A stretch of DNA of 64,000 nucleotides from a virus, in IMG/VR virus record IMGVR_UViG_3300037245_001077, positions 1 through 64,000 of that record. One strand, 5' to 3'. Below are positions 1 through 64,000 of this stretch, one piece after another. A model generated the notes under the pieces. The model saw nothing but the letters and a program-made list of their open reading frames with translations, did no database searches and had not been told where the DNA came from. How positions within the stretch are numbered: the stretch's first letter is position 1; each line of letters begins with the position of its first letter. The position numbers were made by a program, and so were the translations under genes.

Positions 1-175
1 TGATTATTGTCAGACATCCCTGAACGAGGGCATAGATGTTACGACTGAGGAGTTTGAACGGGAGATGGAAGACGCCATTAATCCAATAGACCCTGATAAC
101 CCGGACACCGTGATGTACTACCACTATGGTGTTGGGGATGGACCTCGACGAAAGGATGGGAGCCTCAGTGGGTAA
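1..175 (+). CDS. 3' end of a hypothetical protein (partial, frame 2)
   Basis: Frame 2 is open from base 2 (DYCQTSLNEG...KDGSLSG) to TAA at 173-175 and overlaps the helicase start. Confidence 0.6.
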   Translation, partial: DYCQTSLNEGIDVTTEEFEREMEDAINPIDPDNPDTVMYYHYGVGDGPRRKDGSLSG

Positions 176-1556
176 TAACCTACAAACCTTCACCCCAGAG
201 TTCAAGCGAGATTGTCTTGCTTTTTTACTTAAAGATCAAGTAGCGGCCAAAGCGCTTATATCGGACATGCCTTCCGATCTATTTGATTACGATCCGGAAT
301 TTAATATTATATTCGTGGGGTTGCAGGAATTTTTCAATAAATACAACTGCCGACCAAGAAGACATGAACTCGTTGACTACATCAACGATGTCTGTAATGA
401 TGAGGGGTACGATACCGCTCGACGTAAGGCTATCCTCGCAGCTTTGAATGAGGTGTGGGACTGGGACCAGTATAGCCCTCCTTACGTCAAGGACAAGCTC
501 TACCCTTCGGTTACTGCTCACAACATACTCAAGGTGGCTAGGCAGATCGAGGAGTACGTAGACGAGGGTGACTTTGACGGGTTGGTTGAGGCTATGTCCG
601 CTGCCCGTTCGACAGGGACAGAAGAGCCTGAGCTTACTGAATACTGGACGGACACTGACGAGCGTATCAAACGGAGAGGTGTACGAACTGTACAAAACGT
701 ACCAACTGGGTTTCCTGTGCTGGATGGCTTCATCAATGGGGGGTTGCCTCGGGGGTCTCTTGCAATGATCCAGGGGCATTCGGGCTTAGGCAAGTCTGCG
801 TTGATGACACAGATAGCTCGGAAAGCATCCCTGGCTGGTTATACTACTGCGTACCTTTCTCTTGAATTAGACTCTGATGCTGTTATGGACAGGTATGATG
901 CAGCCCTGTCAAATATTGCTCTCCAAAATCTTGTGCATAAAGGCCCGGAAGTTAGGAGAGGAGTGAAAGAAGCATACGTTTCGGCAGGGGTTACTCCTGC
1001 TCGGTTGTATGTACAGTACTACCCCACTAAGAGTATCTCTCTTACTCAGGTCTCTGACTATGTTGACCGTTTGAGGGAGGAGAAGGGTGTGACCTTGGAC
1101 CTTCTCGTGGTGGACTACTTCGATCTCCTCAAGATGGAAGGTAACTACACCAAGAAGTATGAAGCTCTGGAGGAGAACTGTGAGATGATGCGAGGGTTAG
1201 CGGGGAAGTACAGCATGGCCCTGTGGACAGCCACGCAGACCAATCGAGGAGGAGTGAGCAAGGAGACGGTGGGAATGGATGATATTGCCAGTGGTTTCGG
1301 CAAGGTATTCCCTCTGGATCTCTTGGTGACCATGTCCCAGACGGAGAAGGAGAAGAAGAACCCGGCATCGGAGGTTCTTCGTCTTACCCTTGCTAAGTCC
1401 AGGCTTGGTCCCTCTAATGAGACAATATACATCGTACCCAACTTCGCAAAGATGCAGTTCAAAGATTATGACGAGAGGGAAGCTGGCCGTAAGAACCTTA
1501 TTGTTAAGGGTATCAAAAAGAAGCAGCCGAAGAAGCTCGGGAGCTTTGGTCCATAA
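168..1556 (+). CDS. dnaB: DnaB-like (SF4) replicative helicase
   Basis: PTGF..LD...GG, Walker A GHSGLGKS, YLSLEL, Walker B LLVVDYFD, TATQTNR, KSRLG. The ORF is open from 126; the GTG at 168 has a GGAG RBS. Confidence 0.93.
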   Translation: MGNNLQTFTPEFKRDCLAFLLKDQVAAKALISDMPSDLFDYDPEFNIIFVGLQEFFNKYNCRPRRHELVDYINDVCNDEGYDTARRKAILAALNEVWDWDQYSPPYVKDKLYPSVTAHNILKVARQIEEYVDEGDFDGLVEAMSAARSTGTEEPELTEYWTDTDERIKRRGVRTVQNVPTGFPVLDGFINGGLPRGSLAMIQGHSGLGKSALMTQIARKASLAGYTTAYLSLELDSDAVMDRYDAALSNIALQNLVHKGPEVRRGVKEAYVSAGVTPARLYVQYYPTKSISLTQVSDYVDRLREEKGVTLDLLVVDYFDLLKMEGNYTKKYEALEENCEMMRGLAGKYSMALWTATQTNRGGVSKETVGMDDIASGFGKVFPLDLLVTMSQTEKEKKNPASEVLRLTLAKSRLGPSNETIYIVPNFAKMQFKDYDEREAGRKNLIVKGIKKKQPKKLGSFGP

Positions 1557-2587
1557 TGGCACGGGCCACTTCTGCAAAGCAGCTTGGACGGCTCTTAGAC
1601 CGCGTTTGGCCTAAGCATGAGGTAGTCAAGCAGGGAGAGGAGCACATGGTGTCCTGCCCCTTCTGCGCGTCTACCAAGCACAAGCTAGCCATTAACCCTA
1701 ACAAGGGCGTGTTCCAATGCTGGGTGTGTGGGGAACGTGGGCCTACAGCCAAGCTCCTTGAGCATCTCTACAAGCTGAACATCATCAAGCAGTCGGACAT
1801 AGAGGCTGTTGTTTACGGGAGAGGTGGGGCGACTAAGCTCAGTTCAGAGATAGCAGCCTACGCTGCACCAGAGCCTCCCAAGGAAGTTCAATATTGGAGT
1901 GAGACAATACCTTGTGTCTACCCGAAGGGAGTTATCTCTTTCTCCTCAAATACTGGGCTGGGCAAAATGGAAGTGAAGGTTCGAGATATTACGCTCAAGT
2001 ATCTACATGGCAGAGGACTATTAATGGATGATATCATCCGTTATAACCTATCATATTGCACTAAGTTCGGCTCTCCATATCATGGGCATGTTTTTTTTCC
2101 GGCCCTCGGAAGATATGGTAGAGAGATGGTGTTCTGGACAACACGAGCTACTTTCCCTGGAAGTGAGCCAAAAAGTCTACACGCAGGGAAGAAGTATTCC
2201 CGGTTTAGTGCAAAACAAATTCTTTTCAATGAACATTTGGTTGTAGATACAACTGTAGCTGTGTGTGAGGGGCCATTTGACGCTCACTCGATTTTAGCGT
2301 ATACGGCAATTCCAGCTTGTCCGCTCTTAGGTAAGATCATGCACCAATACCATCTTGACCGTTTGAGTGAAAAAGGCATAAAAGTGGTATATCTTTGCCT
2401 TGACCCAGATGCGGTTAATTTCCAAGAGAAGCTGGCATGGAGGTTTGAGCGTAAGGGGGTAAAGGTGTTGCACGTGAAACTTGAGGATGGAGACCCGAAC
2501 GATATATCTCCAGAGAAACTGAAAGCCGCCTTCGATGAGGCGGCTTCCGAGATAATCAACCCTTTGAAGTTGGTGCGAAAACTTTAA
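1556..2587 (+). CDS. DNA primase (Zn ribbon + TOPRIM)
   Basis: CPFC...CWVC zinc finger, TOPRIM motifs VCEGPFDA and LCLDPDA; translationally coupled to the helicase. Confidence 0.9.
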   Translation: MARATSAKQLGRLLDRVWPKHEVVKQGEEHMVSCPFCASTKHKLAINPNKGVFQCWVCGERGPTAKLLEHLYKLNIIKQSDIEAVVYGRGGATKLSSEIAAYAAPEPPKEVQYWSETIPCVYPKGVISFSSNTGLGKMEVKVRDITLKYLHGRGLLMDDIIRYNLSYCTKFGSPYHGHVFFPALGRYGREMVFWTTRATFPGSEPKSLHAGKKYSRFSAKQILFNEHLVVDTTVAVCEGPFDAHSILAYTAIPACPLLGKIMHQYHLDRLSEKGIKVVYLCLDPDAVNFQEKLAWRFERKGVKVLHVKLEDGDPNDISPEKLKAAFDEAASEIINPLKLVRKL

Positions 2588-4728
2588 TACATTACAGTGC
2601 CACTTTTGGGCTTCAGGCTGGCTATGATGCCGGGTTTCCGGCCCCGCTCTAATTTCTTTAGTCGTTTGTTGAGCAAACCGGCTGTGTGTGAGTCATAGGG
2701 GCTGTGGATTTCACCAAGTCTGTACTGAGCGAGATTGAAGGTGTTTTCTGTACCTTCATCATAATCATAGAGGTTGTGACGACGCTCTAGTTCCACAGCT
2801 ACGATCTGTGCAGTGGATTTTCCACTGATCTTCTTTTTGGAATTTTGCCCGTACTTCTCATCCCCACCATACCGGGTAGCTTTACGCTGAACTCGGGACA
2901 ACTTTCTCTCAAGCCCACGACGTTGACGACGAGCAAATACGTCAGAGGTGGCCTGTGCCCTTGAAGCCTTTACACGCTGTTTCTGAGCCTTCTTTTGCCA
3001 TTTTTCGGGGGAGGTAAAGAGCAGTCCTTCACCAAGGCGGAGAAGTTTCTTTTCCTGTTTTATAGTACGGAACTGTTTCGTGTGTCCTTTGGCTCTAAGC
3101 CGAGTGTCTGCTCTTTGGGCTTCTCTTTTGTGCCCTTTTTCCATGTATGAGGAAAGTTTCCCACGAGTTTTACCTAACCATTTTCCGGGTCGGGTTTGGG
3201 CTGTTTTTGTTTCTTTCTTAAACTGCTTAGACCACTCGCCCCACTGCTTGCTTTTGATTTCATGCCTAGCAGCTCTTCCTGCAAGGGTTCCTTCTTTCAT
3301 TTCAGGAAGACGGTTGATTTTTCTTTGAAGTCTTGCACCCCTAACTTGGAGACGTTTACGGGTGTAGCTATGCCCAGCAGAACGGACAGCCCCAGAAATT
3401 TTGGCACGAGCTTCAAAGTCTTGAGCTTTATGGGTATGCTTTGCAGACTTTTTCGAATAGATCTTTCGGTTGATCTTATTACGTTTGATAAGGCGACGAG
3501 CAGCCAAACCACCAACAGCACCAACACCGATTGCTGTGGTAGCAAGAATTTCGTTAACCTCGGGTTGATTTTTCTTCTTTGTCATTTTTTCCATACCGGG
3601 GGCTATTATCTTATTGATAATACTTCGGCCTGCTTTTTTGGAAAATTTACCCATAGGTCTAACATGCCCAAACTCAACAGCATAAGCTAATCCAGGAGAT
3701 ACTTCGTCCACCCCTTCTCTACGAATAGACTTGGTTACTGCTCTGGAAATAGGCTTAGCAATCTTGTTTTTTACAAATTTTGCTTGTGGGGCAAGCACAG
3801 AAGCTACAACCCCTATTACTTCATCTAGGTAGTGTTTTTCGAAGATATTATCTGCCACAGCTATCACACCAGCAGAAACGTTGGTCCGCTGACGGGTAGG
3901 TTGACGAGCGGACATAGCCGGTGGTGTTCTCATCTCAGTTCTCCTTATAGCCATTTGTGCGTTAGATTTGGTATGTGCTGGGCCTGCACCCCGAGTGGGT
4001 ATACCTCTAGCTGCTGCACTGTTTTGATCTTGAGCAGCTCTTATTGTATTTACGTTTGAATAGGGGCTATCGGTAGCTCCCATAGCTTTGTCTATAGCCG
4101 TTTTACCTGGATTGCTGATAGCATGGGAGCCTACGTCTACAGCACTACGGACAATGGTTTCCCCACCAATAGTTTTGGCTACTCTTTTAGCCCCAGCTCT
4201 AAAGGGTTTGGTACGAGCATAGCGGATGTTCTTGATATGTTGGGCACGTCTAGCTACTTTAACGTTATGGGCTTTACCTGCTACGAATCTACCAGCTTTT
4301 CCGCCTTTAACTTTACCAGTTAGTTTAGTAATCCCCATTTTTTTAGCTATTTTGGACATTCTTCCGGTGCCTGCTACAGCGGCTTTAGTGGCTACTTTGG
4401 CACCGGGTTTTAGGAGTGCTTTACCAATAGCCATAACATACTCATCAAGACGCTTTTCGTTAGTTCCTGCACCACCCGTTTGGAAGTGTTCTTGGGACTT
4501 TAAGGCTGCTCTCCGTTCTTGACGGGCTAAAAATTTCGTATCCATTTTGTTTCTAACCTTCTCAACTTGGTTTCCTCGGTACTGATCAACAACCATACCG
4601 GCAGCCATTCTAGATCCAGCACTTGTGTAAGCCTTTGTACGCTCTCCAGGTTTTAGTTTTGCTAGTCCTTTGGAGATTCTTTTGGCTATTCTCACCTTTG
4701 GTTTGACGCGATAGATGCCGAGTCCCAT
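2584..4728 (-). CDS. very basic K/R-rich protein, candidate virion internal polyprotein
   Basis: 714-aa ORF with an AGGAG RBS upstream on the minus strand. Basic segments are separated by LDE/VDE/VNE/MKE/LGE motifs. The function is inferred. Confidence 0.75.
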   Translation of the reverse strand: MGLGIYRVKPKVRIAKRISKGLAKLKPGERTKAYTSAGSRMAAGMVVDQYRGNQVEKVRNKMDTKFLARQERRAALKSQEHFQTGGAGTNEKRLDEYVMAIGKALLKPGAKVATKAAVAGTGRMSKIAKKMGITKLTGKVKGGKAGRFVAGKAHNVKVARRAQHIKNIRYARTKPFRAGAKRVAKTIGGETIVRSAVDVGSHAISNPGKTAIDKAMGATDSPYSNVNTIRAAQDQNSAAARGIPTRGAGPAHTKSNAQMAIRRTEMRTPPAMSARQPTRQRTNVSAGVIAVADNIFEKHYLDEVIGVVASVLAPQAKFVKNKIAKPISRAVTKSIRREGVDEVSPGLAYAVEFGHVRPMGKFSKKAGRSIINKIIAPGMEKMTKKKNQPEVNEILATTAIGVGAVGGLAARRLIKRNKINRKIYSKKSAKHTHKAQDFEARAKISGAVRSAGHSYTRKRLQVRGARLQRKINRLPEMKEGTLAGRAARHEIKSKQWGEWSKQFKKETKTAQTRPGKWLGKTRGKLSSYMEKGHKREAQRADTRLRAKGHTKQFRTIKQEKKLLRLGEGLLFTSPEKWQKKAQKQRVKASRAQATSDVFARRQRRGLERKLSRVQRKATRYGGDEKYGQNSKKKISGKSTAQIVAVELERRHNLYDYDEGTENTFNLAQYRLGEIHSPYDSHTAGLLNKRLKKLERGRKPGIIASLKPKSGTVMY

Positions 4729-4821
4729 ACGTAATACTCCTATACAAGGTAATAAAGCGTTATTTTGGAGTTTTCCCTGAACGGCTTATGGGAAGAGTAA
4801 TTTGCACCATCCCACGAGGCT

Positions 4822-4943
4822 TTCTGGGACTCCCAGAACCCTTTAAAGGACTCCCAAAACCCTTAAATACGTCGTTTCTGGGAAAATAGGATCCCCATAC
4901 TTAGGAATTTCCTAAGGACGTTCCTAGGCGTTTCAGGGGTTTT
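4822..4943. repeat. cluster of palindromes and direct repeats in a divergent intergenic region
   Basis: TTCTGGGA-c-TCCCAGAA (4822-4838); CTTAGGAA-t-TTCCTAAG (4900-4916); near-tandem GGACTCCCARAACCCTT(T)AAA (4827-4847, 4848-4867). Confidence 0.75.
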
Positions 4944-5035
4944 GATCTGATATGATCTAGTTGAATCCCATTCTCAACAAAGTATTGGAAAAATCGGTTT
5001 GTAAAGTACTGAAAACAAAGGATTTAAGAAGGGGG

Positions 5036-5064
5036 TTGAGATTTTAGGCCGCAAAGTCTAAGAT
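5036..5064 (+). promoter_or_regulatory. sigma70-type promoter for the early gene array
   Basis: TTGAGA-17 nt-TAAGAT, preceded by an A/T-rich tract. Confidence 0.55.
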
Positions 5065-5258
5065 ACTCATAGGCCGAAGGTGTGCCCACGCAGCGCACCC
5101 GCGCTACCCGCACATCACGCGCCCTCTCTCCTATCTACTTAAATAATCAAAATGGCGAGGCGACCTCTCTTCCAAAGACACGGGAATTCACTCGTGATTT
5201 TTGGCTGGAGGTGCGTCCGCGTAACCGGGTACAGCAGTACCCAGAAAGGCTCAGTGTC

Positions 5259-5639
5259 ATGAGCAAGGCCCAAGTTTCGAAAACGTCCCCCGAGGTGTTC
5301 AACCTGATAGCGTTAGTGACCCTCCTGGTCACCTCGTTCGACGGTTACGTCTCCCGCAAAATCACCGCGTGGATCCCGATAGAGCTGCTTCTGCTTGACA
5401 ACATGCGAGCCGAGGTGGACGCGGGTTCCAAACGGGCGTGGATGCTCTCCCCGGTGAAGGCCAAGGCGTTGTACGACGCTCTCACGGTCTTCGAGGGCGA
5501 GGCAGTCTACGGTTCGGGAGCGTGGCTTGCTACCAAGTCCGCTCGTCGGGCAATGAACGCGATGCACGCCTATAAGGTCAAGGCTGGGGCCTCCGCCCAG
5601 TACGAGCTTCGCGTGGTCTCGAAGCTGGTGACCTCGTAA
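5259..5639 (+). CDS. hypothetical early protein
   Basis: AGAAAGG RBS before the ATG at 5259 (MSKAQV) and GC3-rich codons. The upstream part of ORF 5082 looks like an untranslated structured leader. Confidence 0.7.
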   Translation: MSKAQVSKTSPEVFNLIALVTLLVTSFDGYVSRKITAWIPIELLLLDNMRAEVDAGSKRAWMLSPVKAKALYDALTVFEGEAVYGSGAWLATKSARRAMNAMHAYKVKAGASAQYELRVVSKLVTS

Positions 5640-5646
5640 CCGGCTG

Positions 5647-5705
5647 GAACCCCACTTCGGTGGGGTTCTCTAGAGCGCCTCCAACCGGGGACGTTCTAGA
5701 GAACC
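5647..5705 (+). promoter_or_regulatory. two overlapping intergenic hairpins
   Basis: GAACCCCAC-ttcg-GTGGGGTTC (5647-5668) and GGTTCTCTAGAGCG...CGTTCTAGAGAACC (5664-5705) share 5 nt; no U-tract follows. Confidence 0.7.
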
Positions 5706-5724
5706 TACCCAGAAAGGAGCGCCT

Positions 5725-5817
5725 ATGAAATGCCCCTTGGTTAGGGTGTCGGGAGCACTGAGATGGAGGGCCGAGAAGCTCACCTCAGACTACCACTCCA
5801 CACTAGTCGCGGGGTAA
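5725..5817 (+). CDS. 30-aa mini-ORF MKCPLVRVSGALRWRAEKLTSDYHSTLVAG
   Basis: Strong AGAAAGGAG RBS; below the ORF-track cutoff. Confidence 0.45.
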   Translation: MKCPLVRVSGALRWRAEKLTSDYHSTLVAG

Positions 5818-5866
5818 GGCACGTCCAGATATCGAAAAACGTTCTAACCAGAAAGGAGTCAGTGCA

Positions 5867-6166
5867 ATGGCTACAGTTGATCTGTTCAAGGTGGCGAAGA
5901 TTGACAAGGACGGTGACTGCATCGGTTGCGGTGGTGGAGGTGCTCACATTGACCCTGCCTGTGATGTGTGCAGTACCTTCGATGTTAACAACCTCACCCT
6001 CGGTGACTACACGTTCGACGTGTTTCTCATTCCGGACGGTGGCGGTATTGGTTTCACCGTTTACGAGAAAGGTGAGACCCGTGACAACGACGAGGCCCGT
6101 TGCGTGGACATCATCGTGAAGCCGTCGCCTGATCCCGTCTCTGCCTTCGACGTTACTGTTGCCTAG
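5867..6166 (+). CDS. small Cys-containing hypothetical protein
   Basis: AGAAAGGAG RBS; CIGC...CDVC. Confidence 0.75.
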   Translation: MATVDLFKVAKIDKDGDCIGCGGGGAHIDPACDVCSTFDVNNLTLGDYTFDVFLIPDGGGIGFTVYEKGETRDNDEARCVDIIVKPSPDPVSAFDVTVA

Positions 6167-6209
6167 TGCCACCTTCAAGCCCTCCTGCGGGAGGGCTTCA
6201 TAGGTGTCA
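6163..6209 (+). repeat. intergenic hairpin repeat, copy 1
   Basis: GCCACCTTCAAGCCCTCCTGCGGGAGGGCTTCATAGGTGTCA (6168-6209) is identical to 6980-7021; core stem AAGCCCTCC-tgcg-GGAGGGCTT. Confidence 0.9.
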
Positions 6210-6245
6210 TTCGCTTCGACTACCAACTCTGCGAAAGGAGTACGT

Positions 6246-6695
6246 ATGGGTGTACGAGTGTATGTTCACTTCGCTGACGCGCTTGATCTCGCGTCTATCT
6301 TCAACGCTTCGGAGGAGGATCTCGCCGTGGCAAAGGTACTCATCGAGGGGTACGAAAAGGTGAGACAGATTTCCCCGGACGGGAAAGCCAGGGACTTCTA
6401 CTGTGCGTGGGAGTCCGTCAACACGGTGGGTACGCTGACCGAGGTTATCTACAATAGTGACCTCTTCAAGCACGACCCGTCGTGTAATCACTACTGCCTC
6501 GAATTGGGTCGATTCTACCAGCCCCGCGACCTCGTTGAGAAGTACGGGGACGACAACTGCGGCTGGATCGACAGCAATTACATCACCGACTGCAAGCGGG
6601 TGATCCGCACGCAGATAGACGGGTTCGAGCAGCTCCAAGAGATCCTCAATCTGGAGAAGCTCTTCGCCTGCATGATCGCTGTGTCGTGGTCCTGA
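6246..6695 (+). CDS. hypothetical early protein
   Basis: GAAAGGAG RBS before the ATG at 6246; GC3-rich. Confidence 0.75.
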   Translation: MGVRVYVHFADALDLASIFNASEEDLAVAKVLIEGYEKVRQISPDGKARDFYCAWESVNTVGTLTEVIYNSDLFKHDPSCNHYCLELGRFYQPRDLVEKYGDDNCGWIDSNYITDCKRVIRTQIDGFEQLQEILNLEKLFACMIAVSWS

Positions 6696-6729
6696 TTATC
6701 AACGTTCGACTTCGTACTTGGAGGTACAT

Positions 6730-6978
6730 ATGCAGAACAAAATCTACAGGTTGACCCGCGTCCAGGCCGAGAGGCTCTGGCTCAAGGAGCATAAGCTCCG
6801 GGGTGAGACCGTCATCCCGAATATGCTCCAGCGGGTCACGGACAGCGGTGGGGAGTACCTGCTCTCCACGGGGGCGAAGCTCTACCGGCTCATCAGCGGT
6901 GGCCCCAAGCCGTTCGCCGTGGCCGGTTACGCCTACGACGACTCCGACGCCACGAAGGTGCTGGTCGGCATCATCTAG
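6730..6978 (+). CDS. hypothetical protein, paralog of 7065-7292
   Basis: GGAGG RBS; NKIYRLTRVQA...HKLRG versus NKIRLTRLEA...HRVRG. Confidence 0.75.
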   Translation: MQNKIYRLTRVQAERLWLKEHKLRGETVIPNMLQRVTDSGGEYLLSTGAKLYRLISGGPKPFAVAGYAYDDSDATKVLVGII

Positions 6979-7024
6979 CGCCACCTTCAAGCCCTCCTGC
7001 GGGAGGGCTTCATAGGTGTCACTA
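6975..7024 (+). repeat. intergenic hairpin repeat, copy 2
   Basis: 42-nt identity with 6168-6209; flanked by CTAG on both sides, which extends the stem. Confidence 0.9.
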
Positions 7025-7064
7025 GGCCCGATTGTCACTTCCCACTTCGTATAAGGAGTCCCGT

Positions 7065-7292
7065 ATGTACAGAGATGAGAACAAGATTCGCCTCACCCGT
7101 CTCGAAGCGCAGAAGGTCTTCACCGACGACCACCGCGTTCGAGGAGCCATTATCAGCGAGCCGCTGGCTATCGAGCCGGATAACAAGCCCGGTAAGGGTT
7201 ATTACCTCAATGGTAATAACGTCAAGCTCGTCCGGATGCCGAGAAGCGCCTCCCATCCCAAGCACCCCTACGCACTCGTTACCGCTCGGTAG
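7065..7292 (+). CDS. hypothetical protein, paralog of 6730-6978
   Basis: AAGGAG RBS; shared N-terminal motif. Confidence 0.75.
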   Translation: MYRDENKIRLTRLEAQKVFTDDHRVRGAIISEPLAIEPDNKPGKGYYLNGNNVKLVRMPRSASHPKHPYALVTAR

Positions 7293-7298
7293 GGAACC

Positions 7299-7607
7299 GT
7301 GAAAATCATCGCTCAGTTCGAGGACAGCTTGGGGAAACTGACAGTTCCCCAATTCTATGAAGAGCTTCGCAGAAAGGTGGTGACCCCTGATAACTTCGTT
7401 TGCACAATTCCGATCAAGGACTATCTGCGGGGGGATACCATGGACAGGTACTCCCACGAGAACCGAGGCACGCGAATCACCCTGTTTATTTACCCAAATA
7501 GGGAGGAGCTTAAGATCGAGCGAGGCGGTACCTCCATGTGGATCGTCAACAACATGATCAATTACACGCTCGTGTTTCCCGTCAGCAAGAACTTTGCTGT
7601 TTGCTGA
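7299..7607 (+). CDS. hypothetical protein
   Basis: ORF in a tightly packed co-directional array. Confidence 0.65.
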   Translation: MKIIAQFEDSLGKLTVPQFYEELRRKVVTPDNFVCTIPIKDYLRGDTMDRYSHENRGTRITLFIYPNREELKIERGGTSMWIVNNMINYTLVFPVSKNFAVC

Positions 7608-7696
7608 CTGACCGACGCCTCCGTTTATCAACGTGAAACCAACGTGTATCTTGGTAACCTAAGGGCATAACCTCAGGACATAAAAAGGAGACAATA

Positions 7697-8503
7697 ATGT
7701 CCAGTCTGACCCAGATCCAGATCGACGACCTCGCCCGCTTCAGCGATGAGCTGGAGACCTATCTCGATGACAACAGTGTTGTCAAAGAGAGCAAGCACTA
7801 CCGTCGCCTCGACAAGACCGTCTTCGGAGACATCTTCAAGGTGGCAACTCGTCCCGGTGGGCTGAAGAGGGTGATGAACTCCACCACCTACTACGAGGCC
7901 AACGGTCGCACGAAGATGACCCAGCAGAAGCGGTACGGCAACGGTCACCCGCAGGCCGGGGAACTCGTCTACAAGCGGGATCCCAGGACCAATGAGTGGG
8001 TGCCGTCCTTCGAGGACAAACGGTGCATCCTGTACACCGCTGAGGCGTACAGAGAGTCCCGCACCAAGGCGACCGGCCTCAAGACTCCCGAGACCACCTA
8101 CTTCATCAAGTGGGCCGAGGTGCCGGAGTACTTCCGCAGCAAGATCGCGGCGAAGTTCCCGTGGCCGGTTGAGGACAAAGCTCAGTTCGTGCCCGCGAAC
8201 GTCTGCCTCATCTTCCGGAAGGGCAACAAGCCCGCTCGTGGCGACCAGCGTCACCAGTGGACTCCTCCCGAGTTCGTGGTCAGCGGCAAGTTCGGTGAGG
8301 ACGCAGCCGTCATCACCAAGGCCATCGTGTGGCAGCGTGGGTGCTTCGGTGCCCTCGCAGAGGCCACCGGGATCGATCCTGTCGATCTCACGGACCCCGA
8401 GACTCAGGTCGTCGAAGCCGACGACTCGCTCAAGGTAGCGGCAAGCACAGCAACGCTGTTGCAGGCCGGTGCAATCTTCTTGGATGAGGATGTCCTCATC
8501 TAA
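7697..8503 (+). CDS. hypothetical protein, probably highly expressed
   Basis: AAGGAG RBS, strongly GC3-biased codons, followed by a terminator. Confidence 0.85.
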   Translation: MSSLTQIQIDDLARFSDELETYLDDNSVVKESKHYRRLDKTVFGDIFKVATRPGGLKRVMNSTTYYEANGRTKMTQQKRYGNGHPQAGELVYKRDPRTNEWVPSFEDKRCILYTAEAYRESRTKATGLKTPETTYFIKWAEVPEYFRSKIAAKFPWPVEDKAQFVPANVCLIFRKGNKPARGDQRHQWTPPEFVVSGKFGEDAAVITKAIVWQRGCFGALAEATGIDPVDLTDPETQVVEADDSLKVAASTATLLQAGAIFLDEDVLI

Positions 8504-8512
8504 GTATCTCAC

Positions 8513-8537
8513 GGAGGGGCTTCGGCCCCTCCTTTTT
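8513..8537 (+). terminator. intrinsic terminator
   Basis: GGAGGGGC-ttcg-GCCCCTCC-TTTTT. Confidence 0.9.
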
Positions 8538-8577
8538 AGGTGGCTCCTAGACTGGAACCACCTAGAAAGGAGACATC

Positions 8578-10238
8578 ATGATAAACAAGCCTACCGATAA
8601 GCAGTTTCAGGAGATCGGAGAGGTGATCGTCAACGAGGCATACGGTTTGTTCTGTGATCTGGGGATCGAGTACGATTTCTGTATCCAGGTCGTGGGGGGC
8701 AACTGCGTCGTTTTCGGTGGTACGAACCGCATCCTCTGGAGCGTCCGCTACGGTTTCCGTCTCGACGTGGCCTACTGCAACGACACCACTGTCCTCAAGT
8801 GGGGACGTATGAACGGTACCCCGAAGTACGACTGCTAGAAAGGAGGAATTCATGTGGCCAAGGAAGTACTGAAGCGTCTTGAAGGAGCTGCGAACTACAA
8901 AGGGACAAGCCCTTATGCTGCTGAGCTTTACCGTGCAGCAGCTAGAGAGATCGAAGGTTTGAAGCTTCGAATACAGTTCTTGGAAGAAGACAAGAAAAGA
9001 AAGGAGCTAGTATGTTCCGTGTCATCTATTGCCAGGACAGAGAATATGGAACGTACAAGGTGATGGAGCGTGTGGAAACGCTCGAAGAAGCGAAAAAGGC
9101 GCGGAAGGTGTCGGGAGACATCGTGATAGATGACAACGATCAAGTTGTCACTGATCGTGCGTGGTTGTTTCCGTGGGAAACGACTTTGGGTAGAGCGAGA
9201 AAGAAGTGGTGGGCAGAGAATCCCCGCTCATACGCTCTGCGTCAAATACTATGGCAAGAGGAGAACCCTCAGTGGAGTTTCCTCTGGCACAAGAAGGAGA
9301 TATCATGAGACGACCATTTTGGTACCTTGTTCTGATCGTAGTGCTGGTGTTCTGTGCATCAGCTATCGAGGCGCAGACTATCGTCGTCAACGGCGTGGTC
9401 TATGCACCAGTAGACCCCAACTATGGGATACCTGCTGCGCCTGGACCGGTGGCGAACGGTTCCGTTCGTCACTACAACAATGGGTACGTTGGTGTCAACA
9501 GTAGACACTACTCCCGAATCCCCATGAAGTGGGGGACAGGACCAATTAGAGCGACTGGTCCGATTGTTTCGTACCCTGGATACAGGCATGGGTACAGACC
9601 CGGTTACCGGATGCCGTATCGTGGTGGGTACGTTCATGGGGCTGTAGGACCGAGAGGAGGGTATGTAGGAGGTGCCTACCATGGACAAGGGTGGTACATT
9701 CGCGGCGGCGTTTCTTTCCGATGAACAATTTCAGACTTTAAAGAAGGAGTTCAACATGAAGCTTGCACTTTGGATTGCAGGTATCGTCATCACCACAACC
9801 GTCACCGTTCTGGGTGGCAGGAAGCTCTACCGTCGTCGCCAGCTTAAACGGCTTGCTGGACCCTTCACAGACGAGAGCTGATCATGGAACGCCGCCCGTT
9901 CTGGACATGTCTTCGTTGTGGGCGAACAAAGTTCACTCGCAGATTTCAGCCTCACAAATGTATCGACGGGCATCGGAAGCATTTCCGAAAGAAGAAGAGT
10001 CCCATAGATTGGGCAAGTTTATGGATACTAACAGAAGGAGGTGTTGAGCATGGAATGCAACCAAAAGATTGTCATCGCTAATAAGATGAAGGGACTTCGT
10101 GAGAGCATTGCGGATCTCACGACAGAGAAGGAAAGATACATTGACAGTGTTGAAGTCCTTCGTATTCTCGAAGGTATCATCCTTCGTAAGCAGAACAGGC
10201 TTCTGGTTCTCCACATTGACTACAACATGATAGACTAG
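8578..10238 (+). other. array of small hypothetical CDSs (8578-8838, 8854-9063, 9012-9308, 9756-9881, 9884-10081, 10050-10238)
   Basis: Overlapping or abutting + strand ORFs with GGAG(G) RBS. Confidence 0.65.
9305..9724 (+). CDS. signal-peptide protein with a Gly/Tyr/Arg-rich low-complexity region
   Basis: AAGGAG RBS; MRRPFWYLVLIVVLVFCASAIEA-Q signal-like N-terminus; GYRHGYRPGYR repeats. Confidence 0.75.
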   Translation: MRRPFWYLVLIVVLVFCASAIEAQTIVVNGVVYAPVDPNYGIPAAPGPVANGSVRHYNNGYVGVNSRHYSRIPMKWGTGPIRATGPIVSYPGYRHGYRPGYRMPYRGGYVHGAVGPRGGYVGGAYHGQGWYIRGGVSFR

Positions 10239-10301
10239 TTGATGTTGTCGTTGACTTCGGTCATCGGTTGCATGTACACTAGTCGGAAGGGAGGTCGGTA
10301 T

Positions 10302-10403
10302 GTGGCCGAACTAGTATCACAGAACTTGGTGTCAGCCGTGACCCTATTCGGATGGCATGGGTGGTGGTGGACTCCACCCTACCCAGTACGAATCGCGGGG
10401 TAA
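10302..10403 (+). CDS. 33-aa Trp-rich mini-ORF MAELVSQNLVSAVTLFGWHGWWWTPPYPVRIAG
   Basis: GTG start after GGGAGG; ends in the same nucleotide motif as 5725-5817. Confidence 0.35.
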   Translation: MAELVSQNLVSAVTLFGWHGWWWTPPYPVRIAG

Positions 10404-10437
10404 GGTACGCCTATAACATGAAATACGGAGGTGTTGA

Positions 10438-10938
10438 ATGCCAGTCTTAGATTTCTATTTTACTACAAACGGTGAGCGCAAAGGGGGAGTAGCCGATGGG
10501 ATGACCCCCGTGGGTCTTCGTCATCTCATCCTGTCGATGCTCCCTTTCATGTCTGTGGAGACCTTGAAAGAGGTCATAGGAGATGTCGAGCAGGCTATGC
10601 TCATTGTTCGCTTCTCGGAGAAGCCGTGGGAGAAGGAGGGGTTGACCCCCGAGGAAGTCCTGAGCTACGAAGAGAAGGTTGTCCTCATGGGTATCCCGTG
10701 CAAGAGCAATCCCTTCAGTGGGAAGGCCAAGGACGGTGCAACGCATCCTCACAAAATCCATGCCATCAAGAACATCCGGACACGACTTAGCTATGGTCTC
10801 AAACAGAGCAAGTGGCTCATGGACGAGTACGAAGAAGGTGTCCGTAAAGGGAAGTACTCCTTACCGGAGGTACCGGAGGAGGACCGTATCCCCGAAGTCT
10901 CTGACATGATGCAGAACCTACCGGGGGTACTGTCATGA
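10438..10938 (+). CDS. protein with a ribosomal bL12 (L7/L12) C-terminal-like motif
   Basis: KIHAIKNIRTRLSYGLKQSKWLMDE resembles the bL12 CTD consensus KIxxIKxxRxxxGLGLKEAKxxVE; GGAGG RBS. Confidence 0.55.
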   Translation: MPVLDFYFTTNGERKGGVADGMTPVGLRHLILSMLPFMSVETLKEVIGDVEQAMLIVRFSEKPWEKEGLTPEEVLSYEEKVVLMGIPCKSNPFSGKAKDGATHPHKIHAIKNIRTRLSYGLKQSKWLMDEYEEGVRKGKYSLPEVPEEDRIPEVSDMMQNLPGVLS

Positions 10939-13900
10939 TCGGTGTTAACCCCAAGTGCAATCAACACGCTATCCAGCTTGGAGCAGTTCTCATTGGTGAA
11001 GAGGATTGCCCCTTCTGTCAGCTCGAAGAGAACGCCGAAACGAACAAGGTGTTCACTATCGAGCCGATAAGCTCTCATCCACCGGGCGTGGACCCGATGA
11101 AAGTGGACTCCTTTAACATGGGAATGTCTCTCGGGGCTAATGTCATGGTGCTCCATTCGACCTTCCCTCACGAAGAAATGACCTGGATGGTTCTGGTCCA
11201 CATCCCCACCGGGAGAAGGATCAAAATCGTGTTCCCTGAAGAAGGAGAACGTATGGAAGAGTTGAGCATGAAGGATAGCCTAAACGCTCTCATGGATGGC
11301 GTGAAGGATAGCCTAAACGCTCTCATGGATGTCGGAGTGGAATCCGCAATTGAGGAGCAACAGAGTAACGCAGAAACCCATCCTACATTCCCAGGTAGGT
11401 ATAGTAAAGGAGGTAAAGAATGACCACCAAAGTTGGAAAGGCTTACGTCTACTACCAATCCATTGACCCAGCTAAAGTTGTTGTGGTGCAGGCTCTCTGC
11501 AACGCAATGATGGCTTTCCCCCACCTAAGGCTGGGGCAGCTTATCTGCAACGCTCGAAACATGAACCTGATCCGAAGGAGATATTGCGGGGATGAGTTCT
11601 ATATCTCCGATGCTCACCTTGGTGTTGCGCTCAATGAGTATGTAGAGAAGTGTGCCAAAGCTGAGGCAGAGAACAATGACCATGATGGCTGAAATATGTG
11701 ATGTCACGGTCAACATCGAAACGGGGTGGCTGTCGGTGAATGGTGGATCGCTCAAGAGCACCATACACGTGAATGTTATCCCCTCAATGGACGAGGCTCA
11801 TGCTCATGAGATCTGGAGAACCATCTGTGATGGTTTCACTAACGTAACGTCGTGGAAGACGTTAGAGCACGCTCCAGGGCATCGTATGTACGTCCAGAAG
11901 GACAACGAGCGTCGATATCTGTCCGTATACATTCATCATAATTGAAAGGAGCCATGAAATGACAACAGTCAAAGAGTTTCGAGAGGCACTCGAAGCCCTC
12001 ATCGACTACTGCTGGAAAGAGGAGGAAGACGATTTCATCATGCTGATGGAAGACGAAGAGTCGGTTCTTCATCATATCTTCCTCAGCATTTTCACCCTTC
12101 ACAACTCCCTGCTGATATCAGACGGTCTCATAGCTACTAAGCTGAAGCATGTTTTACAGGATCGTAACCAAGGGCACGATATGCCGGAGTACTACTTCCT
12201 CTGTACCAACGAGGAGTGTGGGGTCATGAACCACGAAGTGGATCTCATCCCCGAGAGCTTGGTGCTTTCTCTTGAAGAGGGTGAGAAGATCCCCGCAGGC
12301 TGCTGCAAGATGTGCGGTGGAACGGTAGTGTCCTTATGAGGTTATTTCTCTGGTTAATGCTGGTCATACAGGTTTTCAACGGAGCTTCGTACCTTTGGTG
12401 GTTGGCTCAAAATGACTATCCCAGGAGGCCACGGGAGCAAACACCTATAGAGGACGCTCTTGGGTTGATGGGTAGGTTGTGCTTTGCTCTTTGGGCAGCC
12501 TATCTATTGTGGGGGTGAGTTATGAAGGATATCTTTTTGGATACTCCTCAGACCCTGTGGGGCTACGGTTGGCGTATCCTCGCACTCAGTGGAATCTGCA
12601 TTTTCCTCATCATAGCTGCCGGAGCTACTGCCTCGCACCTTGAGGAGATGGCAAAGATTGCTGAAATGGAAGCGATGATCAGGGTACCTGTTGGTTACGC
12701 AGAGTTCGAGGTGCTGATAGCCCCTAAGACTACAGGAGATGCGATTTATGCCACCTTAAGGGTGGCAGATGAAGATATCTCGAAGTTCTTCAAGGGGCAC
12801 ACCTGGACGCTGCTCCCACCTCCTGAGGAGGTGATCGAATGATTACCACCGCTGAAAGGTTGAAGACTATCCAGAACACCACCCGCCTGATAGGAGAGCT
12901 TAAAGAGAAGCGGGCACACCAGGAAAAGCTCCTCTCAGAGATGGAGTACGTTCTGTATATGAAATTCCTCTGGGAGTCTCGTGATTCTGAACCGTTCGAC
13001 GATAAGACTTCGTATTACCCGAAGTTCGTCTTCTTTGGAGGCTCCCGTACCAAGGGCTGGCTTGCTCTTGTGCGGGTGTGTAACAAGACAGAGATTCGTT
13101 TCCCCGTCCACATGAAGTACATGATTTTCACAGGGGTGACAGACATGTGGGACAATGGTGAGCTTCCTGAGAGATTCATCGAGATCTTCTTTGAGAATAT
13201 GGCTAAGAGGAAGAACCAAGACATCGGGAGTGTGAAGGGCTACCGAAGTCAAAGAGACAAGAGGTTGAAAGACAATGCCGATTTCAAAGAAAGATACGGG
13301 CACGACCGAACTCCCCGCCCACTTATGGAGCCTCTTAAAATTACGGCATCCGGAGATGAAATACGGCTTGGTAGTTTTCCTCAGGATGGAGGAGCTGAGG
13401 AAGTGGAATCTCCAGAGGGCATTGAAGGCTCGGAAAGCAAAGAAGGGAAAGAGGTGGCGTAATGGCTTGGACAAGTGACTCTGACGAACCACTGAAAGAC
13501 GCGAAGAAGGACGTAGAGAACGCCATAAAGCTGGCAGAGCAGAAGAACTGGGAGTGGGCAATTTCGTGTCTCGAAAATGCTGTCGAAAACCTTTTCATGG
13601 CGCAGGGTGCCTGTGAATACCAGATGCAAGCGGAAAAAGAAGAAGGCACCTTCGTCTCCCAAGACGAGCCTGACTGGTTATAGGGAGGATATTATGGAAC
13701 CAGTATCTAAGAAGGTGTTTGCCTTGCTGCAAGCGATGGTCGAGAAGCTGAACGAGGAACACGACAGGTGGTGCAGAAACGCAACACCGGAAGAGATAGA
13801 GGACACCCGGACAGGCGAGATTATCTCTCCTCGTTTCGAGTTGGAAGCTATCGAAGAAGAAGAGATCCCCGACTACGAAGCCAACGTAGGACTGCATGAT

Positions 13901-15391
13901 CTTGATGGGGAAGAGACTGAGTACGGTACCCCGGAGTACATTGCTCTGGAGATCATGAACATCCGGTACCTTAGTGGGCACCACGGCAACTCCTATGGGA
14001 TCTAAAATGTCGATAAGAGAGCCATCTGTGATCAGAGTAATCTCTTCAACTAAATTCACTCAGGAACAGCTCGACGCCCTCTATCAGGTGTACCTCAACT
14101 GGCAGGAGATCACTCCACATCCGATCATGCCTGAGAGCTTCGAAGTCATCCCTGGAGATGATTATGAGGTTGGCGGGTACTATGGCCTCTGGGTTGGTAC
14201 GCCTATCAATGACAACCCAGGTAGTCTCTATATCGGTATCGAAGCTGACGGTCACACTCACTCCTAGGAGATTGAAGTGAAAATTTCTGATTGGATGCTC
14301 AGTGAACGTGGTATTAAAGTTGCTGTCTGGGTCATAGTCGTGTCTTCGATAGTGCTTTTGATCGACAAAGTCCTCAAAGCCTCTATCAGTTAACCCAACA
14401 ATCAACATTGAAGGGAGTTCATCATGTCGAAGAACTATAAGGGGACCGGTAAGCTTACCTCTCATGAGGAAGAGCAGTTCGCTCTTGCTCTGGGTATCGT
14501 ACCCAGGATGCTGAACGGTATGGCGTACTGTACCCGAGTTCGTCGTGGTGAGATTGAGCGTCGGAGGATCTCTATCCTCAAGGCGGAGAAGCCTGCCCCC
14601 GGTGTGAACGAGGAGACTCACGAGCTGTTCCGGCTCGCCCGGTTGTATCGTCAACGTGAGGGGTTCCATACCCTCGGTTGGGCCTTACGTGTCAGAGCCA
14701 CGGGTGACTACTACGTCTATTCGGAGGCGTGGTGATGCCTAATATTTCACCCTTGGCCTCTCTTAAAGAGGGGTCAGTACACTTTGTTCGAGATGGGAAA
14801 ACGGGAAAGTTTCATCTGGGGATGAAAAACAGTCCTATGTTTTTCCTCTGCGGTATAAACGGTGCAATGGGTAGTGAAGTCGTAGATAACGACACTGGTT
14901 TCGGAGGACTGCTCAGTAGCCCACATTTGCCAGGTTCACACCCACTTGTAGTTCATTTTAAGTCTTCAGCTATCTGTGGTAACTGTCGTGCCTCTCTTGT
15001 AGCTCGGTTGAAGAAAGCGGATTTGTCACTACAGGGGCTGTTCGGAACACGCTTGCAGGAGGCTAGGCAACAGTCGCAGGAGGCTAGGCAAAGGCAAGTG
15101 TCCGATGTCCTCAAGTGGGGACGTACGAAGGCCAAGCAAGAGCAAGTAGGCCCCATAGAGGCCAATATGGTAACAGGCTTACTCGTGGCTACATCCAGTG
15201 AAAACAAGGAGTACGACGTGACTAAAGAAATTTTCGTGAACATCAAAATTGGGTATGACTTAGAAGACATCTGTATCACAGAAATTGTGGACGCTATTGA
15301 GTACCTCAAGGAGAAAGCCAATGATCATGGCTCGGTTGAAGAGATTACTCTGACCACAAATGGCTCTCTTGACGTAGAGATTCCGTTCTAA
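10935..15391 (+). other. array of small and medium hypothetical CDSs (10935-11423, 11420-11692, 11685-11945, 11959-12339, 12336-12518, 12522-12842, 12839-13462, 13462-13683, 13694-14005, 14007-14267, 14277-14393, 14424-14735, 14735-15391)
   Basis: Continuous ATGA/TAATG-coupled + strand ORFs with RBS; several have TM segments or CxxC pairs. Confidence 0.7.
11269..11331 (+). repeat. in-frame 33-bp tandem duplication
   Basis: TGAAGGATAGCCTAAACGCTCTCATGGATG occurs twice, giving KDSLNALMD x2. Confidence 0.9.
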
Positions 15392-15473
15392 AAACGCAAC
15401 ATCAGTAGTGGTCTTGGAACAGAATAGTAATTGTTATCCGTAGGGATAACCTAACAATAGGGAGAATAAGATC

Positions 15474-16052
15474 ATGGCTAACGGAAATGGAACTGCAACT
15501 CGCACCTACGATGTTACGTACACTCCGGACTATGTCCAGAGACAGATCGCTGGTGCGAAAGGCACGAAGGGTGGACGCCCGTTCATCTTCGACGTGCGCT
15601 TCTTCAAGGTGCGGACCAAGACGGGTGATACTGTCGTTGGAACGTATCTGCTCTTCGGTGGTGTTCCCACTCCGAACCTCCACGACCAGCTCATCGAGGC
15701 GGGCTTCAAGGTTCGTCGTCGTGCTCGCACGTGGGAGGACAAGAAGAACAACGTCACGGTGGATATCGCAGACCGTGAGAATGAGTGCTATGCGGTGTAC
15801 TACAACACCGAACCGACGATCTCCGATGTCCAGATCAAAGTGATCGCGGGCATCATGAAGAAGGGTATCTCCACGCTTCCCGAGCGGAAGCAGACCTTCT
15901 TGCTGCCCAGTTGGGCGGCTGTCGAGAAGGGTTGGGGAGCCACCGAGAAGTGGCTGGACATCTGTGCGGTCAGCAATGACGATGATGACGACCAGACCGC
16001 TACTGTGGTGGACGACACCATCGATCTCGATGAGATCAAAGACCTCTTCTGA
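15474..16052 (+). CDS. hypothetical protein with acidic C-terminal tail, probably highly expressed
   Basis: GGGAG RBS, GC3-rich, tail NDDDDDQ...IDLDEIKDLF, followed by a terminator. Confidence 0.85.
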   Translation: MANGNGTATRTYDVTYTPDYVQRQIAGAKGTKGGRPFIFDVRFFKVRTKTGDTVVGTYLLFGGVPTPNLHDQLIEAGFKVRRRARTWEDKKNNVTVDIADRENECYAVYYNTEPTISDVQIKVIAGIMKKGISTLPERKQTFLLPSWAAVEKGWGATEKWLDICAVSNDDDDDQTATVVDDTIDLDEIKDLF

Positions 16053-16067
16053 TACAACCCAAACATT

Positions 16068-16096
16068 GTGAGGCCCCTTCGGGGGCCTCGCTTTTT
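16068..16096 (+). terminator. intrinsic terminator
   Basis: GTGAGGCCCC-ttcg-GGGGCCTCGC-TTTTT. Confidence 0.9.
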
Positions 16097-16107
16097 AAGG
16101 AAACCAT

Positions 16108-19100
16108 ATGAGCTACAAAAAGTTTCTGGCAACTGTAGATTGGCGTCGTCCTCTTGACCGTGGAAGAACTCCTTCAGAGAATCGTGCGGCTATTGCAAAG
16201 ATAGACCAGTTGGTGGAGGAAACGGGGTGTACGAAGACAAAGGCTTTTTGTCAGATAAAGTTAAACTTTAACACCTACTACAAGATCAAGCGAGAAGACG
16301 GTTTCGCACCTACCCCGCATAATTTGTGTGCCCAGGTCCGTGCGTCAAACAACGTGGGTGGTCCTGGTAAGCCTAAGGGCTATAAAAGCCATGGTCATTG
16401 CAAGCACAAGACTGTTCTTAAGCAAATGCGAGAGAGCTTGGATCTTATCGAGCGAGAGGCGAAAACTCTCCGAAGCTTTGGGGTAGATATTACACTTGCG
16501 GTTGGAGGAGTTACATGCTAAAAGTAGAACTTCAAAAGGCTTATGATAAGTTGAAGAGAGGGCACAATACCCTTACGATCCTGCACGATGCTGCTGTTAG
16601 GTTGGCACATGCCTACAAAGGAGAGCTTGCTGAGGAAAGAGACAGGTACGTTAAACTCCATGAGGAGTATGTGGCTGTGGAGGAGAGTGAACACGCAATA
16701 CGGTGCATCCGTCTGCCCTATGTGGAGCTTGAAAACGAGAAGTTGAAGGATCAAGTCTCAAGGCTCCTGAAGAAGACCAGAGAGGTTGACATCGCCTATA
16801 AGGATCTTGCATCCGCGTTCCAGACTTTCATTCAGCGTACTCAGACTGAGGATTTCATCTGGAGGATGCGTGATCCGAAGGTACCACGAGATGACTGATC
16901 AACCTCGTCTTGTTACAGCTAGATCTTTTGATGGCTGGGCGGTTTCTTTGCACCCGGCAGGACCGAAGCTTACTATCACCTGTGGGTGGTGTAGGCATAC
17001 TTTTCGGCAACGAGTGCCAAGGGTAAGTCACCCTAGGATGCTATGCCCTGCCTGCAAATCGCTTAATCTGGTGCCTGTCATATATGGTGTATGAGGTTGA
17101 AACATGGATGAGATCCTTGAAGAGCTTCAGGTTCTAGCGGATCATATGTCAATTGGGTATGGAGACAAGCTCCTGGTGTCTCGTCGGGACAACGACGATA
17201 GGAAAGGTGAGTTTGTTCTTCATGATTATCGGCTCGAAGAGAGCTTTTTCTACGAATTAGATGAGGTGAGAATGCACCTCGAAACCATCTTCAAAGGAGA
17301 TGAGCATGAAGCTGAATGATGTAAAAGTAGGGAACATTTGCGCTTACGTAAACGACTACAGTAGCCACCGTAGAAGTGGCTGGTGCTCACAGGATGTGAT
17401 GGATGCCAAGCCTGTCAGAGTTATCCGTAAGGAGAAAATTCCTGTGCGGATCGAGAAGGACAGTTGTGGGCGTGCGACCGTGGCTATGAAAACCGTGCTC
17501 GTGGTGAAGCTGTACAACCTCAAAGCGTCGGATCCGCTCGCGCTGGATCTGGACATCGTTGATGCCAAGCACAAAGATTTAGTTGTAGATGAAACCATTG
17601 AGGCGAAGGATCTCATCTGGAGCTGGGAAGAGGAAGTCGAGAAGGTTCGCAATGACTTGCGAATAGCAGCCGTAGCTGACCGTTTTGGGGACTATCTTGA
17701 AGCGGTGAGTCACGCTATTGCGTTGCATATCCTCAAGACCCAGAACTACCCCAAGGGAGAGACTGTCCCTCACAGTTACAATTTGCAGGTTGACTACCCT
17801 CGTGGCAAGCTCAAAGAGTTCGTCTCAGATGCTCTCAATGAGACTGATCTTCCTTCGTCGTATGGAGAGGAACCGAATTCTTTGGATCTTATCCACTACT
17901 TGCCCCATGTAGCAATAGAGGTGAGTCTTAAGTATGGGACTTCCCCGCACTACCTGACCAATAACTACCGACAGACGAAAGTTGGGTTCGTTGAGAATCT
18001 CTACACCTTCTTGTTCACCTCTCAGGGGTACACGGCTTTAGATTCGGAGAGGCCGGGAGACGCTTACCCCAAGAACAAGAGGAAGCAGGATAAGCATTGG
18101 AACCAGCAGAAGAGGATCTTCCGTGCCTTTGCTGCGCTGACAGGTGAGGAGCGATTGGACTTCCTTGAGGAAGCAATCAACGCTCTCGTTGAGCGGGTAG
18201 CTAAGAGCTTGGATATCGTGATCCCCTTGTCGTGGTCACGTGACCCTGCCAACTTCAATGGGAAAGCTTACGCGGCTGAGATGAGGAAAGCCGTCGCTGA
18301 GTATATCCCGCTTAAGAAGTAAGCATGAGTAGCACAGACCGCTGTCGTGCGTCCCAACTTGCTGAGCGTATGACCACTGTCAGAAGGATGAAGGATACCT
18401 ACGTAGAGGAAGGAGGAGGCTCTTGTCATGAAAGCTGCCTCAAGTCCTGGCATGTTGTCAATGTTGTGAAATCGATGTTGAAGGATCGTGTGCCCCCAGA
18501 TTGGATACTCACTATGATCTACCTCATGGAGGAAAACCCGCCAGATGATGGCTAAGAAATTCTTAGCCCCTGACATCGGAGCACTCTTCACCTGGAAGGG
18601 AGAGAGGTACCGGGTAACCGCTTACAAGAAACCTATACCCCCAGAACGTGTCCCTCCTGATGAGAAGGAACTATGTGAGATGAGTCTTTCTACAAGTGGA
18701 TTCATGTCTGGGTTCCTCACTAGAGTGATGTATGAAGCACGCGATGGCGACTATTTGTGGTGTAGCCGACAGGAGGCTACCCACGTTTCTGGGTACGGAC
18801 TCTTGGGGTGTATTGCGCCCATAGAAGAGATTACGGTGACGGGGAACGTCAGTGATTGTTGGTCTGAAGAAGCAATGAAGTCTTCACAACGCCATGCTGA
18901 GTGGTTGGTCACTCAGAACGATTTCTAGGAGGATTAAATGTTCCAAGATGAAGCGAGTTTACGGCTTAGTCGAGCCGAGGATGTTTTGTTAGATATAGGG
19001 GATATTGCTGATGACTGATCTTATCAAGCGACTCAAGTGGGCAGTATCTTTTAAGGCCAATCCGGTTCCAGTTTGTATGCTGATGGGCGAAGCTATTGAC

Positions 19101-20694
19101 GAGATGGAGCGGCTGCGAGAGGCATTGCTAGAGATTGCAACGCATCCGAATCACTACATGGGAAGTGAAATGCAAAAGATCGCCCGCCACGCTCTCGCAG
19201 AGACCACCGAGGAGAAGAAGAATGGTTAAAGCAGGCGTAGTGGCTCTTGAGTTGGAAGATCCTTTGACTAAGCAGTTCCATAAGGCAAAGGAGTTGATAA
19301 ACTCCCCAAACCCTGCTGATCAGGCAGAGGCCGACAGATTGTTTACGGGTGTTCTTACCGCTCTTGGTAAAGAGGCTTTTGGGCCTGATTGGGAACTGAA
19401 GGAGGTGAATGATGCCTAAGACACCACTACAGGCGGTGAAGGATGCGATGCACACGTTGGAGAGCGTACCCTCTCTGATCAAAGAGAAGAAGTGGGAGGA
19501 AGCTTATAGCTTCGTGGAAGCTGCTTCTGATGAGCTTTATACGGCTCAAAGCGCAATAGATACAAAGCTTGATGAGCTTTGGGAGGAGGAGAAGAATGGC
19601 TAAGGTGATGCTTAGCCTTGAGTTAGAGGATTACTTGGTAAATTTCCCTTGGGACACACCTCCCTATGACTGGGATGAACTCACGGAGATTCTTGGGGAA
19701 TGGGCCTTATCTGAAGACTCCGTTAAGGTGTTGACAGCGAAGTTGGGATTGAAGGGCGTAGACCAAATGGTTGCATTCATCTTGGAACGTTACTACAGTT
19801 ACAACGATGTGTGACGATTATGACGATACTGAGGTCGTTATCAAATGTGCTTCATGCGACAAGGAGTTCTCATGCGTAGAGTACAATACGGCATCTGAAG
19901 GAGTGATTTACATCACTATAGAGCCGTGTGGCTGTCTTGAAAACCAACATATGGATGACCCAAGGGAGATGTGATGGAATGGACTCAGGCGCAACGTGCT
20001 CTGATTGAGAGCTATGTTGCCCCGGACGGATTCGTGTGGGTATGTGCTGCGTGCGGTAAACTGTCTAAGGTACGAACGGGGGAACACTCCGAAACGACCT
20101 ATGGATGGGACGCGAGCTGCTTTCTGAACGCAGTACTCGTAAAGGAGAATGACTACGATCTTGGAGAGGATGGAAGAGTCTGCAAAATCAACGAAATAGC
20201 CTATGGTGGACCGGAGGAGGATGATGATGAAAGCTCGTAAGATTGACATTATTGTGATCGGCTGTAGGGGTTGCCCTTATGCACAGATGGAGCCGGAAGT
20301 CTCCTGTGGGGATACCTTCTGTACTTGTGAGGGAGAAGGGTTCCACCTGAACCATGAGGTGTACGACAATAAGGTTCACAAGGATTGCCCCTTGGAAGAG
20401 ATCGAGATTAAGGAGATCCCGCTGGCAAGTGGGGGAAACGAACTCTTTAGTGCTCTTGGGCTTAACCCCAACACTACAGCGGGAGTTGCCTGTTGTGATG
20501 ATGAGGACACCAAGTTCAACGCCTTCTCTACCCAGATGGTTGAGCTTTCGGGTATCCCTGATGAGTGGCTTGACAAGCTTATCATCAGTAAGGAGGAGAA
20601 GGATCAGCTCCAGAGAGATGAGGATGCGTGGATCAACGCGATGATCGAGGAGACCGGTGTTGGCGTTGAGGTGGCCGGTCAGTTGAAAAAGTAG
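16108..20694 (+). other. array of hypothetical CDSs (16108-16521 possible HTH, 16515-16898 coiled coil, 16891-17094 Zn ribbon, 17104-17319, 17300-18322, 18325-18555, 18545-18928, 19011-19229, 19222-19419, 19412-19603, 19596-19814, 19807-19974, 19971-20240, 20227-20694)
   Basis: Overlapping + strand ORFs with RBS; many CxxC motifs. Confidence 0.7.
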
Positions 20695-20739
20695 TTGACA
20701 CCCCGAGAAATCTTGGTTATTATCAATCATAACGTTATG
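20695..20739 (+). promoter_or_regulatory. sigma70-type promoter with a palindromic operator-like site
   Basis: TTGACA-17 nt-TATTAT (20695-20723), then the perfect palindrome CATAACGTTATG (20728-20739). Confidence 0.8.
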
Positions 20740-20755
20740 CCCTAGGAGGCAAAAT

Positions 20756-21736
20756 ATGGAAATCGAAACCGTCGAAGCAGGGACTATCTTCAAGCAGCTC
20801 AAAGGGAACTCAGCTAAGCTGAAGCTCCCGTATGGGAAGTATGACGATAAGGATCCCGAGGACCAACGTCTGATGACGATGATTCCTAAAGCGGACCCGT
20901 ACTACCGATTCCCTGGTGTGCATGTGGTTCCGCTGTTGGTGGTCTTTCAAGAGCGCAATAACGCGCTTCTGTTCGGGACGACTGGCGTAGGCAAAACCAT
21001 GCTCGGAACGCAGTTGTCCCACAAGCTCAATCTGCCCGTGACTCGTGTAAACTTCCATGGGGAGAAGGGTGCGCCGGAGATGTTCGGATACTTCGGTCTG
21101 CCTGATCCCAATATCAAGGATGATGACGGATGGAAGTGGACTGGTCTGTTAAGAGGTCTGCAACGTCCTGGTGTGCTGTTGCTGGATGAGTGGGATGCTG
21201 GGCGTGCTGAGGTGACTATTGGTCTCCAACGTGCGCTTGAGGATAACGATCCTGGCATCTTCCTCGATGAGAGAGATGAGTTCATCCCTCGTCATCCTGA
21301 TTGCATCGTGCTTGCGACAGCGAACACGAAGGGGTTGGGTGATGAGACTGGGCTGTACGCTGGTACAGGCTCACAGAACTTTGCTCAGTTGAACAGATTC
21401 CATGTAGTCATGGAGATGCAGCCGTTGGCTAAGAAGAACATGAAAGCCATCCTCACAGAGGTGGAGTTCAATGGTCATAAGCTGAAGACTGATCTTGTGG
21501 ATGCACTCACGGAGTTCTATGCTCTGACCCTGAACTCTTTCAGTGCGAATAAGCTGACTGCTCCTCTCTCGGTCAGGATGATGCTCCACTTCGCACAGTA
21601 CTTCCTGGTGCTTGGCTATGCCGCACTGGAGTTGGCTGTGCTGGCGAAGCTCCCTACAGAGTCGGATAAGCAGGCAGTCCTCGAACTGGCTGATCGTGTA
21701 AATCTTGCGGATCCGAAACGCAAAACCTCAAGCTAG
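20756..21736 (+). CDS. MoxR/CobS-family AAA+ ATPase
   Basis: Walker A GTTGVGKT, Walker B LLLDEWD, ATANTKG..YAGT..QNFAQLNRF. Confidence 0.9.
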   Translation: MEIETVEAGTIFKQLKGNSAKLKLPYGKYDDKDPEDQRLMTMIPKADPYYRFPGVHVVPLLVVFQERNNALLFGTTGVGKTMLGTQLSHKLNLPVTRVNFHGEKGAPEMFGYFGLPDPNIKDDDGWKWTGLLRGLQRPGVLLLDEWDAGRAEVTIGLQRALEDNDPGIFLDERDEFIPRHPDCIVLATANTKGLGDETGLYAGTGSQNFAQLNRFHVVMEMQPLAKKNMKAILTEVEFNGHKLKTDLVDALTEFYALTLNSFSANKLTAPLSVRMMLHFAQYFLVLGYAALELAVLAKLPTESDKQAVLELADRVNLADPKRKTSS

Positions 21737-21745
21737 GAGGTTATT

Positions 21746-24310
21746 ATGGATCTTAGTGTTAAGCATCTGAGGGATCTGTTCGGCGGGAACATTCCCGTCG
21801 CTCAGGTTCTTCAGAGCGTAGCATCTGGTATGGCTGATTGTGGGGTGAACGTGGTCATTGACCCGAACACCCAGACGCCGTATGCCATACCGGAAGAGAA
21901 GAAGATCGTATTGCCCGCTCACGTGAGATCAGAGCAAGCTCTACTCATTGTGAGTTGGCATGTGGATCATGAGGCAGGTCACATCATCCACTCTGCGCCT
22001 TACAAGCCCCTTTGTGTGGCATGGATGCGGAAGAGTAAGATGTTGGATGTCTGTATTAAACAGGGCTATGAAGCCTACACAATTAATTTTGATGGCACGA
22101 AGGTGAAGACGGAACTACCAGAGTCGATACTGCACGCTGCGAAGTTCTTCCACAACGTATGTGAGGATGCTCGTATTGAGCATCTGATGATCTCTCGTTG
22201 GCCGGGTACCAAAAAGCACTTCATCGGTGGCCCGATTGCGGCTAGCTGCGATAACCTCGTAGAAGATACGCTTAAGGAAGCCAAAGAGATGATGGAGAAG
22301 CAAGGGTTGAAACAAGTTCCAATCAGCCCCTTCTTCATAGCGATGTTCCATGCTTCTGCTCTTATGGATGGATACCATGGTCAGAAGGAACGGGACTATG
22401 TACGAGAGCTAGCACCCGACCACGTTAGTTGGGTGATGGATCTTGTGGACGATGAGTTCGGTAGCGTACATCCTTTGACTGTCACCTTTGAGGAGCTTAC
22501 CGACAAGGTGGACACGGTCGTGGCTAACATCTTGGATAAGATCTTGCCCGAGCATCAGGAACAGCCCGAAGGTGGCGGTCAAGGTGAGGGCAAAGAAGGT
22601 GGGGAAGGGCAACCTCAGCCTGGTAAAGGACAACAGGGCGGACCTACTGCGCCTAACCCGTTTGATGACAAGATTGACCCTGATGGTGAAGCAAAGGGCA
22701 AACCTCAGCCCAGTGGAGAAGGTGAGGAGGAGGATGGAGATGAAGGAGAAGGAAGCGATAGCAGCTCTGGTTTTGGTAACGAAGATGAATCTGGAGGAGA
22801 TGAGGGCGATAGTGGCGGCTCTGAATCCAGCGAAGAAGGAGAATCAGAAGGAGATTCCTCCGACGATAACGGAGACGAAAGCGGAGGTGATGACTCTAGC
22901 TCTGGCGATGACGATAGAGACGCTGATGAGTCAGGAGGAGATGTTGAACCCGGTTCCTCCGATGACGATAGCGACGGCGATGGCGATAGCGACAACGAAG
23001 GCGAAGAAGACGAATCTGATAGATCTGAACCTGGGGATGGAAGTGACTTTGACGAGGATCAAGAATCATCTTCTGATGACTCCGAAGGAGTAGATGATTC
23101 TAACGAGAACGAAGCCACAACTGGTGAGATCAATATCAAGGCTCTGCCTAAGCAGGTCGAGGAGTGGGCCAAGGATGCTCACGTAGACACCTCTGAGCTT
23201 ATCCGTGCTTCGGGTGAAACCGGATCGGATTCTCGTGGGGCAGGACCAGGAGATTCAACAGGGAACACCAGTGGTGCTCCTACTTCGATGGACCATGCTA
23301 CCGATATTGAGGGTATGCCTGATAACTACTTGGATAAGTTAGCTCCAGGGGCGAGAGTTCTGGTCATTCAGGACAATGACCTTTCCCTGTTGTTCAACGA
23401 CCAGGACAAAACCTTCCAGGCATACGATAACTTTATTCGAGGTCTTATGCCTCAGAATCTGGGGCCTGCGGCTCGAAAGCTTTTGGGACGCTTCAAGGGC
23501 GCACCCGGTCAAGCGTGGTCGGGTAACCGCATCAACCCGAAAATGCTTCAACCGATAATGTCGGGGAATGCTTATGGTAGAAGGCTCTACCTACGGCGCA
23601 ACGAGCCTATTCAAAGTAGAAGAGGTGTCTGCGTTATGGTCGCCATTGATTGCTCGGGATCGATGTGCGAGAGTGTTCCGGGTCTGAACCTTAAGGGAGG
23701 TCGTAACTCTAAGTTCTCCGTGTCACACGCTGCGGCTCGGGGGATCGCTCGGTTGCTCCAAACAGTGAACGTACCGTTCTCAGTTATGGGATTCATGGCT
23801 GTGAGTATGAAGTATGGGAGTCGCACCTGGAGTGCTTCCCGGTATTGTGACATCGTAAACTTCCTGTTCAAGGACTTTCATGAGCCTTGGACTTGCTGTG
23901 AGCAGAGGATGTTGGCGATGAATCCGAACACTAGTGTGACGTACAAGGGGGCGCATATCAGCCCTCATACCAATTCGGATGGAGAGTCTCTGTTATGGGG
24001 TGCTACTCAGATCATCACACGTGAGGAAGACACGAAGATCATGATCGTGATCTCAGACGGGTTGCCGTATGCTGGAGACACGCATCTCCAGTCTCAGTTC
24101 CTCAAGTGGGCAGTACGCCGAATCGAAATCGCTGGTATTAAGATCGGTGGTCTTGGCTTAGGCGATGATGGTGTGAAGCACTACTATAGGTTGCACGAAT
24201 TGATACCTTCCTTCCCTCCGGGTATGGGTACGGACCTTACGGCTCCGCTCTATATCCAAGAGAAGATTTTGTCTCTTGTTGACCGACTGACTATGGAAAA
24301 ACAGGACTAG
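21746..24310 (+). CDS. CobT-like protein: HExxH domain, acidic linker, VWA domain
   Basis: HEAGH and NVCEDARIE; long D/E/S/G linker; MIDAS motifs IDCSGSM and ISDGLP. Confidence 0.88.
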   Translation: MDLSVKHLRDLFGGNIPVAQVLQSVASGMADCGVNVVIDPNTQTPYAIPEEKKIVLPAHVRSEQALLIVSWHVDHEAGHIIHSAPYKPLCVAWMRKSKMLDVCIKQGYEAYTINFDGTKVKTELPESILHAAKFFHNVCEDARIEHLMISRWPGTKKHFIGGPIAASCDNLVEDTLKEAKEMMEKQGLKQVPISPFFIAMFHASALMDGYHGQKERDYVRELAPDHVSWVMDLVDDEFGSVHPLTVTFEELTDKVDTVVANILDKILPEHQEQPEGGGQGEGKEGGEGQPQPGKGQQGGPTAPNPFDDKIDPDGEAKGKPQPSGEGEEEDGDEGEGSDSSSGFGNEDESGGDEGDSGGSESSEEGESEGDSSDDNGDESGGDDSSSGDDDRDADESGGDVEPGSSDDDSDGDGDSDNEGEEDESDRSEPGDGSDFDEDQESSSDDSEGVDDSNENEATTGEINIKALPKQVEEWAKDAHVDTSELIRASGETGSDSRGAGPGDSTGNTSGAPTSMDHATDIEGMPDNYLDKLAPGARVLVIQDNDLSLLFNDQDKTFQAYDNFIRGLMPQNLGPAARKLLGRFKGAPGQAWSGNRINPKMLQPIMSGNAYGRRLYLRRNEPIQSRRGVCVMVAIDCSGSMCESVPGLNLKGGRNSKFSVSHAAARGIARLLQTVNVPFSVMGFMAVSMKYGSRTWSASRYCDIVNFLFKDFHEPWTCCEQRMLAMNPNTSVTYKGAHISPHTNSDGESLLWGATQIITREEDTKIMIVISDGLPYAGDTHLQSQFLKWAVRRIEIAGIKIGGLGLGDDGVKHYYRLHELIPSFPPGMGTDLTAPLYIQEKILSLVDRLTMEKQD

Positions 24311-24318
24311 GAGGCTAT

Positions 24319-26145
24319 ATGTACAATAATGTCCATATGACGAATGGTTTGATTTTGGATCCGTTCTCGATCCATGCAACTGGAATCATGCGTGCTCACA
24401 CTGGAGTAAAGAGCATGAATCCTTCTGGGGGTAAGAGCACTAAGCTCTTTGATGGGTTGCATGGAGAGGCGAGGTTTAAGCAGGCGTTTATCAATTGTTG
24501 CCACTTTGCGGAGTCGATGACTGTGGTTGGGCCGGTGGCTCAACTGGTGTGGGACAAAGAATCCTCTAGCGTTATCGAGAACGCTGTCCGGTGGCAGGCT
24601 TCGATGATGAACTCTGGAAACGGTAACGTTTTCCAACAATTCGAGGAGTACTGCCAGAATCAGGGATGGTCGAATATCCCTGAGGAAACGTGGAAGGGTG
24701 AGAAAGCTTACCTGTTAAACGTGTTGCCGGATCTCTCTTTGAAGAAGAATCTTATTGGTGATGAAGCGTGGATGTCTGACTACCACAGCAGGTTGAACTA
24801 CTTCCTGTACAATGAGAGGTATGGGATTGGTGCAACGACTCGTGATCTTGCTGAGGTGAATGGGCTGAGTCGCACGGATGCGATGGTTCAAGCGGGATCT
24901 CCCGTTCTCGGTCTCATGGCAGTTACGTTCACGTTCAAGAAGCCTACGGGGAGTATGAGTACTACGGAGCTTGTTAACCTGGGAAGCTGGCCTCCGGTCA
25001 CTTTCTTGATCCCGAGTCTCTTACCGGCTTCGGCAACTATTCAAGATAGAGGCGCTTATGAGATGCGTGCTCGGATCACTAACCGACAGCCTTCCATCTC
25101 CAGTTATCGGATCTCTCTTGGTCCTAATGATGATAGTGGCACTATCGTTCCGTTCGGTCAGCCGTATCGGTTGTCCTCGGTTCCAAAAGAGGGTAAGCGA
25201 CCGGATATCCTTCGGTCTCTGTCCGACGTGTTCAAAGCTCTCTGGTCTCAGGCCGCTCAGTACTCTGCGTGGAACATGACTATTCCTTGGGAAGCAGCCG
25301 ACGCAAACGGCAACGTGTTGCAGAAGCAGATTGGGGATATGAGTCTGGATCCGCTTGGGGCTGGTCGGCGTATCCGTGGTCACAACCGGTACATGAGCAA
25401 GTATGACATCGACAACTTCTCGATGATTTGGGAGGAAGGAAGCAACAACGATAACCGCTTGGTGGGTTGGAACCTCGATGGTATAAACAAGGGAGCTTGG
25501 AATCGTCAGATGCGGTCAGGCTTTTCTGGGAAGACTGAGAACATCTTTGTTCTGCCTAGCTACTTCACGGAGCGGACAGGGGAGAACCTGTACCCGGTGG
25601 CTCTGGCTCTGGCTCGTTTCGGCATGGTAGAAGATGCTGGTATTGAGGACTTCCTCGATGGGGGCATCTTGTCCTCTGTACAGCCTGCGAACCACTTGGA
25701 AGAGAATTCTGTAGCTGGTAATCGTACTCGGAGCTTCACTGATCTGATGACGGAGACCATCCAGGGAACTGTCAAGGATGTCAATACCCGAGGAGCTATC
25801 CCGGTGCATAGGGTAGAAGCTGAAATCGCTTTCGACGAAGAAGGCGACCCCACTGTATTCGGGTTGGTAATGAACGGTAGCGCTAAAGCTCTTATGCGTA
25901 AGCATAATGATGCCATCTTAGATCCTGCCGAGCGTGATGAACTGTTGAAGGAAGTGGATCGTCTCGGGAACTTCCAATTCCTCGATGCGATTTGCTCCAA
26001 GAACACCAAGGATCTCACCGATACCTTCAAGGCGGTCAAGGCTAAGGGCATTAGTACGCCTGGAACTAAGGCTGCTGCTCTGTTGGATGATGAACTGGCA
26101 ATTGATCTGTTCGGCTCCGACAGCACGGATGGAATGCTGGAGTAA
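24319..26145 (+). CDS. large hypothetical protein in the AAA-VWA operon
   Basis: 608-aa ORF with a GGAGG RBS; no motif recognised. Confidence 0.85.
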   Translation: MYNNVHMTNGLILDPFSIHATGIMRAHTGVKSMNPSGGKSTKLFDGLHGEARFKQAFINCCHFAESMTVVGPVAQLVWDKESSSVIENAVRWQASMMNSGNGNVFQQFEEYCQNQGWSNIPEETWKGEKAYLLNVLPDLSLKKNLIGDEAWMSDYHSRLNYFLYNERYGIGATTRDLAEVNGLSRTDAMVQAGSPVLGLMAVTFTFKKPTGSMSTTELVNLGSWPPVTFLIPSLLPASATIQDRGAYEMRARITNRQPSISSYRISLGPNDDSGTIVPFGQPYRLSSVPKEGKRPDILRSLSDVFKALWSQAAQYSAWNMTIPWEAADANGNVLQKQIGDMSLDPLGAGRRIRGHNRYMSKYDIDNFSMIWEEGSNNDNRLVGWNLDGINKGAWNRQMRSGFSGKTENIFVLPSYFTERTGENLYPVALALARFGMVEDAGIEDFLDGGILSSVQPANHLEENSVAGNRTRSFTDLMTETIQGTVKDVNTRGAIPVHRVEAEIAFDEEGDPTVFGLVMNGSAKALMRKHNDAILDPAERDELLKEVDRLGNFQFLDAICSKNTKDLTDTFKAVKAKGISTPGTKAAALLDDELAIDLFGSDSTDGMLE

Positions 26146-26148
26146 GCC

Positions 26149-27033
26149 ATGCTGCCATCGTTGATCTTTGGACGATCTGGTTCCACAGACGGTGAAACCG
26201 GGCTGTTCCTTCTGGAGGGCAGCCTAGCTACCTTCTGTCTCGACTCTAATGAGGTACGGCGTGTTGCCTCAAAGCGTGAGGGGTATGAAATCAATACCGC
26301 TCAAGTACACCGACAGGATAACGGTAGCACCTCTGGTGTTGACGAACCTGAGTACCTGAATAAGGTCGAAGGGTATTGTCAGGATACTGATGATTTTGAA
26401 TTTGTTCTGCGGGACGCGGGAGGTATAGCTGGTTTCGCCGCAAGAGGTGAGTCAGCTTTCATGAATTTTGATACTCGCAAGTACGCAGAACGAAAGTACA
26501 TAAATGAGTTTGTAGGTCTCGTTCCTAAGGACCGAGCGATCAAGGCTATCCTGCGGGAGGAAGGGTGCAGGACTAAACGCACTATCCTCTTTGCGGCAGG
26601 CATCCCACAATCACAGGGAGGTAAGACGTGGGTTATTGCTCCGTGTGGCTTCACTTGGTTGGGACAAACACCACCTGTCCTTGTACCGGCGAGCAGCTTT
26701 CACTTTGATGATCTACCTAACGAGCAAGATACGCTCTGGACTGTGATTACAGATGCGGTCCCGATGTTCTCTGGTCACTACCAGTTGCAGCCGGGGGAAC
26801 AACACCCTCGGATCCTCCATACGAAGCTCGACGAATCTCAGATGGAGAAGTACATGAAGACGTACATGCGTGCAATAGTTGATGGAGATGGCAGTATCGC
26901 TAAAGGAGTACAGATAGTGAAGTACTTACAATCAGTACGGAAGGCGTCTGGTAACAGCGTAGCTACGGGGCAAGAAATACTCTTTGGGTTAAACGATCAG
27001 ATTATTGACGTAGAAGATAATGGGATGTGGTGA
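26149..27033 (+). CDS. hypothetical protein in the AAA-VWA operon
   Basis: 294-aa ORF with a GGAG RBS. Confidence 0.8.
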   Translation: MLPSLIFGRSGSTDGETGLFLLEGSLATFCLDSNEVRRVASKREGYEINTAQVHRQDNGSTSGVDEPEYLNKVEGYCQDTDDFEFVLRDAGGIAGFAARGESAFMNFDTRKYAERKYINEFVGLVPKDRAIKAILREEGCRTKRTILFAAGIPQSQGGKTWVIAPCGFTWLGQTPPVLVPASSFHFDDLPNEQDTLWTVITDAVPMFSGHYQLQPGEQHPRILHTKLDESQMEKYMKTYMRAIVDGDGSIAKGVQIVKYLQSVRKASGNSVATGQEILFGLNDQIIDVEDNGMW

Positions 27034-27637
27034 TATGACTATGCGTAAAGAGTTTCAAGACTATGAGGTTGAGGCCATACTGGAGAAGGCCGGGGTACTG
27101 CCTGCGGTAGCTTGCTACATGGATTATGGCAGGAAGAAAGGCAGTTACTACGGTAGCGGGCGTAACAATTACGGGAACCACTCTATGAGTTTCGAATTTG
27201 CCGGGATCAAAATGTGGTTCTCCTACGAGACGTTGATTGCGTTTCAGGCAGATGGAGGTCTCCAGATTGTTCGAGAGAACACCTGGGGTCCGACGACTGG
27301 ACGCCATCTTCAAGCAGCTCAGCGGGGTTATGGCAAGCGATATCCCGATGACGAGTTCTTGGTCTTGTTCGTTGACGCTATTGGCCGAGCCGGGATTGCT
27401 AAGATCCCGAGGCTGTGCGTCTTTGAGCAGAAACCTAAGTCTCCGAAGCGTAAGATGCTTCGTAAGATTGGGTTACGAAAATTGGGTGAGCGGGTGATTG
27501 CAGTTCCTACACCCCCTGAGTTTACATCAGGGAGGAAGAATACGCACCCCAAGAAACAGACTCGATTGGAAAAACTAGCAGTAGGGTTTGACTTCGATGA
27601 GTACGAAGAAGAGTTCCCTGAGGAGGTGTTCGTATGA
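27020..27637 (+). CDS. conserved phage hypothetical protein
   Basis: WFSYETLIAF...VRENTWGPTTGRHL resembles a motif common in phage ORFs (recalled, not searched). Confidence 0.7.
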   Translation: MGCGDMTMRKEFQDYEVEAILEKAGVLPAVACYMDYGRKKGSYYGSGRNNYGNHSMSFEFAGIKMWFSYETLIAFQADGGLQIVRENTWGPTTGRHLQAAQRGYGKRYPDDEFLVLFVDAIGRAGIAKIPRLCVFEQKPKSPKRKMLRKIGLRKLGERVIAVPTPPEFTSGRKNTHPKKQTRLEKLAVGFDFDEYEEEFPEEVFV

Positions 27638-30600
27638 ACATGGACAAGTTGAGCATGGACGTTCCCGAGGAGCGGGAAGCACTCCAACAGGCATTTGAGC
27701 AGATCATTGAAACCATTCAGGATCATCCTGACCAGATCATATTGGTCCCTGGCACCAACGCCAAGACTAACGAGGACGTGGCAGCTTTTGCTATTGAGCA
27801 GGATGGCCAGATCATGCCGTTCGCCGTGTTCGTTATGCCGGGGGATATCGTCCCTCGTAAGAGCAGGACGCAGAAGGAGATCGAGGAACGGGAGAAGGAT
27901 AAAGAGTTCGTTCTCCCCGAGGACGCCAGAGCGGATGAGTATATTGCTCCTCTTAGCTTGGATGATTTCGAGGATGACGACCCGGAGGTGGACTGATGCC
28001 TAAGGTTAACTTTCCTCACAGTATGCACGATTTGCCTGAGCCTGAGTTCTCAGAGGTATTCAACCGCACCATCATTGACCAACAGTGTCACGATTGCCAA
28101 TGGTTCATCCCTGAGCGTAGGCTGTGCGGGTTTAATGTTGATTCCGAGTCAGGAGATACGCTAGACCTACTTTATGAACATGACGAGGGTCAGGTGGTTC
28201 CTCTTGAGGACTGTGTTGCTTGGGTCCATACTGATCACGTGGTTCCAAAGGTAGACAATGAGTAGTCCGTTTTCAACGGAATATCTTGAGGAAGAAATCG
28301 CGTTCTACAACCCACAACTCTATGAAAAGGATGGAGTTAAACTCATTCTTAAACCCATCAAGGGAGCTTGCCGGATCGACGAATACCTCAACGTGATGTT
28401 GTGGACCGAGGGTCCGGATATCCCGGTACTTATGTTCAATGATACCCTCTGGATGTCGCTCACCTGGATGGAAGTTCAATCCTTTTGGGTAGCCCGTCAA
28501 GAGTTCGAGGGTGTCGTATTGATGGGTGGTTTGGGCATGGGCTACGCTGCGCTTCGGCTCGCAGCTAAACCGGAGGTGGAGAAAGTAGTTGTATACGAAA
28601 TCGATTCACGGGTAATCGAGTTCTTTGAGGAGACCCAGAAGGGCCGCCCGGAAATGGATAAGATCGAGATTAGGGTCGGTGACGTGCATGAAGCCGAGGG
28701 CAAGTACGACTACGCTTTTATCGACATTTACGCTACCCTACTTCCTGATGAGTTACGCGAGGACGCACAGTTCTTCCTTCACGATGCCTCTGAAAAGCTG
28801 GAGGTAGGTCAGTGGTGTTTTTGGGGCCAGGAGGCGATCTGGTTTAATATGCTGGAACGTGGGGAAAGCCCTAACATTACGCGGGTTGAGTCGGTATTCT
28901 TTGGTTTGTTTTCTGACTATGAACACTCTAACCTTAAACCCCCGATGGGGGATGGGAATACTGAGTTCAGTGAGGAAGTACACTATCTCTTGAGAGGAGA
29001 CACGTTATGAATCCTTACACTGAGGAATTGGTGGATGCTTTGATTACTCTGGAGGCTCATGGCAAAACTTTCCGGGTGTGGCTTAACGACTCGGATAGCT
29101 TCGGGAGGCATGAGCAGCTTGGAGATGCCAGGGAAGAGTGGGTGATTGCTAATAACAAGGTAGCGAAATTGGTTCCGAAATTTTGGGCTGAGCAAGAGAA
29201 ACTTATGGGTGAGGCACCAATAGATGTGAGTGCTTTGGATGAGGTAATGTTGTGAGCGAGTATATAGTTCGCCGGACAAACTTATATTACTCTCTATTCG
29301 CCCGGATAACCTAGGAGGCTGGCTAATGGCTAAGCGGAAAATCATAGTGGAAACCCTTACGCACTATATATTTAGGCACCAAATGGAGGATGGTACAATT
29401 TACGAAGGAACCTTGAAAATCAACGGAGATTATAATACTGCTGAGGTGGATAACATAAAGTCTAATAAGAATGCTGGTGGCGAGGCGTGGGATTGGGCGC
29501 AAAGAAGCTGGCCGGAGTTTATCAAGGAGGAGGGTCCGTCTATTACCGTGGACCTTGGTGACGGCGAGACTTTGATCATCCCTTCTACTCTTAGGTGGGC
29601 GTGCGTGTCGGGCGTGTACGATATGAAAATGAATCATCTACCTATACAGGAAGTTAATTATAGTACCGCTAGGAACACGGGGTACGCCAAGGCCCAGAAG
29701 GAGAAGCGGGGTAAAACTACCCCCAAATTCAAAGCGGTGCCTCCTTTCTTTGCGCAGGATAAACCAGAATCCACACCCCGTAGGGGTGTGGGTGTAAGAA
29801 AGACCACCATTATTCAGCCGGATAAGGTTACCAAGAAGAGCCAGCGGAAGCTCAGCGCAGTCGAGAAATTGACGCAAGGTACTGATGTTGAAGCGGTTAA
29901 GCAGAAGAATATCCAGAAGGCGATGTTGGAGGAAAATTGATGACGAGAACTGATCGTATCGGCTATGGTGTAACCCGTTTATTTTTGGTAACAATATCTG
30001 CCATACTATTTACCAATGCTCCGCTTGCAGGGAGTTTTTGGTGGTCCTTTTTTATGAACTTTTCGGCTATAGGGGTATTGAGCTTCGGTGTATTCAAAAT
30101 GGTAGGAGTGGAGGATTGAATGAAAGATATACCAGAGGTTAAGGAGGATTGGGTCGAACCAACCCTTACGCCAGAACAAGAAGCGTTGTATATGACTCGT
30201 CTTGGTACGCGGTGTCCAGTTTGTAAAACTACAAGGATAGAGCATGTTTATCCTGCATGGCATCCAGATCAGCACCGACATCTTCTTACTCGTGAGGGCC
30301 GGTGTGGGGAATGCGAGACGATATGGCATGATACCTATACTTTGTCCAGTATAGAATTGATACCAGAAGAAGATTCTGGATGGGGAGGAGATGGTGGCTA
30401 ATACGATGGTTACGTTTACGGTGCAGGGTTTCATTGAGCATGAAGATTGGGATGATCAAGATGAGAGCAAGGATTTTGAGGAGAAATTGGCGACAATGAC
30501 CAAACAGCTAGGGCAGTTTGGAACTGTACAGCTAGAGAGTATGGAGTATGAGTAATGTCTGAGACAGTTACAGTTACAGTTAACCAATTGGCAAAATTGA

Positions 30601-31413
30601 AGCTGTATATTGAGCAGGCCCGAAAGTTTTTACTTCATGAGAATAATGCTGTTAGGGCTTTCACATATGTTGAAGAAGCGCAAAAAGTGATGAGGGAGAT
30701 CGAGGAGACGGGGGGGAAATGGTTAGACTAATGGCATACTTTAGAACTACTTATGTGTTCGAGGTGTTGAGTGAGGAGCCGATGCCTGATCCTATAGGGC
30801 TGGAGGAATTACGTTACCAGACTTATGAGGGTCATTGTTCTGGTTTGTTTGTGGATACTAAAAAAGAGGAATTGACTGAGGTGGAGATGACCGCTGCGTG
30901 CCACGAGCACGGGACTGATCCCGGTTTCTTTATGATTGGAGTATGCGAGGAATGTGATGAGGAAGATTGCCCTGGTTTGATCGTTTGCCCTCAGTGTAAT
31001 ATTGAGGAGCACGGAATCGCAGCAGCAACTCACGTCGAGGACCATGGTTATTGCCGCGAATGTCTACGGAAGTGGCAGGAAGGGGACGAGAATGCCTGAG
31101 TACAAAATCTCGGTTATTAGAGCTGATGACCTAGGAAAAGAACCCAAAATAAAAACGAGCTTTGAAGAAGATGTGGAGGAGATCGAGGAACTGTTCAGGG
31201 AGTGTGGCCTGGACGAACTACTGGATGACGAAGATGCCTAAGCCGACCCATGAGCAGATCAAGAAGGTTGCAGAAGCTCTTTCTGATGCCTTGTTTAATG
31301 ATTGGGAAGAACTCTGTAATTTCGTACAGTCTTCATTAGAATATCAGTATGATGATGAGGAGGGTATGCGGAACTTCCTAGAGGATTGGAAAGATTATGT
31401 GGAGAAGGAATGA
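27634..31413 (+). other. array of small hypothetical CDSs (27634-27996, 27996-28265, 29007-29255, 29326-29940, 29937-30119, 30120-30401, 30391-30555, 30555-30731, 30731-31099, 31092-31241, 31234-31413)
   Basis: Coupled + strand ORFs with RBS. Confidence 0.65.
28258..29010 (+). CDS. class I SAM-dependent methyltransferase-like (spermidine-synthase-like) protein
   Basis: VLMGGLGMGY, VYEID, GD, YDYAFIDIY. Confidence 0.75.
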   Translation: MSSPFSTEYLEEEIAFYNPQLYEKDGVKLILKPIKGACRIDEYLNVMLWTEGPDIPVLMFNDTLWMSLTWMEVQSFWVARQEFEGVVLMGGLGMGYAALRLAAKPEVEKVVVYEIDSRVIEFFEETQKGRPEMDKIEIRVGDVHEAEGKYDYAFIDIYATLLPDELREDAQFFLHDASEKLEVGQWCFWGQEAIWFNMLERGESPNITRVESVFFGLFSDYEHSNLKPPMGDGNTEFSEEVHYLLRGDTL

Positions 31414-31706
31414 GCGACTTCCCAAACTACCCGTGCGTCGGCTGTGGTTATTGCTGCCGAAAAGCTCAGTGTGGGTGGAGCGTGTGCCAGCACGGATTCG
31501 TTGACCCTTGCCCAGAGTTGTACCCAGTTGGATCCCAGTGGAGGTGTAAGGCGGCGAATAACCTCGAACTTGAAGAAGCAGTTGGGATCGGAACTGGTTG
31601 TTGCTCTCCGATGAACTCTGACAGAGGGGCCGCCACTGTTACCTTGACACAAGTAATAGCTGATGTTAACCTAGAGTCTGATAGGAGTAATCAGGCGGGT
31701 GGCTAA
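31410..31706 (+). CDS. Cys-cluster (CxxCxxCC, YkgJ-like) putative Zn/Fe-S protein
   Basis: CVGCGYCC...CPEL...WRCK...GCCSP; overlaps the start of the UDG-exo gene. Confidence 0.65.
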   Translation: MSDFPNYPCVGCGYCCRKAQCGWSVCQHGFVDPCPELYPVGSQWRCKAANNLELEEAVGIGTGCCSPMNSDRGAATVTLTQVIADVNLESDRSNQAGG

Positions 31707-32931
31707 ACTCTACAATCGAAGCTGTACACTTTGTCCCTATCATTCTAACGATGGAATTACGTGTATATCTGGGGCCGGGAATATCAAAAATCCTGCAATT
31801 ATGGTAGTAGGAGACTCCCCTGGGTACCAAGAAGCTATGCAGGGAAAGCCCTACGGTGATCAACAAGGGCAACTGATTTCTGAGGCACTACAGGAAGTAG
31901 GAATCGAGACGGGCCGGGACGGAGAGGTATACGCTACGTATGCTGTTAAGTGCTTTCCCTCCGGCAAAGTGAAAATCAAGAACGCCAGAACGTGTGCAGA
32001 AAATTATCTACTGAAGGAGATCGTCAAATTTAAGCCTGACCTTATCCTAGCTCTGGGAAAGACCTCCCAGATCGTGCTGCTGAGTAATACTGCGCCCCTG
32101 TCCAAGACCCATGGTAAAATATTCGAGGCGAAATTCGAGTTAGAGGATGAGGTTTTCGAGACGAAGGTCATGCCTATCGAGCACCCATTCAGTGTGTTGC
32201 AATCCCCTGCTAAACTAGATCCATGGTTGTCTGATTTGCGGCGTGCAAAAGCTGTATTTTATGGGGAAGGAAACCCCTACTGGTCGGAGGATAAGCTCTC
32301 CCGATTCAATTTCCAAGTGATCAAGTCTGAGCGTCATTTCAAAGAGGTGGCGAGATATCTAACCGGTAAGTACAAGGGTAGCTGTCTCTCAATAGACATC
32401 GAGGCGTCTGGGCTTGATGACGCTATTCTCCGTGATGAGTTTAAGGTGTATTGCGTTCAGTTCGGGATTGTGGATTTAGAGGATCGTGTTGAGAATGAAC
32501 GACTTCCGGTATATGTTCTCCCCATCCAGTCTGAGCAGTTCGCTGTGTGCTCTGACTCTATGTGGGTGGATAAGTGTAGGTTTCTGCTTAATAATTTCTT
32601 CAGCGAGCGGTATTTCCGACTCGTCGGTCACAATCTGAAGTACGACCTTAAGGGGCTGCGTAGGCTAGGCGTGTCTGCTTATGGCCATTGGGACACCATG
32701 ATGCTCTGGGCCAACACGCATGGTGAAGCTCCGATGTCATTGAAGGAAATCGCTTATCAGGTGTCAGATTTAGGTGGTTATGAAGAAAAGATGGTTGAGT
32801 ATTTTGAAGAACATGGGACTTACGACGCGCCGGAAGAGATCTTAGTTACGTATAGTGCTCTGGATATTGTGGTTACGCGGTTGTTGATGTACGATATGAA
32901 TCAAGGTATTCTACAGGAGGTAAAGAAATGA
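31699..32931 (+). CDS. family-4 uracil-DNA glycosylase-like domain fused to a 3'-5' exonuclease (N-terminal half of a split PolA)
   Basis: CTLC, VVGDSPG, AVKCFP, HP (UDG4-like); ExoI SIDIEASG, ExoII GHNLKYD, ExoIII YSALD. Confidence 0.9.
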   Translation: MAKLYNRSCTLCPYHSNDGITCISGAGNIKNPAIMVVGDSPGYQEAMQGKPYGDQQGQLISEALQEVGIETGRDGEVYATYAVKCFPSGKVKIKNARTCAENYLLKEIVKFKPDLILALGKTSQIVLLSNTAPLSKTHGKIFEAKFELEDEVFETKVMPIEHPFSVLQSPAKLDPWLSDLRRAKAVFYGEGNPYWSEDKLSRFNFQVIKSERHFKEVARYLTGKYKGSCLSIDIEASGLDDAILRDEFKVYCVQFGIVDLEDRVENERLPVYVLPIQSEQFAVCSDSMWVDKCRFLLNNFFSERYFRLVGHNLKYDLKGLRRLGVSAYGHWDTMMLWANTHGEAPMSLKEIAYQVSDLGGYEEKMVEYFEEHGTYDAPEEILVTYSALDIVVTRLLMYDMNQGILQEVKK

Positions 32932-33377
32932 ATGAGAAAGAAATGAGTGAGTATGAAGAAGAGGTTCAGGGGATAATCAATCGTGAGTTGCTGATTCGGT
33001 TGCTTTATCTGTCTGTTCAGTTCGGGCTGATCTGGGGCACTATCAGGTTTATCATGATTGGTAACTCTCTTGCGGGTCTCACCTGCTTCTTAGGGTTCCT
33101 GGGTCTTGGGGTTCTTATTATGTCTAAGCTTGCTCTTAATCTTCTCTCTCGTTTGAATGTGCTGGTGGAAGTAGGGGTGAAACGTTCTTTCTTTGATAAG
33201 ACGCTGGGCCGACCGAATCCTGGGCAAATTGATCGTCTACTTCGATGTGAGTGTGATGAGTGTCAGGAAATGCGTGACCGTTTTGAGTTACCTAACCGTA
33301 TAGATTTAAACTCTCTGCTTACTGAGATGGAAGAAGAGGATGATGCACAAATGGAGAAGAAGTTGACGGAGCATTAG
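32928..33377 (+). CDS. two-TM membrane protein with CxCxxC, lying between the polymerase halves
   Basis: AGGAGG RBS; hydrophobic segments around aa 21-73; RCECDEC. Confidence 0.75.
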   Translation: MNEKEMSEYEEEVQGIINRELLIRLLYLSVQFGLIWGTIRFIMIGNSLAGLTCFLGFLGLGVLIMSKLALNLLSRLNVLVEVGVKRSFFDKTLGRPNPGQIDRLLRCECDECQEMRDRFELPNRIDLNSLLTEMEEEDDAQMEKKLTEH

Positions 33378-34853
33378 ATGGCAGGATTTTATAGCTTTGC
33401 GGAAGGCGGCTCTCCACGCTGGTTGTGTGACTACCAACGTCAACTCTTGAACGCCTTTGTGGATATAGAAATGACGGGATTTCCGTTCTCTCCTGTGGTC
33501 CACCAACAGTTCATTGGTAATGCCAAGAGGATCTACACCGATTACGAAAATCGTTTGCGGAGCAACAAGGATTTCCAAAGGTACTGTCAGCTCAACGATA
33601 TCCCAACTGCTCCCGATGATAAGAAGCGATTTAACTTTGGGTCGCCCACCCAGCTCCGTGAGTTCCTTTTTGCAGGCCAACTTCAAGGAGGCCAAGAGTT
33701 AGAGGCTATCAAGGTGAGTAAGGCTACAGGGGCAGCCAGTACTGACCGGGAATCGTTAGAGCATTTTGCGGAGGAAGGCAATGAGTTCTGCGCTGATCTC
33801 CTCGTCATCCGTAACTTCGGCAAGCTCCTGAGTTCGTTTGGTGAACCGCTCCTGTCCTTTTACTCTACGCGCACGGGGGCGTTGCACCCCACGTATTTTT
33901 TGGCGAAGGTGATTGATGGAACCGGGGTAGCCGGTGGTACACATACGGGGCGTCTTAGCTGTAAGCACCCGAACATGCAGCAGATCCCTAAACGAGACAA
34001 GGATGAGGAGGGGATAGGTTTAGCTGGTGTAGATGTACGGCGGTCATTCGTACCGATCCCAGGTCATTTACTTGTCGAGGTAGATCAGAGTCAGGTCGAG
34101 GTCAGGGTCGCAGGCATGTATTCGTTAGATCAGAAAATGGGAGAGTTCTTCAAGGCCGGTGGAGATTTCCATACTCGTGTAGCCAGTCAGGTGTTCAAGC
34201 AGGATTTCGACGAGCTTACACTTATCCTCAAAGATAAGGACCATACCGATTATTCAGTGGCTAAGAAGTATAGGTCCGCAGCTAAGACATTTACGTTCGG
34301 GCTTATGTTTGGTATGGGCCTCGGGAAGCTCACACGACAGAGTGGGTTGACTGATGAGGAGGGAGAAGCGTTCATGGAGGAGTACTTCAATACCTTCCCT
34401 GAGTTCGCACGGTGGCGAGAGGGCATGATCGAGTGGGCTAAGGAGGAGGGCTATGTCACTACCCTCTTTGGTCGTAGGCGCATGATTAAGATTTCTGGGT
34501 ATGCTACAGACGACGGTAGAGAGGAGAGAATAGGGGTCAACACTCCAATTCAGTCAGCGGCAGCAGATATTACATTGTACGGATTGTCGAGGGTTTGGCA
34601 GTTTATAACAGAGAATAAACTGGAAACCAGAATTCTTGGAACAGTTCACGATAGTATAATATTTTCGATGCCACCTGCCGAGGTGAACGAGATACTGCCG
34701 AGGATAGCTCAGATGATGATTCGTCCTCCGAATCTGGAGTGGCTCCTTGATGAGGTGCCGGTGCCGCTATCTGTAGGAGTAGACATCGGAGAAAATTTTC
34801 GAGATATGAAAGAAGTTTCACTTGACAATGTACTAGCGGGAAGGATTATTTGA
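33378..34853 (+). CDS. polA: family A DNA polymerase, polymerase domain only
   Basis: TGRLSCKHPNMQQIP, motif A DQSQVEVR, DFH, motif B RSAAKTFTFGLMFG, NTPIQSAAAD, motif C VHDS; has its own GGAG RBS. Confidence 0.95.
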   Translation: MAGFYSFAEGGSPRWLCDYQRQLLNAFVDIEMTGFPFSPVVHQQFIGNAKRIYTDYENRLRSNKDFQRYCQLNDIPTAPDDKKRFNFGSPTQLREFLFAGQLQGGQELEAIKVSKATGAASTDRESLEHFAEEGNEFCADLLVIRNFGKLLSSFGEPLLSFYSTRTGALHPTYFLAKVIDGTGVAGGTHTGRLSCKHPNMQQIPKRDKDEEGIGLAGVDVRRSFVPIPGHLLVEVDQSQVEVRVAGMYSLDQKMGEFFKAGGDFHTRVASQVFKQDFDELTLILKDKDHTDYSVAKKYRSAAKTFTFGLMFGMGLGKLTRQSGLTDEEGEAFMEEYFNTFPEFARWREGMIEWAKEEGYVTTLFGRRRMIKISGYATDDGREERIGVNTPIQSAAADITLYGLSRVWQFITENKLETRILGTVHDSIIFSMPPAEVNEILPRIAQMMIRPPNLEWLLDEVPVPLSVGVDIGENFRDMKEVSLDNVLAGRII

Positions 34854-35131
34854 TGGCACAGCGACACACGAAAGTTACCCGGAGACCAGGGCGGAAAAAA
34901 TGCTCCAGTAAGGCTAAGCAGCAGAATAACCATAGGAGGCAGAAGAACTGGTTGCGGCATGAGTACACTCGGAAGTTAGCTCGGAAATTGTCAAAGATGG
35001 CTACTCTTATTGACAAAGGTGAGTACCAAGGGATTGCGAATAGTCCTCTGCTCCATTTGAATTGGGATTATGTGATCAAGAGATCCCTGCTAGCAAATTC
35101 ATCTTGGAAGAAGTCCCTACAAAAGAGTTGA
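34850..35131 (+). CDS. small basic hypothetical protein
   Basis: Coupled ORF with a K/R-rich N-terminus. Confidence 0.55.
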   Translation: MMAQRHTKVTRRPGRKKCSSKAKQQNNHRRQKNWLRHEYTRKLARKLSKMATLIDKGEYQGIANSPLLHLNWDYVIKRSLLANSSWKKSLQKS

Positions 35132-35156
35132 CATTATCAACCACATCGTGTACGTT
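35128..35156 (+). promoter_or_regulatory. sigma70-type promoter
   Basis: TTGACA-17 nt-TACGTT. Confidence 0.6.
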
Positions 35157-35197
35157 GTATAAGAGGGCGACAATATAATGACTGTTTGGAGGTATCA

Positions 35198-36679
35198 ATG
35201 AAACGGGTTTTATCAATTTGGTTTGTGTTAATTTTAGTGGTTGTGGGCTTTGGGTATACGGAGACATCCGACTACCCAGGTCAACGTGCTATGAGGCGAG
35301 TTCCTGTTGAGGGAGCTTCTAGTTGTGGCGTTACTCCGTTATATGCGGGGCAAGATACTCAGGTTGGTTATGCCCAGGTGACTTGGTTGCCGGATGTGGT
35401 TAAGATCACCTATACCATCGATCAACCAGGCTGGCATATGACCACAGGCTACGTGGGCTGGTGGTATCCTGATGAGGAGCTTCCCCCAAAAGCAATTCCC
35501 GGTTGTGGTGCTAATAAAACTAATTGCGTTGGTACTGAGCAGCCAGATTCCCCAACAAGTCATACGTTTACGATTGATCGTAGCCTAGTTGATCCTGCTT
35601 GTATTTTTGCTATCCATGCTGATGTTATTGGCCCTTGTGGTGAACAGAAGACGCAGAAGATAGCGTACTACGATGGCTTTACTTTCCCCGACGAAGTGTT
35701 GATGAGAGTGTTTAATGTCGGGGCGCGTTCCTATTTCAGAGTCCAAATTGATGGTGACGGTGTAAGTGGCTCCGGGTATAATGGCTGGTGCTTGGATAAG
35801 CAACAAGATATCACGCCTGGTTACTGGTACAGAGCAAACGTTATCCAAGAGTGGGCTGATCTTGCATATCTTCTTGATGATCCCGAACATGACCTACCTC
35901 TGATTGAGTGGATTGTGAAAGAGCGTATGGTTGGTCGAATTATCATTAACGATGTGATTGTCACGCGAAGGCATGTACAGAATGCCATTTGGTATATCCT
36001 AGGGGATATTAAAAATACTGGTTCCGTAGCAAGGTCCATTGCGGACGCTGCTGAAGATGCTGTTTATGCCATGGCTTTTGAGTACGGCTCAACTACTAAA
36101 GACTACGAGCGTGGTTGTTGGAAATGGGCCGGGATGATAGTTCTCGATCCTATGTTTGATGCCCCATGGTCAGGTGGTGAGGCTCATGCTCAGCCTATCC
36201 TGGTTCCTATCATGCACCAGATCCCGTGTGAAACACCTACTCCTACTGAGACGCCTACCCTTACTCCTACTCCACCCCGCAGAACAAGGACTGCAACTGC
36301 TACTGTTACGAACACCCCCACGTCTACTAGCACTCCTACAGCTACAGACACTCCCACGGTAACTAATACTCCCACAAAGACTCAGACACCTACAGGCACA
36401 CGCACACCTACGACAACGGCAACCGTGACCCGTACTCAGACACCTACGAGCACTAGCACTCCTACGAGCACTCAGACGCCTACGAGCACTCGAACATCTA
36501 CGGATACGCCTACGCATACCTCCACACCTACTCAGACGGCTACGTGGACGTTTACGCCTACGCAGACGGCTACCTTTACTCCTACTCCTCCCCCAATGTG
36601 TGGGGAGACAGCATGGGCGTTTGGTCAGTATCCCTTTACTCAATCCTGGGGTTGGTTCTATGAATGTTGTCCTGAATAA
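35198..36679 (+). CDS. exported protein with thioester-domain-like motifs and a Pro/Thr stalk
   Basis: GGAGGT RBS and hydrophobic N-terminus; GWCLD, VQNAIW, AQPIL; about 120 aa of TPT repeats; LYAGQ...ETAWA flanking domain. Confidence 0.8.
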
Positions 36680-36702
36680 GTTTGATCACTGAGCGGTGGT
36701 CA

Positions 36703-36728
36703 GGGGGGAGTTAATGCTCCCCCCGTTT
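36703..36728 (+). terminator. probable terminator hairpin
   Basis: GGGGGGAG-ttaatg-CTCCCCCC-GTTT. Confidence 0.6.
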
Positions 36729-36741
36729 ACTAGGAGGTAAA

Positions 36742-37209
36742 ATGAAGATTTCGATGAAGGTGGGCGGTCAGAAGTTCGACTATGATATCGAAAAAGAGTT
36801 AAATTTCGATCCAGAGTTCGTGTTTGATGTCCTCGGGGAGCAACCTGGGAAACAGGTATGGTGGTGGCATTTGGTGAGCATGAAGGAGCGTGAGGTTGAA
36901 GATTTCAAGGTCAACATGGATGCGGAGCTTGCCCAGATTGAGTTGAATTTCCGTGCAGATGGTAGTGTTCTTGAGGCTCAGTACGGCAAGGTTACAGAGT
37001 CGGTGATCCGCTCAGCAGTAGCCATCCATCCCGACGTTATCACCATCCATAAGAAGGCCAACGCCATGAAGCAGGATCTGAATATGCTCAAGGCTGCGGC
37101 TCGGGGATTTGATGCTCGTGGTCCTCTGCTCTGTACTGCGGGATCAGCGCAGAAAGCAGAAGTCCAGGCTCGGCTCCGGCAACTGGTAGGAAAGGCAAAA
37201 AAAGACTAG
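36742..37209 (+). CDS. UvsY-like recombination mediator (helical)
   Basis: Size, helical pattern (KVTESVIRSAV..HP) and position before SSB/RecA. Confidence 0.5.
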   Translation: MKISMKVGGQKFDYDIEKELNFDPEFVFDVLGEQPGKQVWWWHLVSMKEREVEDFKVNMDAELAQIELNFRADGSVLEAQYGKVTESVIRSAVAIHPDVITIHKKANAMKQDLNMLKAAARGFDARGPLLCTAGSAQKAEVQARLRQLVGKAKKD

Positions 37210-37235
37210 ACAAGCTTGACATCGTGTGATACATT
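37207..37235 (+). promoter_or_regulatory. extended -10 sigma70 promoter for the SSB-RecA operon
   Basis: TAGACA-17 nt-TACATT with TG at -15/-14. Confidence 0.6.
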
Positions 37236-37295
37236 ATGGCTGTCTCGTATTTGTAAACGTATTTGTTAACCCGTAAACGTAAAGGAGAAAGTAAC

Positions 37296-38282
37296 ATGAG
37301 TCGTAATAGTAAGTTGGCTGAAGCTCTCCGGAAGAACAGGGAACGGTCCTCAGGACAATTCCTTCCGTTCTTCAAGTTCCCCTCAGGAAAGACAGTGATC
37401 CGTATCCTGCCTGCGTCCGCAAAGGATGATGATGGCGACTGGTTCCTGCCTGTGGGATTTCACTATAACGTGGATGATAAGCGTCCTATTACCTGTCGGT
37501 ATGAGACTCAGTGGGCTGAGGATAACTGCCCTGTCTGTGACATGGTACGTGAGCTTCGCTCGGATGGTATGAATGATGAGGCCGGTAGGATCGCTCTACG
37601 GCGTCAGTTCATCGTTCGTGCAATCGTGCGTGGTGAAGAGGATAAGGGAGCGCAGATGATTCGTTTGCCCTCTACTCTTTTCCAGGCTGTCGGTGAGATC
37701 ATCCGTGACGAAGAGACGTTCGGTGATGTGCTCCACCCCGGACCTAAGGGCAGGGATATCATCGTGGTCAAGACCGGCGCGAATCTCCAGACGGAGTATC
37801 AGGCGAACGCTCATCCCAAGAACGTTCCAGCTCTCCCCACACCTGAGGAGACTAAAGCTCTTATTAGTGCTTTCCCCGTTATCGCAGATCTTGTGACCGT
37901 TCCCGATGAGGAAGAGGTTGCTGGTGTCCTCAAGGCCAAGTTTGGATACGTCTCGGCCATGGGTGACGTATACGAGGAAGAGGATGACGATGATGATAAC
38001 ACTTCGTGGGAAGGTGATAACGATGTTCCTTACGGTGGTGGTGTAGAGACTACCGAGGAGAATGCGCCTAGCGAGCCTGAGGCCAAAGAAGATGATGGTG
38101 CCTTGGATGCTTGGATGGCATCGGATGGTGAGGAGGAGGATGACGGTCCTAGTGTCTCTGAATTGGCGCGAGCAGATCAGGAAGGGGCTAAGGTCTCTGG
38201 TTTGAAAGATGACCTCAAGGACAAGAAGACTCCTCCTAAGAAGCGTCGTGGGCGCACGAAGAAGACGCAGCCCGTAGCGTAG
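37296..38282 (+). CDS. gp32-like single-stranded DNA-binding protein
   Basis: IRILP, FHY, C..CPVC, GRDIIVVKTG..TEY, long acidic tail; AAAGGAG RBS. Confidence 0.85.
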   Translation: MSRNSKLAEALRKNRERSSGQFLPFFKFPSGKTVIRILPASAKDDDGDWFLPVGFHYNVDDKRPITCRYETQWAEDNCPVCDMVRELRSDGMNDEAGRIALRRQFIVRAIVRGEEDKGAQMIRLPSTLFQAVGEIIRDEETFGDVLHPGPKGRDIIVVKTGANLQTEYQANAHPKNVPALPTPEETKALISAFPVIADLVTVPDEEEVAGVLKAKFGYVSAMGDVYEEEDDDDDNTSWEGDNDVPYGGGVETTEENAPSEPEAKEDDGALDAWMASDGEEEDDGPSVSELARADQEGAKVSGLKDDLKDKKTPPKKRRGRTKKTQPVA

Positions 38283-38288
38283 TCAGTC

Positions 38289-39383
38289 ATGGGTAGACGG
38301 AAGTCTGTTGATGAGCCAGAGGTAGTGAAAACTGCCTCTGGTTCTTCTATTATCCTTGATTTAGTCAAGTACTTACAATCCGAAAGCGATGTGGATGTTG
38401 GGATCTTGGGCGATGACACTGGAGTAATCGCCAATCCGAAGTTCCTACCCACTGGGTTGCCTATCATCGATCATATGCTCGGTGGGGGTATACCCGCAGG
38501 CAGGCTGACGGAACTATTCTCCAAAGGTCAAGGGCTTGGGAAGAGTAGCCTTGTTGCTCGGTTGATGGTGGAGATGCAAGCGCAGGGTGGCGAGGTGATC
38601 CTTATGGACACTGAGCATGGTTTCACTAACGAGAGACTAGAACAGCTTGGCGTGGATCTGAATAGAGTGATCAAGGTTCAACCGGAGTACATTGAACAAG
38701 GTGCATCAGAGATTAAAAAGATCTTGAAATTCCTCAAGAACAGCAAGACCAAGCGCGAAGACAAGACGCTTATCGTGTGGGATAGCATTACAGCTAGTCC
38801 CAGTAAGCAGGAGTTCGAAGCAGAGTATGGTGACATGCAAATTGCCAGTGCTGCTCGTGCTTGGAGTTCAATAATCAAAATCTTAAAAGATCAGGTGGCT
38901 AGGTCTGAGGTGTACATAGTTCTTGTCAACCAGACACGTACCAACATCATGCAGATGTTTGGAGAGAAGCAGAAGTCCACAGGTGGTATTGCAATCAAGT
39001 ACTACGTGGGGGCCAGTCTGGTACTCAGTCGAGGAGCCAATGCGTGGTTGAAAGAGGGGCCGCAGCGAGTAGGATTCAAAGTGACTATGATGACTGAAAA
39101 GTCTCGGGTGGCTGCTCCGTACAGAGTGGCCGAGGCACATTTCCTATTTGACTCAGGCTATGACAGATGGCGAGCGTTGTTTGATCTACTCATAAAGCTC
39201 CATATTATCAAGGTAAACGGAGCATGGTATGAGTTGTCTGGGGTGTCTAAGTCCTTCCAAGCGAAGCAATTTGAGACTGTAATCACCTCATTATCTGATC
39301 CATTTAGGAAAGAAGTAATTGAGGCGTTGCGTGAAGCACGCATCACACCCGAAGGTATAGCGTACTTTTTCCCTGACGAATAG
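38289..39383 (+). CDS. recA: RecA/UvsX recombinase
   Basis: PTGLPIIDHMLGGGIPAGRLTE, GKSS, MDTEH, IVWDSI, VNQTR, TGG.AIKYY. Confidence 0.92.
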   Translation: MGRRKSVDEPEVVKTASGSSIILDLVKYLQSESDVDVGILGDDTGVIANPKFLPTGLPIIDHMLGGGIPAGRLTELFSKGQGLGKSSLVARLMVEMQAQGGEVILMDTEHGFTNERLEQLGVDLNRVIKVQPEYIEQGASEIKKILKFLKNSKTKREDKTLIVWDSITASPSKQEFEAEYGDMQIASAARAWSSIIKILKDQVARSEVYIVLVNQTRTNIMQMFGEKQKSTGGIAIKYYVGASLVLSRGANAWLKEGPQRVGFKVTMMTEKSRVAAPYRVAEAHFLFDSGYDRWRALFDLLIKLHIIKVNGAWYELSGVSKSFQAKQFETVITSLSDPFRKEVIEALREARITPEGIAYFFPDE

Positions 39384-39391
39384 GGGGCAAT

Positions 39392-40504
39392 ATGAAGTTC
39401 TGTGTGATCGGTGATCCGCACTTTGCGAATCGCAAGGTCTTTGCACGTCCTACCAAGGTGACAGGCGTCAATAGTCGTCTGTTAGCTACCCGACATACAT
39501 TTGAAACCATTGGTGAAGATCTGGAAGAGGACATTGAACATGTCCTTGTTTTAGGTGATATCACCCATGACCATGGGATACTGACTCCTGCTGTCTACTA
39601 CATGGCCAATTCTGCGTTGTGGGATCTCGCCTGTAATGACCGTGTGGTTCGTGTCCTCTCAGGCAATCACGATATTGATGCCTACGGTATGAGTATCGTC
39701 CCTGTTTTTGAGTATTGGGATGATAATGGAGAAGAGAAGATAGAGCACGTCCAGGCCGGTCAGATGATCTCCCATATGCCTGACGCTGAGGAATGGGTAG
39801 TTTACGGTATCTCCTTCATGTCTCATGCTAGAACTATAGACGCTCTTGAGAGTATGGAGAAACACTTTATGGATAAGCGTGTGGTTCTCTGTATGCACCA
39901 CCACTTTGATGGAGCAGAGCACGGAGTCCATGAGTTCCAGCCAGCCGGTGGGCTTAACCCTAGCGATATCCCTGACTGCGTCGAGGTGGTGCTGAGCGGG
40001 CATTACCACAAGAGGCAAAAGATTGGGAAGCGCATCCTCTATGTAGGTGCTCCGATGCAACAAGATTTCGGAGAATCCACCTATACCCCCGGCTATACAA
40101 TAGTCAAGCTCCTAAACGGTAAACCACCTAAAATCGAGTTCCGAGAGATACCAGCAACGGTAGCGCCCAGATTCCATATCCTGCCTTATAACCTACCCAC
40201 TGCGGACATACCTGGGTTGCCGGAGTCTGACTATTATCGTATCGACATCCCCTATGATTGCAATATGAGTGAGGCACATACGCTGGCGAAGAAACTCAAG
40301 TATGCAGCAGTACGAGTTGTTCCCGTTACATCAGTCCTTCGTTCCCGTGTCGAGAAGCACTTGGCAAAGGAGGGGAAAGAGGGTAAACTGGAACTCGGTG
40401 ATATCATCGAGGCTTACGCGGCTATGAACGCTGAACCAGGACACGTGGATGAGCTTGTTGATCTTGGTATGGACATCGCTAATAAGGTAATCAATGAGGA
40501 GTAG
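39392..40504 (+). CDS. SbcD/Mre11-like metallophosphoesterase nuclease
   Basis: GDPH, GDITH, GNHD, HHH, GHYH motifs; next to the SbcC-like gene. Confidence 0.9.
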   Translation: MKFCVIGDPHFANRKVFARPTKVTGVNSRLLATRHTFETIGEDLEEDIEHVLVLGDITHDHGILTPAVYYMANSALWDLACNDRVVRVLSGNHDIDAYGMSIVPVFEYWDDNGEEKIEHVQAGQMISHMPDAEEWVVYGISFMSHARTIDALESMEKHFMDKRVVLCMHHHFDGAEHGVHEFQPAGGLNPSDIPDCVEVVLSGHYHKRQKIGKRILYVGAPMQQDFGESTYTPGYTIVKLLNGKPPKIEFREIPATVAPRFHILPYNLPTADIPGLPESDYYRIDIPYDCNMSEAHTLAKKLKYAAVRVVPVTSVLRSRVEKHLAKEGKEGKLELGDIIEAYAAMNAEPGHVDELVDLGMDIANKVINEE

Positions 40505-40506
40505 TC

Positions 40507-40704
40507 ATGGCTCAGCTTACAGTTGTCGGTGAAGAGTTTTTGCGGGCGATCCAGGGGGCCGTAGGTGATGAACTACGAGAATCGCGTGGCCCTTATGAAA
40601 TAGTCACTAATCAGGATATCGATTGGTACATGGATCAAACAGCTCAATGGTTAGTGAAACAATACTTTAGGAGTAGAAATGAAGTTCCTGAAGATAAAGA
40701 TTAA
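40507..40704 (+). CDS. small hypothetical protein between the SbcD- and SbcC-like genes
   Basis: GAGGAG RBS. Confidence 0.6.
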   Translation: MAQLTVVGEEFLRAIQGAVGDELRESRGPYEIVTNQDIDWYMDQTAQWLVKQYFRSRNEVPEDKD

Positions 40705-42619
40705 AGACTTCCTAGCTATTGGGTATATTGATCTTGACTTTACGGATAGCACCCGTCTCCTTTTGGGTAAGAACCTAGATAGCCTCGCAGCCGACGACAA
40801 TGGCGCAGGCAAATCCAGCATCGGAGAAGCTATCCGTTGGTGCCTCTATGGGGAGACGGTACGCTCTGCAATTGACAAATCACTTGACGTTCAGCATGTG
40901 ATCCGTAAGGGAACCAAGAAGGCATGGGTGACTCTTGAGGTTGAAGTGGATGGTGTCCTTTACGAGATCTATAGATCGAGGATGAAGAGTAAAGGCGAGT
41001 TCGAGGTGAGGCAACCAGGAGGAGTGGTATACAAGGCGCAGGCAGCGCAGGAAGCGTTAGTTGACCTTTTACCTATAGATGTGGTGCAGTTCGCCAACCT
41101 CGTACATCTCGACGGCTCATACCCTCGGCTCTTTGCGCCCAGCACAGACAGAGACCGTAAGGAGATCCTTGCTGACCTTGTTGACATCGCCATTACCCAG
41201 CAGATGCAGGAAGAAACGACCCAGAGGTTAAGCCCATTGATAGCTCGGGGAGTGTCATTACGGCACAAGATTGATATTCATGTTGCTGATATCGCACGAG
41301 CCAAGGATAAGCAAAAAACCCAACAAGAAGAGGGCAAGGAGTTTACCAAGAAAATCAAGGGTATGGAGGGGTATTTACTTGGTGCTGCGGCAGAGCAGAT
41401 GAGGTTAGAAGGAGAGCAGCTTCGTCTACACAGTGCGTTACAGCAGATGGAGGATGAGGCGGTAGTTGAGCTTGAGAAATTAAAAGATGAGTACAATGAA
41501 CTGGTGGATAAGGTGGCAGAGAACACCCTAGTACTGGAGGTTTGTACGGATTCTTACTTGATGTCTGATCTGGAAGAAGCTGAGGAGCAGCTTAATTCTA
41601 TACGTACTCAACGGGATATCCGAATTAGTAGAATTGGAGACATGCAACAATTACAGCAGTTGAGTAAATGTCCAACCTGTGGCCAGGACACCACGGAAGC
41701 GTTGGAAGCGGATATCCAGTCGCTCACGTCCCAGACAGAAAGGTTTAACGATGAGCTTGCAGGAATCTCAGATGCTATTGAAGGCATTACAGAAAAGCGG
41801 CAATCCAAAATTAGTAGGGCCAGGGATCGTCGCAACAGTCTCGAATCTGAGCGAAATGCAATCGACAAAGAAATCCAATCGCTGGTGGACGTTCCCGAAA
41901 GAAAAGAAACCTCACACCAGCTTACCGAAGTGAGGGCAGACCTCAAAGAAGCAGAGGGGCGAGTCTCGTCTCTCAAAATTAAAATCAACACTAAGAAGGC
42001 TTTGGTAGCACAACTCAAAGATCAATACCTAGATGAAGAGAAATGGATCAAGGATAAGCGTGAGTATCTGGCCTATGCAGAGGTAGAGCTTATCGACACG
42101 GATAAGAGAATAGAGCGCCTGAGTTTCTGGAAGAAGGGATTCGGGCCTAAAGGCGTGCCTAGCCTCTTCATCGAAACGGTGTTGCCTCAGATCTCTAAGC
42201 GGATCCAGAAGTATGCTGACATCCTCACTGGTGGGGATGTACTGGTGGATCTCAAGGCGTACAGTGAAACCAAATCCAATACAATCAAAGAGGCCATCCA
42301 GATCAGTGCAGTCAACACAAAGGGGGCTGCCGTCTACGGTGCTAACTCAACAGGAGAGCGTAACCGTATTGATTTAGCAGTAACGTTGGGTCTCATCGAC
42401 TTCTTCAAGGACACTGGAGCTTTCGAGAGCAACTTGCTGGTGTGTGATGAGATATTCGACGGGTTAGATGCCACGGGGGTAGAGCAGGCACTCATTGCTT
42501 TGGACAAGGCTGACATACCCTCAGTCATTGTTGTCTCACACCATGAGCACTTAAAGCCTTTATTCCCTGAGACTTTGTATGTTCAGAAGGAACATGGCAA
42601 AGCGGAACTAGTGGTATAA
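40679..42619 (+). CDS. SbcC/Rad50-like SMC ATPase
   Basis: NGAGKSS, coiled coil with CPTC zinc hook, signature NSTGE, Walker B LLVCDEIFDGLD, VSH. Confidence 0.92.
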   Translation: MKFLKIKIKDFLAIGYIDLDFTDSTRLLLGKNLDSLAADDNGAGKSSIGEAIRWCLYGETVRSAIDKSLDVQHVIRKGTKKAWVTLEVEVDGVLYEIYRSRMKSKGEFEVRQPGGVVYKAQAAQEALVDLLPIDVVQFANLVHLDGSYPRLFAPSTDRDRKEILADLVDIAITQQMQEETTQRLSPLIARGVSLRHKIDIHVADIARAKDKQKTQQEEGKEFTKKIKGMEGYLLGAAAEQMRLEGEQLRLHSALQQMEDEAVVELEKLKDEYNELVDKVAENTLVLEVCTDSYLMSDLEEAEEQLNSIRTQRDIRISRIGDMQQLQQLSKCPTCGQDTTEALEADIQSLTSQTERFNDELAGISDAIEGITEKRQSKISRARDRRNSLESERNAIDKEIQSLVDVPERKETSHQLTEVRADLKEAEGRVSSLKIKINTKKALVAQLKDQYLDEEKWIKDKREYLAYAEVELIDTDKRIERLSFWKKGFGPKGVPSLFIETVLPQISKRIQKYADILTGGDVLVDLKAYSETKSNTIKEAIQISAVNTKGAAVYGANSTGERNRIDLAVTLGLIDFFKDTGAFESNLLVCDEIFDGLDATGVEQALIALDKADIPSVIVVSHHEHLKPLFPETLYVQKEHGKAELVV

Positions 42620-42861
42620 TGGGTAGGCGGGCTGAGGTTGGTTGTCCTTGGTGTTGTCAAGGAATACCTATACTAAACCAGGCACAGATACCTAAGAAGG
42701 TGTGTGTTAACTGTCGTGAGTTATATGACTATGAACGCGAGAAAGCCCCTAAGGATAAAATGGCAGAGGGGTTTCATCTCCTGAAAGGAGATTGTGATGC
42801 GAAAAATGATATTACTTATGTCGCTGCTACTCACGAGCTTACTGATCGTGAGTCAAAGTGA
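42619..42861 (+). CDS. small Zn-finger-like protein
   Basis: CPWC...CVNC; coupled start. Confidence 0.55.
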   Translation: MGRRAEVGCPWCCQGIPILNQAQIPKKVCVNCRELYDYEREKAPKDKMAEGFHLLKGDCDAKNDITYVAATHELTDRESK

Positions 42862-43351
42862 GGCTCAGCAAATACGAAGCACGTCTCATCGGTCAGCCTA
42901 TCGAGGTGGCCACTCTGTCCATTATGGTGGACACTCCCGAGGCTATCGTGGGTATTATGGTGGACATCGTGGCTATGGTGGCTATGGTGGCTATGGTTGG
43001 TATGGTGGGTCTCACCGAGGCTGGAACTCTGGTTGGTATGGAGGCGTGCGTGTTGGTGTAGGTGTTGGTTGGGGGTTTGGTTGGGGATACCGTTCCCCTG
43101 CGCCCTTACGTGTCTACCACAGTGTTCAGGTTAACCCTTACTACGTGGCCCGTCCACCTCTGGTAGTGGACACCACCTACACTCCTCAGTACTATGTGAG
43201 GGAAGAGACAACAGGTACTGCGGTGGCTGAGAAGGTAGAGATCGTGAAGCTCAAACCAGGAGAGTCAATCCAGAACGGTGGTGTAGTCATCACCAACATT
43301 AACGGTAAGCTCGTAATACTCCAGGCGGTGAAAGACAATGGTTCAGAGTAA
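42797..43351 (+). CDS. signal-peptide protein with a Gly/Tyr-rich region
   Basis: AAAGGAG RBS; signal peptide ending SEA-Q; GYGGYGG repeats. Confidence 0.75.
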   Translation: MRKMILLMSLLLTSLLIVSQSEAQQIRSTSHRSAYRGGHSVHYGGHSRGYRGYYGGHRGYGGYGGYGWYGGSHRGWNSGWYGGVRVGVGVGWGFGWGYRSPAPLRVYHSVQVNPYYVARPPLVVDTTYTPQYYVREETTGTAVAEKVEIVKLKPGESIQNGGVVITNINGKLVILQAVKDNGSE

Positions 43352-43928
43352 GCCTAAAGGCAATTCTTACGAAAACGTGATTGCGACTAAAATCAGAAAA
43401 CATTTTGTGCCTGCTAAGTTCGAGGGTAAGACGGCGCATAACCTAGTTCACCGCACCCCGATGAGCGGTGGGCATGTGGAGAAGGGTGACATCATTATCA
43501 AGCCACCTATCCTCAAATGGTTTCCCTGGTTCATCGAATGCCGCAATCGAGAGTCTTGGTCGTGGAAGAATGTTATGGAGAAGGGGAGAGAGAGTGTCAT
43601 TGGCACGTGGTTCTGGGAGGACGCAGAAGAAAAATGTCATGCTTATGACCATGACGCCTCGTACCCTCGTTACCCTCTCTTGGTGTTCACGAAGAACTTC
43701 GAGAAGAACTATTTTTGTGCAGAGATAGGAGATTTCATAGAGGTTCTTTTCACGGATGTCAGTGGTGCTACCCGAGAAGATATCATGCTCGCCCTTAACC
43801 CTTCTTGTCTTTGGATAGGACGCTATTGGGTGATTGGACGGTTTAGCACGCTCATGGTGTTACACAACAACCCCCCTGAGGCAGTAGCGCAGGGTATCCA
43901 TGAGTATTTGGGAGAGAGCAATGAGTGA
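43338..43928 (+). CDS. PD-(D/E)xK Holliday junction resolvase-like nuclease
   Basis: KGNSYE, RTPMSGG, GDI, FIECRN (the usual Lys is replaced by Arg). Confidence 0.7.
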   Translation: MVQSKPKGNSYENVIATKIRKHFVPAKFEGKTAHNLVHRTPMSGGHVEKGDIIIKPPILKWFPWFIECRNRESWSWKNVMEKGRESVIGTWFWEDAEEKCHAYDHDASYPRYPLLVFTKNFEKNYFCAEIGDFIEVLFTDVSGATREDIMLALNPSCLWIGRYWVIGRFSTLMVLHNNPPEAVAQGIHEYLGESNE

Positions 43929-44529
43929 GAACGTACTGGTCCTCGTGGACGTGCAGAACGTGTTCTACGGCTCTAAGAGCTATTCCAATAACCAACAGCA
44001 GGTTGACTACGAGAAGTTGTTGGAGGTGATCAATGAAGAGGTAGTGGATTACTTTGACAACGCTATAACTGAGGAGTCTAAACTCTTTAGTTATCATGGG
44101 CTGTCTGACTTAATGTCGGGGGTAGTGGCTCACAGGACTGAGATACATATGGAGGTGCGTGGGTATGTGGTGAGAACTCCCAAGTATCGTGGAACCGCAC
44201 TGTTTGCCTTCCTACGTAAGATCGGGTATAGCCTCTGCGTGCGCTATTTCCCTGACGACCACCGCGAGGATGATGAGTGGAAGGGTACAGTCTCCAACAT
44301 CATGCAAATGGACCTCATTCAAGAGTGTGTGAATTACGATGCTGTTGTGGTAGTATCAGGCAATGGAGTATTCGAGCCTGCGTTCAAGGCGATGGAGCAC
44401 AACTGGAGTCATGTACACCGTATTATCTGCGCCTTCAAGGACACTCTTCATGAGACCTATACGAGGCGAGATGACTTGGTAGACCACATTATTCATTTGG
44501 ATGACCGTGTATTGCGTAACAGCAAGTAG
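43921..44529 (+). CDS. NYN/PIN-like domain protein with a degenerate active site
   Basis: VLVDVQNVFY; VVVSGNGVFEP in place of SGDGDF. Confidence 0.7.
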   Translation: MSENVLVLVDVQNVFYGSKSYSNNQQQVDYEKLLEVINEEVVDYFDNAITEESKLFSYHGLSDLMSGVVAHRTEIHMEVRGYVVRTPKYRGTALFAFLRKIGYSLCVRYFPDDHREDDEWKGTVSNIMQMDLIQECVNYDAVVVVSGNGVFEPAFKAMEHNWSHVHRIICAFKDTLHETYTRRDDLVDHIIHLDDRVLRNSK

Positions 44530-44537
44530 GAGTTAAG

Positions 44538-45326
44538 GTGGTTAAGAAGGCAGTATCTCGCACTAAAAAATCTACTGCTCGCACGAAGAAGACGCGCAAG
44601 CTCAAGAATCCTAACACGGGTAAGATCGTTGTGATCAAGGCGTATGACCGATACCCCGAGGAGTTCCGGTACATAGCTAAGATGATGTATATCACCGGAA
44701 GAGCTGGCGTAACTGAAATCTCCAAGCAGCTCAACATCCCGAAGAGGACGTTGGACACCTGGCACCGCAGAGATAAGTGGGTACTGTTACGTCGTAAGGT
44801 TCAACGGTTAGCTAACAAAGATGCGGTGAAGATAGCCCGTAAGTCAATGAGCGTCTACGTTAGAGACATTGATAGAGGGCTGAACACCATGATGGCTAAC
44901 CTCAACACGCGCCTGGATGAGATAGAGGATGACAACAAGATCAAGAGCGAGGCGGTTATCTACAAGAACCTCCTCGACCTTTGGCGTATAAAGATTGCTT
45001 TGATACGAACACTCACCTATGGTGTACAGGGCAAAGCATTTACGCCTCATCCCACAAATATGTTATTCGATGGTACAGAGGCACAGGCAAATCAGCCACA
45101 ACAGAAATTATTCTCAGCTAGTGCAGTTGAAGATATAATGCAGGTTATCCCTGATTATATGCAGGAAGCAGCCAAGCTAATCCTGGGCGTTGGGCCAGAG
45201 GATTGGGACGATAATGTACTTGATGCCGTCATAGAGTATCTGGACGAAGCCGAGGATGAGGGTCTAGGCGAGGACGGTACTACCGTGACTAATATGTTAA
45301 TGGAAGACGAAGAGGAGAACCAATGA
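44538..45326 (+). CDS. HTH protein, terminase small subunit-like
   Basis: AKMMYITG...TEISKQLNIPKRTLDTWHRRDKW followed by a helical region. Confidence 0.55.
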   Translation: MVKKAVSRTKKSTARTKKTRKLKNPNTGKIVVIKAYDRYPEEFRYIAKMMYITGRAGVTEISKQLNIPKRTLDTWHRRDKWVLLRRKVQRLANKDAVKIARKSMSVYVRDIDRGLNTMMANLNTRLDEIEDDNKIKSEAVIYKNLLDLWRIKIALIRTLTYGVQGKAFTPHPTNMLFDGTEAQANQPQQKLFSASAVEDIMQVIPDYMQEAAKLILGVGPEDWDDNVLDAVIEYLDEAEDEGLGEDGTTVTNMLMEDEEENQ

Positions 45327-46006
45327 GTATCAATGACCCCAAGAGGTTCGTGAAGAAGATCGTGACACCTGGAGAGGCAGCACACCAAGCGGCCTTGGGA
45401 CTTCAAGGCAACCCACAAGGCGAAGAGTTGAAGCGTGTCAAGGATGACATGGTTAGGATGATGCAGCAGAGTAAGGCCACCGCAATACGGCTCAATGCAG
45501 TCATGGACTACATGGGCTACATCGGTATGTTCCTGACTCAAGAGCTAGATGAGAAGGGTTTCCCCAATGGCCCAACGTCTACGCCTCTCAGTTGTTCTAA
45601 CATGATCTTCGAGGGGCTGGTTGACAAGGGTTTGATCAGTTGTATGCCTGAGTATGGCTTTGATGCCTTCTTCGTAGAGCATCAGAAGCTCTCGGATGTA
45701 TTGATTCTGTTGAACCAGGCGCGTCACCAGGGCAATGCCACTATGAAAGATTTGATTGGTGCAGCACGCGAGTTCAATGATGATCCTAAGCGTATTACCA
45801 AGATACGTGGTGAGCAGATTGGGCTAGTTGAGTATTTGAATACCAACCCGGATAAACTCATAATGGATGACGTTGTCGCTCTTGGTAAAGAGTTTGAGTT
45901 GAACATCGACTTCACAAAAGAGGAGGATGAGGATGCCACAACTGACCAAGAGGACGAGAACAAGGAGACAGAGGGAGTGTCGTCTGGGGAAGATACTCCG
46001 CAATAA
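45323..46006 (+). CDS. hypothetical protein
   Basis: 227-aa ORF with an AGGAG RBS. Confidence 0.75.
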   Translation: MSINDPKRFVKKIVTPGEAAHQAALGLQGNPQGEELKRVKDDMVRMMQQSKATAIRLNAVMDYMGYIGMFLTQELDEKGFPNGPTSTPLSCSNMIFEGLVDKGLISCMPEYGFDAFFVEHQKLSDVLILLNQARHQGNATMKDLIGAAREFNDDPKRITKIRGEQIGLVEYLNTNPDKLIMDDVVALGKEFELNIDFTKEEDEDATTDQEDENKETEGVSSGEDTPQ

Positions 46007-46160
46007 AATAATGGCTTACATCACCTTGGCTGAGGCCATAGATGTGGGAGAGAATACTGTTGGTCAATGGGTAGCAGGTAAGACAGTACCAAATGCACTC
46101 GTAATGGATGACGTGTGCCAATATCTTAGCTGCAAACTAAACGATATCTATCCACAGTAG
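45933..46160 (+). CDS. XRE-type HTH regulator
   Basis: LAEAIDVGENTVGQWVAGKTVP. Confidence 0.7.
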   Translation: MPQLTKRTRTRRQRECRLGKILRNKIMAYITLAEAIDVGENTVGQWVAGKTVPNALVMDDVCQYLSCKLNDIYPQ

Positions 46161-46171
46161 AGGAGGACGCT

Positions 46172-46351
46172 ATGTTCGAGAAGGGTCAACGTGTTGTTAT
46201 TCGTACCCCTAACAAAGAAGAGGTGGTGCTGGTTGAGGAGATTCTAACTGGTGATAACGGGCAAATGCTCCGAGTGAAGGATCCTATCACGGGTCGTAGC
46301 AGGGTGGTGAACCCCGTCAAAGAGACCATCGTTGAGCATCTTGAAGACTAA
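46172..46351 (+). CDS. 59-aa small beta-rich protein
   Basis: GAGGAGG RBS; MFEKGQRVVIRTP...; below the ORF-track cutoff. Confidence 0.6.
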   Translation: MFEKGQRVVIRTPNKEEVVLVEEILTGDNGQMLRVKDPITGRSRVVNPVKETIVEHLED

Positions 46352-46377
46352 TTTACTCTCACACTGGAGGTAAAACA

Positions 46378-47289
46378 GTGTCCAATATCGAAGTAAAAAC
46401 CGTGAAATTTGGGAGTATAGAATTACAATACATTGAAGAGGAGACTGGTGTCCTTCTTTTTTCTGTTCAATCATTAGCTAAGGGTTTTGAGATCAGGGAT
46501 GGTCACTCAATTTGGTACCGCAAACCAATTCAAAAGTATATTAGTTTCCATAAGACAGAACGGGGTAAACGGGCGCTTCGGTTCCTTACGAAGGAAGGTG
46601 TCTACCAACTACTTGCATGGCGACACCCTGTTTGGGAAGTGGATTTCTATAAAACCTTTGAGGCAAAGGATCCCTTGGATTCTTTGATTGATCCCTTGGG
46701 TGTTATACCCCCGGATAACCTGGAGAATGGCCCGATTAGCCCGATTAATGTTGTGCCTACTCTTATACGGTTGGATGAGCGTCAGGACAAGATGGACATC
46801 AAGTTGGACAAGCTGATTGAGCTGGTGGGTACACCGACTGCTGCTGTTGTTCGTAACCCCAAGCTCATTCCTATTTGGGGTACCGAGAGCATGGTGCGTG
46901 TACCTTCAAAGGCTGAACATCTTTTCATAAATATGGGTAAGGCTCGAATGTGGAATAGAACTCCTCGGGTATTGAATGGATCTCCTATGTATACTCATGT
47001 TGAGGGTTATCGTACCTACAAGGAGATGCTTGCTGTTGCTGGATTGGATATCCTCATCAGTACCCAGAAGGGACGTGATCTTTCTCGTCGAATGGCAATG
47101 CTTGCTCGGAAGCATGGAATCAGTTACTATTTGGTAGTGGATGCTCTGCGCTATCATCAGAACCATCTTAAAAATAAGCCGACCACGTTGCATATTGGTA
47201 CATACAGTATCAATGCGTACCCCAAGGAGCTTTGGGCTGTAGTGGAGCCAGTCGCACAGAAATATCTTGACGAATTGAGTAATGGCTGA
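46378..47289 (+). CDS. Bro-N/antirepressor-like DNA-binding protein
   Basis: F....L......LFSVQSLAKGF...RFLTKEGVYQLL pattern; GGAGG RBS. Confidence 0.6.
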   Translation: MSNIEVKTVKFGSIELQYIEEETGVLLFSVQSLAKGFEIRDGHSIWYRKPIQKYISFHKTERGKRALRFLTKEGVYQLLAWRHPVWEVDFYKTFEAKDPLDSLIDPLGVIPPDNLENGPISPINVVPTLIRLDERQDKMDIKLDKLIELVGTPTAAVVRNPKLIPIWGTESMVRVPSKAEHLFINMGKARMWNRTPRVLNGSPMYTHVEGYRTYKEMLAVAGLDILISTQKGRDLSRRMAMLARKHGISYYLVVDALRYHQNHLKNKPTTLHIGTYSINAYPKELWAVVEPVAQKYLDELSNG

Positions 47290-47313
47290 TACTATCCATA
47301 AATAGGAGGACAA

Positions 47314-48650
47314 ATGGCCGAAGAGAATGAAGATCCTGAGTATCCTGAAACACCTGAGTTAGACAAGATGGCTCAGTTCACGGACAAGTCTCAGCATATC
47401 GGGGAGTTCCTTGACTGGCTGTTGGGGGAACGTAACCTCATGTTCGCTAGATGGCCTGACGAGGATGAGGAGAGTGAGTGGTCGTTAGACAGCCCCATCC
47501 CTGAGTGCCTAGACATCAATGGGCTTCTAGCAGAGTACTTTGGAGTTGACTTGGTGAAGGTAGAAAACGAGAGACGTAGCATCCTTGAGTATCTGAGAGG
47601 GAAGTGGAAGGATGAGCCAGTACCTCCAGTAAAGGTTGTCGTTACCTCTGGTGATGACGTAGAAGAGACCGAGATCAAAGGAGAACCAATTGCGTAACGA
47701 TGTAAGAGCGTGGGGCGACATCGGAGCCATGATGTGCATCCATCCAAGGACTTGCGCCAAAGCCAAGTATGCCCGAGCCATCATCGCTTGGGTTCCTGCT
47801 TTGGGTGAGGCTATGGACCAGGATAACTTGAGAGGTCAAGTCCTCCGTGGTCTCCACTGGGTGACTCCGTTGTTCATCGGACCACGTATTGTTCAGTGTC
47901 TCGTCTGTGGCTCCCTCGTGTTCATGAACAAGATGAGTAGAGAGATCATGAAGGGTATCCGATTTGTGTTTGACCCCGAGGTAGAGTGGTACGAGAGCAT
48001 CCTGTTGATGGCAGAGGATGTGGATGCGTGGGGCGAAGACTTCTCGGATAAGGCAGGACTCAAAGCTACCAAGCATTAGGTTGACAAGTGGTTGACGATG
48101 TGCTGTAATGGTTGATGTGATCGATAACTTCTAAAGGAGAGGCTAGTGAAGATCAAAGAAATCACAGTGGGTGGATCGTACACGTTCCAGCCCCAGGCTT
48201 ACCACTCCGCAAGGGGTGAGGCATCCTTCACAATAGAGTTGGAGGAGGGAGATGATCTTGAGCAGATCGAAGAAGAGGTTCGTAGCCGAGTCGTCCAGAC
48301 CATAGTGAGAAGTCTCGCAGGTGTGGATGAGGTACACCAGAAGCTCGCCGTGCAGGGTTTAAGCCCAAGCGACTTGGTGGAACAAGACCCCGAGGATGAC
48401 ATCCTCACGGGTGACGAAGGCAGCGAGTGGTTATAGAAGGGAGCCAAACATGGATCAGGAAAAGGTATTTGATGCAGAGGTAGTAGATGATGCGTTGCAC
48501 GCGGTACAGGAAGGAACCATGCCAGCCATCTTGAAAATGTACGGTGCGGGCTTGCTGGTGGCCATGTTGCTGACATTGGTCACTTACACGTTGAAATTTG
48601 TAGCTGGTGGTGGACTGACAAGCGTTATCAACCCAGGCGACTTTAATTGA
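47314..48650 (+). other. hypothetical CDSs (47314-47697, 47690-48079, 48146-48436, 48450-48650)
   Basis: + strand ORFs with RBS. Confidence 0.65.
48081..48109 (+). promoter_or_regulatory. extended -10 sigma70 promoter
   Basis: TTGACA-17 nt-TGTAAT with TGn. Confidence 0.7.
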
Positions 48651-48654
48651 GTGA

Positions 48655-48761
48655 GGGGGATAGAGGAGCATCACGCGGAATCGTTCTCAGCAGACAATTC
48701 TTAGAAAGGGCTACCTCCTTACTGATGCCTTTCTAGCGTAATCCCACTATCCCCCATTTTT
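48655..48761 (+). ncRNA. candidate structured RNA with an anti-SD loop
   Basis: GGGGGATAG/CTATCCCCC closing stem, inner TAGAAAGG/CCTTTCTA stem whose loop contains ACCTCCTTA, then a T-tract. Confidence 0.45.
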
Positions 48762-48771
48762 GGAGCACGTA

Positions 48772-48939
48772 ATGCAGATCAGAATCCTTGAGGACACCGA
48801 ACTAAAGATCACAAAGAAGAGGGGGCATCGTGCCCCCTCTCGTACTAGGAAACATAGGTATGTGAAGAGATATCTACAGGTTAAGAACAGCAAGACATTC
48901 ATCAGAATAGAGCTTGATGAAGACCTTGACAAGATGTGA
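48772..48939 (+). CDS. 55-aa basic protein
   Basis: GGAG RBS; MQIRILEDTELKITKKRGHRAPSRTRKHRY... Confidence 0.55.
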   Translation: MQIRILEDTELKITKKRGHRAPSRTRKHRYVKRYLQVKNSKTFIRIELDEDLDKM

Positions 48940-48963
48940 TATACTTCAATCATGAGATTCATA

Positions 48964-49080
48964 GATAGAAGTCCCTGGCCCCATCACCATAATCCAAACA
49001 TGACGATGAGTCAGGCCCACCATACGTCCCACCATACTTCCATCCATAACAACCCACCAACAATACCGGGGACTTCTATC
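48964..49080 (+). ncRNA. candidate structured leader or ncRNA
   Basis: 15-bp stem GATAGAAGTCCCTGG/CCGGGGACTTCTATC enclosing a C/A-rich loop; lies just downstream of TG-a-TATACT (48937-48945). Confidence 0.4.
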
Positions 49081-49154
49081 GCCTCTATAGCTATACCACT
49101 GTATAACCTTCAGAGCATGAACAAAATCACCATGCCTAAAGCAAGAGGAACACC

Positions 49155-52100
49155 ATGACATTATCAGACATTATCAAGCATAAGCTGAGAAACAAGTATG
49201 CTACCACTAGACAGCCTTATCTTGTTGATAACAAAGTAGTTAAGTTTGCAACACCCGATCCTGAAGCAGGAAAAGCTTGTATGTCCTGTTGGCTCTATCA
49301 TTTACGAACAGAGCTACCCATAGATACACCGCCCCCCGAGCACAAGCCAGTGACCTTAATAGAGGACATAAAGCCCTACCGTAGTAAGGAGCCTAACCTA
49401 GAAGGCTTTTGTATACTCAACCACCCCATCATAGTAACCAACGTACCACGTGACTATGGTTGCCCTTATCAGTTGGGGAAGGCCAAGGAGCTACAGTTCG
49501 AGGATGACTCCATAGAGGATGGTACTGATCTCTTCGCTGGACCCATAGGTAGGAAGCCTGTAGGCAGAGACCCCATAGGGAGGAAGTGATGGGCTGGTGG
49601 GCAGGCATGACCAAGTGGCAAGAGGAGCAAGCACTTGAAAAGGCCAACAAGAGGTCGATGCTTACGAAGCATCCCACTCAAGAAGAGGAAGCGATAATGC
49701 GTAAAGTGCGTAGAGCTAGCACCGAGAAGATTACGAGGAAGCAGTTCCCCAGCTACGAGGAGCAAGAGGAGTACGACAGGTGGGCAGAGCACGCATTACA
49801 ACGCCAGATAGCCCAAGCCCAGTCAGATATGTGCCAGAGGACTGTTGGGTCAAACCTCACCACAAAACAGGTGAATGAGCTAATGAACATCATACGAGAA
49901 GACATGGAGCTAAAGTACAAGTACGACACCCTGTCCGATACAACAAAGAAAAGGATGGCTGAGGTGGCCAGCGTTGATCTTGATAGCTACACTTGTAAGG
50001 ACAAGCACGACACCCTGCCTGCTACACAAGCATCATCTAACCCAAAGCAGAGGCCCTACACTAAAGAGGAGTTAGACACCTTCGCTAAGCTGAAAGAGTT
50101 GAAGTTCGACTACAAAGCCTTCAAAGGTATGTCACCACCAGGGTACGAGTCGTATATAGATAAGAACTACCAGTACGTAGCACCGGATTTGACCAATGAG
50201 GATACGATCAAGGATATACCCGAGGAGCTGATATGATGAACCCCCAAACTAGGGAGCAGGACTTTGGTGGGCTGTACATCGAGCCTGACATCAACCACAC
50301 TCCCTACCCTGAGGACATGGAAGACATTGCGTATGTGATGTACGACCCTCAGATGGGCCTCAAGATGATCAGTATGTACATGCAGCAGGCGTATGAGTAC
50401 TATGGGCAGGTAGATGACCTCAAGGGTGAGAACGGACGCATAAGGCAGCGCATGGAGCAGCTAACAGAGTCCACCCCTGAGGAGGTGGGTAAGCTCAAGC
50501 GTGATATCAATGACCTCAAAGAAGCGAATGCCCGGTTGGTACGCATAGAGAAAACTGCAACCGAGCAGCTTAAGGATACACGCAGGGACTTCATGCTCAT
50601 CGGGAAGGAGAACCAAGAGATAGGGCTTAAGTGCTCTGATACTATCCATGAGGTGTTCGATGCCCTAGAGGGTATGGTACGTGGTATGGCCAAACACATG
50701 AGTGAACCAGGGATGCGTGACATTGATGAGCTGTGGATAGAGGAGAGCAAGACCATGGCTATGGTTGTACTCAACAAGCTGGATACGCTCAAGAAGGAGA
50801 AAACGATATGAGTGACTACAAAATACTGTGCCAGGACTGTGGTAAGCCAATAGGTGAGTGGATGGGTGACTTCTGTCCTAAATGTGATGGTAAGCGTGTT
50901 GCAGATAAGCTGGTAGAGGAGTTCAAGTGGAATCTCCTCAACTGGATGGGACCACCAGGGATCAACGAGTGTGCGAAGCACCACAAGAAGGAGTGGATAT
51001 CCAAGAACTGTCCTTACTGCGCCCTTGCTGAAGCAGAGTCCAAGCTAAAGGATGCCAGAAATGAGATCAAGCGCCTCAAGGCTATTGAGATGATACGTAG
51101 TAATTGTGAGATGAAGGTAACAAAGTTCAATGCAGAATGTAAAGGAGGGAAGTACTGATGCATCTTCTGTTCTGTGATGAGGGCTTCTATATTGACCTTC
51201 ACATTGATGTTGAGAACGATGAGGGTGAGATAGAGCACCCCGAGGTAGATCTACCTGATGACGTGAACCATGAGCTGACTCGCCTAGAGGACAAGATCAG
51301 TGGCTTGGAGACTGAAGTAGAGGAGCTTGGGCAACGACTCCAAGCTCGTGAAGACAGAACCAATGCCCCCTGTGCTGATGCCCTCGACAAGCTCTGGAAG
51401 GCCATCATGCCCGAGAACTACGGTGATTGGGAGTATGCAGGCCAAGCGTACAGACACCTACTGTGCGTGTACAATGAGCAGAACGATAAGATCAAGCAGA
51501 ACGATAAGGTCAAAGAGCTTGAAGACGAGATTAGTGGTAGGGACGAGACCATCAACCATCAATCTGACATCATTGGGGAATTGGACGAGCGGATCAAGGA
51601 TCTAGAGAAAGGAAATGACAATGATATGGATTAATTTCACCCGTAGTAGATACAAGGAGTTCACCTTTTTGGGACGTAACTTCATGATGTTCCGCTTCTT
51701 ACACCATAAGGAGTGGACACCGTTCGTGTGGTTGGTGTAGCCATGAATGAGATAGCCAGAAAGCTACGTGAAGCAGTAGGCAGGGATGAGCAGGGTATTG
51801 TCGTTAAGGGCAATTGCCCTGAAGACGACTATGATATTGAGTGGCTTGTAGGTGATGCTGCTGATGAGATCGAGCAGTTACAACAGTGGAAAGACGGTGT
51901 TAGGGGCTTCCTGGGACAGTTTGGGGTAGAGAGCATCTCAGCCATGCTGAACATCATGGAGACAGCTAGAAGGTGGGTACACTGGTGTCGTAAGGGATCT
52001 ATTCACACGATAGACGAGAGATCTGAGGAGCTTGGAGCTAGGAGTAAGCTTTGTGAGGCTGTGGAAGCTTACGATGCTATGGTAGCCAAGAGAGAGGAGG

Positions 52101-55100
52101 AAAGATGAAAGAGCAACATCAGAGAGAGTTATTGAAGCGGATACTCCGCTACTCGCGTAAGAACTACACTGAGTCATTCAAGCGCTATGCGTTGTTGATG
52201 TCGAGTGGTGGGCGTGCTGGTCCCACACTCGGAGCAGCAGGCAAGGCAGAGACATGGGGGCAGATAACCCGATACATGGAGGGCCTAATGCGTGAGCTGG
52301 ATGAGGCTATCGAGATCAATGAGTCCATAGTAGATGAGCTTTTATCCATAGCAGAGGCAGACTCAGACACGGAGGAGAGTGATGAAGAAAGTTAAAGACA
52401 GTTACATTGATGAAGAGGTTTGGATACTCATACGTCATGGTGAGGTATCGTCGATATGTAACAACGAGCAGCACGCTAAGAACTCGGTTAGGTACCTACA
52501 CACTGTTGGGGGAGAAGATGCTGAGTATGCTAAAGCCACAGTAACCTGGGAGGATGAGTAATGCTTACAGTTGTAGCCTTCATTGTTGCCTATGGTATGG
52601 GGGTTGGTGTATGCCTCGCTATCCACCAAAAGGTATTGGGTTCTTGGGAAGGGGTAGAATTCATAGTTGCTGCCTTTTGGTTTGTGGCCCTCCCAGCTAT
52701 GCTGATGTGGTGGGTGGTGTCCTCATGGATAGGGAGGAAAGATGATTGAGATCTTAGCCTGGAGTATCTTGCTTGTTGCTGTGGTCTGTGCTCTATGGGC
52801 CATTGAGGTACCTCTTAGGAAGCGTAAGATTGCTAGGATGAATGAAATCATCAAACTGAACGAGGAGAACATAGCTAGGCTAAAACGTTTAATAGAAAGG
52901 TTTGACAATGTATGAGTACGTAGCCTGGATGAGTGGTGTTATGGTTGTGGTCTGCATCTTGTGGGCCTCAAAGCTAATTCGTGATATACGTGAAGTCAAC
53001 AAGTCCATTGAGCAGAGTAAAAAGAACATAGCTAGGTGTGAAAAGAACATAGCTAGGTTACAACGTGCAATAGGGGATCTTGACAATGAATAACGATGAC
53101 TTTGCAGCTATCCTCCACTGTAGGGCCAGTGGTGACGAGGTGTATCAAACCTATGTTATTGTCAGCAAGAGTGAGCTACATGATGCAGCTAGAAGGATAC
53201 AAGATGGCACTACAAGGCTCAGGAAGATATGCTACAGCGTGTTGGACTGCGTAGAGGCTAAAGCCCTACACGATAGAGCACGGGAGCTACTGGAGGAGAT
53301 ATGAGAGTGTTCGGAGACGCATACGACAAGAAACAACCTAAGTGTAGAGGCTGTGGTGAGAGAGCGTCAGTGATCAATGAGAGCACTGGTACCCACCCAT
53401 TACCTGGGTGCTATGAGGCTTATATCGTGAAGCTCATCCAAGACAAGGACTTCTGGGCTAGGACGGCCAAGGCGTATAAGGATGACTACAATGAGGTGAT
53501 ACGTGAGGGGCCTAATAAGAAGATTGAGCAGTTAGAGAATCAGCTTACTGCGAGTCTGATGCGTAATCGTGAGCTGGAAACCTCAGGTACTATAGCCATG
53601 GATAAGGTAGAGAAGCTCGAAGGCCGGGTTGTACGGGTGTTCGAGCGCAACGAGGACTTGAGGGAGCAGGTGATAGAGTTGAAAGACGAAGCCATCCACA
53701 ACGAGGGTGTGATGGTTGCACTCAAAGAGGGGTATACGGAGGCCAACACGCAGGTTGAAGAGTTGTTCAAAATCAATCTTGATCTTAGAGTCAACCAGGG
53801 CAGCACCGAAACCATTACAAACCTACCGTGTCCAAGCCACCACGTCACCCCCAAGATGATCGACGAGGCTGCGAAGCTTGCTGAGATCGAGAAGAAAAAT
53901 AGGGGTTCGGAACTTATTTGGATAGCATTGGAAGAACTTCACATCTTCCGGTGCGAGGGGTGTAAAAGCTGCTGCCCGAAGTGTGTGGATCAGGGGATGC
54001 AGTACATTAGAAATCGCCCCGACTGCAACGGTCACGGATGGATAATTCGAAAGGAGAAAGATGATGGCTAAGGTTCTAACGAAAACGAAGTGGGTAGAGA
54101 TTGAGCACAATGGAATCACAGTATATGCGGTGGACTTCCTCAATGGAGTAATGATCGAAATTGAAGGTCAAATAGTTTCTTGGCCTGGGTACTGCATACG
54201 AGAAGTACGTGGTGATACGGATGGGCCTACGCTGTGGAAGAGGCCGAATGCACCAAAGGAGTTCTCTCTTAAGCTGACAGAAGAGAAGTAGATGAATGAG
54301 CGCCTGTGGATACGCTTCAAGAACAGCATCTACCTGATAGGTGTCACGTACATACTATGCGATATAGCCATCAACAACCTGGGGATCATCTATGAGTTGT
54401 TGTTCTTCAGGGAGAACCTATACGCATTCATAACCCTACAGCTCACACTAATGTTGCTTCCCATATGGGCGTTGAGCGTAGGACAGATCGTAAAACAGTG
54501 GAGATTGGAGTTGAGCTATGACCAGCAAACGAAAGATTATCTATCAAGCAGTAGCAGCTAGCGCAGCCCTCACATTCGTGGGGGTGACGTACAACATGAT
54601 TAGCCTGACAGTACCAGCAGATAAGGAGGTAGCCATACGCTCTGTGGCCCTAGAGCATGGTGAGCCTCGTTCCGAGACATTAGCCCTACCTGAGCGAGGA
54701 GTAGGTGGTGTACTCCCACTAGAGGTAGAAGAGTATATCCCTGCTGGTGAACCTAAGCTAGACAGAGCTGCTGGTATTAAGCGTGTAGAGGACATCTACA
54801 GACGCTTGGAGGAACCGGGAGTACCTCTAGTGGAGCGGGAGATGCTCGAAAAAGAGAAGGAGGGGATACTATCGTCGTATTACCCTGCGGGCGCTGGAGA
54901 CGGAGAACCTGAGCTTGCCTCTGTACCAGAGAATGGTGATAATGGTGATGAGGCTGTTAGTGCATTCGGAGGTCTTGATATCAACAACGTCTTTAACAAG
55001 GTGTGGGGGCTATTACAGGGTATAATAGTAGCCTGGGTGAGCGTGAAGCTCGGCCAGAGGAGTAGACAAAGCACTTGACACCATAGGAAAAGGGTGATAG

Positions 55101-57705
55101 TATGAGGAAGATCGGAGAGTACTTTATGCTCCCAAGCAAAGAGGATGCCGAGATGGAAGTTAAACTGGCCGAGACAATCATTGATGCTACGAAGAATATA
55201 CAGAAGCTACACCAAGCGAATGACGTGATGTCATCTATGCTTGCTAGGATATCCACCTTGGTGAATGAGGAGAACATCTCCTCTTCAACAATGGTTGAGT
55301 GCATTAGGGATCTGCTCAAATGGTATGACATGTACCAGGCCGGTGTGCTCAATGCGGATCTCGTGGGTACCAAGCTGAGCGAGAAGAGCAAGTGATGAAA
55401 CAATCTATGTACTGTAAGGATTGTGGCCTTACATGGGTAGACCAAGATGGCTGTTGCGTACACTGTGGGGTAGAAGCTACTATAGTAGACGTAGTGTTGA
55501 TTACTCTAGAGCAAATAGAACAAGCTAAAGAACTGTTGAAGGACAGGCTAAGGACACCTGACTGGTATGATGGTATAGCTCAAGTACTAGAGCTGTTTAA
55601 GGTGAATAATGGGTAATCAAATATTCATAGACGAGAACATACTAGCCACCCTGGAGATGGTTGCAGTAGAAGCAGCCATAGAGCACCCACTAGAGGGTGA
55701 GGGGATGTGCTGGTGTCCTCTTAGCGTTGGTATCAACGAGTTTGGGCTACATACAGGCCACTGTCAAGTCTTACGCAAGCATTTCGAAATCAAGAGGGAG
55801 AAAGATAATGGATCCTGAGCTGCAACGAATATTGGTGTATGGTGGATTGGGTATACTCGCTTTTGTGTCTACGGCTCTCGTAATAGTGTGGGCCACAGTG
55901 GGGCGCATAGTTTGGAAGAGCTTTAAGAAGATCGGTAAAGACTTCTAATGCGAGTAATGAACCATGGTGACGCACAGTTCGATGAGGCAAAGTTCGTTCT
56001 TGTTGACAGGAATAGCCTTGTTTCAATACAAGCATTGTTGAATAACGTAATGTCCTACCTCTATGACAACTCCCCTGTACAGGCTGCCTTTAGACTACAA
56101 GAAGTGCAAGACGTTATCATCATATACCGAAGTGAGAACCAACGGCTGCTCACTTTTGATGGACAGGGGGAGGCGTAACATGTCTGATGCGGAAGAGATG
56201 ATGCTTGCAATGGATGATACTAGCGAGAGGTTCAATACAGCTAGCCATGTGGTTACGTCTCGTGAGGGTATGTCCGACTTACGCCGTAGGCTACAGGGCG
56301 CGGAGAAGCATATGAAGGACCACCGTATCGTAGAGGCGTGGATAGCCTTGAAGTATGTACGCGATCAGGTAACTTTCTTGGAGTTTCATGAGCGTAGAGC
56401 GTTGCCTTTGGTAGAGGAGGAAGAGGAAGCATGAGAGAGACTCATAAGTTCGATCTGGATGAGAGTAACTGTGTTACCGTCAGTGAGGTGCCACAGGGTG
56501 AGTATGCCAAGGATAAGATCCTGCTCATGCTGGAGCATACAAAGGGGAGCAGTATGGCTCTTGTGATGCATAAGAACGAGGCGTGGGCCATTGGACGTAT
56601 CATGATGCACCTGGGTTACGTGTCGGAAGAACGAACACTAGATCCTGCCCTCGACCCTGTAGAGTATTTCGAATGGAGGAAGAAGAATGAAGCTAGTAGG
56701 AGTTAGGCACAAGGGGCACACGTATATAATGAGGCTGTACCCCGAGTACGACGTTGCGGAAGAAGAACCACATATGCTCGACAAGGTGGATGAGATCTAC
56801 GCTCCTCCTACTGAGGGTGGGACACAGATTTGGGTGCATATTATTAGGTACTTACCTAAGAACAAGGCAATTGAGCTGCGGGTGAGGACATTGGAATGTG
56901 ACCAGTTCATGTATTTGAAAGAAGACGATGAAACAGGAGGATAACATGGGTAATAACAATAAGTTCGTGGCGTGGGTGAAGAAGCAACGTGTCTACCTCA
57001 GGGTAGATGAGAAGGGGTATACGTTTGGTGTCACGCATGGCGTGGTGTGGACGAACGCCCTCTTCATAGCCTTCCTCGCCATCTGGCGTATTGTGCTCTG
57101 ATGAGTAGACGAGTGGACATGCACCCGTCTACGCTAGATCCTGGGCATGACGTTATAGAGTACCGGGACGATGGAGGCTATCTACTCATGAGGGACAGTG
57201 AGCGTAGGCAGTTGATTACTTGGATCGAGAAGACAGCCTTCTCCACATACGCCGGGTATGCTGATGTACTGTCCCTGCTACAGGGAAAGAAGACACAATG
57301 AAAGAGAAAGTGCTCTTTAAAAGCAAGGAGTATGGCCTTGGTGGACACAACAAGCTCGAACTCAGAGTACTTGGAGATGGTGGGTTGCGACTGTGGGTAC
57401 AGGATGGTGAGACTAACTCGCTCATCTGTATGGACAGACGCGACTTCAAACAGTTGGCAGAGCTGCTGGCCAAGCACGCCCGTCAAGCTCCGACTAGTGT
57501 GGAGCCATACGATTTCTCTAAGTCTCTTAAACGCAAGAAGGTCGAGACTGTATCAGATACTAATGGGTTACGCAAGAAACGAAAGACTCGCTCAGACAAA
57601 GGGGTCAAGCGCAACAACGTGAAGTGTGATATACTAGGTGAAATGGTGGGTGATATCAAAGGCATCGACCAGATCAAAGCGGAGGCAATGGCGGAGGCGA
57701 TGTGA
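49155..57705 (+). other. dense array of about 30 short ORFans (e.g. 49155-49589, 49586-50236, 50233-50811, 50808-51158, 51158-51634, 51743-52108, 52105-52395, 52561-52749, 52742-52915, 52908-53093, 53301-54071, 54518-55078, 55126-55395, 55948-56178, 56180-56434, 56431-56706, 57298-57705)
   Basis: ATGA/TGATG-coupled + strand ORFs; many coiled coils, CxxC pairs and single-TM proteins. Confidence 0.7.
55075..55103 (+). promoter_or_regulatory. extended -10 sigma70 promoter
   Basis: TTGACA-17 nt-TAGTAT with TGn. Confidence 0.7.
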
Positions 57706-58631
57706 ACAGAACACAATGGCCGTTGTTCAATAGAGCTAGGATCAAGGGGGTTTCTGCTGACGTATCTGGGCGGGGCCATCTCTTGGATGACCTAGGGGTA
57801 GTCCCTATAAACATTCAATACGCTTGGGACAGTGCTCCATTGCGCCACGACAATGAGACCGCTATAGACCGAAACATACGTGTCTTTGCTGGCAGTACAC
57901 TCAGGTCACCTTTCCCTGTTGTGTGGTTTGAGTGGCGAGAACCTCTTGAGGACTGTAACATCAAGGAGATGAATGCTGATCCTTACCCTGATCTGAAATT
58001 CACGTCTGACTGTTTTGGTTTGTTAATAGATAACCCTAAAGACCCGGATAGCTTCGTGTTGAACATAGGGTGGTCTGGATTCTCAGAGAGACAAAACCTG
58101 AAAACCTTTCCGGCTATCATCTATGGTAATCTCCGAGGGAACTACTCTTCCTTCAGCAAAGAAGGAGAAGAGTTCCTAAAGGCATCGGTGATGGAGATAG
58201 CAATCTCTGACGCAATCATAAAAGAACTCGGTGATGACCCCTTGCGACTAGAACAATTCAAATCTGAGTTGCTTGGGTCAGCGAATACTATTTTCTGGTC
58301 ATTACTCCTGTTGATGTGTAACAATGTCACTACAGTAGAGTCACAACCCTGTTATCGGAATAACAAGCGACAGAAAGACCCCTCTCGTGTGATCTACAGG
58401 GAATTACATGTGGAAGTACCTCCTGGGGGCAGTCGCAGTCATAGCGTCTCTGAGGGGGCTGGAACAATGGGTACGGCATTCCATATTAGAAGGGGTCACT
58501 TCGCTGACTACACCAAAGGCAAGGGCCTATTTGGTAAGTACCATGGGAAGTACTGGATACCATCCACGGCTGTGGGGGATAAGGACTATGGTACAGTGCT
58601 CAAGAGCTATAGATTAGAGGGAGTAAACTAA
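57702..58631 (+). CDS. conserved phage hypothetical protein (HxRRGH family)
   Basis: C-terminal FHIRRGHF...YWIPSTAVGD. Confidence 0.75.
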   Translation: MNRTQWPLFNRARIKGVSADVSGRGHLLDDLGVVPINIQYAWDSAPLRHDNETAIDRNIRVFAGSTLRSPFPVVWFEWREPLEDCNIKEMNADPYPDLKFTSDCFGLLIDNPKDPDSFVLNIGWSGFSERQNLKTFPAIIYGNLRGNYSSFSKEGEEFLKASVMEIAISDAIIKELGDDPLRLEQFKSELLGSANTIFWSLLLLMCNNVTTVESQPCYRNNKRQKDPSRVIYRELHVEVPPGGSRSHSVSEGAGTMGTAFHIRRGHFADYTKGKGLFGKYHGKYWIPSTAVGDKDYGTVLKSYRLEGVN

Positions 58632-59486
58632 TGAGTGACAGATATCGTATCCGACATTTTTTCGCCCCAAACGAACCGGGTTATGGGGGCTATACTACCG
58701 TGGTGGATATGGAGGCTAAAGTTGTAGGCATTGCAGTATGCTCCATCAGGGATCAATTTGCTCGTAAGAAAGGTGTAGCTATAGCCAAGGAGCGTATCCA
58801 GGCATACCTTGATGTGGGGTCGAGTACCTTTAGTGAAGAGTGTGCAGCGGTTATAGGCCCCCGTGTTCATGGGGAAGGCCGGTATCTTGCTCGTAATGCT
58901 CTTTACCATGCAGGGGCATTCATCTTTGACCATTTCCCTGAAGTCCACATTATCCAAACCGTGATTGAGGTACCAAGGGTTAATGAGAAAGTGAAGTGGA
59001 TTGATGCAGGGTAAATGCCGAACCGGGTGTATTGGTATCAGGGATCTCCACCGGGGGTTCTGTGGCAGTTGTTTGAAGCTCAAGGGTGTGAAGCAGGTGC
59101 TGGCACATGAGAGTCAGGCATGGAAGAAGGAAGCGTTGAGGGCTATTCGTGCAACCGCAGGCAGGTACATTACCTTCACGGCAGATCAGGTGAAGGACAC
59201 CGCAGACACTATGGGTTTATCTGAGCCTCATCACCCTAACTGCTGGGGTGGCATTTTCCACTCTGCCTTGAAAAAAGGCTACATGCACCAGACAGGCCAG
59301 TTCATTGCGAGTACCAGGGCCAAGCACCATAAACAACGTATTGCAGAGTACCAATCCGGGGTCAAGCCCCCAGTGATCCAGACCGAGGAAGAAAAATGGA
59401 AGGCCAGGGCTATACAGGCCAGGGGGAGATATTGGGAAGCTCAAGAGAAGATCGATCAGCTTGAGAAGGAGTTAGAGGATGGTTAA
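58631..59486 (+). other. hypothetical CDSs 58631-59014 and 59004-59486
   Basis: Coupled ORFs; the first has a CSxxDQFxRKKGxxIA motif, the second a winged-helix-like pattern. Confidence 0.65.
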
Positions 59487-59724
59487 GTACACAGTTGGTC
59501 CTATGGAAGCGGATGATATTAACAACAGGTTCACCTACCACAAGCCCAAGGATGATCAGAACAAGCGATATGTGGGACTACGTGAAGCGGCACGCATGTT
59601 GGCGTGGAGCTTTCACGAGTGTTGCCCTCCGTGCAGGGAGCGCAGCCTAGCTATCACCAAGCTTGAGGAAGCGATCTTCTGGGCCAATGCCTCTATAGCG
59701 AGGAATGAGCACGAGATACCATGA
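59479..59724 (+). CDS. Acb2/Tad1-like hairpin protein (candidate immune-signal sponge)
   Basis: NRFTYHKP...CPPCRERSLAITKLEEAIFWANASIAR resembles the Tad1/Acb2 hairpin motif RExxxAITKLEEAxxW. Confidence 0.65.
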   Translation: MVKYTVGPMEADDINNRFTYHKPKDDQNKRYVGLREAARMLAWSFHECCPPCRERSLAITKLEEAIFWANASIARNEHEIP

Positions 59725-62355
59725 AGATCAGGGTTGACGTACCTGAGTGGGACGAGGAGAAGGAGACAAGGTACAACAAGCCTCGTGATGGTGTACGTGT
59801 GGCCCTGTTCGTGGAGATCTTCAATAAGCTTACGGATGAGAATGGTGAGGTGGAAATAGACGATAGTATCCTCCCCTCTAATGGTACGACTATCATCTAT
59901 AGGGCGCGTAGTCTGGGCACACTACCATTCGAAACGGTCTTCGAGGACAGGAAGGATTACATGATTCTGGTGGTTAAGCCTGACCCTATAGTGGAAGGCT
60001 ATATCGCGTACACAGAGCAAAAGCAGGAGGAGAAGCTCTTTGCTGCTGAGTGGATGCGTAAGCGATATATGGGACTACGTGAGATGTGGGGTAAGTTCTT
60101 CGGAGGCGACCGTGATTAAGAAGATCCTGATGCTATTAGCCATTTCGGGTATAGCTAGCCTAGCTATGGCGCAAGAGGTGAGGAGACCAAGTGGGAGAGT
60201 GATGCCCTCTGTGGTGGACTCCAGGTGTCAGTACGTAGAGAGCATGTGGGGTTCCAGGTGTGAGGTGACACCAGAGATATGTCTTTTGACTCTAGTTCCC
60301 CTGTTCGTCGAGACCACCAATACCCGTGTCGTGGTTAAGCTGCTGAATAACATCTCTGTGGAACCAGAGGAAACCGTTATCAACTTCAATATCGAATCCA
60401 CCATGGCGATCAAGTACACGTGGGTGGGTAGTGAGAAGGTGAAGTGGGTGGAGTGGTATACCCGTGACCCAAGTAGGGAGTATCCTGAGCTACCCCTACA
60501 AGGTTGTTACTGCAACGAGTTAGAGGCCAAGATATACATCTGTAGAAGTGGACAGGTGGAGGAGGAATGATGGAGACTAGTTGGTTCAATCCGTATCCGG
60601 CATGGATGGGGTGGGTAGCCCTTAGTGTCGTCTTTACTATTATAGCGTTCGTATGGTATCGGTTCCGTAAGAAGAAGGCCATCAAGACCCCTTCCAAGTA
60701 CTGGCGGGTGCCTGTAGATGGCTTTGCTGATGTGTTCGTCACCAAGAGCTACTTCGTGGGGGAGCTTAAGATAGAGTACACCAAGAAGATGGCCGAGGAT
60801 TTGGCTGATAGCTTGTATGAGGAGATGCAAGGAGTGTGGATCGCGTGTGCGGCGGTATACGAGACCACTCCCAAGCATGGGTGGTGTGTGGGCAAGATAG
60901 TGGTGATGAAGGAGGGTATGCCTATCGCTCACCCGCACGTAGTGTGGGGAGCACCTCATGGTAATATCAGGCTTTTGTTGCAGGACCAAATGCTCTACTG
61001 GTTCGCTCGTGAGTGTCACAACGTCTTTCGCTATAGGGCGTATGGTATGGATTGGATCTACAATGACAGGGACGCAGAGGACAAGAAGAAACATGCCGAG
61101 GTAGAGGCGTGGATTGATAAGAGATATCTACATGGAGAGTAGGGAGGCAGTTTCGATGGTTAAGGTGCGGCTCTACTGTGATGAATGTGGAGGTCGTATG
61201 AAGAGCACAGGCTATGTGCAAACCACCTACCCCCCGAAGTACCCTCACAAATGTGCTGACTGTGGGTGTATAGGTACTTACAATAAACAATACCCTTACT
61301 ACGAGGAGGATGAGTAATGCCAATAGCTAATGATCCGTGGAAGCATCGTTCTAAGTTCATGTTGTGTCAGACGTGTATGCACTTTGTGCTCAAGGTGGCT
61401 AGTACGCCCCCTGAGCAGGGTACGCGCATTGGTAGGTGTCGTAAGCGTGCTCCTACTATGGACGGCTACCCAGTGGTGTTTGAGGCTGACTGGTGTGGTG
61501 ACCACAAGATCGATGAGGAGAAGTACTGATGGATAACATCAAGCGTTACGTGGTGACCCGTGACGGTGTTGAGTTCAGTAGTGACGCTAGCATAATGGTG
61601 TGGGTGGAGGGGGCTGACCCGAAGCTCAATAAGGAGAGCCTTTGGGAAAGTACTGACTCAAAGAGTTACGTGGATGAGTTATACGCAGAGGAGTTTAAAA
61701 AGGAGTATAACCTGAATCCTCCTGGTATTGGGGCCAAAAGAGTAATGATAGTCACTTACGCATGGGAGGAAAAATGAACCACGAACAGATTGATCCTGTC
61801 GTTGATGAGCTTATTAGTGTCATACGTGTGGCTATTGCGGGTGAGGGCGGAGATCTCATTGTTGAGAACAAAGAGTTGCAGAACAAACTAGATACCTTCA
61901 CCGCAGATAACAAGGATCTACAGCGTAGGCTCAAGGGCATGTCCTCCACGCTCGCACGCATACGTGTCAAGTGTGACGTAGCCACTGGGCTGGATCGTAA
62001 TGTGCCCTATGACGACCAGGGACGCTCGTGTGGTGCTGAGGGGGCTGTGGACAGGCTCTTAGCCATTGCGTTGGGTAAGGTGGTTCGTAGGAACCTACAG
62101 GGCATACACGAGGAAGTGAAGCTGTATGATCGTGTTGTGGAGCTTGAGAAAGAGATAGTCAGTACGGAGGCTCTAGGTGGAACACAAGACGAATAACACG
62201 ATGCTGTGGACTGCGCTATTGCTCTTCATCATCTGGGCGATAGCTTTCTCCTATACGTCTTGTCCTATAGGGTAAGCGTGTGGATAAGAAAGAACGCCAG
62301 GGTATGTCTCTGGCCGAGGTAGTTGTAGTTCTCATCATCATCACGCTCATAGTTC

Positions 62356-62384
62356 TTTACACCTTTAACAAGTTGTGATACTGT
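62356..62384 (+). promoter_or_regulatory. extended -10 sigma70 promoter
   Basis: TTTACA-17 nt-TACTGT with TGn, followed by an AGGAGG RBS. Confidence 0.6.
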
Positions 62385-62730
62385 CAAGCAGTAGGAGGCA
62401 ATATGGCTAGTGACACCTGGGCCGGTGGTTGTCCTGGTTGTGGCGGTGATCCTCACACTGGTGGTTTCTTCCACTCTGAGTACTGCCCCAACAACCCCAA
62501 TAGAATCCATCCTTTACCTTCTTTCGATCCTTTACCCCCTTTCCCCGCTACGGTTGTAGGTACAATTACCTTTGCTCCCACCCCCACAGTTCCCACATTT
62601 CCAGATTACGGATGGGTATGCCCCAAGTGTGGGGCTGTGTACGCTCCTTTCATGCCCTATTGTGATAACTGTAGGGGGCAGGACAAGTTTACCACTATAA
62701 CGACAGGTAGCACAGAGGAGAAGGAAGACG

Positions 62731-62991
62731 ATGAATAGACGAGGGTTCTTTGGGACGCTGGTGGGAGTCCTGCTAGGCTCTATGGTAGTCCCAGCAGCCG
62801 CTCAACAGTGGCAAGGCCCCGGTGGTATCAAGATACAGAAGAAGGCAGGCAAGTGGTACGTCACAGGCAACAGACACCGTATAGAGGATGTTGAGTGGGC
62901 TATAAGACATATCGATCAGGACTTGGCGTTGTCAGAGCGTAGACCCACTATAACTATTGAGGGTATTGAAATAGTTTACCCGAGGAGATAG
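62731..62991 (+). CDS. small Tat-signal protein
   Basis: MNRRGFF twin-arginine motif, hydrophobic core, AAA-Q cleavage site. Confidence 0.7.
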   Translation: MNRRGFFGTLVGVLLGSMVVPAAAQQWQGPGGIKIQKKAGKWYVTGNRHRIEDVEWAIRHIDQDLALSERRPTITIEGIEIVYPRR

Positions 62992-64000
62992 CAATGGCCA
63001 AGAAAGCAGAGCACTGGGATGACAACTGGCGTATGAGTGAGTCATGCAGCAACTTTACTAAGGATGACATGAATGAGTTTGGGTACTGGGTAGAAGGGAT
63101 CATATCTACTAGGTATGGTTATGTGACTACTTACTCGCAGGAAGACCATACAGATATCCGTTTCATTTGGGACGGGCGCATGTATTCTCGTGGTTGGCAG
63201 AGGGAGTATAGCCAACAGTTCATAGTGACATTGGCCAAGCGGTTCGTGCGTGAGATCACTGGACATGAGCAGGTGGGATGATGCAGGAGAAATTAGACCC
63301 CGAGAAGAAGTTGGACGGCATACAGAAGATAGATTGGACTAACGAAGCAGAGCGGCCCCACAAGGGGCTGCTTAACATGTTACCCAAGTTCATGCGTAAC
63401 TGGAGTGCTCCCAAGGGTTACAACTACGATAGGGAGATGGCTCGTAGACGCAGGCAGATTGAGAGTGGCACTCTCAAGAAAGAGAATGGTTTGTATGACG
63501 GATAAACGAGAGTACTCACCAGGATGGGGTGATGGTAAAGAGGCGGTTATTGCCGATGATATCTTCAGGGCAGAGATAAACTACAACGGCGCTCACCCAC
63601 ATCTGCCTGGTGACTTCATACGGCGTAAGGTGGATGGGGAGTGGGTGCTTATCAAGGGGGAAAAGTTTGACAATCTAAGAGCGGCCATACGCTGGTTGGA
63701 AGAGTACTGGACGGGGTGTGCCCCATGGAAAGAGGATTTGGACGACTATCAGATCAGTGAGATGACTAGGCGCATAAATGCGCTTAGAAAGATGGTGGGG
63801 GTATGAAGGTTAAATTCGAGTTGAATGGTGAGACTTATGAGGTTGACCCTTGCCCCAATTGTGGTAGTGGTAATCTATTCTTTGATGCGGGTATGTTGGC
63901 AGGGACCATTAAGTGTATTGGTTGTGACTATCGGGTTGTACATGAGGATATCTTTGAGGCTATTATTTATTGGGGCGGTGGGAAAATGAAGGTATGCCCA

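Follow-up and report, generated by a model that had tools for sequence, protein, structure and literature searches.

The window, by which we mean the whole 64,000-nucleotide stretch of DNA under study (positions 1 to 64,000 of IMG/VR record IMGVR_UViG_3300037245_001077), derives from an uncultured phage whose record spans 176 kb with a completeness of 81%. Three abutting ORFs on its plus strand encode a UDG-like domain joined to an exonuclease, a small two-TM membrane protein carrying a CxCxxC motif (2-TM protein), and the polymerase domain of PolA (Table 1). They belong to a co-directional, tightly packed replication operon, ahead of genes for a gp32-like SSB, UvsX and SbcCD. When compared with PHROG 17, a model of the single-chain polymerase, the first ORF matched model positions 477-825 and the third ORF positions 839-1237; the gap of 446 bp between them (32932-33377), here called the slot, holds the gene for the 2-TM protein, which meets the polymerase gene in a CAT TAG ATG junction (33372-33380). 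Our re-reading of the sequence reproduced the ORF layout, the 446 bp gap, the ATGA overlap and the CAT TAG ATG junction of the original prediction, as well as its placement of the ends of the two polymerase halves detailed below. The arrangement has not arisen by chance, since all three ORFs are conserved in relatives. A scan for promoters and terminators found such sites to be no more common than in shuffled sequence, and a Pfam search of the neighboring small ORFs gave nothing above the cut-off.

Table 1. Features of the split polymerase locus in window coordinates
Feature	Position (nt)	Residues (aa)	Strand	Basis or remark
UDG-exonuclease subunit gene	31699..32931	410 aa	+	GTG start; Pfam PF03167 + PF01612
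Shine-Dalgarno AGGAGG for slot gene	32915..32920		+	within last exonuclease-gene codons (sequence reading)
ATGA stop/start overlap, exonuclease gene/slot gene	32928-32931		+	sequence reading
Slot gene, small membrane protein	32928..33377	149 aa	+	without Pfam or PHROG match
TM1 of slot protein	32988-33056	~21-43	+	hydropathy scan, AlphaFold2
TM2 of slot protein	33063-33149	~46-74	+	hydropathy scan, AlphaFold2
CxCxxC of slot protein	33246-33263	107-112	+	invariant in homologues
GGAG Shine-Dalgarno for polymerase gene	33368-33371		+	within last slot-gene codons (sequence reading)
TAG stop of slot gene	33375-33377		+	directly abuts pol ATG
Polymerase subunit gene	33378..34853	491 aa	+	Pfam PF00476
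Pol motif A DQSQVEVR	34083-34106	236-243	+	sequence
Pol motif B RSAAKTFTFGLMFGMG	34272-34319	299-314	+	sequence
Pol motif C HDS	34647-34655	424-426	+	sequence

The product of the first ORF begins with a family-4 UDG-like domain (aa ~7-186; PF03167 at aa 25-176, 1.1e-18), followed by a DEDDy 3'-5' exonuclease domain (aa ~225-400; PF01612 at aa 294-400, 2.9e-07, 30.9 bits against a cut-off of 23.6). The exonuclease motifs ExoI (DIE), ExoII (HNLKYD) and ExoIII (YSALD) are intact, and they are kept in 12/12 exonuclease genes of the split clade and in its fused outgroup. ExoIII (Y385-D389) lies 21 aa ahead of the stop codon, for which about 20 aa had been predicted. The UDG part has the family-4 fold, as judged from its match to the T. 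thermophilus enzyme (PDB 1UI0; E 1e-15) with CxxC, VKC and TC aligned; the four [4Fe-4S] cysteines are kept across the split clade, and the motif B histidine is retained ([ED]HPF). Motif A, however, reads GDSPG, with Asp in place of the Glu of canonical GE[AG]PG, and Tyr replaces the uracil-contacting Asn ahead of VKC in all clade members but one. Because of these two substitutions, any glycosylase activity of the first subunit appears uncertain.

The third ORF holds the thumb, palm and fingers of a family A polymerase (PF00476, 4.1e-78, model positions 28-380 of 381) and matches the Taq and Klenow structures at E ~1e-41. It begins just ahead of the thumb, as predicted, with LLNAFVDIEMTG at pol residues 23-34. 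The motifs DQSQVEVR, RSAAKTFTFGLMFGMG and VHDS show no variation among 14 clade members, and in an AlphaFold2 (AF2) model of slot protein and polymerase as one chain the pLDDT is ~90 across the pol part. PolA is the only recognizable DNA polymerase in the 176-kb record, in which members of other DNA polymerase families were not detected.

Conservation and origin of the split

The split is common to a monophyletic clade (support 0.93 in the pol tree) of about 30 metagenomic polymerase-only clusters. Relatives that share 54% to 90% pol identity were all pol-only proteins of ~490-500 aa, and a separate UDG-exonuclease gene was located upstream of pol in every locus with enough flank; conservation of the arrangement in relatives, originally proposed as a check, thus extends throughout the clade as far as the exo/pol split is concerned. 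The split reappears in assemblies of independent origin (JGI, ENA, Logan and NCBI), and both halves are under purifying selection (dN/dS 0.09-0.14). The sister group of the split clade is single-chain and consists of P0114 and P0038. P0114, a protein of 877 aa with 41% identity, is the closest relative that forms a single chain. Its residues 1-395 align with the exo subunit and residues 401-864 with the pol subunit; since the two subunits align colinearly along this protein, nothing was lost at the cut. The same CobT/VWA genes lie upstream in the P0114 locus. At first sight P0038 is a split member that groups with the single-chain proteins, an assignment that we rejected: its N-terminus carries ExoIII and its contig ends 5 nt upstream, and it is a truncated single-chain gene at a contig end. 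With separate, adjacent, same-strand exonuclease and polymerase genes, clade-wide inheritance and a colinear single-chain outgroup, the locus bears the marks of a natural split; the fission of the gene at the exo/pol linker is real and has been inherited.

Introns and inteins are frequent in phage polA genes, and one clade member (P0113; 909 aa) carries an intein in its pol domain. The two halves might accordingly be rejoined by a group I or II intron, a split or ordinary intein, a programmed frameshift or a translational bypass, or the split might reflect an assembly error or a pseudogene. An Rfam scan of positions 31000-35500 in E-value mode, however, returned no RNA family match even at E <= 1, and neither the three ORFs of the window nor any slot ORF contained an intein, Hint or homing-endonuclease domain. 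The slot ORFs of the window and its relatives likewise lacked Pfam and PHROG domains, and these empty searches bear out the original observation that neither a nuclease motif nor intron space is visible at the locus. In one relative (L022) the exo and pol genes overlap, which argues against an intron. Among relatives, the length of the exo/pol gap varies between -29 and +663 nt, and exo and pol stand to each other in all three possible frames, so that no common frameshift or bypass is possible. The recurrence of the split in independent assemblies speaks against an assembly error, and the purifying selection on both halves speaks against a pseudogene. We regard this whole set of explanations as very unlikely. 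The original statement that interruptions of phage polA are usually introns or inteins overlooked published gene fissions between exo and pol (PMC10201439, PMC3890496).

The slot and its gene

Among relatives, the slot is seen as a 29-nt overlap, as 100 nt of non-coding DNA, or filled with unrelated small ORFs or a 2-TM protein gene, and this content is coherent on the pol tree. Genes for 2-TM proteins occur in a single crown subclade only (support 0.98), while in basal lineages of the split clade the slot is empty, overlapping or filled otherwise; remnants of a 2-TM gene were not found in the other slots of the clade. Since 2-TM genes occur only in this crown subclade, the fission came earlier and the membrane gene was not its cause. 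The original prediction of a natural two-subunit PolA divided by a membrane-protein gene thus holds for the two-gene, clade-conserved arrangement that is free of intron and homing-endonuclease features, and fails for the membrane gene as the cause, because basal lineages without a 2-TM gene are already split.

The slot protein consists of an acidic N-terminus, a helical hairpin, a segment with the CxCxxC motif and an acidic C-terminal tail. Both a hydropathy scan and AlphaFold2 (pLDDT ~85) place the hairpin at aa ~21-75. The flank C-terminal to TM2 has a net positive charge, and the positive-inside rule predicts that the C-terminal part is cytoplasmic. The slot gene is real, because it is under purifying selection (dN/dS 0.19-0.35) and its homologues are confined to the polymerase slot, where we found them in related phages in 7 independent contexts. 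These relatives came solely via large protein collections: a tblastn search against 50,697 phage records and an IMG/VR pattern scan gave no match, and the ESM Atlas returned unrelated neighbors below threshold only. An acidic tail ends every 2-TM slot protein. Measured by dN, the slot gene changes 2-5 times faster than exo or pol. One locus, L019, has another 2-TM protein in its slot, without the Cys motif; an hhalign comparison with the slot family gave a probability of 1.4%, which does not establish homology, and a kinship is suggested by gene position and tree only. With its two TM segments and charged tail the slot protein shares traits with class II (two-TM) holins, which are encoded beside an endolysin in a lysis cassette. 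We rejected this assignment in view of the location of the slot gene in a replication operon, its probable translational coupling to the polymerase gene and the lack of an adjacent lysis gene.

The 2-TM protein could join the two polymerase subunits as a third component and anchor or regulate them at the cell membrane, with its Cys3 motif and acidic tail docking pol, UDG-exo or the gp32-like SSB and thereby localizing or gating replication at the inner membrane. It is consistent with such a role that the 2-TM CxCxxC family is found only between the two polymerase genes, that the slot gene appears to be translationally coupled to both neighbors, that the C-terminal part is predicted to face the cytoplasm and that acidic tails occur in all 2-TM slot proteins; moreover, the membrane proteins of phi29 provide a precedent for the organization of phage replication (PMC4974454). 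In AF2 models the pLDDT of the Cys-motif segment rises from ~58 to ~70 when it is modelled as one chain with pol, but this change is small, comes with neither contacts nor PAE, and was obtained from differing alignments, that of the one-chain model having been built from in-frame references. Against the tether, the gene is missing in most lineages of the split clade, in which the exo C-terminus and the pol N-terminus are equally conserved; the slot protein diverges far faster than the polymerase (24% versus 60-70% identity in the L006 pair); and the L019 protein has no Cys motif. Since the slot gene is absent from most lineages and evolves fast, its product is not a general polymerase subunit, and we read it as not being a constitutive part of the polymerase. 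The tether of the original prediction loses ground on these same two counts, and a docking function of this kind seems to us unlikely, as does an anchoring or regulatory third component in general. The family nevertheless keeps to its position more faithfully than would be required of a random passenger, which makes a functional link to the polymerase conceivable; if it is a tether, the protein would attach a PolA-type phage replisome to the membrane.

The junctions of the slot gene bear on its expression. The ATGA overlap with the exo gene is also present in L003, L004, L005 and L006, and the nucleotides of GGAG...TAG ATG are kept in L003, L004 and L005, in L004 despite a shifted slot-gene frame. 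Read-through of the TAG, as had been suggested, would anchor the polymerase in the membrane, here as a fusion protein of about 640 aa. Slot gene and pol share a frame in the window, L003 and L005, where this single TAG separates them, and also in L017, where TAA precedes GTG. Their frames differ, however, in L004 (TGA and a 10-nt spacer), in L015 (TAG and 1 nt) and in L006 (35-nt overlap), and the stop codon varies by locus (TAG, TAA, TGA). TAG is moreover a common stop in this genome, ending 44 of 178 long ORFs (25%), none of the 27 phage tRNAs has a suppressor (CTA) anticodon, and GGAG is suitably spaced for independent or re-initiated translation of pol. The genetic code is standard, with no recoding of stop codons. 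Varying frames and stop codons, the ordinary use of TAG and the lack of a suppressor among the tRNAs make read-through extremely unlikely.

Gene fission and a proposed later membrane passenger

We consider it probable that fission of a single-chain UDG-exo-pol enzyme gave rise to a two-subunit replicative polymerase and that the slot later took up a lineage-specific membrane passenger. In this reading, the ancestral family A polymerase was cut in the linker that joins the last helix of the exonuclease to the first helix of the polymerase, giving one subunit with UDG-like and proofreading domains and another for synthesis. The two most likely dock non-covalently and would thereby rebuild the three-domain enzyme as the replicative polymerase of the phage; we infer this heterodimer from the conservation of both halves and, by analogy, from the S-SBP1 model (PMC10201439). 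Stop/start overlaps and embedded Shine-Dalgarno sites should couple translation of the genes. The space opened by the fission then became an insertion slot, in which one crown sub-lineage gained the gene for a membrane hairpin of predicted N-in/C-in topology that bears an acidic tail and, on its cytoplasmic side, a Cys3 motif. Here the slot gene probably also brings ribosomes to the pol start through GGAG...TAG ATG, and we read its product as an early membrane passenger of this lineage with its own host-directed role, e.g., in superinfection exclusion or host takeover.

The locus adds an independent, well-conserved case of exo/pol fission in the UDG-carrying subfamily of PolA. Split polymerases reveal where PolA tolerates cuts and how proofreading/repair and synthesis modules become separate subunits, which is of practical interest for polymerase engineering. 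Annotation is affected too, since a pol-only gene may be taken to encode an enzyme that is deficient in exonuclease. Between the halves, the slot offers a clean example of a natural hot spot for gene insertion, and the membrane-protein family, restricted to one clade, is a defined target for experimental work.

Comparison with known systems

To our knowledge, p1 and p16.7 of phi29 are the sole well-studied model of what a polymerase tether would resemble. These membrane proteins organize viral DNA replication at the membrane (PMC4974454) and, like the slot protein, are small early membrane proteins encoded among replication genes, a functional likeness for which we claim no homology. Protein p16.7 binds terminal protein and ssDNA in a protein-primed family B system.

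The single-chain UDG-PolAs (N4-like cluster 17, SPO1/SP-10, and the SP15-like YerA41/phiLo) have the same domain order (PMC10201439; PMC13697223), and one of them, PDB 9QHS, was among the structure matches of the UDG-exo subunit. As in the active SPO1/SP15-like type, the UDG domain described here retains its Fe-S cysteines and its motif B histidine. In the single-chain enzymes the UDG packs against both exo and pol within one polypeptide (PMC10201439; PMC13697223), whereas pol is a separate chain here; motif A is GD[SAG]P rather than their GE[AG]PG, with Tyr for the uracil-contacting Asn. The 81%-complete record, in contrast to these systems, has no thymidylate-synthase-like gene for thymine modification, as judged from a search for ThyA/ThyX.

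In the OM43 phages MEP401 and MEP402, PolA is likewise split into two ORFs with one small ORF, without homology, in the gap (PMC10580990). Their cut lies inside the polymerase domain, ORF13 comprising the exonuclease and the N-terminal part of PF00476, whereas ours is at the exo/pol boundary.

Exo/pol splits of PolA are already published in LUZ24-like and S-SBP1-like phages, and our case therefore leaves the current understanding unchanged. LUZ24-like Pseudomonas phages encode a 'DNA polymerase part I' (3'-5' exonuclease, 171 aa) and a 'part II' (PF00476, 546 aa) (PMC3890496). In these cultured phages, as here, exo and pol are separate with small unrelated ORFs between them, the first of which encodes a small membrane protein; they differ in having about ten ORFs (~2 kb) between the halves and no UDG domain (PMC3890496), and they are podoviruses of ~45 kb as opposed to the ~170-kb phages studied here. 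Our searches with the 2-TM CxCxxC protein matched only the slot of this clade. In the S-SBP1-like T7-like cyanophages, PolA has also undergone gene fission between exo and pol, with no intron or programmed frameshift (Czernecki et al., 2023, NAR, PMC10201439), and AlphaFold predicts an intact complex whose new termini face the solvent (PMC10201439). Those phages belong to T7-like cluster 5 and lack a UDG, whereas the first subunit here carries a family-4 UDG-like domain; and while their genes, following a 1-nt frameshift, share a few bases, the fission described here opened a gene-collecting slot of up to ~660 nt.

Organization of the split polymerase locus

The IMG/VR phage record spans 176,533 bp (estimated to be 81% complete), with the window as its initial 64 kb. 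The layout and junctions of the three genes were confirmed on the sequence exactly as the original prediction had them (see the table). On phrog_17, a model of the single-chain polymerase, the UDG-exonuclease (exo) protein covers positions 477-825 and the polymerase (pol) protein 839-1237. The middle gene, which occupies the slot between exo and pol, starts within an ATGA at 32928-32931 preceded by AGGAGG, and its end reads GGAG CAT TAG ATG (TAG at 33375-33377). Genes for a gp32-like SSB, UvsX and SbcCD neighbor the split polymerase. A Cys-rich ORF (CVGCGYCCRKAQC…; about 11 Cys, no match in a Pfam search) overlaps the exo start by 8 nt and may encode a metal- or Fe-S-binding protein that is co-translated with the Fe-S-containing UDG domain. 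Another small ORF carries CxxC pairs and has a sub-threshold match to PF02945, recombination endonuclease VII (E 0.0035; 17.6 bits, below the cut-off of 23.6).

Features of the locus and of related loci (window positions unless a record is named; G000, whole phage record; L001-L023, homologous loci)
Feature	Coordinates	Strand	Size	Remarks
Three ORFs, head to tail	31699-34853	+		ORF scan
exo	31699-32931	+	410 aa	UDG-exonuclease subunit
Slot gene	32928-33377	+	149 aa	No Pfam or PHROG family matched
pol	33378-34853	+	491 aa	Complete PolA polymerase domain, PF00476, 4.1e-78
Cys-rich ORF	31386-31706		106 aa
CxxC ORF	30120-30401		93 aa
27 tRNA genes and tmRNA gene	G000 73018-81468		within 8.5 kb	Past window end; ARAGORN
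tmRNA gene	G000 73196-73536			Tag peptide DEFEQLPLAA; ARAGORN
P0114	L014:4001-6634		877 aa	Nearest single-chain relative
exo of L022	L022:1-651			Overlaps pol
IS110-type transposase gene	L009:6766-7608; L010:7068-7910			PF02371, weak match
Slot, L022				None; exo and pol overlap by 29 nt
Slot, L001 and L002			100 nt	Non-coding
Slot, L008			68 aa	Unrelated ORF
Slot, L009			65 aa	Unrelated ORF
Slot, L023			132 aa	Unrelated ORF
Slot, L011				Three small ORFs
Slot, L019			156 aa	Two-TM protein without Cys motif
Slot, window, L003, L004, L005, L006/7, L015/16, L017, L018				Two-TM CxCxxC family

The split is inherited

A search of 5.8 billion proteins recovered about 30 clusters of pol-only proteins (~490-500 aa, 54-90% identity), while single-chain exo-pol or UDG-exo-pol proteins were seen only at <=41% identity. 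Related contigs from independent assemblies (IMG/VR, JGI, ENA, Logan, NCBI) all have, where the flank is long enough to tell, a distinct UDG-exo gene (~410-440 aa) immediately 5' of pol. Pol-domain trees recover the split clade as monophyletic (support 0.93), with the proteins P0114 and P0038 as its sister. P0114 has CobT/VWA genes upstream, as in the window, and is colinear with the window proteins (exo, residues 1-395; pol, 401-864); hence, the cut lies in the short linker that follows the final exonuclease helix, with no part of the protein lost. We rejected P0038 as a pol-only member, since it begins with an ExoIII motif and only 5 nt of contig precede the gene, indicating a truncated single-chain gene. 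Purifying selection acts strongly on both polymerase halves (dN/dS 0.09-0.14). The conservation of the split among relatives supports the two-subunit PolA originally proposed: the polymerase is a genuine, conserved two-gene family A enzyme, and its split is inherited, being neither an accident nor an intron. In a relative on an NCBI MAG contig, an IS110-type transposase gene is found ~2 kb 3' of the split polymerase.

The claim that neither an intron nor a nuclease interrupts the gene was likewise borne out. An Rfam scan of 31000-35500 returned no RNA family even at E <= 1, and no slot ORF of any relative contains intein or homing-endonuclease domains. Since, in addition, the exo-pol gap ranges among relatives from the L022 overlap to 663 nt and all three relative reading frames of exo and pol occur, we excluded splicing, bypass and frameshifting as routes by which the halves could be rejoined. 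Inteins do invade this polymerase lineage, though not at the exo/pol cut: P0113, a split-clade polymerase subunit of 909 aa, carries intein PF14890 inside its pol domain, and P0159, a more distant single-chain UDG-PolA of 1167 aa, has Hint and intein domains.

Judged from their motifs, both halves look functional, with Exo I, II and III intact in 12 of 12 exo genes compared and pol motifs A, B and C invariant in all 14 aligned pol sequences. Neither a further PolA nor a polymerase of family B or C was detectable in the record, so the split PolA is the phage's only recognizable polymerase. The UDG domain aligns with the family-4 UDG of T. thermophilus (1UI0, 1e-15) and keeps the four Cys of the Fe-S cluster along with the motif B histidine. 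Its glycosylase activity is uncertain, since motif A reads GDSPG rather than GE[AG]PG and Tyr replaces the uracil-contacting Asn. The fused form has the more degenerate UDG domain: in P0114, UDG motif A is gone, as are the motif B histidine and one of the Fe-S cysteines, all of which the split clade retains. ThyA or ThyX homologues, a possible sign of thymine replacement, were not found in the 81%-complete record.

The membrane protein gene in the slot

The slot gene is a real gene. Homologues of its product, at 88%, 64% and 62% identity as well as further removed, retain two hydrophobic helices, an acidic tail at the C terminus and an invariant C-x-C-x-x-C; its dN/dS is 0.19-0.35. It evolves faster than each half of the polymerase, by a factor of 2-5 (dN 0.063 versus 0.024-0.030, and 0.226 versus 0.041-0.045). 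In the AlphaFold2 prediction, aa ~21-75 form a helical hairpin (pLDDT ~85), and the C-terminal part is poorly defined. The distribution of charges points to an N-in/C-in topology, in which the Cys motif would be cytoplasmic.

The membrane gene had been seen as what made the split, which was not borne out. All two-TM slot genes fall within one crown subclade of the pol tree (support 0.98), and basal split-clade lineages contain neither such a gene nor remnants of one, so that the most parsimonious order is fission first, with the membrane gene acquired once, later. For the slot protein of L019, which groups as sister to L006 on the tree, no similarity to the CxCxxC family could be detected.

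Read-through of the single TAG into a membrane-anchored polymerase is contradicted. The in-frame abutment recurs as TAG ATG in L003 and L005 and as TAA GTG in L017, but in L004 (TGA plus 10 nt), L015 (TAG plus 1 nt) and L006 (35-nt overlap) slot gene and pol are in different frames. Furthermore, TAG terminates 44 of 178 long ORFs in the genome, and none of its 27 tRNAs (a tmRNA is also encoded) has a suppressor anticodon; read-through is thus not conserved. Compact translational coupling better explains the abutment, with the GGAG of pol sitting within the last codons of the slot gene.

That the slot protein tethers the polymerase to the membrane keeps some plausibility because of the family's strict fidelity to the slot and its acidic tails. 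When all 1.84 billion representative proteins were searched with a profile, only four clusters matched; every member with readable context lies in this same slot, and the genome holds no paralogue. Most of the split clade, however, has no need of a tether, and such a role is unlikely to be general. To probe docking indirectly, we modeled the one-chain product (TAG read as Q) from aligned in-frame relatives and pol-only proteins. The pol part folded well, at pLDDT ~90; in this model, which gave no contact output, the Cys-motif segment rose from pLDDT ~58 to ~70 and the hairpin was lower. Phage SSBs and helicases bind their polymerases through acidic tails. The exo subunit of L022 ends in an extra acidic, aromatic-ended C-terminal tail (…EEIDDLDDLLFT), which we take to resemble these.

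Comparison with known split polymerases

The most interesting residue of this case is the two-TM Cys3 protein family restricted to the slot. Exo/pol fission in PolA is already known from other phages. Czernecki et al. (2023) described it in S-SBP1-like T7-like phages, presenting it as the first example among PolAs and predicting that the exo/pol complex is preserved (PMC10201439). LUZ24-like phages have long been annotated with a 'DNA polymerase part I' (3'-5' exonuclease, 171 aa) and a 'part II' (PF00476), separated by about ten small ORFs, the first encoding a membrane protein (PMC3890496). In MEP401-type phages, the cut in PolA falls inside the pol domain, and a small ORF of unknown function lies between the two parts (PMC10580990). 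Single-chain UDG-PolAs are well described from N4-like, SPO1-like and SP15-like phages, and recent cryo-EM structures show that their UDG domain acts ahead of the active site, on the template (PMC10201439; PMC13697223). The present case differs from the known exo/pol splits as an independent fission in a UDG-carrying lineage, in which the UDG domain stays on the exonuclease subunit.
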